The notes under the pieces: model-generated
The model's database searches: none
What the model was told of the DNA's origin: nothing
Seen by the model: only the letters and a program-made list of their open reading frames with translations
Position numbers and translations under genes: made by a program
Part shown: one piece after another, positions 1 through 64,000 of the stretch
How the letters are laid out: every line of letters begins with the position of its first letter
Numbering within the stretch: position 1 is the first letter of the stretch
From: the human T2T-CHM13v2.0 reference genome, Homo sapiens
DNA length: 64,000 nucleotides
Assembly (NCBI RefSeq): GCF_009914755.1
Contig: NC_060936.1
Reading direction: 5' to 3' (one strand)

Positions 1-100
1 CATTGTCTTTACAAAATCCTGCATGCAATTTTGTATTTACAATAATCAGGAGCATTTCATCTTTTATTCCATAGCAATAGTTTCAGGAGGTCTCCCTACA
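1..100 (-). mobile_element. 5' end of an LTR (LTR18-like), truncated by the window
   Basis: Minus strand begins TGTAGGGAGACCTCCTGAAACTATTGCTA; family assigned from memory. Confidence 0.6.
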
Positions 101-2150
<2,050 letters not shown>

Positions 2151-2889
2151 AATACATTTACAAATTTTAAAGTCCTGGCCAAGCACTGTGGCTCAAGCCT
2201 GTAATGCCAGCACTTTGTGAGGCTGAGGCGGGAAGACTGAATGAAGCCAGGAGTTCCAGGCCAGCCTTGGCAACATAACAAGACCCCTGTCTCTACAAAA
2301 TTAAAAATTAAAAAAAATAGCTGGCTATAGTGGCGTGCACCTGTAGTCCCAGCTATTCAGGAAGCTGAGGTGGCAGGATTGCTTGGGCCTAGCAGTTTGA
2401 GGCTACAGTAGGCTATGATCCTGTACTATGGCCTGAGTGGCACAGCAAAATCCTGTTATCTAAAAAAAAACAAAAACAAACAAACAAAAAAAACAAACAG
2501 AACAGATATTACCTAATATGAGAACTAATCTCCCCACATGTACAAAACAGAATTTTTCTCATCTCTTTCTCCCAAGCCCACCTATACAAGAGGATTTTTC
2601 TCATATATTTCTCCCAAACCAGAAAAAGAGGTAAGATGCTAATTAATATCTTGTTAATAGGGTTAGATGGTCAAGTTGCCTTGGCTAACAGAAACATAAA
2701 AAAGTGAAATAATATGTAATAAAACATTTAAAAGTATAAAGTATTTAATAAATATCAGCTATTATGTTAACCACATATGGCCTTTTCTCTGGGTAAGCTT
2801 GCTAAAATTCCAGTTGGATGGCACAGTCATAGATTCTACTGGCTTATGACCTATCATAAGTTTATAACTGTTAAGAGATTTAAAAATGT

Positions 2890-3354
2890 GAAATGGTGAA
2901 GTCAAGAAATATATAAAGAAAAATCTCTAAATTTAAAATGTTTTATTTGGGAAGCAAGAATTGCATTTCAGGGCATACACACAGACTGCGTGGTCTTGGA
3001 CATGTCTGAAGAACAAAGAGATGACTGGGAGTTTTATTAGAAGGGAAATAGTACATGTTGTTTTGAAAGCAAGCTCACTGGCACCAAAGAAAGTTTTGGG
3101 AGTCGGCAAACTCTGATTAGTGAGTGACCGTGGTATGTAAAACTAGTCCTAAGAGACAGGGCAAGTCATTTTGGCAACTACAAGATCAAACTGGTCTCAG
3201 GGTTACATTGGACTATTTTAGTAGCTGGGCTTGTGAAAATATTAATTATTGGAGCAGGTGCTATGTGCTCTGAGAGCTTGTTCCCCTTGGCTTCTCGACT
3301 CCAATTTAGTTGGGTATGACAAGAATGATCCAATATGTATAATCAACTTTCACA
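2890..3354 (-). mobile_element. ERV1 (MER4-group, MER31/MER67-like) solo LTR
   Basis: Minus strand starts TGTGAAAGTTGATTAT with AATAAA near the far end; subfamily uncertain. Confidence 0.5.
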
Positions 3355-3562
3355 TAAATAATCCCTGGAGAAGAAAAGCAGCCATGCAGCTTTTGTGAGC
3401 AATAACATTCTGATCATTAATTCAAGAAATAGCCCTATGAGGCTGGGCGCAGTGGCTCATGCCTGTAATCCCCAGCACTTTGGGAGGCCGAGGCGAGCAG
3501 ATCACCTGAGGTCAGGAGTTTGAGACCAGCCTGACCAATATGGTGAAACCCTGTCTCTACTA

Positions 3563-3781
<219 letters not shown>

Positions 3782-4131
3782 TTAAAACATATCAGAAGTC
3801 TTTGGCAGGGCAAAGGAGGACAAAACGAGGTGAGGTTTGCTTGCACTCAATTCTAATAACAGGAGATAAAGTTCAATCAATTATACAACAAAAATTAACT
3901 GAGTACCTATTATTGAAATCAAGAAAAATTCTACCCCTCCTATGTATAACAAGGCATTATTTTGAAGGAAATACAAAGAAATGTATAATATAGGTCATGC
4001 TCTTAAGAAAAATACAACCAGCCTAGTGCCTGGTAATAAAGAAAACCCAAAAAAGCATAAGATATGATCCTAAACATGAAAGCAAAAACTCTTAAAAAAA
4101 AACCCACATATATATACATTTGTATTTGTCC

Positions 4132-5974
<1,843 letters not shown>

Positions 5975-6160
5975 TCTATCTGTCTTTAATTTAAACCACG
6001 GGCAGAATAACCAAGAGCTCTCCCTACTCAAGAGCATCTCTATTTTGTTTTAATTATAAATAGTAAGAAAAAAGAGTCACGTCCTAAGCCAAATTAGACC
6101 TTAACACCTTATATCTTTATAAAGTCCCAACCCACTGTTATGCCAGAAAGTCACCTTGGA

Positions 6161-6542
6161 CAGTAGTTTTCAAACAAGAACAATTTTGCCCCAATCCCAC
6201 CCTCACAGGGACATTCAGCAATTTTTTTATTTTTAAGAGATGGGGTCCTGTTCTGTCACCCAGGCTGGAGTGCAGTGATATGATCATAGCTCACTGCAGC
6301 CTTGAACTCCTGTGCTCAAGCAATCCCCACCTCAGCCTCCTGGGTAGCTAGAACTATAGGCACCTGCCACTACACCTGGACCATTTGGCATTGTTTGAAG
6401 AAATTTTTGGTTGTCACAACTAAAGAACAGAGGGTTTACTACTAGTATCCAGCTGGTAAAGGCTGCCAAACGTCCTAATGTACAGGACTACAAATAATTA
6501 TCTAGCCCCAAATCTCAATAAAGCTGAGGTTGAGAAACCCTG
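6161..6542. mobile_element. MER20 DNA transposon with an inserted Alu monomer
   Basis: Termini CAGTAGTTTTCAAAC ... GGTTGAGAAACCCTG. Confidence 0.7.
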
Positions 6543-7085
6543 CTTTCAGAGATAAAGCTTAGCTCTCTCTGTGTGTAAGTCATACTTTATTAACTTAATC
6601 ACATCTGAACTCAAATTCCAGCAAAGGAAATAAACATTAGGAAAATCTGAATCACAAGATGTTTGACTTAAAATTACTTTGGCAGGCAATGACAATACAG
6701 TAGCAAGACTTTTACTTTCCAGTTTGACTTACACAGTCACAATCTACCACTGAAACTTCAAAATCCATTTTCATTGGACATTATATTTTGGTGGTTTAAA
6801 AGTGTATGGTGGAGAGGCTCTGGAACAAGACAAGGCTGCATTCAAATTCCAGCTCCAACACTTACTAGCTGTAAGAACTTAGGAAAGTCCCCTAACCTTA
6901 CCAGGATTCAGTTTCCTTGTCTGCAATATCAGACTAATAATATCCATCTCAAAGTTTTTTAAGGATTAAATGAAAAATACACTGAAAGCACTGAGCAAAT
7001 CTATCTAGAATAAATACTAAAAATTTTGTTTAGTTTGGAGAGCAATTATAATTAAGAGTATTGACTTTTAAAAATCCTTGCTCTT

Positions 7086-9904
<2,819 letters not shown>

Positions 9905-10161
9905 TTTGCTATTGATTTTGCAACTGATCCTGCTGACCAGGTTGTCCACTGATGTTCAGATGTTATCCTTTAATCAATTTTTTGTTGTTATTGTTGTTAA
10001 TGTTGTCACTTTATTAGTAAGAAAATATCAAGATGATAAAGAATATCATTTCTCTTTAACTAAAGAGTAAAAGCAAATCCCCAAGGGGGAAATGTGGAAA
10101 ACTACAGAATTGACGAACTTTGCTTATACTAGTTTAGTTATATGAGATTAAATAAACATAC

Positions 10162-10208
10162 CTCAGAGTAGCCATGACAAATTGTATCCACTGTATTGCA
10201 GGAAGAAC
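10162..10208 (-). CDS. TMEM116: TMEM116 exon containing the ATG of the MATLS... isoform (ATG at 10175)
   Basis: Acceptor ttgcttag|, reads VLPAIQWIQFV-MATL-S, donor GAG|gtatgt; joins the next exon in frame. Confidence 0.9.
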
Positions 10209-10853
10209 CTAAGCAAAACAAGGAAAACGGAATAAAATTAAACCTTTTACATTGAATATTCAACCTAAGTTCATTATTAACTATCTGTACAGCATGAATT
10301 TTTCTTCAAAGCCTAATCTCAAAACATACTATAAGCCTGAGAATGAGTTAAAAGGCTGAACAGGCCCCTGGAAAGACAAGGTGCTCCTTTTTTCCTCTCT
10401 TATTTCTATTTCACTGGGAAATAGTATGATTTTTTAAAAAATAGAGATGTGGATTGAAAAATGACTAAATGAAAAAGGGAAACTAGCCAGGCACTGAGGC
10501 TCATACCTGTAATCCCGACACTTTGAGAGGCTGAGGTAAGACGATCACTTGAGGCCAGGAGTTTAAGAAAAAAGAAACCTGGGAGAGAAAACTAATAAAA
10601 GGAAGAACAAAATGTAGAGTGGGTAGAAAAAGTTAAATGTTGAGAGAGAATACAGAGATGTGTGGAAAGAATAGGTAACAGAAGAGACAAATACTAGAGT
10701 TCACTGATAGGTAGAAAGAGGAAAGATAGACTAGTAAAACAGAGAAACTGAAGAAAAGTTAGTAGTATGAAAAGAGATTGTGAGTGAAAAATGCAGAACA
10801 GGAAAGAAGAAAGGGAAAATACAAAGGAAGACAGGGAGAGCTTCTGACCTTAC

Positions 10854-10901
10854 CAAGTCCCAACTGTCCTCCAGAATGCTAGCGTCTAGTGGAAAGGTCA
10901 T
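10854..10901 (-). CDS. Candidate upstream TMEM116 coding segment MTFPLDASILEDSWDL (putative exon 10854-11031)
   Basis: ATG at 10901, 16 codons, phase-0 donor TTG|gtaagg, in frame with the 10208 acceptor; pyrimidine tract and aag| acceptor at 11031. Confidence 0.55.
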
Positions 10902-11861
10902 AGGGACTTCAGTCCCAGCTACCCTTGAGCAGCCGATCCTTCCTAGTCAGGTTCTGAATCCTGAAGCAGTGAACAGGTGGCTCCACCCCTATCCCAGCTG
11001 GGCTCCTCCTATACTGAATCCTGCTCTGTACCTTGAGGGCAAGGAGAGAGGTAGTGACAAGCGGAGGAGAAAGCCAAGCAGAAAGAACAAAAACAGAAAG
11101 ACCAGGTAACAGGGAAACAAAGTGGTAAGTGGCATTAGGAATTAAAAGGAGCAAGAGGCAGGAGTAATAAAAAGCAGACAGATACAGAAGGGGCAGGATT
11201 GAGAAAAAAAGATGAGTCATAGTGAAAAGATAAATAGAGCTGCAATAGAGAAATGGAACTAAAAAAAGGGGTGGGCGGAGAAATAAATGGGATAGAAAGG
11301 AGGTCTCCCTAAAATTTGCCCTTGTTTAGAGACAGAAGCCTGTGATGGAAAAGAGAGATTGCATATTCACTCAGTTAATAAAGTTTTAGTAATACTAGTG
11401 AAAAGCTGAGGTGGTTATTAATGTTTGTCATAAATTACATTATTCATTAATACACTGATGCTTAAATATCAACTTTGTGCAAAGCAGTGTGTTATGGAAG
11501 ATATAAAAAGAAATAAGATATAGACCCAGCCTTCTGACAGCTTATAATATAGTAGGAAAAATGGCCTGAATACCAAAAATTCAAATGATTTGCGCACAGC
11601 AAGAATATACCTACACAGAGTAGCATTCAAAGAAGATTTGGAAGAACTGATAAAATTTGGACAGACTGGAGGAAAAAAGAGAGCAGAAGGAAGACCATTC
11701 ATTTATGTAATTTATCTTTCATCTAGCCATAATTTCATATAGTCTACAAATCCTTATTGATAACAAATTAAATCACTTGCGTCGCTAGAGTAATTTAAAT
11801 ACATGACTAATTTATTCATATCAGGTTAAAATTACAGTCCAAAACAAAACAAAACAAAAAA

Positions 11862-14770
<2,909 letters not shown>

Positions 14771-15211
14771 AACCTACTTCTAAACTAACCATGACTAGAA
14801 AGTCACTGCTGATCAATTCTACTAACTAGGTATAACCGAAGTTATTTATACTGAGAAGTGAATAATTTTAGAAGTTTAAATGTTTTATAAAGAAATTTTA
14901 AAACTCTTAATAGCTCCATATAGACTACAGAACAGAAAATTCTTAGTTTGACTTCAAGACTCCCTCCTATCTGAGCTTAAAACTGTTTTACTATCTCCTG
15001 TTTGGAGAACTCCCTTCAACCAAGCCAGTCATTCTCCCAAAGCATCATGTTCATTCCCGTATCTGCTCCTTTTCCACTTGTTCTCTATCTAAAATGTTCC
15101 TCCTTCCAAGGCTTAACTCTATTTCCACCAGTTACATAAAGCCTTGTTTCACCACCTCAGTTCATAGTTTTCCCTTCTTCTAATTTCTATCACTTGTCTT
15201 GTAGCTCATAG

Positions 15212-16195
15212 TGTTACGGGGTCTTTGGGGTGTCCATTTTCTGGCCAGAAACCTCTGTGGCCACAGTGCCTTTACCCGAGTTCTTGTCCTGCATCCAGGA
15301 AAAGAATGAGGTACGTGGACAATGAAGGGTGAACAAGACAAAGATGAACTTTATTGAGTGTTACAACAGCTCAGAGACCTCCAGTGGGTATTTCCTCTCT
15401 GTAGGCAGGTTGTCCATCAGGTATTCAGTTCTCAGTAGAGAGGAGGCCCTGGAGAGGATGGCTCCTCTCTGCAACTGATCGTCCTAATGTCTGCAGCTCT
15501 CAGAAGAGAGGAGGCCCTGGAGAGGGTGGCTCTTCTCTGCCCACAGGTTGTCTCTGCAGCTGTCAGCAGGGAGGGTAGGTCCTTTCTGCAACTGGCTGTT
15601 CCATCATCTCCAACTATCAGCAGAGAGGGTAGCTCCTCTCTTAGGCTTGTTGACCCATAGGTCTCTGCCCTCTTGGTCCTCTGGCAGTCCTCTGCCCTAC
15701 TCTGGCTGAACCCAGGGTTTTTATGGACCTCCGAGGGGAGGAAGTACATGCCGATTGGTCCATGGGCAGGCCAGAAGATGCACCACGAGTCCCTACTCCA
15801 GTCTGCAGGACTGGCAGCCTGGACCCCTGTCTTCAGGCCCTCCCTGACCTGAAGGTGGGGTCTTACTGGGGACTCACCCACTTCTACCCTGGAATCAATC
15901 TGCCTCCCATTGCCATTCTTGGCCCCAAGCCCGCTCTGAGATTGGAGCAGGCCCCGGGAGTAGAGAGAGTCCAGGCGGTGGGAACAGACACTCCTGAGCC
16001 TGCAGGGATTGCAGTAGGGTGTCTTGCTGGTCCCCCAAGGGTGCAGGCTGCAGAGATGCCCAGGTCCTGCACCTGGGAGGGCAGCCACAATGGCACCAGG
16101 GGCTCCTGCCTCAACTCAGAAGGGGCGGGGCTCCCACAGGCTCCATGGAGTGTGCAGCCCCAGTCACACCTCCCTGCTGCAGCTGGCTGCCATCA
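15212..16195 (-). mobile_element. ERV1 solo LTR (MER52/LTR28-like)
   Basis: TG...CA termini, 4-bp TSD atag (15208-11, 16196-99), AATAAA on minus near 15350, GC-rich internal repeats. Confidence 0.82.
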
Positions 16196-17754
16196 ATAGG
16201 GCAAACTCAAAATTTTTCTTAACTTCCCCAGACACATTCACACATACACACACACAAACACACACACACTTTCTTTCAAAATTTATATCCAATCAAACTG
16301 GTTGTCCATGATTGGATCCTGTTATCACTGTTGACTATTTATACACATACATTTTGGAAACATACAATGGTTAATTATAGCAGTAAGTCCCTTACAATGC
16401 ATTGTATATGTTCTCTTACATGCATTTGTTCATCAAATCTTGTGAATTCTACCCTTTAAAAGTTTGTCAATTCCATCCATACTTCTTCAGCCCTATTATG
16501 TCCTACTGCATGACCTTAACCTCTTCCAACTAGACTATTGCCATACCCCATTAATTGGCTTTAGTCCCGTCTTCTCAATTCCAATCCATTTCCTTCATTC
16601 CTGAGTAATGTTGTTTTTGTTTTGAGACAGTCTTCTCTGTTGCCCAGACTGGAGTGCAGTGGCAGCAATCAGGGCTGACTGCAGCCTCGACCCCTCAGGT
16701 CCAAGTGATCCTGCTGCCTCAGCCTCCCAAGTACCTGGGACCACAGGCATGCACTACCACACATGGCTAATTTTTCTACTTATTGTAGAGACGAGGTTTC
16801 ATTACGTTGCCCAGGCTGACCTGGGTGCTGTTTCTACACACAAATCTAACCTCACTCTCCTAGTTAAAACTTCTGGTGACTCCAAACCCTTTAGCTTGGT
16901 GAGACCCTTTCGAATCCGCCCCATGGAAGCTCAGTAATAATCAATCAAAATAAAAAAGAGCGGCAGCAGCTGTTGCGCCAGTTCGCCTTTACATAGATTC
17001 ATCTCAACCAGTTCCCCAACATGCCTGTGCATAATTTTCCCATTGTTAGAAATGCCCTGTTTCTCTTTGCCTCATGCACGCCCCCTCTTATTTCAAGGTC
17101 CAGCTCAAAAGTCACCTCCTGTCTACAACTTCCTCTGATGCTCCTGAGCAGGGATGGCTGAATCTCTGTCTCTTTACAATAAGAAAATACGGTCTTTTTT
17201 TTTCTTTTTGAGACTGAGTCTCGCTCTGTCACCTAGGCTGAAGTGCAATGGCGAAATCTCGGCTCACCCCAACTTCCGCCTCCTGGGTTCATGCAATTCT
17301 CCTGCCTCAGCCTCTTGAGTAGCTGGGATTACAGGCACGCACCACCACACTCGCCTGATTTTTAGTAGAAACGGGGTTTCACCATGTTGGCCAGGCTGGT
17401 CTCGAACTCCTGACCTCAGGTAATCCACCTGCCTCGGCCTCCCAAAGTGCTGGGATTACAGACGTGAGTCAACGCGCCCAGCCGGAATAATATTTTACAG
17501 CAATTACACTGCACTGTTTAGATCATTATTCCTATGCCGCCTCCTCCCCCAACAAAGTGCGTGCCTTCAGCACACAACGGTCTTGTTTCTGCTTATTCCG
17601 TAGCCCCGCAGGCAAAGCCAGAGTCTGGCACAAGCCAGGGACCGAGTGACTACCTGCGGAACAGAATGATTAGAATTGCGTCTGGGGTTCCTGGAGGGTG
17701 GGCCTTGGCTGGGCGGATCCCAGGAGCCTGGCGTCTCCCAGGGGAGGCGCTCAC

Positions 17755-18120
17755 CTCAGATCGGGCCTAAGAGGGCCCTGCTTGCCACACTGACCGCCAA
17801 GCCTGGCCAAAAAGCTCAGGGAAGCCGCGGAGCCACTGCCCGCCTGGGTCAGGGTGGTGACGGAGCCTGACTGAGAATAACGGCTGAACTTGACTAATAG
17901 ACTGACCGAGGGTTGGAGCGGGTCCCAACCAACTGCCTGACGGCCCAAAGGCAGGAAGAAACGATGGTAGGCCTTGTCATCTTCGAAGGAGAGGAAGGAC
18001 AGCAAACGAATTGCTATAGCGTCCCCATGCGCACTTGGCGCTTCTCCTCAAGCGGAGCAGGAACGGAACTGGGCGGACCCGCCGGAAGACTCGGCGAGTG
18101 CGCGCGCGCAGGAGCCCATT
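17755..18120 (-). other. TMEM116: Probable non-coding first exon of TMEM116 (alternative donors)
   Basis: Minus-strand donors TCG|gtcagt (exon end 17907) and GAG|gtgagc (exon end 17755) inside the CpG island; transcription start approximate. Confidence 0.55.
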
Positions 18121-18370
18121 TTCCCGCCCGCAACGTGGCCCCGCCCTTTTACCCAGGCCCTACGCGAGCTTCGCCGAGTACGCGTGCGCAGCAGCTTCCC
18201 CTCCCTCGCCCCGCCCCTCACGTGGCCCCACCCTCTCACCCTAGACAGATGGGAGCCTCCTGGGGTGTCCACGTGAGCGCGCGTGAGTCCGCCCCCCCAG
18301 TCACGTGACCGCTGACTCGGGGCGTTCTCCACTATCGCTTACCTACCTCCCTCTGCAGGAACCCGGCGAT

Positions 18371-18514
18371 ATGGCTGCCGCTGTGCCCCGCGCCGCATTT
18401 CTCTCCCCGCTGCTTCCCCTTCTCCTGGGCTTCCTGCTCCTCTCCGCTCCGCATGGCGGCAGCGGCCTGCACACCAAGGGCGCCCTTCCCCTGGATACGG
18501 TCACTTTCTACAAG
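18371..18514 (+). CDS. ERP29: ERP29 coding exon 1 (signal peptide and start of thioredoxin-like domain)
   Basis: ATG at 18371; [48 protein letters not shown]; donor AAG|gtaacc at 18515; 144 nt. Confidence 0.98.
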
Positions 18515-19076
18515 GTAACCGGGGCGGGGGACGTCGCGCGCAGGTGCCGCCGGGGCGCCCGGAAGAGCGCGCGCCCGTGGGGAGACGCTGGATTCCGGGA
18601 GCTGACGGGAGGTGGTCTGTAGCAACGGTCCCAGAGCTTCCCGGCGTCCTACAGGCCTAGTGGACTCTGAGCGGAGAATGTTATGACCACCGGGCATGCA
18701 CGCTTCAGGGCCCCGGCGCACCCTTGCTTTTGCAGCATTTATACTTGCATCCACCCTTGCAAAGATGCAGCCGAGGGAACTGGGTGCCCCTTCCCTTCAC
18801 CTGTGGGGAGAGGGCGGTGCCTGGCGAGATCCAACCCTCGAGTCCCAAGTGGGAGAACCGGAGGGCGGTGCGAGGTCGACGCCACCGGGCTCCCGGCTGT
18901 GGAAGCTGGGAGGGGTTGGCGGGGGGAAATGCAGGCGCGTTAGCCTGCGTGTCCGCGCCCCTCTTCCCAGGGTTGGATTGCAGCCTGCTTTGCAGTGTGC
19001 AAACAATGATCAGATATCATACATCTTGAATAGTGCAAGCGTGAAGAATAAGCTTCAGTTCAGCCACCCTGTAAAG

Positions 19077-19392
19077 CAGGGGTCCCCAACCACCAGGCCC
19101 GTCGGTGGCCTGTTAGAAACCGGGCCGCACAGCAGGAGGTGAGCGGCAGGCGAGCTAGCACTACAGCCTGAGCTCCGCCTCCTGTTACATCAGCTGCGGC
19201 ATTACATTCTCATAGGAGCACGACCTTTATTGTGAACTACGCATGTGAGGGATCCAGGTTGTGTGCTTCTTATCAGAATCTAATGCCTGATGATCTGAGG
19301 CGAAACAGGTTCATGTCGAAACCACCCAACCCCGTGGAAAAGTTGTCTTCCATGAAACCAGTTCTTGGTGCCAAAAAGGTTGGGGATAGCTG
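19077..19392 (+). mobile_element. MER1B hAT-Charlie DNA transposon
   Basis: CAGGGGTCCCCAACC ... GGTGCCAAAAAGGTTGGGGATAGCTG termini. Confidence 0.82.
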
Positions 19393-19806
19393 TTGTAGGA
19401 AACATCTTGGGGTTGGCAACAAAATCAGTAAAATTGGGTCAAGGCATGGAAGAATTTGCCACTACCTCCGCCTTTCCCCCCTTCCATTTTTGCAGAATTA
19501 GGGATCCTGGCCTGAGTAAATGGACGGTTGGAAATGGTGGCTGAATGCAACACCGCAGTCCCAGTCCCCTCCTCTTGCACCTGTCTTCACCCACGAGCAG
19601 CTTTTAACTTCCTCTAGGAGATGGGCAAGCTTAGTGTTGCGAGAGAGCCAGTCATTTCATTTTCAGGTTTTGTACTCATTGTGGGGAAGTGAAACCAAGA
19701 AGTAGTTGTCTCCAGTGGTTGAAGTCTCCTATTTTCAAGCGTTCCCTGTCGTGGATTTGGCACTTGCAGCTCATTCAAGGCAAAGTTTCAAGAATTTAAA
19801 AGTGTA

Positions 19807-24075
<4,269 letters not shown>

Positions 24076-24660
24076 GTCTTGGCCCTGACAGTTTAAAACC
24101 CAGAGATCTAGCCAGAGGGAAGTGTAGTCTAGGGAGAAGACATTGTCCCAAGCCTGGCCTCTCACTAGCTTATCTGCCCTGAAATTGCTGGGTTCAAACT
24201 CTGGCCTATCTAGCCAAAGCGTCCTCCATGATGCCAACTCCTTTGTAGGTAGGTTTGTTTATTTTTGTCAGATTTCTTGTTCAGGGTTTACTGCGAAAGG
24301 CCTCCTGGGATGATGAGCATGACAGGGGCTGATGTAGTATGCAGAGGGTCTCCTTCACCTAACTGAAAGGAACCCTGAAGGAGAAGGCCTTAGTATGTCT
24401 GCAGCCTTGTTTATTCTGGACAGGGTTGTGTATATCTTTGATTAGTGTGAACAGGTACTAATGGGGTGCCCTGCATGTTGCTGGCACTCACTAAATTGTT
24501 AAATGAGTCAGTGGGTGAATGAATAAATATTAGTTTGTGAGAGCTTGCCTCCCTTGTGGGCTTGTTTCCACTCTATTTCTTAAACAGGGGCCCCTTGGGA
24601 AGGGGAATTAGCCCCAAAAGTCCCTGGAACACCCACTTGCTCAGCTCTATACGCCCTCAG

Positions 24661-24799
24661 GTCATTCCCAAAAGCAAGTTCGTCTTGGTGAAGTTCGACA
24701 CCCAGTACCCCTACGGTGAGAAGCAGGATGAGTTCAAGCGTCTTGCTGAAAACTCGGCTTCCAGCGATGATCTCTTGGTGGCAGAGGTGGGGATCTCAG
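24661..24799 (+). CDS. ERP29: ERP29 coding exon 2
   Basis: Acceptor ctcag|; [46 protein letters not shown]; donor CAG|gtatgg; 139 nt. Confidence 0.98.
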
Positions 24800-26260
24800 G
24801 TATGGACAAGTCCAGGACGGCTGGGGGGGCAGAGAGGGAGGAAGCTAGAAATCGTTTCCCTACTTGGAACAGGAATACCCAGCATCTTTCCTTCTGAGCC
24901 ACTCTCAAGGAGTGTAAGTAAACAGGTTCATGGTCTCTAAAGGAATCTGCTGCCCACAGTAGGCTTAACCTGAGCAGATTTTGGGACCATGGAATCTAAG
25001 CTCAGCTGTACAGGTGCCTGAAGGGAAGGGAACCCCTCTTCCTTCACATTCCACCCCTCTCTGACATTAAACTGTGAGAACTTTGAGCTCTCCTTGCAGG
25101 GAACACTGGGCAGAGGGGGTGCTATGTCCCCTAGGGGACAGCATAGTCAGTTCTTCTGTCTTCATTTCAGTTTATGTACCAAAACTGTTAGGTTTTGGTG
25201 TTAGCTCAAATGCACTGATGCCACCACTAATCCAAGGGCACCTCCCAACCACAGCGACAGCTTTAATAGTCACCAGCATTTAGTGGCTGACAGGGTAAAG
25301 ATCTGCACCCCCATTGCATTTTAAATCTTCACTTGAACTCTGCCTGAGAAGCAAGATGTATTATCTCCATGTTATACTTCAGGAAAAAAAAAACTGAAGC
25401 TCAAAGATTAAAGGACTGTGGGTGATAGAGTGGCTCATCCAGAGCTCCACCTAAGTGTTTAGTCCCAGGCAGGGGCTTACTTATTTCACTTCCCTCCCAG
25501 CTTGGATGCCTCCATTCCGTAGTAAGCTGGGAACTTAGTAGAGCGTCTGGTCCTGGGTAGAGATAGCTGGCACACCTCTCCAGGACAGTCAGTCAGATTT
25601 GACTCAACTTCAGGTAACTCCCTTGGTGCTTTTATTAGAATAATAATAATAGTTAACATTTATCAGATGTTTACTGCGTGCCAGGCCGCTGTGCTGAGTG
25701 TTTTACATGTGTTTCATCTTTGCAAGAGCTCTGTGAAGGAAGTCCCATGTGGTACTATTACCTCCATTTTTTCAAATGAAGAAATGGATGCTTAGAGTAA
25801 CTTGCTCAAGATTGTGGAATTGTTAAGTGGCAGAACTAGGTTTGGAACCCTAGGCATCCAGTACTACCACTACTAGTAGTTGGTCTTAGCCGTTTCTCGG
25901 CAAAGTGTAAGAAACCAGTTGTCACAGCATCAGTCCTTGGGGCTGCTACTGCTCGTTAGGAAGGATGTTGCAGATACTAACAGCAGCTACCACATATTAA
26001 GCATATAACCCTGCCAAGTATCACGCACATATTCCCTCATCCGGTCCTCCCAACAGCCCCCATGTGGCAGGGACTGTGTTCCTTCCCTACCACATGCTCC
26101 CCTTTCTCACCCAGCTCCAGCCAGACTGGTCTTTGTAATCCTGAAATTTCCTGAGCTTAGCCCTGCCTCAGAGCTTTTGCACTTGCAGTCCTTTCTGCCT
26201 GAGACACTCTTCCCAAATCTTCACGTAGCTTGCTCCAGGACATTCAGGTCCTTTAGCTGA

Positions 26261-26731
<471 letters not shown>

Positions 26732-27054
26732 AGCTTAATACTCTTAATCACAAGTAGACCCCCAGCACCTAGAACAGCATCTGACACATAGTGGGCATAT
26801 AATAAATATTCAGAAGAATCTCCATTTTTTCAGATGAAGAACAGTTCAGAGAGTTTAAATGATTTGCCTAGTGCTGCATGGCTAGGAAGTGGCAGAGGAG
26901 GAATTCAAACACAGGTCTGTATGGTTGCTCCTCACTTTGAACCATTACACGGCCAAGAAAATTCTTCTTTCCCTCAGTTCAGCTAGGTCCCATAGCAATT
27001 TTCTGCCCTGAGTTCCTTATGGTCTTGCTTTTTGTGTCTGGTTTCTGCTCACAG

Positions 27055-27557
27055 ATTATGGTGACAAGCTGAACATGGAGCTGAGTGAGAAATACAAGCT
27101 GGACAAAGAGAGCTACCCAGTCTTCTACCTCTTCCGGGATGGGGACTTTGAGAACCCAGTCCCATACACTGGGGCAGTTAAGGTTGGAGCCATCCAGCGC
27201 TGGCTGAAGGGGCAAGGGGTCTACCTAGGTATGCCTGGTTGCCTGCCTGTATACGACGCCCTGGCCGGGGAGTTCATCAGGGCCTCTGGTGTGGAGGCCC
27301 GCCAGGCCCTCTTGAAGCAGGGGCAAGATAACCTCTCAAGTGTGAAGGAGACTCAGAAGAAGTGGGCCGAGCAATACCTGAAGATCATGGGGAAGATCTT
27401 AGACCAAGGGGAGGACTTCCCAGCATCAGAGATGACACGGATCGCCAGGCTGATTGAGAAGAACAAGATGAGTGACGGGAAGAAGGAGGAGCTCCAGAAG
27501 AGCTTAAACATCCTGACTGCCTTCCAGAAGAAGGGGGCCGAGAAAGAGGAGCTGTAA
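27055..27557 (+). CDS. ERP29: ERP29 coding exon 3, ending in ER-retrieval signal KEEL
   Basis: Acceptor cacag|; [14 protein letters not shown]...GAEKEEL*; exons sum to 786 nt = 261 aa plus stop. Confidence 0.98.
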
Positions 27558-27865
27558 AAAGGCTGTCTGTGATTTTCCAGGGTTTGGTGGGGGTAGGGAG
27601 GGGAGAGTTAACCTGCTGGCTGTGAGTCCCTTGTGGAATATAAGGGGGTAGTGGGAAAAGTGGTACTAACCCACGATTCTGAGCCCTGAGTATGCCTGGA
27701 CATTGATGCTAACATGACCATGCTTGGGATGTCTCTAGCTGGTCTGGGGATAGCTGGAGCACTTACTCAGGTGGCTGGTGAAATGACACCTCAGAAGGAA
27801 TGAGTGCTATAGAGAGGAGAGAGGAGTGTACTGCCCAGGTCTTTGACAGATGTAATTCTCATTCA

Positions 27866-27871
27866 ATTAAA
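27866..27871 (+). terminator. ERP29: Likely ERP29 polyadenylation signal (ATTAAA)
   Basis: ATTAAA about 310 nt after the stop, followed by GT/T-rich sequence. Confidence 0.7.
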
Positions 27872-30030
27872 GTTTCAGTGTTTTGGTTAAGTGGACCTGA
27901 AGCCATTCTTTTTTCTTTTCAAATTATACTTTCGTCTATGACCTGCTTTCCTCTTTGAATCTAAGCTGGTATAGACTCCACTTTCCCAGGGTAACAAACT
28001 ATCCTCATAACACTGTGGAAACTGGCATACCTTTGTTATTTTCCAGTGATATTCAGACTGACATGGATTGACTGTCAATGGTAAAGTTTGTCTATTTTCC
28101 AGTCCTTAAAACTCAATAGCAGTATTGATGAATATATTGAACCAACATTGATGGACCATGGTGTAATTATTTTCCATGCTTTGTGAGGTACACATAGCAA
28201 ATTCTTAGTTTTACTGATATATTCTGTGACTTGGATTTACACAGCTAAATGATATAGTCCGATTTCAAAATTAAAAAATATTTTCCATCTAAATCACTAT
28301 CACTAAATAAATACTAACTTCTAGAAAGCAGAATAAAGAGCACTTGTGCCAACATTCACATCTTTTCTTCAGACTCAGAAGCAGTTATCTGCAAAAGTGA
28401 GCTTCACGACAGCTCTACTTTCATATTTAACCATTTGAAAATGTCATGAGACCACAGCTCCTGAAATATATCTAATTGCACCCACACAAAGAATGGAGTT
28501 GGCAAATAAGACCTTGAATTATTTTCCTCCATTTTATCCAGGTTGGTATATATTTAGTTCCTGGAAACAAAAAATAGAGGAAATTCCATATGTTGAATTG
28601 GATGGGACAAAAAATTGTGGTAGCTTAGGCTAACAGTTCAAACCAAGGAGGTAAAAAGTGTTTAAACCTAAACACCCACCTGCTGACAGCTTATGTACTC
28701 TACATATAATGAAAGAATATAATAATATTTACTATAATAATTTCTACATTTTTACTTCAGTTCTCACTGAAACTTCTGGAAGATCTTTTTGGATACTTCT
28801 AACTGGTAAATTTGCTTTGGCTGTTCTAGTGTGCTCCGTGTAAACGGGATCACTTCCAAAGAGCAAAGTATTCACTGTTTTATGGAAATTAGAATGAGAC
28901 AACAAATGGCAGGTAGGGAAAGGACTCTAATATTAAATGCATCCAGAGTCCCTGAATGAAGACTAATCTTGATTTTCAATTGTAAGAAGCAGGAAGGTGA
29001 CAGTACCTCCATGGGCACGGCACTGGATGGGTTCTGGCTGGATATGGTTATTTACAACCCCAGGGCCTTGAGTTGAAGAAACCTGAGCTATTGGGCGGAA
29101 CTACATTATCATATGTCAGAGGCCCTTTGTTACCCAATAGTTGTTTTCATTAAAGGTGAGCCCTCTTTCTAGAGTCTTAAGTGATTTGCATATGTCACAT
29201 AAAATACAGTCTTCCCTGACCCAAGTCAAATGGATTCCTTTACCTCTTAGAATTTACTAATATTGTGGCTCAAGTGCTGCTATTCAGATTCTAATGAAGA
29301 CTATGGACTGGATTCCCAGAATCAATCAAATACTTATAGTTATTTTTTTAAGAGATGGGCATCTTGCTTTGTTGCGCAGGCTAGACTTGAATTCCTGGGC
29401 TAAAGCGATCCTCCCGCCTCAGCCTCCTGAGTAGCTGGGGAGTACAGGTGCATGCCGCTGCACCTTGTTAAGTATTTCAATTTTAAGGGAATTTCCTGAT
29501 AACCTGAAGCAAAGCAGACACTGGATCCAACATGAATTGTGTTTAAGGAACTTGCAAGTTATCTCAAATGGTGCGAAGGGTAATTTACAAATAGTTCTTG
29601 GTAATTGGCACCACAAAAAATGTTGGAGTTGGAATATATTAGCAGAGATTATACATAGGGAACTAATCTGGGAATATGAACACGGCCAACAAGACTTAAG
29701 AAGGTGAGGGAGATGGTGAGGGGGATCTGGATTTTAGCTCATTTCCTCAATGCTTAAGGGAGTTTGAATCGTTTGCAGGAGAGTTCGATAATTTCAATAT
29801 TAAACAGTAGTCTTACCTGCAACAACTACTTTTCTCATTTGTAAAATAGTCCAGTATCTGGGCCGGTGCGGTGGCTCATGCCTGTGATCCCACACTTTGG
29901 GAGGCCGAGGCGGGCAGATCACTTGAGGTCAGGAGTTTGAGACCAGCCTGGCCAACATGGTGAAACCCCGTCTCTACTAAAAATACAAAAATTAGCCGGC
30001 CGTGGTGGCAGATGCCTGTAATCCCAGCTA

Positions 30031-30394
<364 letters not shown>

Positions 30395-31589
30395 TCAAGA
30401 AAATTAAGAATGGCAGTGAGGTATACCCAAGTACCTATCTTTTGCTAAAGAAAAACCTTGGGAGGCTGAGGTGGGCAGATCACGAGGTCAGGAGTTCGAG
30501 ACCATCCTGGCCAACATGGTGAAACCCCGTCTCTACTAAAAATACAAAAATTAGCTGGGTGTGGTGCCACACGCCTGTAATCCCAGCTACTCGGGAGGCT
30601 GAGGCAGGAGAATCACTTGAACCCAGGAGGCCGAGACTGGTGAACCAAGATCGTGCCACTGCACTCCAGCCTGGCGACAGAGCGAGACTCCGTCTCAAAA
30701 AAATAAAAGAAAAACCTTGGGATGGAGTTAATTCATAACTGAAGAAACAGGCAAAAACTGACTCTTTGGGGCTCATACAAGACAATATCACAGGACAGAA
30801 AGTAAAAAAGAGCTAAGTTCCTACTTTCACTGTGTTGTCAATGTACCTGAATAAGTTCCGAATCCCAGCTTGTGGGTTCGAGTACCCTTGGATAAATCAT
30901 GTCATCAGCCTGCCTGAAATCCTCTGGTAACTTCCCACTAAATTTAGAATAAAATCTCATTCCTTCCCCGGACTACTAAGTCCTGATGGCTCTCATCCCT
31001 ACTCAACTTTCTATCTCAATCCTACCCCTTTCATTAAGTCCCAGCCACTTGAACATTTTTTCACTTCCTGGAACCGGCTCAGCAGTTTCCTGCCTTGGGG
31101 CATTTGCATGTGTGTTACTTTTTTCCTGACAGTTCATCATTCAGATCAGAGGTCACCACTTAGGAGGTCCTCCTGTGACCCATTCTGAAGTGACCCTCTA
31201 GACACACTCAATTCACATACTGTGATTTACATTATTAAGCAGGATGTAATTACAAACTAATATTTTTATTGCCTCTTCCCCACCTCACAGCCACTAACTA
31301 GGATATATGTTACTCACTTACTAACTAGGACACAGGGTCTCACCAGAGCCTAAAGTGGAATCTGCTATATGCTAATTTAAGTGTTCAATACATATATGTT
31401 GAATTAATAACTGCAAGTACAGAAGGTACTAACTTTTGAGTCAAAAGGACTAGCTGACTTCAAATAAAAATTCTAAATTCTCAAATATTAAAAATATGTT
31501 GGGATATAGCCCTAAATTCACAACTGAGATGAATTACACCATTCAGAAGGTTGTGGCTTCTAAGAATCTGAACAAAAAGGAACCAGGCA

Positions 31590-34435
31590 GAAATGCCAAC
31601 TTAAAATGAAAATGTTTATATAAATTAACCCATCCAGTTTAAAGTAGATTTGCTATGCTTCACTTACTTAAGGAAGAATATATACTTCCTATATTAATAA
31701 ATCACATCAAATAAGTAGGAAGTTTCAATAACAAGCCTGTAGATACATTGAAACCCCTTTTTATATTAAAAGTTAAAATGAAAGACAAATCCAGATTGAA
31801 CATAGTGATTGCAAAATATAATGCAATTTTCAACAATTAAAATTATGAAAATATACAAAATTGATGGGCAACACAACTAGGCATTTGTACATTTTCCATT
31901 ATGTGGAGAACACTACAAGTTTCTCTACCTTTTATCTACATCAGATAAATGATTTAAACCAAATGTTTGCTTTGGAGAGTCTTAACTTAGGATCTCAGTA
32001 GTATAAAAAGCAATAATTTTTCAGTCTGTAAACAGTAGTCGTGATTTTTCTCCTTTCCTTTTTTAAATATCAGTTTACCACACAAAAACAAACAAAACAA
32101 AAAAACCCATACAAATCAAAAACAGCAGCAGCAGCAATGGGTTATTTGGGAATTCTCTTCAAATACCAATGGCATACGATTGCTGGGAGAGGGTGCTTTT
32201 TACTCATGTAAGAATATATATATATATATTTTTTTTTAACTGTACACAATTTATAGTACATGAGGGTTTCCAAAAGAACAGATTGATAAGAGATATTGGC
32301 CATTTCTGCATAATTTCATTCTTTTTACAATTATCTCAAAATGTGAAAGCTGGATCTAATTGAAATGCTACATTTAGTAGGAAAATCAGCAAATAACAAA
32401 GGAAGCATAACCTCAACATAACATTATTTGTCATTAAAGCCAGTAGAGGTCCCAGATATCTTTAGGCAAGAGACTGGTTAGGAAGACCACTAGAGTCACA
32501 CACTGTCCCTGAGGACCAAGGCTAGCCCACTGAACATACATATGCTAGATTGATCATGGTCAGTCGATAGACTTTTTCAAAGAGCATTTCTACAGTACAG
32601 TACTTTTTTGGATATTCAGAGAGACATCATTTCAAGAACACACGCCATACACATGTACCCCACCCTCCCCAGCAGACACACACAAAGTTCCATCTTAAAC
32701 AGGCCATAGTTTTATGAAAGAATATGTTGTCATTACATGAAATTCAGAATTAACCACAATTTTCCATTCATCTTGTTCAAGACAGTTCTTCCTTTTGGGA
32801 TAGGGTATATGACCAGCTGTTGCTACTCATATCAAAAATAAATTTTTGAAATTAGTTGATGGACTAGGATTTCCAACAAGCCTTATTTTGAACAGGTAAT
32901 GTAGTAATTGTTTAAAATTTCCTTGGAAGTTTAAGCACTGTATCAAATTATGAATCTAAGAAAGTCAAAATGAAGGGACAAAATGCAATTACTTTGCGTA
33001 CACAGATATTCCCAGCTCTCTTGGTTGCTTTTAAAAGAAAAAAGTACCACATTTCACTGGAGCAGTGCAGGTTGGAAAGCACCTTTAAGGTCTTCAAGAC
33101 CAATCCTCCATTGGATGCTTAATTTCCTCATCAAATTCATTTCTTTGCTCTTACAGAATTAAACTTGAACTATATTTAGGTAACAGACCAAAAACAGAAG
33201 CAGGGATTTAAACAGAAAAATATTATCAAAGAAACTGCATAAATTGTAGGACATTTTCAAGAGCAATTTTTACCTCTTCTATCAGACCAACCACTGATAG
33301 AAGAAGCTAGAGTCTTGGGGACATCCAGGTGAACAAAGTAAACACCATCCTGTTATAATTCTCTAAGTTTGAAGAAAGTAGTCCAAACCTCAAACCCACT
33401 GAATAACATTTCTTTTGCCAGCCTAAAACTTAAAGCCTAAGGCTAAATCCATAATATTACATTCCTTCCTTCCCAAACCCCCCACACTTAAAACATTAAA
33501 GTATTAAATCTTAATTTTCAAGTCATATATATATGTGTATATATATATATGTATATATATGACTCACAAAACCAATGAAATAAGTATCATACTTGCCTGC
33601 ATAAATTATGTGCACCTCTCTTCTTTGAAACAGTCATTCCTATCTTTCCCAAATGTATGAAAGACAGAAAGCTAGTCCTCAGCGGGCTTAATAAGTGGTC
33701 TGCACTGCTTTCCCCTCTAAACAGCTATAAATTAACAGAGCCTTCCTTGCCTTCTTACCTGAGATTTTTAACTCTCACAGAAGCTAGGATGGGGATGTCT
33801 TAACTATCAGACAAAAACTAGCCAAAAACTAAGTGCCTGTGGTCATCCAAGTGGTGCCCTTCTATTGCGGGTGCATATGCCAGATCTCATCTAAGGTCCT
33901 TTGTGTACCTGCCTTGGGTTCTGTGGGAGCCAAGTAGCTGAGAAAGCCTCAAAACAAACTTACTGCTGTGAAAAGGGGGTCTGTTCCCAGGCATGGTCTC
34001 CCCTCCACTTCTTGTGGCTCAAGGACCAGACCAAAAACTCTCAATGTTATTTATAATGGAAGGGCTATTCAGTTGCTATGAGGTTGATGCTTTATGCTTA
34101 ATTTCTATTGCTGTTTTTATAGACCCCCCGCTCCCCTGAAAAGATGTTTCTGGTGATGGGAAGAAGAAAAGTAGGGTTCTCTTGTTGCTGCCATATGCAT
34201 ATGAACATGTATAAAAAGTGGTCAAACCCAGATGAGGGTCCCGCTTCTGGTTTATATACAATAATTTAATCAGTTGTATATATTTAACACCTAAAAAAAT
34301 TCACGATCAAAGTCCTTCATGCATTTTATGAGGAAGTTCTGGATTAAAATCATGGTCAACCAGATGTTGCTTTTGCCTGGGAAGATGGTGTCATATTCTG
34401 TTGCAGAGTCATCAGTGCCCATGATAGATACTTCC
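31590..34435 (-). other. NAA25: NAA25 long 3' UTR (distal end approximate)
   Basis: About 2.8 kb of Alu-free AT-rich sequence after the stop; only a variant TATAAA signal seen near 31615-31620. Confidence 0.6.
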
Positions 34436-34558
34436 TTAAATTTTTAGTTTCTTTGTGGTCTCAAGTCTTTTTTTCAGCAGCTCCCCCATTTCCAGAAGTG
34501 AGTGCAGATAACTGCTCTGCACCTTCCCTTGCACAGTCTTTGAAAATTTTCTCTCTTC
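34436..34558 (-). CDS. NAA25: NAA25 last coding exon (EERKFSKTVQGKVQSSYLHSLLEMGELLKKRLETTKKLKI*)
   Basis: tttatag| acceptor; TAA at 34436-34438; 123 nt. Confidence 0.96.
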   Translation of the reverse strand, partial: EERKFSKTVQGKVQSSYLHSLLEMGELLKKRLETTKKLKI

Positions 34559-34931
34559 CTATAAAGGAGGAGACAAGAATAATTAGTCTTGTTTAAAAAC
34601 CATCCCCCCAGATTCTAGTTCTCAGATAAAAGTTAAAGCTGCCATTACCTTTGGTCTCATTGCAAGCTCCATCAGAACACAGTGGGTCATTTTCAATTGC
34701 ATAAAATGCAAAGAAGGCAAAAGGTCATCACGAATGGGTATTTTTCGATGTGATTCTTCATGGAAACCCTATTGCTTTAGCATCATTACTCTTTCAAGTA
34801 CCCTTTGTTGTAAGTTATATAAGGTAGAAAAACTGGGCCAGGCACGGTGGCTCACGCCTGTAATTCCAACACTTTGGGATGCCCAGGCAGGTGGATCACT
34901 TGAGCCCAGGAGTTTGAAACCAGCCTGGTCA

Positions 34932-35078
<147 letters not shown>

Positions 35079-36638
35079 CTACACACCAGCCTGGGCGACA
35101 GAGTAAAGCTGTCTCAAAAAAAAAAAAAAAAAAAAAAAAAAAATTAGAAGAAAAACTGAGATTTCTGATCACTACTTTTTAATCAATAAAAACAGAAAAT
35201 TATGACTAGTTTGGACATAAAATCCCTACTATTTTGTTATAACCTGTGCAAAGTGGAAATTTTGAGATTTCTGATTGTTTTCATCAGAAAAAAGTAGAAA
35301 TTTATTACTAATTTGTACATCATCATAGCCACTTTTAATAATGGCCTCAACTTTACCAACTCCATCATTTCCAGTTACAATATTAACAAGTCTCCTCCAT
35401 ATTGACAAAGCCCCTGAGTTCAAGAGACCAACTATATATTCTTCAATATGAGTTATTATTTGCTGGCAAATGTTTGCTGTAGTAGAGATCACAAAAAACA
35501 AAAGGGAAGGGGTGAGTTCTCACAGAGAAAGGAGGTTGGCTGAAGACTGATTAGGTTTACATGAAGTTGAGTGCTGCAGAGCCTAGAACTGTAGAAGAAA
35601 CCGGGAACATACTTTCTGACCCAACAATACTAGTACTTCAGACCTAATTTTCCTTAGAAATACAAATGTGCATAGAAAGGTGTGCACAAATACATTTCAC
35701 TCGGTAACATATGTAAAAGCAAATATAAAGAAACAACCTAAAATGTCCAACAGCAGTGGTGCATTTATATTCTGCAGCTGTTTAATGAACAAGATTGATC
35801 CACAGGCATTAGCTTGAACAGATCTCTTGAATATAAAACTGAATTTAAAATTTTTTTTTTTTTTTAAAAGAGGCAGGACTCACTAAGTGACCCAGGCTGG
35901 TCTTGAACTCCTGAGCTCAAATAATCCTCCAGCCTTGGGCCTCCCAAAGTGCTGAGATTACAGCCATGAGCCACTACACCTGGCCGAGTTTACATTTTTT
36001 AAAGTACAAAATAATACAATAATACTGTATATTTTCTCTATGAATATAAATACACACAAAAAGGTCCTAACACACAGCCAGTTTCACTGGGATACCCCAT
36101 AGGAAGGAAGAAAGGGAATCAGGACTAGAGGTCACAGTCCAGAGGCCTTATTCACAGTGTTTCAAATTTAGAAAGGGAGGAAAGAAAGCAGAGGAGCCTA
36201 ATGGAAACTGAATTGAAGAGATTTTTACCTTTAAAAGACAATTAGCCAAAACTATATGCATCAGGTATTTGGTAGTGCTCAGTAACTATATGAAACATGA
36301 CTTTAACAACATAAGGCCGATTATTGCTTTGTTTAATCCTTGCCATAATCCTATGAAGTAGGCATTATTATCATTTCCATTTACAGATAAAGAGATTGAA
36401 GCCTAGAGAGGTTAGGTAACTTTCCCAAGGTCAAAAGACAAGAACAGAAGCTAGGGCTTGAAAAATCCAGAGAGTATGGCCAAGTTAAGGATAACCTCTA
36501 GAACTCTGAAAACAAGAACTCTTGCTCATCATTCCAGGATGCAGACAGATCTTTTAACATAAACAACCACTTGATAGTCACAACAGGGCTATTGTGCCTA
36601 TCACCTTCATATCTAACAGTACTTCCCGTATACCATAA

Positions 36639-37077
<439 letters not shown>

Positions 37078-38138
37078 TAGCCAGGATGGTCTCCATCTCC
37101 TGACTTCGTGATCTGCCTCCCTCCGCCTCCCAAAGTGCTGGGATTACAGGCGTGAGCCACTGTGCCCAGCCCATGTCTGCTTTTTTTAATCAATCTTTGG
37201 TAATGTGAACTGCTCTGAGCCCTTTCCCACAGTAAGCACTCTGTTCAAAGTCTAACGTTTTTAAGCTTTACAAAAGAGGGGCTTACAATCTCTTAAGGCT
37301 GGTGTGCTAAGGAAAATTCTATTCATTCCCTTCCCTATGAAGGTCTGGGGCTATGATGATGGCTGCCCTCAGGTTACTGGATAAATTCCCTCATCAGCAG
37401 TTTAGCTCAGCAGTTTAGCTCAGACAAACTCCCGGAGGGAAGCATTTTCTTAAGATCAGTTTCATCACTGGACCAACAGGCTAGAAACAGACGACTCCAC
37501 CACTGTCCTTCTTGCCCCTACCAAAATCCTAAACCTACTCCAGGCCGGTGAATTAACATTTACAAAAAAGAATCGTCATTTTAAGGGCAAAGGCTTTATA
37601 AGGATTTTGCTAACTAATAGAATTTGAAAAGACCTAAAATAATATCAGAAGACATTTGATGGTGGTACCTTTGATTCCATACTTGGTTTCATTCCCTTTT
37701 TGGTTGGCTTGCTCTAGCCTAATTATTACTGACATAATTACTTCTCATGTCCAGCATTTCTCCTTTCTCAGGTGATAACTGGGTGGCAAGGAAGACAGCT
37801 AACTCAGCAGCAGGTAAATTCTATTCAAGAAGATTGTCCCTGGATTTCAAAATATGGCTGGTTCCATGTTGCTCAAAATGCTGGCATTAGTTTTCATAGT
37901 AAAAGAACAACCCCAAAAATGCATAGAAAGGAGGACGTATGGGGAGAAATGAAGAGGGGAAAAAACCTACCACCAACAACACAACAAGAAACTACTGCCA
38001 AGCACCTTCTAGTCACAAGTCTTATAAAGAGGAAATGATAAATTGAACTTTAACTTGTCCTTGTGATAAAGATGAGAGAGAGAGACAGAGTGTTTGTGTG
38101 TGTGTAGAAAACATTGCCGATTGCCTACAATCTCTTAC

Positions 38139-38285
38139 CGGTGAGAGAGAAGTGTCTTCTAAAATAAGTTCTTCAAGTTTAAGTGCAATTAGATGTGTTT
38201 CAAGCCCTTTAATATGATCCACAACATTGGAAATTAAAGTCTGAAGCCCAGTAACATAGTCTTGGAAACTGGTAAAGACAGGTGG
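38139..38285 (-). CDS. NAA25: NAA25 penultimate coding exon (PPVFTSFQDYV...EDTSLSP)
   Basis: AG/GT boundaries, 147 nt. Confidence 0.95.
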
Positions 38286-39114
38286 CTGGGAAAAAGATTA
38301 AAAAAGAGTTGAAACATTATCAAACATATTACCCATATCTACATCACAAAAGCTACTGAAAGATGTGAGGGAATTTAAATAGTGGCATTTCAAACCAGTG
38401 GTTTCAAGTGAATGAATGGTACTAAAATAACCAGCTAGACATTTGGAGATACAAAATAACACAGTAATATTAAAATAAATTTCCGATAGATTAAATACTT
38501 AAATAAAAAAAAATCCATCAAAGCACTGGAAGAAAATTAGGTAACAACTTCTGCAATCATGACACTGACAGCTGAAAAACCCTTTCTAAACATCACACAA
38601 AGCTAAAAACCATTAAAAAGATTATCCTTGTTTTTAAAAATATTACTACATTGACAAAAAAAAAATCACTCAAGTTAAAAGACAAATAACAAACTGAAAA
38701 AAAAACTGCATCACCTATGACAGGGGATTAGTAACATTATTATGTTAAGAACCCAGTAGCTCAACACATATAAATAGGAAAAATATTACTACCACAATAA
38801 GAAACTTGGACAAAGAATAGAAGACATATCAAAGAAATCCAAGAAACATGTGATACAACTAAAAAACCTAGCCAATCAATTAATAAAGCTAGCTTTTCAC
38901 TCAAGAAGTATTCTTGGACAGTTCAATATCAATAAAATTTTAAAAATCAGTATTAGAAAAAGGAGATACCAATATTCACCTACCAGATGGTTAAAGATAC
39001 ATACTCAACACTGTTGGGGATGAGTACAAATGTATATATGCATATACATTTATTAACTGTATAAATGTATATATACAGTTAATTTCAGATCTAAGAGCTA
39101 TCCTAAAGAAACTA

Positions 39115-43231
<4,117 letters not shown>

Positions 43232-43517
43232 TAGATAATATCATTGTATCAATGCTAAATTTCTTGAGTTTGAAATTTTCTTGAGTATTATGGTTTTGCA
43301 GAGACCTGTCCTTGTTCTATCCTGATGTGTTACATGTCACAAGTCTGTACTTTCCTTTTACATGGTTCAACAAATGAGAGATAAAACAAATGAGATAAAT
43401 GGTTAAAAATTGATAATCCAGGTAAAGATCTTTATGGGTGTCATATTAATCTTTCAATTTTTCTGTAGGTGTATAATTTAATTTTTTTTAAGTTAGGGGA
43501 GAAAAACAACGCATATG

Positions 43518-44027
<510 letters not shown>

Positions 44028-44130
44028 GCATATAGGATCCTAAGGACTCAACATGGAGGAAAACAGTGAAAAGAAAAAGTAGCATGTGGTCAGATTGTTC
44101 CTTGTATATCACTTGTGTTACTGTTATTAC

Positions 44131-44241
44131 CATGATGATGCTGGTTTCTTTTTTCTTCTTTTTCTTTTTCTGTAAATTTAGTTTGTATGGTCGTAGGACA
44201 CTCTCACAGTAACTGGATACCCAAAGGATAACAGAAATAGT
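44131..44241 (-). CDS. NAA25: NAA25 coding exon ([37 protein letters not shown]), poly-Lys NLS-like run
   Basis: AG/GT boundaries, 111 nt. Confidence 0.95.
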
Positions 44242-45382
44242 CTGAAAGGAAAAATTGCAAATTCACCAATAAGGATTACACTAAAAATATCTATCAGGAA
44301 ATTAGAGGCAATGGATTCAACAAATTCTAACGCAGTTCTTCTATGTAAATCCCTTCAATTTCTCATGTGAATCTCCACTCTACTTTCTGCAATCACTCTA
44401 CTGATCCAGGCCTTCATCATCTCCTGCTCAGAATACTACAATGGCCTAACTCTTCAGCATTTCTTCTGGCTCTCCTAGCTCAAAATCCATCCTCCACTTC
44501 ACTCCAATTTTCTGTCACTTCCCTGAAGAAGTGGGGACTGATTTAACATCCTTTTCACTCAGAGAAGAGTCCAAATTCCTAGGCATGGAATCCAAAGGTT
44601 CTTTACAATATGCCTCTCCCGTCACATCTCTCCAAGCAGGTAAGATACCACCTTACCTGCAAATCTTAACTTACATATGTATGGCAAAATCTACCCAGTT
44701 GATCAGTACATATCCTGCACTGTATCAAATTAGCTGTTTATATGTCTTCTCCTATACTACAGTGTGTGCATGTACATATATGTCCGCTTATTACTCATTC
44801 ACTTAATAAAAATCTCTTAGGCACTTACAGTTTGCCAATCACCAGAACAGTGTACACTCCCCACACAGAGTAGTAAGGGGAGAACAGTCAACAAATATGT
44901 GACAGAAATAAAAGAAAAGATAATAGATTATGAGTGTTTGCAATCTTCCTTCTCTTCCCTCTGGCAAAAAAAGAGGAGGGAGTTTTGCTGTATCAGTTGC
45001 TGGACACTATCACAATGCATAATATCTTAGCAATTAATAAATGACAACAAATAAAAGAAGCTGGAGGAATTAAACTACATAATAAAGAGTGAGTCAGAAA
45101 GGAGAATGAAAACAGCTAGATTTGAGGTGAATCTGGGGAAGTTTAGAGATGAGTACAGCAAATTTCAAGAAGTTTTACCTAAGTATTATGAATGAAATCA
45201 TCTTAGAATTCTTGGAAGAAATTGGTTTAGAAAATGATTTAAATTGCTTTTCAATTAACAAAAACAGGGATGGAGGGTTAAGTTACAGGTATAAGGTGCC
45301 TATTACCTGTTCACTGTTGAAAAATGAATCCTGTAGACCATTAAGAACAACAATGTCTTTTAGGAAGAGAACAAAAACTTAC

Positions 45383-45480
45383 CTCAACAAAGAAAACTAG
45401 ATTTTCTAAAAGAGTAGGATGTGTTTTCAAGTTACCATCTTTAACTTCTAAGAGGTCACCTTTACATTTACTGAAGACAT
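45383..45480 (-). CDS. NAA25: NAA25 coding exon (DVFSKCKGDLLEVKDG...ENLVFFVE)
   Basis: AG/GT boundaries, 98 nt. Confidence 0.95.
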
Positions 45481-45985
45481 CTGAAAACAAAAAACATTTT
45501 AGTTTTATTCAGCTTTTGTTTCAATGCTATTTTAAGGAACACAACACACAAATAAAGAATAAGCAAATAAAAATTTAATTTAGAAAGCTATTTGTTTTTC
45601 ATTTTCCATAATGAACCAAACTCCAAAGGATAGACTATCCATTGTAAGTTCTTTAAAAAGCCATGCTGTTGCTCTATAGTCTTCAAAATATAAAAGGTAG
45701 CCTTAAAAATTATACATTCTAGTGTCTAAACACCAGCGAAGCCTTTTCAGATAGGCCATCAGCACAATAAGACTAAGACTCTAAGTGAATGATTCAGAGG
45801 ACTTATGCCATTATGGACTGAAAGACCAAAAAAGTACATTGTAGAAATGCATCTTCATAACAGATAATAAATTTTATTATCATAATCTTAATCATTTTCA
45901 GACATTCTTCACCTGGACAATAAAATATAAGACCGAGCCACGCTTGGTGGTGCACGCCAGTAGTCCCAGCTACTCAGGAGGCTGA

Positions 45986-46270
<285 letters not shown>

Positions 46271-46940
46271 TAGTAGAGACGGGGTTTCACCGTGTTAGCC
46301 AGGATGGTCTCAATCTCCTGACCTCGTGATCTGCCTGCCTCAGCCTCCCAAAGTGCTGGGATTACAGGCCGTGAGTCACCATGCCCGGCCAGAAAGACTC
46401 TTATAGATACAAGATGCATATATGTGCCCTTTAACAATTCTATTAAATTATTGGGAATTTAACAATTTAATAATTCTATTAAATTCTTGGGAATTTAATC
46501 CCAAGGAAGGACTCAAATAATACCCTAACAATTTGTCCCAAGATATTCATTTCAGCATCAGTAGAAGAAATAACTCATATACATAATATGTCACCAATTG
46601 CGATAACATAAAAAATGTTAATACAATACTATAGAATATTACGCAGTCTTGAAAATAAATGGGGTATATATAACTGACATGGAAAGGTATCCAAAATAAC
46701 AAAAAAATTAAAGTCAAAAAAGCATGGATTACACCATTTCCTATGTTTAAAGATTACTTTTTATCTGTATTTTCATTCACACACATATGTGTTTAGGTGG
46801 CATCTAGGAGTATTGACTCCAAAGTGTTAAAACTACTTACTTATCTCTGGGTGATTGGGCTTGGGAATAGGGGAAAGAACTTCGAAGCTATTGCCATACA
46901 ACCAGATACAAATACAGGAATCTACAGTAGGAAAACTTAC

Positions 46941-47006
46941 CTTTTAACTGGTCTAGTAAAGACTTAAAACTATTTTCTATTCGTTCCTGAATCTCCATTG
47001 TATCCT
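46941..47006 (-). CDS. NAA25: NAA25 coding exon (EDTMEIQERIENSFKSLLDQLK)
   Basis: AG/GT boundaries, 66 nt. Confidence 0.94.
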
Positions 47007-47349
47007 CTAAAATTGAAAAACAAAAAATGAAAAACTTTCAATTCTATTTTTAGTAAGATAAAGAAGCAAGATAAATACCTGCAAGAAGTTCATGGGCAAG
47101 GACATTTTCTTCTCTCTACAGACCCTTATGCATTTTTCATTATTTTGAGACAAAAAGAAAATGATAATGAAAGGAAAAGGAAGAATAAAAAGAAAGGCAC
47201 TAATTACCTTTTTGCCAGAGGTACTACCTAAAATTCCTTAAGAGAGCTTAAAATCTATGTGCTTCAAACACTCTGAATGGTAGGATCTACTAACCTTATG
47301 ATTTAAAAAATAAATAAATAAAAGGAAAAGGTCTATGGAGTATTTGTGA

Positions 47350-47811
<462 letters not shown>

Positions 47812-47989
47812 TAAAACATTACTTTGTAACCTACGACTGTACCCTCTCATACACTACACCACACATTTGCAGAACAGCTTCCAGCTTCCATGTACTCTAA
47901 AATTTTCCAGATGTGAGGTTATAGACATTTTATTACGTGTACTACATTTTCTATGACAAAGACCCTATAAACACACAGTGTACACTTAC

Positions 47990-48113
47990 CTAAACCACTG
48001 GTATCCAGCTCATAAATATCATTGACAAGATAAAAAGAGCTTATCTGGCACTGAGAACAGCCAGAATTAAAGAATCCACCCATTCTGGTAGGTACAGGAC
48101 CAAGGAAAGGATA
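47990..48113 (-). CDS. NAA25: NAA25 coding exon (YPFLGPVPTRMGGFF...YELDTSGL)
   Basis: AG/GT boundaries, 124 nt. Confidence 0.95.
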
Positions 48114-48526
48114 CTGGAAAAAAGGGAGAAAAATAATGCTCTTTTAAATCCATCTAAATGCATACAAAATAAGAAAATCAGGTAACTAGTAGATAAAAAC
48201 CTGTCTCAGCGGTTCAGCTAAAAGCCACTAATCAGCAAACTAATAACTGAATCATTACAGTAAAAACAGAACATTTATATTAATTTGTTGCTAGCTATTA
48301 AAAACTTAACACCACAAAAAGTTATTTTGCTTTCTCCCTCACTAGTCTGGATATTGAGGAAGCCTCTGCAATTCCCTCTGAGTCTAAAATATTCCTCTTT
48401 CTCCTGCAGAAGCCATAAACTGGGACAAAACAATTCCTTACTACTCACCCACCCCAAACTCCTGTTTATAAAACAGTCATAAATATAATTATTGCAACTT
48501 TGATGGTAAATATGTATTGATGGTAC

Positions 48527-48770
48527 CTGAATATCCTTCTCAATAAATCGCTTTCCTGTCTCCAGGGTTGCCTCCAGCTGTTGAAGGAGCAAACGAAGAA
48601 TATCAATCCGGGAGGATACCCCATTCTCGGCAGTCTTCTCCGAGTTCTTTGGCTCCACAGGGTGGTTGAGACTTGGAAGTCCACTTATCAGCCTCAATGT
48701 TAAGGATCGGATTCTTAACCACAAGGTCTCCTCCTCTAAGGAAAGTTTCTTATGTTCTTCAGAAACGTCC
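48527..48770 (-). CDS. NAA25: NAA25 coding exon (DVSEEHKKLSLEEETLWLRIRSLTLRL...FIEKDIQ)
   Basis: AG/GT boundaries, 244 nt, phase consistent. Confidence 0.96.
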
Positions 48771-48800
48771 CTTAAACAGAAACATCCCCAAATTATCTAA

Positions 48801-50755
<1,955 letters not shown>

Positions 50756-50886
50756 TTACAGTATGCAACAGAGGCTCCATCTAAAAAAAAAAGTAACTAA
50801 AAATAGTATGTATGCAACTTAAGTTTAAACAAATTGGTTACAGTAATTACATTATTTTGCAAACTTCATCTTTTTATGACAGTATG

Positions 50887-51416
50887 TGTAGAAAAGAGTT
50901 AACATAGCAGGCCTGCAGCTATTATCGTTAGAAAGGCCTACTTGCAAGGTTGGCCCTTGGCTGATGTCTGGGAACTTTGCACTCCAACTGTTCCCTAAAA
51001 TGGTAAGAGTGACTCGCTGTGCCTAGATTGTTTATATAAACCATGTTGTTTATGGTGAATACCTGCTTTCTTTCCACTCAGGATAGACAGAGTGTACCCA
51101 CATAACAATGAAACCTTAAGCACCAAGTCTCTACTGGGTTTCCCTGAGCAGGAACATTCCACCTGTGTTACTGCATTTTTCCCTGCTGGAGAAAGGAGCA
51201 TACTCAGTGTTTCCCCTCAGAGGAGGGAGAAAGCACTGGAAGTCTGAGTTCTCCCGACTGTGCCTGTTCCTTTTTCCCTTCCGGATTCTGTCATGTGTCC
51301 TTTCACTGTAATAAACCTTAGCCGTTGAGTGCAACTATATGCTCAGCCCTGTGAATCCTTCTGGGACTCAACAATCCTAAATCACTGAATGTGGCCTTGG
51401 CAACCCACAAATCACA
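50887..51416 (+). mobile_element. MER21-family LTR
   Basis: Starts TGTAGAAAAGAGTTAACATAGCAGGCCT; internal AATAAA near 51310; end approximate. Confidence 0.7.
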
Positions 51417-52128
51417 GAATTTTCAGAACTACCTCATATACACTTCTTAGCATGTTTCTGCATTTATTTCCTTAGGTTCTACTTTCCTAGAAGCAGATCT
51501 GCCAAATTAAATGGTATGTGGCATTTTAAATCTTGATACATATCACTACAACTCCCTATAGGAAGACTGTATAAAATTTATCCCTGTGTAAATGCATAAT
51601 AAGTATTTACCACACAGCCTTGCTGACCACAAGTATTCATCTTTTTTGCTAGAAACAAAATCTTTATTGCTGTAAGATGTGTTTCTTTGCCCAATTTCTT
51701 ATTTTCTTATTGACTTATTAAGAGTTCTCTCTATATATGAAGGATACTTGTATGAAGAAATTTACTACAAACCTTTAGAACTTAACAAATTTATTATTTC
51801 TATTTACAGAAGTTAAATCCTTTATGTTTCCAGATTTGGTATAATACTAGGAAAGGCTTTCCTCACCTATTTAAAAATATTTTCTATATTTTCTTCTAGA
51901 ATTTCTAAGGAATCTAGAATTTAGCATACAGTCTTTAATCGATCTGGAATTCTCATATATGCTGTGAAGTAGATCTAACTTTTAGATTAACCAGCAGTCC
52001 CAGCATAGGGGTGAGCTATACTTTCTTCATTTGGCTTACCTATATTTTCTGATCCCTACAACAAACACATGTTATTTTATATTTGTGTAAAGTGAAGTTT
52101 GTTTTTTTTAATTTTAGATTCATCCTAA

Positions 52129-52446
<318 letters not shown>

Positions 52447-52566
52447 TAAAAATAAACTGCTTCACCCAGGAGTTCGAAGCTGCAGTGAGCTATGATCTTG
52501 GTCTCTTTAAAAAAACAAAAAACAAACAAAAACTTTAAAAATTGCTTGGGGTTAAATTCCAGTTAC

Positions 52567-52692
52567 CTGTCTTTTGGATCCCAGCTGAAAAAAACATTTA
52601 AGTCTCTGTTGTCTCGCAAATCTTCCCATGGAATGTCATCTTCTTCTGGCCTAAGGTTCATTGACTTTATACTTTCTGCTAAACTGGTTGAT
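52567..52692 (-). CDS. NAA25: NAA25 coding exon (ISTSLAESIK...DLRDNRDLNVFFSWDPKD)
   Basis: AG/GT boundaries, 126 nt, phase consistent. Confidence 0.96.
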
Positions 52693-53193
52693 CTGTGATA
52701 GAGAAAAATCCACATATTATTTTAATAGTAAAATAGCCAGAAAATATTATTAATCAGGACTTCCTGTTTTACTAGACAGGAAGGGAAAGAGGAAGGAAGG
52801 GCTCATAATAAGGTGAAATAGAACCAAGCGCAGATCAAACTGGCTTGCTACATGGCAAGAAAAAGGCTTCTGGAAGCCCACACAAAACAAAGGGGATCAG
52901 CATTAATTCCTGAAATCTCTTGATTTGTAGGGGAGGCGGAACCTTCGTAAGCACAATATGGACCAGGCATTGATGACCATGACCTAAATGGCTTCTGTAA
53001 TGGTCTCAAGATGTTGCTGGCAGTACTCTACCATTCCCCATGACATGTGCCAAGTTCTGTTTCCCCACTGTCTCTCTCCCTTTTTTCCCCCTATTTTACC
53101 TTAAGCCTGCCAATAACACCCATGAGCCCATTAATGGCTCTTAACAACTGATCTAATCCCTTAGTTCCTTTATAGCTCTCATGCAATACTTAC

Positions 53194-53345
53194 ATATTTG
53201 CTTCAAGTAGAAGGTCTAACAGCATCCGTTCAGTACGGACTTGTGCAAAATGAAGAGAATTATTCAGCCTGTTCCTAAAAGCGATAAACTCTGGGATCTT
53301 CTCAAATGCACCATATTTGTAAGCTTGAATAATATATTCTGAGGT
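53194..53345 (-). CDS. NAA25: NAA25 coding exon (TSEYIIQAYKYGAFEKIPEFIAFRNRL...LLLEAN)
   Basis: AG/GT boundaries, 152 nt; contains the NatB MDM20-like AYKYGAFEKIPEF motif. Confidence 0.96.
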
Positions 53346-54384
53346 CTGAGAAGGAAAGACATCACCTTGGTATAAATAGTTCACAAGTCAGGCAATGTAA
53401 GCAAACCTTGCCAGCCAAAACAAAACACTCAAACTAAAATTAAGTTTTAAATCTAATCTTTAAAGGTCTTGGTCACCAAGTAGAATATTAGCTTTTTAAA
53501 ATGTTTTTCTTCCTTCTTATACTTTAGACAAATGTCTCCTTTACTAATATTACTAATTGTAATAACCAGCTTCTGCCACCATCACATAAGCCTTCTCTTG
53601 GCAGTCATGTCTTTCAATTCAATAGGAACTGAGGTTTTGTTTTGCCACATCAGTCAAAAATTTGGTTAGTGCCATTCTGGAAGGGATGTTACTCCATGTT
53701 TTTCTGCATCTAAGATAAACTGTGTTTCATACAAAGGTTCCAAAAGCACCAGAATAATAGAACCACCTGCCCCCCGCCCCCCCAAATAAAAACCACTCTC
53801 CTTCAGAAAAAGACAGGCTGCTCCTTGGTTTTGCTTATTTCTGAATACTGTATTAGAAACACAGGGCATATGAGCATTACGTCAGGATAGAAGTAAGACA
53901 CCAAACAAAAGACCTGTCAAAATTCATGTCATAATCTATTCTGAGGACAAAGACTTCAAGAACCAAGTTTCTTGTCCATCTACATTACGTAAGACCTCTG
54001 CTGGAAATTTCCTTAAACAAGTATGTGAAGGGAACATTCACCACATGTGCTTTAATTGTAGCTTAATACATATACAGAGATCAAACATTACAGAACAGAG
54101 GCAAGATAAAGAATTCTAAGCAGAAATTCTGGCACAATAGAAGAAAATCTCAGGGAAGAACATTTCATGGGTGTGGGTCTATGCCATCAGGATCAGAAGA
54201 CAGGAGATTACCCCTTTGGGCCAAGGAAACTATTATGCTCAAAGCTGATGTCTGCCCCCAAAAAAGATCCTTTCTAGAAAAAACAGTCTTTTTACACAGC
54301 CTCAGTTAATCAGCTCTGCCCCCATCTCCATTACGTCTGAATAATTTGCCCAGTAGGAAAATAGGCCAATAGTCAACAACATAC

Positions 54385-54513
54385 CCTCTGATATACAGCC
54401 TTGCAGGGTTCATTTCAGGCCGCGGGATTGCGCCACGGGCGCTAATTCAACTGCATTCGATGCGGCTTTTAAACCCCCATGGGACACCTCGGCGAGCTGT
54501 TTGCCTGCAGTAT
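54385..54513 (-). other. Candidate NAA25 poison (PTC-containing) cassette exon
   Basis: Pyrimidine tract ttttcttgtgtccgtccgtctttaatttctccag| and donor AGG|gtatgt; 129 nt; in-frame TAA (54469-71), TAG (54442-44), TGA (54415-17). Confidence 0.7.
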
Positions 54514-55463
54514 CTGGAGAAATTAAAGACGGACGGACACAAGAAAATTAAAAAGATTACTTGTGATCCTGCAGGTTTCAAGAAGGACTACCTGAAAAAG
54601 CTCGAGTATACCTTCTAGCTTGATTAAAGGACAGTGATACACCCTATCAAGAGGAGGCCAGGATACTCTAAACACATATGCCTATCCTATGGCCCCTTGG
54701 CTTAGAAAACACAGCAAGGTTTACTACTATTAGCCCTTGTAATAGGAACTTACAGCTGGGGAAAAAAAAACAGCTGGTTAGGAACACATGATTCAGTAAT
54801 TAATCAAAAAGAAAATATGACTTTAGTAATTCCAATCAAAGTTATAATTACAGTTCCAAAGTATGCTATGATTTAAGGAGGGAACCCAGCCTTACCAAGT
54901 GTAGAGGCAGTTTTAATTTCTAAGTGGTCCGTGGAACACCACTTTATTTAAAAAAAAAAAAAAAAAAGGCAATAGCTTTTCAAAGAGAAAAATAAGGGGC
55001 AACAAAGAGAGTATAGTCTTTAACAAACTAAGAAGGTAGTCACAGTTCTCTGGCTTATCTTTTTTAGATAGTCCTTCTGTAACACTGCAGTAAAGTACCA
55101 TTGCAGAGCTAGACAAGGGCCTGGGATGCAACCACTAGGACCAAGGCTGTGGAAGTAGTACTACGTGAAGAAACAACCCCCTACTGGAACTGCAGGCAAA
55201 ACTGAAAGCCACAGGCACTTTAAAGACTTTTGAATATCAAAGTATGTTGTCCGTACCTATTTTCTACTCATTTATGCACCAATGAGGCTATTTAGATCCC
55301 GAATGGATTCCTGAAATGAACCCTGGTCACTGTAAAAATTAGTGAAATATATGGACATAAAACCCCTGAATAATGACCTTTGTGAATACCTAGAGATTAT
55401 ATTTTCTTTTATTTACTTTTTTTTTTTTTTGAGACAGAGTCTCACTCTGTCATCCAAGAGTGA

Positions 55464-55595
<132 letters not shown>

Positions 55596-58459
55596 TAAAA
55601 TAGAGATTTTAAAGGGAAATTTTTAAGAAGTAAAAACACGTAAGTGACTTTTAAAGATATGAAAATCTAGTGCTTATTTTCATATTTTTAAAAATCTATT
55701 CCAAAGTAAGATGACAACAGAAAATAACCTTTCTAGAAAGAAAATCCCTATGCAGACCTTCCAAATACAACTTTCAATCCCATAGCACAAAACATTACTA
55801 AGCAAAACACTAGATTTTCCATTTAAGTAAAAGTGTCCTGTCAAAGAGCTAGGTGGGAATTGAAATGCATCAGTCACCCAAGGAAAAAGCATCCGGGGAT
55901 CCCAAAAACTACCAAGAATAAAAGATGCATAGTATAGAGCTCTGGATTTGAAGAGAGATATTTCTGATACTCTAAGCACAAGGTTGAACACACACAGTAA
56001 GACACTACAATCATAATCTTTCTTAGCCTTAGATTTCTTTAGGAAACAGTTCACACCACAGTCTCTATCTGGCACTCAACATTAAGGTCAAGCTACATGT
56101 TCCTAGCTGTACCATATTTTTCTTTTTTGGTGGGGGGACAGAGTCTCTCTCGTCACCCAGGCTGGAGTATAATGGTACAATCAGCTCACTGCAACCTCCA
56201 CCTCCCGGGTCAAGCAATTCTCCTGCCTCAGCCTGCCGAGTAGCTGGGATTACAGGCACCTACCACCATGCCTGGCTAATTTTTGTATTTTTAGTAGAGA
56301 TGGGGTTTCACCACGTTGGCCAGGCTGGTCTTGAACTCCTGACCTCAGGTGATCCACCCACCTCGGCCTCCCAGTGCTTGGATTACAAGCGTGAGCCACT
56401 GTGCCCAGCCTGTACTGTATTTTTCTTTTGCCTCTAGGACTCTTCAAGATTATCTCCTGTCAGCAGATTTAATAAGCTCTATCTTCTTAGCGGTAATCAA
56501 AATATATTTCAAGTGTCCTAGTCTCTGATCAATAAAATGCTATAATTTTATCAGGTTCAACATCACATACATTCAGATGAATTAGTCACTTTTGCCACAC
56601 ACAACCATCAGCAAAACATAAAACAAAGATACAAAAAAAACTCTGAGGATGACACATCCCCTCAAATTGCTCCTAGGGGTCTCCTTTGCCTATATTGCAA
56701 CACTTTTGTAATTTTATTTTTAGATTTTCTTTCAAAACAACTCTTCAGACACAATATTTGTGGGAAAAAATTAAAGCCTAATTCTGATGTATATAAAGTA
56801 ATGTGTCTTTATTGACCACATCTTCATGAGTAATACAGTTCTTCTAGAATGCTGCATGATTGAAAGCTAGAGGAAAACCAGCCACCGGGCTGGAATTAAT
56901 CCCTGATTTACTCCCACTACCTCAAAGCTATTTGAGAAACAAACCTTTGAAAAGGAATCTTCAGTAAATCAAATGTTTCTTTCATCTCTCTTATAAATAC
57001 AGAAATGAGGCCATAAATAATGAGATGAGGAAACCAATCCTTTTGATTTTTTTTTTGAGTTAGTGAAACCTCTTGAAAACAGGAGGGCAAGTACAGATAC
57101 TTGAACACACAATGAAAATTCATAGGTTTATAGCTCATCCATGCTAGGTTTTAGAAACCCAACATCCTAGAGATGACCTTCTGACCTCTAAGCCAGGCCA
57201 GCACACCTTCTGAGTAACATGCTCAGATGCTGATACTCATTTTCCTCTCTCCCTGATCAGATGCTGTGCCACAAAATGAGGTCTGAACGGAGATACCAAT
57301 CACTGCAGAGGTTAAGGGGGCCACTTTGGGGAGGGGATACAGGACTAAGAACCAACTAATGGTACACAGCTCATTATCTAAGCACAAGAGGCTGCTTTCC
57401 ACCTGCTTAGAGCTGTCCTTTGCTACTCCAGCCCTCTAGGCCATTCCCTAAAACTTGTCAGAATGTAATTATCATAAACTGAGAACAAACCTATATCCCA
57501 TGTTCAGAAATGCTTCTATTTAATACAATACACCCTTAAAGAATTAGATGGAAGATAGATTAGTCATCCTGTTACAGTAAAACAAAAGGGTTTAAAAAAA
57601 ATCCTCACGAGTGTTTGCCAAGAAGAACCCCAGAAACTAGCTTCCTTGCTAGTTCCTTAATTGCTGGTAGACCATGAGAATGGAAAGCTATGGGCAGATA
57701 GCTGGCACAGCCAACTTCAGGCGATGAGGCTTAGAAGTCTGTGAAAACCAAGTAGGCAGTGACCACCCTGGAGACATTCCTTTTCTTCACATTCATTGTT
57801 GGGCAGTTTTTTATAATTGGTCAACTGAGTACAGACCGTATGGTTTTCCTACAAAAACCTCGGCTTAACCAACAAGTAGAGCCCAAGTCTGCTTGCAGTG
57901 AAAAATATGGTGCAAATCCCATCCTTTCATTATGGCACAGAGAAGCTCTATTTATTGCTACTTTAAAAAACATATTATTCACCTAGGTTTCTCGGAATGC
58001 CTTTTAATTTTCTAAGAAAATACAAGTACATTCACCTTTGGCAAAGAGCACAATGGACATACATTTCAGAGTTAAATAAAAGTAACAGAGAGCAGCTGCT
58101 ATTGCAGGATGTTACACGGCATCCCAGGCTATGAACGCTTATGGACTGTTTCTTATACCCTTGGAAAAGTCTCTTAGAGATTAAAAGCCAGGTCTAAGAG
58201 GACTAACACTTCCTAGTCAGTAAATACCAGTTTTTAAATGCAACTTTCCAAGGATTCTATTAAACACGCCCATTCTAACAAACACAAATAACTCTCTACC
58301 TCTCCCTACCAGCCTTGGACAGTAAGCTTTGGTCTAAGGGCACTTGCTAGTTCAGCATGGTGCACCTTAACATGTGTACTTGTGACATGTGGTGACGTGC
58401 TCCTCAATAGTGTGCAGTCAGCAGACAAGATCACAGTTAAAAAATAGTTTTTCACTTAC

Positions 58460-58559
58460 ATCTTTCTGGTTGGAGTGAAAAAACCTGAGTGCGAAGTTAC
58501 AGGATTGGGACGCAGCAGCATACTGACCTAGAGATTCAGCATATCGGGTCAAAAGATAA
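58460..58559 (-). CDS. NAA25: NAA25 coding exon (YLLTRYAESLGQYAAASQSCNFALRFFHSNQKD)
   Basis: AG/GT boundaries, 100 nt, phase consistent with neighbours, ends phase 0. Confidence 0.96.
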
Positions 58560-59289
58560 CTAGATCAGAAGGAAAGAAGGAAAAAAAAAGACATGTTATA
58601 CTTACTTACCTAGCTCAAGTAACAAATATTACGCTTCAAATTACTTGGCAAAAAAATAGCTAGGCATAAGAAAACACTAAAACATACTCCCACAGAAATG
58701 ATCTAATTCACCAGTTAAAATTTAAAAAAAAAAAAAAAAAAAAGCCAAAAGTTAACTCAGTTTTGTGGGAGACCTAAAGTTCTGTAACTAGGCTTTCTTA
58801 CACTCTGATGATTAATGACACATAAAAGTTCTAACAGAACATAATGCTGTCTTCCTAAAACAGCACCACAAACAGAGAAAATGCCATTAAGTGATACTAG
58901 CATAATAATAAAGAGTAGTCTAAATACAAGTTCAAAATACAAATTCAAACTTTGTTGAGGTCAATAAATAAATTACATGTGTCAACTTCAACTGCAAAGC
59001 GGAAATGAACACTTCAAAATAATGTGTGCTAAGAATAAGGGTTCAAAGTATATAGGTGTTTGCTATCTCTGGGGAAAACTCTCTTACATTTCTAAATTGT
59101 GCAAATTTTCAAATTACCACAAAATGCTGGGAGATATAAAAATCTTTCTGGTTTGCAATGGATCATAACAGGTTATTATTTAATCAGAAAGGCTTAATGT
59201 CACAATCAACTTTAAAATCTAAGTTAGAGTCCTGTGTACCCCACACTGGTATAGCTGGCTGCTCATTATTCAGAGTATATACTACCAAC

Positions 59290-59470
59290 CCAATGGTATC
59301 ATGCTGGATATGCTTAGCATCGAGGCTGGAGTAAAGATCCACCACTGGTTCAAATGCACCCAGCATACAGTAGATTCGAACAAGCAGCAATTTGAACTGA
59401 GCATTGGAAGGGCTATGGGTTAATCCCTCTTCCAGCAAAGTCAGGGCCTGCCACACAGTGGTCTCATCAC
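59290..59470 (-). CDS. NAA25: NAA25 coding exon (GDETTVWQALTLLEEG...DAKHIQHDTIG)
   Basis: ttctag| acceptor, |gttggt donor, 181 nt; NatB auxiliary subunit (MDM20-type) sequence. Confidence 0.96.
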
Positions 59471-60268
59471 CTAGAACCAAAATACAGCATTATCCACTGA
59501 TCTTGACAGCAAATGAAAGCTTCCCAAAAACAAAAAACAAAACCTTATTGACATCATCACCCCCCCCAATAAATGAAGTTAAATGACAGAGAACAAATTT
59601 TAGATATACACCTGTAACCAAAATAGAGAATTTCGCCTCAACAGAGAGTCCTTCAATAGTTAAGTCTATTCTTAAACATGCCCACAGCAAAAACGATGCA
59701 GATTTTAAGTGGCCAGGTCTTGTGGGGGGATGTTATAGAATCTCACAGAATCTCAGATTCTGGGAAGAGATGGACTTTGAAGGAAAACTGGAGCTCAGCA
59801 CCTTGCCCCTGCAGGATTTCCTCTATAAAACCCCAGACAGATGTTATCTATAGACATCATTTTTCTTCCATATGTAACTCTACTAACAGAATGGCAAATA
59901 GGATGTTTGAAAATATTTACTCAATAATCAAACTAAAATGATACTTTTTTTGGGTCTATGAAATTTCAAAAGGTACATGTATCTCTAGTCTTCAAGATTA
60001 AGTTACTTATTCTTTAGGATCCATCTAAAGAAAATACTATGAAATACAGATAAAGCTTTATATACAAAAATAGTTATCGTACTATCTAGTGATGTAATGA
60101 TGGGAGGATGAGTAGGTAAATTATGGTAACTTCGACACATGGAAATGTCATATAACTACTTGACGTTAATGAAGAGTTTTTAATTACAAAGGAAAATGTG
60201 CAATAATGTTCAGTAAAACACACACACAGAAAATTCAAGTTAGTACAAAGAGTTGATCTCAACTCTTA

Positions 60269-64000
<3,732 letters not shown>

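What the first reader, a model, noticed from the sequence alone, without database searches (positions are those of the whole stretch)
54352..55334. Crossing helices that could hide or expose the poison exon's 5' splice site (two-state switch or pseudoknot)
Seen in sequence: 55234-55250 (atatcaaagtatgttgt) pairs in the RNA with 54376-54394, about 17 bp with a 2-nt bulge, straddling the AGG|GUAUGU donor. Next, 55256-55268 (cctattttctact) pairs with 54352-54365, 13 bp with one bulge. This ~30-bp set crosses the ~27-bp set 54394-54428/55296-55334, so the two cannot nest. A small hairpin (55267-72/55281-86) lies between the two upstream strands. Inference: one state blocks U1 binding (exon skipped, full NAA25), the other leaves the donor free (exon included, decay). 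During transcription the donor-free set can form first. What would flip the switch is unknown.
Basis: partly seen in the sequence, partly recalled or inferred. Interest (0 to 1): 0.9.

Follow-up and report, generated by a model that had tools for sequence, protein, structure and literature searches.

The report
Long-range RNA helices enclosing NAA25 poison exon
The stop-codon-carrying "poison" exon of the human NAA25 gene lies in one arm of a long, single-copy inverted repeat within its own intron, plus one extra strong crossing helix, so the pre-mRNA can probably fold over the exon and its splice sites, but whether this works as a switch is unproven.

Summary

- **Set B** (55296-55334 with 54394-54428) has a perfect 16-bp core and a duplex energy of -44 kcal/mol. 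It is far beyond chance: 0 of 300 energy shuffles and 0 of 1000 alignment shuffles reach it.
- **Set A** covers the donor. It is AU-rich and weak at -31 kcal/mol, and 45 of 300 shuffles match its energy. Its Watson-Crick complementarity is unusual (0-19 of 1000 shuffles), and the two strands are each other's best partners across 5.4 kb.
Both sets sit outside further helices, 55059-55090 with 54569-54600 and 55018-55038 with 54609-54629. Set A is the outer end of a roughly 265-300-nt imperfect palindrome that contains the whole poison exon. Set B is an extra, off-diagonal helix.
- **Folding.** The B state is about 13 kcal/mol better than the A state, forms first and persists. An equilibrium two-state switch is therefore not supported.

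My best reading is a long-range structure of the kind shown for BRD2 and BRD3 that sequesters the exon and keeps inclusion low. Conservation, covariation and in-vivo pairing could not be tested here. I rate interest as moderate.

The parts
55296..55334 (-). B_up: upstream-intron strand of set B (core 55310-55325).
   Evidence: (I6, 16 nt, 100%).
55267..55286 (-). Small hairpin between B_up and A_up: 6-bp stem, 8-nt loop. It overlaps the first 2 nt of A2.
   Evidence: -5.6 kcal/mol. Present in the MFE folds.
55256..55268 (-). A2_up: pairs with the intron just downstream of the donor.
   Evidence: 13 pairs, 1-nt bulge, -12.2 kcal/mol.
55234..55251 (-). A1_up: antisense to the poison-exon donor.
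   Evidence: 13 consecutive pairs, 55251-55239 with 54375-54387; -15.9 kcal/mol.
55189..55200 (-). I21_up: perfect 12-nt complement of exon nucleotides 3-14.
   Evidence: I21; -19.6 kcal/mol; 5 of 500 shuffles. Pair probability is only about 0.05.
55059..55090 (-). I1_up: strong inner helix shared by the A and B states.
   Evidence: I1, 32 nt, 81%; score 37 against shuffles 20.2+-2.2, max 31; pair probability about 1; 0 of 500 and 0 of 100 shuffles.
55008..55038 (-). I7_up and I8_up: innermost helices of the upstream arm.
   Evidence: I7; MFE; 1 of 500 by alignment score; 26 of 100 by energy.
54609..54645 (-). I7_dn and I8_dn: partners of 55008-55038.
54569..54600 (-). I1_dn: partner of 55059-55090, lying 56-87 nt upstream of the poison-exon acceptor.
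54514..54545 (-). Polypyrimidine tract and 3' splice site of the poison exon. In the nested MFE it pairs with A_up (55265-55249 with 54518-54534).
   Evidence: (-17.5 kcal/mol). This pairing is at chance level (153 of 500 and 93 of 100 shuffles).
54385..54513 (-). Poison exon: 129 nt, phase 0, 3 in-frame stops, with a CpG-rich core at 54429-54499.
   Evidence: hub annotation; PMC8501971 lists a NAA25 'exon 17' as an NMD/poison exon.
54394..54428 (-). B_dn: exon nucleotides 86-120, ending 9 nt before the donor.
54376..54394 (-). A1_dn: last 10 nt of the exon plus the donor GUAUGUUGU.
54352..54365 (-). A2_dn: downstream-intron strand of A2.

Best explanation
The intron upstream of the NAA25 poison exon carries a single-copy, imperfect inverted copy of the exon and its flanks.

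Anatomy:
- The upstream arm is about 55005-55268 and the exon arm about 54352-54650.
- Along this palindrome the helices run from the outside in: A2, A1, the 12-mer 55189-55200 with 54500-54511, I1, I7 and I8.
- One extra off-diagonal helix, B, pairs 55296-55334 with exon nucleotides 86-120.

Mechanism:
- As pre-mRNA these strands can zip up over about 0.9 kb.
- The inner helices I1, I7 and I8 form first and bring the outer strands together.
- B then forms as soon as the 3' part of the exon is transcribed.
- This folds the exon body and the region before its 3' splice site into a long-range duplex.
- The AU-rich A helices can additionally cover the donor, either as a bent pseudoknot or whenever B is open.
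- The net effect I infer is repression of poison-exon inclusion, which favours productive NAA25 mRNA.
- The strength of that repression would depend on how much time the RNA has to fold before the spliceosome commits, so on Pol II speed, helicases and dsRNA-binding proteins.

Shown here: the complementarities, their non-random nature, their single-copy status, their order and the in-silico energetics.

Inferred: that they pair in vivo, and that pairing lowers inclusion.
For: - B and I1 are far beyond chance. I7 is beyond chance by alignment score only.
- The arms align globally on the A diagonal with score 29.0 against shuffles of 8.4+-2.7 (0 of 300, z 7.6). 183 of 229 aligned columns are identical, under lenient gap costs.
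- The stretch between A and I1 is still significant on its own (3 of 300).
- The MFE of 54330-55350 (-289.5 kcal/mol) and of 54345-55340 (-285.7, z -2.92, 0 of 20 shuffles as good) contains B, I1, I7 and I8, with pair probabilities of about 1 for B and I1.
- All three main pairs are reciprocal best partners across both flanking introns.
- Only the poison-exon donor, of the 11 NAA25 donors in the window, has such a complement.
- The region is single copy in the human genome, so it is not an ordinary repeat pair.
- The sense strand gives equal or better duplexes than the antisense strand: A -31.3 against -24.0, I7 -19.9 against -15.6, B -44.2 against -42.5 kcal/mol.
- The exon core keeps 9 CpG with an observed/expected ratio of 1.03, against at most 0.57 in neighbouring 100-nt bins. 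I read this as a hint of constraint.
- Precedent: long-range complementary pairs repress the BRD2 exon 3b and BRD3 exon 5b poison exons, shown with antisense oligonucleotides and compensatory mutants (PMC10789245, abstract and section 17). Genome-wide, such pairs suppress looped-out exons and obstruct weak splice sites (PMC8052449, passages).
Against: - No cross-species data could be obtained, so conservation and covariation are unknown.
- There is no in-vivo structure or splicing evidence.
- Both DNA strands fold better than shuffles to the same degree (z -2.92 sense, -3.18 antisense). That is what a DNA-level palindrome gives without any selection on the RNA.
- The strand asymmetry is small, and I1 shows none (-35.0 against -35.4 kcal/mol).
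- By energy, A is no better than shuffles or random sites.
- By duplex energy I7 is no better than shuffles (26 of 100).
- The pairing of A_up with the polypyrimidine tract in the MFE is at chance level.
- MFE folding of a 1-kb nascent RNA is a crude model.
- The PCCR paper reports false discovery rates of 10% to over 50% for its predictions, even with conservation required.
Confidence: 0.45

Rival explanations
1. Neutral relic. An old inverted duplication, possibly followed by a template-switch event that made B, left a decaying palindrome around the exon. The RNA may or may not fold, and splicing of the poison exon is set by other signals.
For: - The complementarity is colinear over about 265-300 nt with indels, like a decayed duplication.
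- Weak similarity continues into the apical region (4 of 300) and outside A (6 of 300).
- Both strands fold equally well relative to shuffles.
- I1 shows no strand preference.
Against: - A perfect 16-bp core flanked by unalignable loops, and B being off the diagonal, do not fit uniform decay.
- B_up is not a detectable duplicate of the colinear arm segment (180 of 1000).
- Helices sit precisely on the donor, the exon ends and the region before the 3' splice site.
- There is a modest sense-strand advantage through G-U pairs.
Confidence: 0.3
2. One reading: a true two-state switch. Set A blocks U1 binding, so the exon is skipped. Set B excludes A and leaves the donor free, so the exon is included and the mRNA decays. 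An unknown signal sets the balance.
For: - A and B cross.
- B_dn is transcribed first.
- Blocking B_up in silico lets A form in 28 of 30 pairs, and blocking A_up leaves the donor with only a weak local hairpin.
- With B formed, donor nucleotides 54388-54384 are partly unpaired, with unpaired probabilities of 0.23-0.88.
Against: - The B state is 12.9 kcal/mol better and forms first, so A would not be populated without an active factor.
- A is weak and AU-rich, with energy matched by 45 of 300 shuffles.
- B buries 35 of the 129 exon nucleotides and belongs to a fold that also covers the 3' splice-site region, so it is unlikely to be a pro-inclusion state.
- The two sets share only nucleotide 54394. 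They are therefore exclusive only by topology and might coexist.
Confidence: 0.12
3. Set A alone is a chance match, and only B and the inner helices are real features.
For: Energy tests fail for A: 45 of 300 shuffles and 75 of 350 real positions are as good. A's boundaries were chosen post hoc.
Against: - 0 of 1000 shuffles reach A's score under each of two lenient scoring schemes, and 19 of 1000 under strict scoring.
- A_up and A_dn are reciprocal best partners over 5.4 kb, with A_up at -32.2 against the next best -24.8 kcal/mol.
- A is colinear with I1 and I7 on the palindrome diagonal.
- No constitutive donor scores above 25.5, against 38.5 for A.
Confidence: 0.1
4. The intron-to-intron parts of A (A2 and the intronic half of A1) bracket the exon and promote its back-splicing into a small circular RNA, rather than controlling linear splicing.
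For: - Geometry only: the complementary strands lie in both flanking introns.
- A circRNA of the BRD2 poison exon is reported next to its complementary pair (PMC10789245, section 17).
Against: - No circRNA evidence was seen for NAA25 here.
- At 129 nt the exon is short for a single-exon circle.
- A is weak.
Confidence: 0.03

Closest known systems
[quoted passage not shown] 2024, PMC10789245; abstract and section 17 read)
   Same: Long-range base pairing within the pre-mRNA sits around a poison exon. Disrupting it raises inclusion in BRD2 and BRD3, and inclusion is sensitive to elongation speed. This is the same gene-dosage logic of unproductive splicing.
   Different: [quoted passage not shown] In NAA25 the strongest helix (B) and the 12-mer pair with the exon itself, and A1 covers the donor.
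- NAA25 has at least five colinear helices plus one crossing helix, not one pair.
- Conservation and function are shown for BRD2 and BRD3 and untested for NAA25.
Competing long-range RNA structures in ATE1 (Kalinina et al., PMC7797038; search listing and start of the abstract only), and the Dscam-type docking/selector competition (recalled)
   Same: Alternative long-range helices whose choice would decide splicing.
   Different: In ATE1, R1 and R4 compete for the same strand, R3. In NAA25, A and B use four separate strands that share only nucleotide 54394. Any exclusion is therefore topological (crossing) rather than competition for a strand.
Genome-wide PCCR catalogue (Kalmykova et al. 2021, PMC8052449; passages and section 6 read)
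   Same: By its criteria (at least 10 nt, dG at most -15 kcal/mol, at most 10 kb apart), A1 (-15.9) is group I, the B core (-27.1) is group III, and I1 (-35.0) and whole B (-44.2) are group IV.
   Different: - That catalogue removes annotated constitutive and alternative exons except their outer 10 nt (section 6). If this exon was annotated at the time, B_dn and the exon 12-mer were outside its search space.
- It also requires phastCons conservation, which is unknown here.
[quoted passage not shown] The full catalogue files were not visible to me.
Local donor-masking hairpins (MAPT exon 10, SMN2 exon 7 TSL2) and the SMN2 long-distance ISTL1 interaction (recalled from general knowledge, no call)
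   Same: Base pairing over positions -3 to +6 of a donor lowers U1 binding and exon inclusion.
   Different: Apart from ISTL1, those are short local hairpins. In NAA25 the masking strand lies about 850 nt upstream, in the preceding intron.

Membership tests
PCCR-type long-range RNA structure regulating a cassette or poison exon | Two complementary stretches of at least 10 nt with dG of at most -15 kcal/mol, within 10 kb in one pre-mRNA. | tested here: met
   Energies in kcal/mol: A1 -15.9, A -31.3, B -44.2; I1 -35.0, I7 -19.9. The spread is about 0.4-0.9 kb.
PCCR-type long-range RNA structure regulating a cassette or poison exon | Both arms evolutionarily conserved, with compensatory substitutions. 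| not testable with these tools
   No vertebrate genome other than the window's own is held (one search states that it has no relatives here).
PCCR-type long-range RNA structure regulating a cassette or poison exon | Disrupting the pairing changes exon inclusion, and compensatory mutation restores it. | not testable with these tools
   This is an experiment. The only thing in print found on the exon is its listing as an NMD/poison exon that falls on EBV infection (PMC8501971).
Competing (mutually exclusive) RNA structures of the ATE1/Dscam type | The alternative helices compete for one shared strand. | tested here: not met
   A uses 55234-55268 with 54352-54394. B uses 55296-55334 with 54394-54428. 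Only nucleotide 54394 is shared.
H-type pseudoknot | Strand order S1a-S2a-S1b-S2b, with both stems formed at once. | tested here: inconclusive
   - The order is met by coordinates.
- A rough sum gives -294.7 kcal/mol before any pseudoknot penalty, against -289.5 for the nested fold.
- The 27-nt linker 55269-55295 is too short to span the two stems if they stack coaxially (about 77 bp), so a bent arrangement would be needed. This is my own geometric inference.
Inverted pair of interspersed repeats (inverted Alus, MITE-like DNA transposon) | The arms belong to a multi-copy family. | tested here: not met
   - Genome searches with 121, 1011 and 191 nt found only the locus itself, plus one 31-nt simple match.
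- Rfam matches (SRP/Alu-like) lie only at 55429-55586, outside the arms.
- Caveat: the search skips very common words, and no RepeatMasker or Dfam annotation was available.
Structured small RNA gene (tRNA, snoRNA, miRNA) inside the exon or the arms | Match to a curated RNA family. | tested here: not met
   There was no Rfam match at E of at most 1 within 54000-55428, and ARAGORN found 0 genes.

The most novel reading that the evidence does not exclude
The NAA25 poison exon is governed by a topological RNA switch. A common inner stem (I1, I7) holds two crossing outer helices in register. B would be the kinetically first, strong clamp on the exon body. A would be a U1-mimicking antisense strand that threads onto the donor. 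A helicase, a dsRNA-binding protein or Pol II speed would decide whether the donor is exposed, tuning the dosage of the NatB auxiliary subunit. Competition by crossing rather than by a shared strand would be a mode of splicing control not described for mammalian genes in the papers I saw.
Probability: 0.12. Interest if true: 0.75.

Novelty: new member of a known kind. Interest (0 to 1): 0.45.

Why it matters
NAA25 is the auxiliary subunit of NatB, one of the enzymes that acetylate the N-termini of proteins. Its poison exon is a plausible dosage valve. In the searched literature I found nothing on how that exon is controlled.

If the helices pair in vivo, this would add an unusually elaborate example to the small set of poison exons shown to be governed by long-range RNA structure. 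It would have multiple helices, pair intron to exon, and include a crossing element.

It would also give concrete antisense-oligonucleotide targets for raising or lowering NAA25 expression.

It further illustrates a blind spot. Catalogues that remove annotated alternative exons from their search space cannot find helices such as B.

Tried and rejected
- **Repeat-element origin.** Three searches of the window's own genome found only the locus itself. I saw no target-site duplication by eye next to the outer ends of B. window.fa carries no soft-masking.
- **Known RNA family or tRNA.** None was found in the arms or the exon.
- **B_up as a tandem duplicate of the colinear arm segment.** Not supported (180 of 1000). 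Three other direct-repeat tests in the same call were also not significant (70, 308 and 314 of 1000).
- **A_up pairing with the polypyrimidine tract as a meaningful feature.** It is at chance level (153 of 500 and 93 of 100). The exon core 54429-54489 has no significant upstream complement either (97 of 500).
- **Literature.** Six searches combined NAA25 with poison exon, long-range RNA structure, nonsense-mediated plus cassette exon, ultraconserved, alternative splicing plus NMD, and RNA structure. They gave one relevant paper, PMC8501971. A broad search returned nothing that mentions NAA25.
- **Supplements.** PMC8052449 has 3 files held as text, with no NAA25. Supplements of PMC10573301, which carries RIC-seq contacts, could not be opened and may bear on whether the arms contact each other in cells.
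Full report
**Setting**

NAA25 lies on the - strand, so its RNA reads from high to low window coordinates.

- The alternative exon 54513..54385 is 129 nt and starts in phase 0.
- It carries three in-frame stops, the first being UAA at 54471-54469. It is therefore a genuine poison exon.
- Its donor is AGG|GUAUGU at 54385|54384.
- One paper lists a NAA25 "exon 17" as an NMD/poison exon whose inclusion falls when primary B cells are infected with EBV (PMC8501971, passages). The match to this exon is my inference from exon order.

**Check of the observation**

| Helix | Coordinates | Pairs | dG (kcal/mol) |
|---|---|---|---|
| A1 | 55250-55234 with 54376-54394 | 17, 2-nt bulge | -15.9 |
| A2 | 55268-55256 with 54352-54365 | 13, 1-nt bulge | -12.2 |
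| A as a whole | | | -31.3 |
| B | 55334-55296 with 54394-54428 | 30 | -44.2 |
| B core | 55325-55310 with 54404-54419 | 16, perfect | -27.1 |
| Small hairpin | 55286-55281 with 55267-55272 | 6 | -5.6 |

The order along the RNA is B_up, A_up, B_dn, A_dn, so the two sets cross.

**Chance**

*Set B.* It is clearly non-random.
- 0 of 300 dinucleotide shuffles reach its energy against the 1-kb upstream stretch (z -6.0).
- 0 of 1000 shuffles reach its alignment score under any of three scoring schemes.

*Set A.* The answer is mixed.
- By energy it is ordinary. 45 of 300 shuffles are as good, and so are 75 of 350 random real positions.
- By Watson-Crick alignment score it is unusual. 19 of 1000 shuffles reach it with strict gaps and 0 of 1000 with each of two lenient schemes. 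The boundaries were taken from the finding, which favours it.

*Nulls from real sequence.*
- Scores as high as A occur at 112 of 3000 positions and as high as B at 74 of 3000. All fall in about six clusters that look like inverted repeat-element pairs, or within this structure itself.
- Over both flanking introns (53200-58600), each strand's best duplex partner is its proposed mate.
- Among the 11 NAA25 donors in the window, only the poison-exon donor has such an upstream complement by alignment score. By duplex energy one constitutive donor (-34.3) exceeds A (-31.8 kcal/mol).

The repeat finder also reports three further inverted pairs:
- 55059-55090 with 54569-54600 (I1, 32 nt, 81%);
- 55018-55038 with 54609-54629 (I7);
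- a perfect 12-mer, 55189-55200 with 54500-54511 (I21).

Their significance:
- I1 is highly significant: score 37 against shuffles of 20.2+-2.2 with a maximum of 31, and 0 of 500 and 0 of 100 shuffles.
- I7 is significant by alignment score (1 of 500) but not by energy (26 of 100). I21 is marginal (5 of 500).

Global alignment of the exon arm with the reverse complement of the upstream arm is best on the diagonal that contains A.
- 54352-54650 against 55005-55268 scores 29.0 against 8.4+-2.7 (0 of 300, z 7.6), with 183 of 229 aligned columns identical under lenient gap costs.
- The stretch between A and I1 remains significant on its own (3 of 300). The stretch between B and I1 does not (55 of 300).

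So A is the outer end of a long imperfect palindrome that contains the entire poison exon with both splice sites. B is an additional helix off that diagonal.

- I could not show that B_up arose as a local duplicate (180 of 1000), so its origin is unexplained.
- The CpG-rich exon core (9 CpG, observed/expected 1.03) has no upstream counterpart (97 of 500).

**Not a known repeat or RNA gene**

- Genome searches with 121, 1011 and 191 nt found only this locus, plus one 31-nt simple match.
- Rfam matches are confined to an Alu-like element at 55429-55586, and none reaches its gathering score.
- No tRNA was found.

**Folding**

- The MFE of 54330-55350 is -289.5 kcal/mol. It is one large nested long-range fold made of B, a pairing of A_up with the polypyrimidine tract (55265-55249 with 54518-54534), I1, I7 and I8. 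B and I1 have pair probabilities of about 1.
- The independent tool gives the same architecture: -285.7 kcal/mol, z -2.92, 0 of 20 shuffles as good.
- The opposite strand folds equally well relative to its shuffles (z -3.18), as expected for a palindrome at the DNA level.
- The sense strand has only a modest advantage through G-U pairs.
- Forcing A costs 12.9 kcal/mol (-276.6). Blocking B_up gives -267.0, and A then forms in 28 of 30 pairs.
- In growing-transcript folds B appears once 54394 is transcribed and stays. A never appears.
- A crude sum for B and A together as a pseudoknot is -294.7 kcal/mol before any penalty.
- The 27-nt linker cannot span two coaxially stacked stems of about 77 bp, so coexistence would need a bent geometry. 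This is my inference.
- The pairing of A_up with the polypyrimidine tract is at chance level and should not be over-read.

**Mechanism**

I commit to a repressive long-range structure. The inner helices bring the arms together. B clamps exon nucleotides 86-120 as soon as they emerge, and A can add onto the donor. Together they would hold poison-exon inclusion low, with the outcome sensitive to folding time. I put this at 0.45.

This follows the tested behaviour of BRD2 exon 3b and BRD3 exon 5b. There, antisense oligonucleotides and disruptive mutations raise inclusion and compensatory mutations restore it (PMC10789245, abstract and section 17). It also follows the genome-wide tendency of such pairs to suppress looped-out exons and to obstruct weak splice sites (PMC8052449, passages).

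| Rival reading | Probability |
|---|---|
| Neutral palindrome relic | 0.30 |
| A alone is chance | 0.10 |
| circRNA promotion | 0.03 |

**Comparison with what is known**

- It works like a PCCR-type structure. By that catalogue's energy classes A1 is group I, the B core group III, and I1 and whole B group IV (section 6).
- Membership cannot be settled, because conservation, covariation and functional tests were out of reach.
- It is not an ATE1-type competition, since A and B share no strand beyond one nucleotide (for ATE1, listing only).
- The PCCR catalogue removes annotated alternative exons except their outer 10 nt. Helices such as B may therefore have been invisible to it.
- NAA25 was absent from the 3 supplementary files I could search.
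- Six literature searches found no description of RNA structure at this exon.

**Verdict**

The finding is a credible, untested new member of a known kind with an unusual crossing element, and I rate interest at 0.45. The decisive test is cross-species conservation and covariation, followed by antisense oligonucleotides or compensatory mutants.

Noticed in passing
window 55416-55586 (- strand) and 54950-54974: An Alu-like element lies just 5' (in the RNA) of B_up. It shows as a Metazoa_SRP match of 51.3 bits, below the gathering score of 70. Its A-run 55416-55430 is complementary to the U-run 54950-54974 in the apical loop, giving 14-15 A-U pairs. That pairing would cross B and I1.
   Followed up: partly
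window 54429-54499: The core of the poison exon holds 9 CpG (observed/expected 1.03) amid CpG-poor intron (at most 0.57 in neighbouring 100-nt bins). It folds locally and has no complement in the upstream arm. This hints at constraint on the exon for reasons other than the long-range pairing.
   Followed up: partly
window ~34860-35130, 39165-39765, 40310-40870, 42955-43215, 45950-46000, 48815-49125: These are clusters of positions in NAA25 introns with strong upstream inverted complements. They probably reflect inverted repeat-element pairs, since several lie in or next to stretches masked as repeats. One cluster is close to MIR3657 (42501-42617).
   Followed up: no
window 55168-55184 and 54200-54216: A 17-pair uninterrupted helix of which 8 pairs are G-U. 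It is the longest run in the helix scan but is probably a compositional accident.
   Followed up: no

What the first reader, a model, noticed from the sequence alone, without database searches (positions are those of the whole stretch)
54394..55334. About 1-kb nested, non-repeat RNA duplex in an NAA25 intron that captures the candidate poison exon
Seen in sequence: a collinear, nested series of reverse complements. Pairs are 54394-98/55330-34 (5 bp), 54404-19/55310-25 (16 bp perfect, CAGGGTTCATTTCAGG), 54423-28/55296-301 (6 bp), 54484-93/55208-18 (10 bp, 4 G.U), 54500-11/55189-200 (12 bp perfect, next to the 3' splice site), 54581-600/55059-78 (18 of 20 Watson-Crick plus one G.U), 54609-29/55018-38 (about 20 bp, two bulges), 54663-69/55008-14, 54692-98/54994-55000, 54727-38/54965-75, 54755-60/54885-90 and 54796-802/54845-51. 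Neither arm resembles Alu or another repeat I recognise. Most non-Watson-Crick positions become G.U pairs only on the minus (NAA25 sense) strand. Inference: a selected long-range pre-mRNA structure regulating the exon, not a neutral inverted duplication. The short inner helices are individually weak; the case rests on the long helices and their order.
Basis: partly seen in the sequence, partly recalled or inferred. Interest (0 to 1): 0.92.

Follow-up and report, generated by a model that had tools for sequence, protein, structure and literature searches.

The report
Single-copy palindrome enclosing NAA25 poison exon
A roughly 940-base, one-of-a-kind inverted repeat in a NAA25 intron can fold back on a stop-codon-carrying alternative exon, and its patchy preservation suggests, without proving, that the pairing is kept to hold that exon out of the mRNA.

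Summary
They are T (54394-54428 / 55296-55334: 5+16+6 bp), B (12 bp perfect), C (32 nt, 81%) and D (21 nt). They are nested, collinear and far beyond chance: the chain of perfect seeds was reached in 0 of 2000 shuffles.

Six of the 12 listed helices are at chance level: the five innermost and the "4 G.U" helix. The claimed sense-strand G.U bias is not supported. Both strands gain the same long-range energy (about -52 vs -51 kcal/mol).

The left outer arm is the annotated 129-nt cassette exon. It has AG/GT splice sites and an in-frame UAA at codon 15, and it is CpG-rich.

No other copy of any island or of the exon interior was found in the T2T genome at the sensitivity available. The ends read TA|CAG...CTG|TA, which hints at a Tc1/mariner-type origin.

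The spacers between islands are as dissimilar as shuffles, while the islands match about 80-100%. Uniform neutral decay cannot produce that. I infer selection on the complementarity, but I could not show it.

Best reading (about 0.48): an ancient palindrome kept as a long-range pre-mRNA duplex that masks the poison exon. No orthologues were reachable, so conservation and covariation are untested. If true, this is a new member of a known kind.

The parts
54385..54513 (-). 129-nt cassette (poison) exon of NAA25. AG at 54514-15 and GT at 54383-84 on the sense strand. It is read in frame 0 and reaches UAA at codon 15 (ILQANSSPRCPMGV*). It has 9 CpG, o/e 0.90, against 0.21 for the whole intron.
   Evidence: The hub annotation lists it under 'exons of other transcripts'. 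I worked out the phase by hand from the hub's coding coordinates: 1191 nt from 53345 to the stop, which is 397 codons.
54394..54428 (-). Island T, 3' arm, lying inside the exon: exon nt 86-91, 95-110 and 116-120. It holds the 16-nt perfect block 54404-54419.
   Evidence: P 0.88-1.0 on both strands; duplex -44.2 kcal/mol sense, -42.5 antisense.
55296..55334 (-). Island T', 5' arm, in the upstream intron. It is the partner of T. The palindrome ends at CTG|TA (55330-55334), mirrored by TA|CAG at 54394-54398.
54500..54511 (-). Island B, 3' arm: exon nt 3-14, directly next to the 3' splice site. 12 nt, perfect.
   Evidence: -19.6 kcal/mol on both strands. In the full-length model P is 0.04 on the sense strand and 0.91 on the antisense strand.
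55189..55200 (-). Island B', 5' arm, partner of B.
   Evidence: these are the only two copies in the window at 1 mismatch or fewer.
54569..54629 (-). Islands C (54569-54600) and D (54609-54629), 3' arm. They sit in the intron just upstream of the exon's polypyrimidine tract (54514-54560).
   Evidence: P 0.80-0.91 on both strands; C+D duplex -55.0 sense, -53.8 antisense.
55018..55090 (-). Islands D' (55018-55038) and C' (55059-55090), 5' arm.
   Evidence: the 20-mer has only these two copies in the window at 3 mismatches or fewer; 0 of 100 shuffles gave two.
54630..55017 (.). Loop of about 390 nt with no arm-to-arm similarity. It holds a pure A18 run at 54950-54967.
   Evidence: (z -0.16).

Best explanation
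An old, single-copy palindromic element lies in NAA25 intron 15. It probably began as a Tc1/mariner-type transposon or a local inverted duplication. Four complementary islands of it have been kept while everything between them has randomised.

Proposed mechanism in the NAA25 pre-mRNA (minus strand):
1. The upstream arm (55334 to 55018) is transcribed first.
2. Islands C'/D' pair with C/D to form an imperfect stem of about 50 bp. The stem closes a loop of about 390 nt and brings T' and B' next to the emerging exon.
3. T' then pairs with exon nt 86-120, ending 9 nt before the 5' splice site. B' can pair with exon nt 3-14, next to the 3' splice site.
4. The polypyrimidine tract and branch region are left in an internal loop between stable helices.
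5. The exon is thus held inside a discontinuous duplex. This hinders exon definition and keeps the stop-containing exon out of the mRNA.
6. Unwinding, or a changed elongation rate, would raise inclusion and send the transcript to nonsense-mediated decay.

Shown: the complementarity, its non-random nested order, its uniqueness in the genome at the sensitivity reached, the exon's stop codon, and predicted pairing of T, C and D on the sense strand.

Inferred: selection on the pairing (from the island/spacer contrast only), formation in cells, and the direction of the effect on splicing.
For: - Nested chain: 0 of 2000 shuffles reach it.
- Long-range energy gain on the sense strand is -52.4 kcal/mol against -25.4+-5.5 in shuffles, reached by 0 of 46.
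- T, C and D pair with P 0.86-1.0 in the sense ensemble.
- Island duplex energies on the sense strand: T -44.2, B -19.6, C -35.0, D -19.9 kcal/mol.
- Island/spacer contrast: identity is 16/16, 12/12, 81% and 76% in the islands, but the spacers have z -0.24, -0.43 and -0.16 against shuffles.
- In a no-indel uniform decay model, runs of 16 and 12 need identity of 0.6 or more (0 of 20000 at 0.5, 77 of 20000 at 0.6, 2296 of 20000 at 0.7). A 71-nt spacer at 0.6 identity or more never fell to z<0 (0 of 40).
- A young neutral transposon copy is unlikely, because no near copy exists. The DNA search found only the locus itself plus a 31-nt A-run. The 24-mer end at 3 mismatches or fewer gave 3 hits including self, against 3 in the control. 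The 20-mer of island C at 2 mismatches or fewer gave 95 against 164 in the control. The exon interior 34-mer, tolerant of CpG decay, found only itself. No extended similarity (E 0.05 or better, outside the A18 run, whose hits were filtered from the listing) appeared in any of the fetched non-own loci.
- The exon has sound splice sites and an in-frame stop, and its CpG o/e is 0.90 in an intron at 0.21. That fits long-term constraint on the exon.
- A NAA25 'exon 17' is tabulated as an NMD/poison exon whose inclusion falls on EBV infection of B cells (PMC8501971, passages seen). I have not verified that it is this exon.
Against: - No orthologue could be examined, so neither conservation nor covariation is shown.
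- Nothing distinguishes the sense strand. Antisense z is -4.67 against -3.58 for sense. Long-range gain is -51.3 against -52.4 kcal/mol. G.U-only substitutions in C and D are 2 sense against 1 antisense (by hand).
- The 12-bp helix next to the 3' splice site is not used in the sense-strand model (P 0.04).
- The TA|CAG...CTG|TA ends fit a transposon. An element born as a mosaic of short inverted motifs would mimic the island/spacer contrast without selection.
- My searches cannot detect an old, diverged repeat family. The DNA search missed even the element's own partner arm. No Dfam/RepeatMasker library was available.
- NAA25 did not occur in the held supplementary text of the catalogue of conserved complementary regions (0 of 3 files, PMC8052449). 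It also did not occur in the held supplement of the cryptic poison exon paper (0 of 1 file, PMC11632617). Long files are stored cut, so this is weak evidence.
Confidence: 0.48

Rival explanations
1. A fossil of a non-autonomous DNA transposon (Tc1/mariner/pogo type) or of a complex inverted duplication. It was mosaic from the start, with terminal and subterminal inverted motifs separated by unrelated spacers, and it is under no selection for pairing. One end happened to be exonised. Any dsRNA it forms is incidental.
For: - The ends read TA|CAG...CTG|TA, and complementarity stops exactly there.
- A CTGCAG-containing motif recurs in islands T, B and C of each arm (by eye), as transposase-binding subterminal repeats do.
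- The palindrome is equally good on both strands.
- In the rest of the window, every stronger nested inverted chain (10 of 10) looks like a pair of dispersed repeats. They have dense, equally spaced seeds, arms shared by several partners, and 6 of 10 have an arm inside a stretch the hub lists as masked.
Against: - No other copy was detected. DNA transposons have been inactive in the primate lineage for tens of millions of years (recalled). A copy young enough to keep 16/16 and 12/12 neutrally should therefore have detectable relatives.
- An old copy should not keep such runs.
- The islands are four different sequences, not four copies of one binding motif.
- No stretch of about 330 nt or more inside 54394-55334 is among the hub's longest masked stretches.
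- CpG retention in the exon arm argues against neutral ageing of that arm.
Confidence: 0.3
2. The islands are conserved for a reason other than RNA pairing. Examples are paired protein-binding sites of an intronic enhancer or silencer acting on double-stranded DNA, or splicing-regulatory motifs duplicated in inverted orientation. On this reading the complementarity is a by-product of shared ancestry plus independent purifying selection on both copies.
For: Strand symmetry. The island/spacer contrast shows constraint of some kind but does not say on what. By eye (sequences), the sense-strand islands carry splice-site-like motifs: UUUCAG|G and CUGCAG in the 5' arm, and CAG|GUAGU and AAG|GUAUAC in C and D.
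Against: Four distinct blocks of 12-32 nt, each kept in the mirror position and in nested order, are longer than typical binding sites. A duplex explains them most simply. RefSeq lists no functional element here (hub table).
Confidence: 0.12
3. The duplex forms and is selected, but it promotes inclusion of the exon, or serves another RNA-level role such as ADAR editing or control of a cryptic 5' splice site in islands C/D, rather than repressing the poison exon.
For: In the sense model the helix next to the 3' splice site (B) is not formed, so the 3' splice site may stay usable. Islands C and D cover 5'-splice-site-like motifs (by eye).
Against: The exon body is paired at nt 86-120 with -44 kcal/mol, close to the 5' splice site. 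No paper joins NAA25 with A-to-I editing (0 papers).
Confidence: 0.08
4. Chance complementarity.
For: The five innermost helices and the 4-G.U helix are at chance level.
Against: 0 of 2000 shuffles reach the chain score. 0 of 100 shuffles give two copies of the 20-mer. 0 of 46 and 0 of 44 shuffles reach the long-range energy gain.
Confidence: 0.01

Closest known systems
Pairs of conserved complementary regions (PCCRs) that control unproductive splicing, e.g. BRD2 exon 3b / BRD3 (PMC10789245), ATE1 (PMC7797038), and the catalogue in PMC8052449. I saw only search listings and the starts of abstracts.
   Same: Intronic and exonic complementary boxes of 10-30 nt, hundreds of nucleotides apart, placed around a regulated, stop-carrying cassette exon. 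Helix energies are well below -15 kcal/mol.
   Different: Conservation, which defines a PCCR, is untested here. This case has four collinear islands making a hairpin that spans about 940 nt, rather than one box pair. One whole arm is the exon itself. NAA25 was not found in the held supplementary text of the catalogue paper.
Inverted Alu pairs (IRAlus) in introns, which form dsRNA and affect splicing, circular RNA formation and editing (recalled).
   Same: An intramolecular long-range duplex formed by an inverted repeat within one intron. Nested collinear seeds, like those found elsewhere in this window.
   Different: Not Alu: the Rfam SRP-like hits lie outside it. It is single-copy. Its seeds are sparse with unequal, unrelated spacers, whereas the repeat pairs show dense, evenly spaced seeds.
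Non-autonomous Tc1/mariner (pogo/Tigger-type) DNA transposon fossils of mammals (recalled features: TA target duplication, inverted ends beginning CAG).
   Same: TA|CAG...CTG|TA at the exact limits of the palindrome.
   Different: No other copy was found. There is no transposase remnant (Pfam, 8 ORF pieces, nothing significant). The inverted similarity reaches 236-317 nt inward in separate islands instead of one terminal repeat.

Membership tests
Long-range pre-mRNA structure regulating a cassette exon (PCCR type) | Two regions in one pre-mRNA with stable complementarity (10 nt or more, about -15 kcal/mol or better) | tested here: met
   16/16, 12/12, 32 nt at 81% and 21 nt at 76%. Sense duplex energies are -44.2, -19.6, -35.0 and -19.9 kcal/mol.
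Long-range pre-mRNA structure regulating a cassette exon (PCCR type) | Both arms evolutionarily conserved across species | not testable with these tools
   No vertebrate genomes are held. Pattern scans of genome contigs and viral contigs gave 0 matches. Only an indirect within-locus proxy exists: the island/spacer contrast.
Long-range pre-mRNA structure regulating a cassette exon (PCCR type) | Compensatory substitutions, or G.U wobble specific to the transcribed strand | tested here: inconclusive
   Covariation could not be tested. G.U-only substitutions in C and D number 2 on the sense strand and 1 on the antisense strand (by hand). Energies are symmetric.
Long-range pre-mRNA structure regulating a cassette exon (PCCR type) | Experimental duplex evidence (RIC-seq/PARIS) or a mutational effect on splicing | not testable with these tools
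   0 papers join NAA25 with intron and 'RNA structure'. The supplements of the RIC-seq paper could not be opened.
Poison (NMD-targeting) cassette exon | Alternative exon with canonical splice sites that brings in an in-frame premature stop upstream of further junctions | tested here: met
   AG/GT sites, UAA at codon 15, and nine coding exons downstream (and the hub table). NMD sensitivity itself was not tested. PMC8501971 lists a NAA25 'exon 17' as NMD/poison, but I have not verified that it is the same exon.
Tc1/mariner-type non-autonomous DNA transposon | TA target-site duplication flanking terminal inverted repeats | tested here: met
   TA at 54394-95 and 55333-34. The ends are CAG.../...CTG. 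Complementarity is lost outside: the 100-nt flanks have z -2.08, meaning less alike than shuffles.
Tc1/mariner-type non-autonomous DNA transposon | Other copies of the family in the genome | tested here: not met
   Only the locus itself was found. In one search the 16-mer at 1 mismatch or fewer gave 139 hits against 40 in the control, and the 26 non-own loci fetched showed no extended similarity to the element. Sensitivity is limited to copies within roughly 10-25% divergence of this one. An old, diverged family would be missed (one search shows how insensitive the DNA mode is).
Tc1/mariner-type non-autonomous DNA transposon | Match to a curated repeat consensus (Dfam/Repbase) | not testable with these tools
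   No repeat library is held, and the window file carries no soft-masking.
Inverted Alu pair | Both arms are Alu (7SL-derived) | tested here: not met
   The Rfam E-value scan of 53300-58500 puts SRP-like hits only at 55429-55584 and 56133-56409, and none in either arm.

The most novel reading that the evidence does not exclude
A single-copy relic of an ancient transposon was taken over whole. Its ends and subterminal islands have been kept for perhaps 100 million years or more as a four-helix clamp that folds the NAA25 poison exon into a duplex. This would give the NatB auxiliary subunit a structure-gated dosage switch, read by helicases or by elongation rate and responsive to cell activation. 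One arm of the transposon became the exon and the other became its silencer.
Probability: 0.3. Interest if true: 0.65.

Novelty: new member of a known kind. Interest (0 to 1): 0.5.

Why it matters
NAA25 is the auxiliary subunit of NatB, which N-terminally acetylates a large share of the proteome. Little appears to be in print about how its level is set: three of my four full-text searches joining NAA25 with splicing and decay terms returned one and the same paper, and the fourth returned none.

If confirmed, a structure that gates a poison exon would offer a concrete handle on NatB dosage, for example through antisense oligonucleotides against the upstream arm. It would also be a clean, non-Alu, single-copy example of an exon lying inside one arm of a long-range duplex.

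If the palindrome proves to be a neutral fossil, the finding is ordinary.

Tried and rejected
- Alu or another multi-copy repeat as the source of the arms: rejected at the sensitivity available.
- tRNA or a known RNA family in the CpG-rich exon: none. ARAGORN found 0 genes. Rfam gave nothing in the element.
- Coding remnant. An 81-codon open frame runs antisense across the exon (54373-54618), and there are other ORF pieces. Pfam at E up to 10 gave only two sub-threshold chance hits in 8 pieces.
- Special local fold of the exon: sense z -1.58 (12 of 200 shuffles as good), antisense z 0.04. Not remarkable.
- Third, competing copies of the islands in the window: none.
- Duplex scan of the exon against the whole intron: energies were inflated by large loops and were not informative.
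- Whole-arm alignment: score 17 against 9.3+-3.4 in shuffles, with one shuffle at 18.5, so it is weak. That is what led me to the island/spacer analysis.
- Searching the genome with a sequence profile of the arms: the tool does not allow it for this genome.
- Orthologues through contaminating host DNA in the bacterial or viral collections: 0 matches.
- Earlier findings of this scan were not open.
- Paper reading closed when I asked for further supplements. The RIC-seq paper (PMC10573301) and the non-conserved long-range structure paper (PMC10691357) may list this locus in supplements I could not see.

Full report
**What is there.**
The + strand of 54394-55334 carries a set of reverse-complementary blocks in nested, collinear order. 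An independent repeat search gave 16/16 (54404-19 / 55310-25), 12/12 (54500-11 / 55189-200), 32 nt at 81% (54569-600 / 55059-90) and 21 nt at 76% (54609-29 / 55018-38).

I group these into four islands:
- T: 5+16+6 bp with two small internal loops, 54394-54428 / 55296-55334.
- B: 12 bp.
- C: 32 nt.
- D: 21 nt.

**Is it more than chance?**
Yes, for the four islands.
- A chain of perfect inverted seeds of 10 nt or more scores 38. This was reached in 0 of 2000 dinucleotide shuffles of 54385-55345, whose maximum was 22.
- The 20-mer core of island C has two copies in the 64-kb window at 3 mismatches or fewer. 0 of 100 shuffles gave two.
- The 961-nt stretch folds better than shuffles on both strands. 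Sense: -279.8 kcal/mol, z -3.58. Antisense: -270.6 kcal/mol, z -4.67. Each used 20 shuffles.
- The excess is entirely long-range. Allowing pairs beyond 150 nt gains -52.4 kcal/mol on the sense strand (shuffles -25.4+-5.5, reached by 0 of 46). It gains -51.3 on the antisense strand (shuffles -27.4+-5.2, reached by 0 of 44). Local folding alone is unremarkable, with z -0.72 and -1.51.

**What is not confirmed.**
- The five innermost helices (54663-69 and inward) have mean pairing probabilities of 0.15 or less on both strands. One reaches 0.31 on the sense strand. The interior shows no arm-to-arm similarity (z -0.16).
- The '10 bp, 4 G.U' helix has P 0.01 on the sense strand.
- The perfect 12-bp helix B is not used in the sense-strand model (P 0.04), although it is on the antisense strand (P 0.91).
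- The claim that non-Watson-Crick positions are G.U on the sense strand only does not hold for the strong islands. Read from the gapped alignment, C and D have 2 such substitutions for the sense strand and 1 for the antisense strand.
- Island duplex energies are nearly equal on the two strands, sense then antisense: T -44.2/-42.5, B -19.6/-19.6, C -35.0/-35.4, D -19.9/-15.6 kcal/mol.

As far as the sequence can tell, this is a DNA-level palindrome. Nothing marks the transcribed strand.

**The exon.**
- The annotated alternative exon 54385-54513 (minus strand) has AG and GT splice sites.
- It is 129 nt long and is entered in frame 0. I derived the phase from the hub's coding coordinates: 1191 nt from 53345 to the stop.
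- It reads ILQANSSPRCPMGV and then UAA. It is therefore a plausible NMD-inducing exon.
- Island B covers exon nt 3-14. Island T covers nt 86-91, 95-110 and 116-120. The whole outer left arm of the palindrome is the exon.
- The exon has 9 CpG (o/e 0.90, GC 56%) in an intron with o/e 0.21. The right arm has o/e 0.21. Such retention points either to constraint or to youth.
- A table in PMC8501971 lists 'NAA25 exon 17' as an NMD/poison exon with lower inclusion after EBV infection of primary B cells (passages seen). I could not verify that the numbering refers to this exon.

**Is it a repeat?**
- The arms are not Alu. Rfam's SRP-like hits lie at 55429-55584 and 56133-56409.
- In the T2T assembly that holds the window, the DNA search returned only the locus itself and a 31-nt A-run.
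- The 16-mer at 1 mismatch or fewer gave 139 hits against 40 for the reversed control. The flanks of the 30 loci fetched, four of which lie at the locus itself, showed no shared sequence with the element.
- The 24-nt right end at 3 mismatches or fewer gave 3 hits including self, against 3 in the control.
- The 20-mer of island C at 2 mismatches or fewer gave 95 hits against 164 in the control.
- A CpG-decay-tolerant 34-mer of the exon interior found only itself.
- A sensitive blastn of the element against all fetched non-own loci gave nothing at E 0.05 or better outside the A18 run, whose hits I filtered from the listing.

The limits of these searches are real. The DNA mode missed even the element's own partner arm. 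An old family whose copies differ from this one by 40-50% would escape the pattern tests. No repeat library was available, and the window file has no soft-masking.

One transposon hallmark is present. The palindrome is bounded by TA|CAG on the left (54394-98) and CTG|TA on the right (55330-34), and complementarity stops there. That is the signature of Tc1/mariner-type elements as I recall it. It is a lead about origin, not a classification.

**The key internal argument.**
- The islands match about 80-100%. The sequences between them are as unlike as shuffles: spacer T-B z -0.24, spacer B-C z -0.43, interior z -0.16.
- In a uniform, indel-free decay model of a 236-nt arm, perfect runs of 16 and 12 occur together in 0 of 20000 trials at 50% identity. 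They occur in 77 of 20000 at 60% and 2296 of 20000 at 70%.
- A 71-nt spacer at 60% identity or more never dropped to z<0 (0 of 40). At 40% it did so in 20% of trials.
- So one neutral rate cannot give both observations.
- A young neutral copy would explain the perfect runs and the CpGs. It would not explain the unrelated spacers or the lack of any relative in the genome.
- An old neutral copy would explain the spacers but not the runs.

Two readings remain:
- (a) An old palindrome with selection that keeps the islands complementary.
- (b) An element that was a mosaic from birth.

The window's own controls fit this picture. All 10 stronger nested chains have dense, evenly spaced seeds, and some arms are shared by several partners. 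Six have an arm in a stretch the hub lists as masked. They are repeat pairs, whereas this locus has sparse seeds with unequal spacers.

**Mechanism I commit to (about 0.48).**
1. In the pre-mRNA the upstream arm is made first.
2. C'/D' pair with C/D (-55 kcal/mol for the joint duplex) and close a loop of about 390 nt.
3. T' then pairs with the 3' part of the exon, up to 9 nt from the 5' splice site. B' may pair with the first 14 nt.
4. The polypyrimidine tract (54514-54560) sits in an internal loop between stable helices.
5. This should hinder exon definition and favour skipping, which gives the productive mRNA.

Only the complementarity and the thermodynamic prediction are shown. Formation in cells, selection and the direction of the effect are inferred.

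**Rivals.**
- A mosaic transposon fossil with no function (0.30).
- Constraint on the islands for a reason other than pairing (0.12).
- A real duplex with another role or the opposite sign (0.08).
- Chance (0.01).

**Comparison with what is known.**
It works like the pairs of conserved complementary regions that control unproductive splicing, such as BRD2/BRD3 and ATE1 (search listing and abstract starts). Membership in that class requires conservation, which I could not test. It is not an inverted Alu pair.

If confirmed it would be a new member of a known kind. Its notable points would be its single-copy, possibly transposon-derived origin and the fact that the exon itself forms one arm.

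No paper in the searched library joins NAA25 with intron and 'RNA structure' (0 papers) or with A-to-I editing (0 papers). The searches joining NAA25 with 'poison exon', 'unproductive splicing' or NMD/cassette exon each found one and the same paper.

**What stays open.**
Repeat annotation is also open because no library was available. Duplex-mapping data are open too: the supplements of PMC10573301 and PMC10691357 could not be opened. The held supplements of PMC8052449 and PMC11632617 did not contain NAA25, but stored files may be cut.

Noticed in passing
window 54385-54513: The cassette exon is a CpG-rich island of sequence (9 CpG, o/e 0.90, GC 56%) in a CpG-poor intron (o/e 0.21). It is dense in short palindromes, seen by eye: CCGCGG, GCGCC-ACG-GGCGC, GCAT-TCG-ATGC, CCCATGGG, CTGCAG. 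Its local fold is not exceptional (sense z -1.58).
   Followed up: partly
window 54373-54618 (+): An 81-codon stop-free frame runs antisense across the whole exon and into island C. The mirrored right arm reads the same 'KDYLKK' in its own frame because of the palindrome. No Pfam match.
   Followed up: partly
window 54950-54967: A pure A18 run inside the loop of the palindrome. It may be the tail of a later retroposed insertion or an expanded microsatellite. It also gives spurious inverted matches with the T-run at 55417-55430.
   Followed up: no
window 55429-55584 and 56133-56409 (-): Alu-like sequences in the same intron, just upstream (in RNA sense) of the palindrome. They show as Rfam Metazoa_SRP hits below the gathering score, plus mir-1268-like hits. 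Both are on the minus strand, so they are not an inverted pair with each other.
   Followed up: no
window 48863-49114 with 49345-49556, 49683-49932 and 50130-50365; also 42978-43184/43631-43836, 21568-21804/22697-22935, 8212-8480/9223-9774: Strong nested inverted-repeat chains (scores 59-142) that look like inverted pairs of dispersed repeats in NAA25, ERP29 and TMEM116 introns. These are potential dsRNA-forming pairs near exons, for example around NAA25 exon 48527-48770.
   Followed up: no
window 54569-54629 (sense strand): Islands C and D carry 5'-splice-site-like motifs on the sense strand (CAG|GUAGU, AAG|GUAUAC). The duplex would cover them. Their partners C'/D' and T'/B' carry 3'-splice-site-like YnCAG motifs. 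Seen by eye in the sequences and not scored.
   Followed up: no
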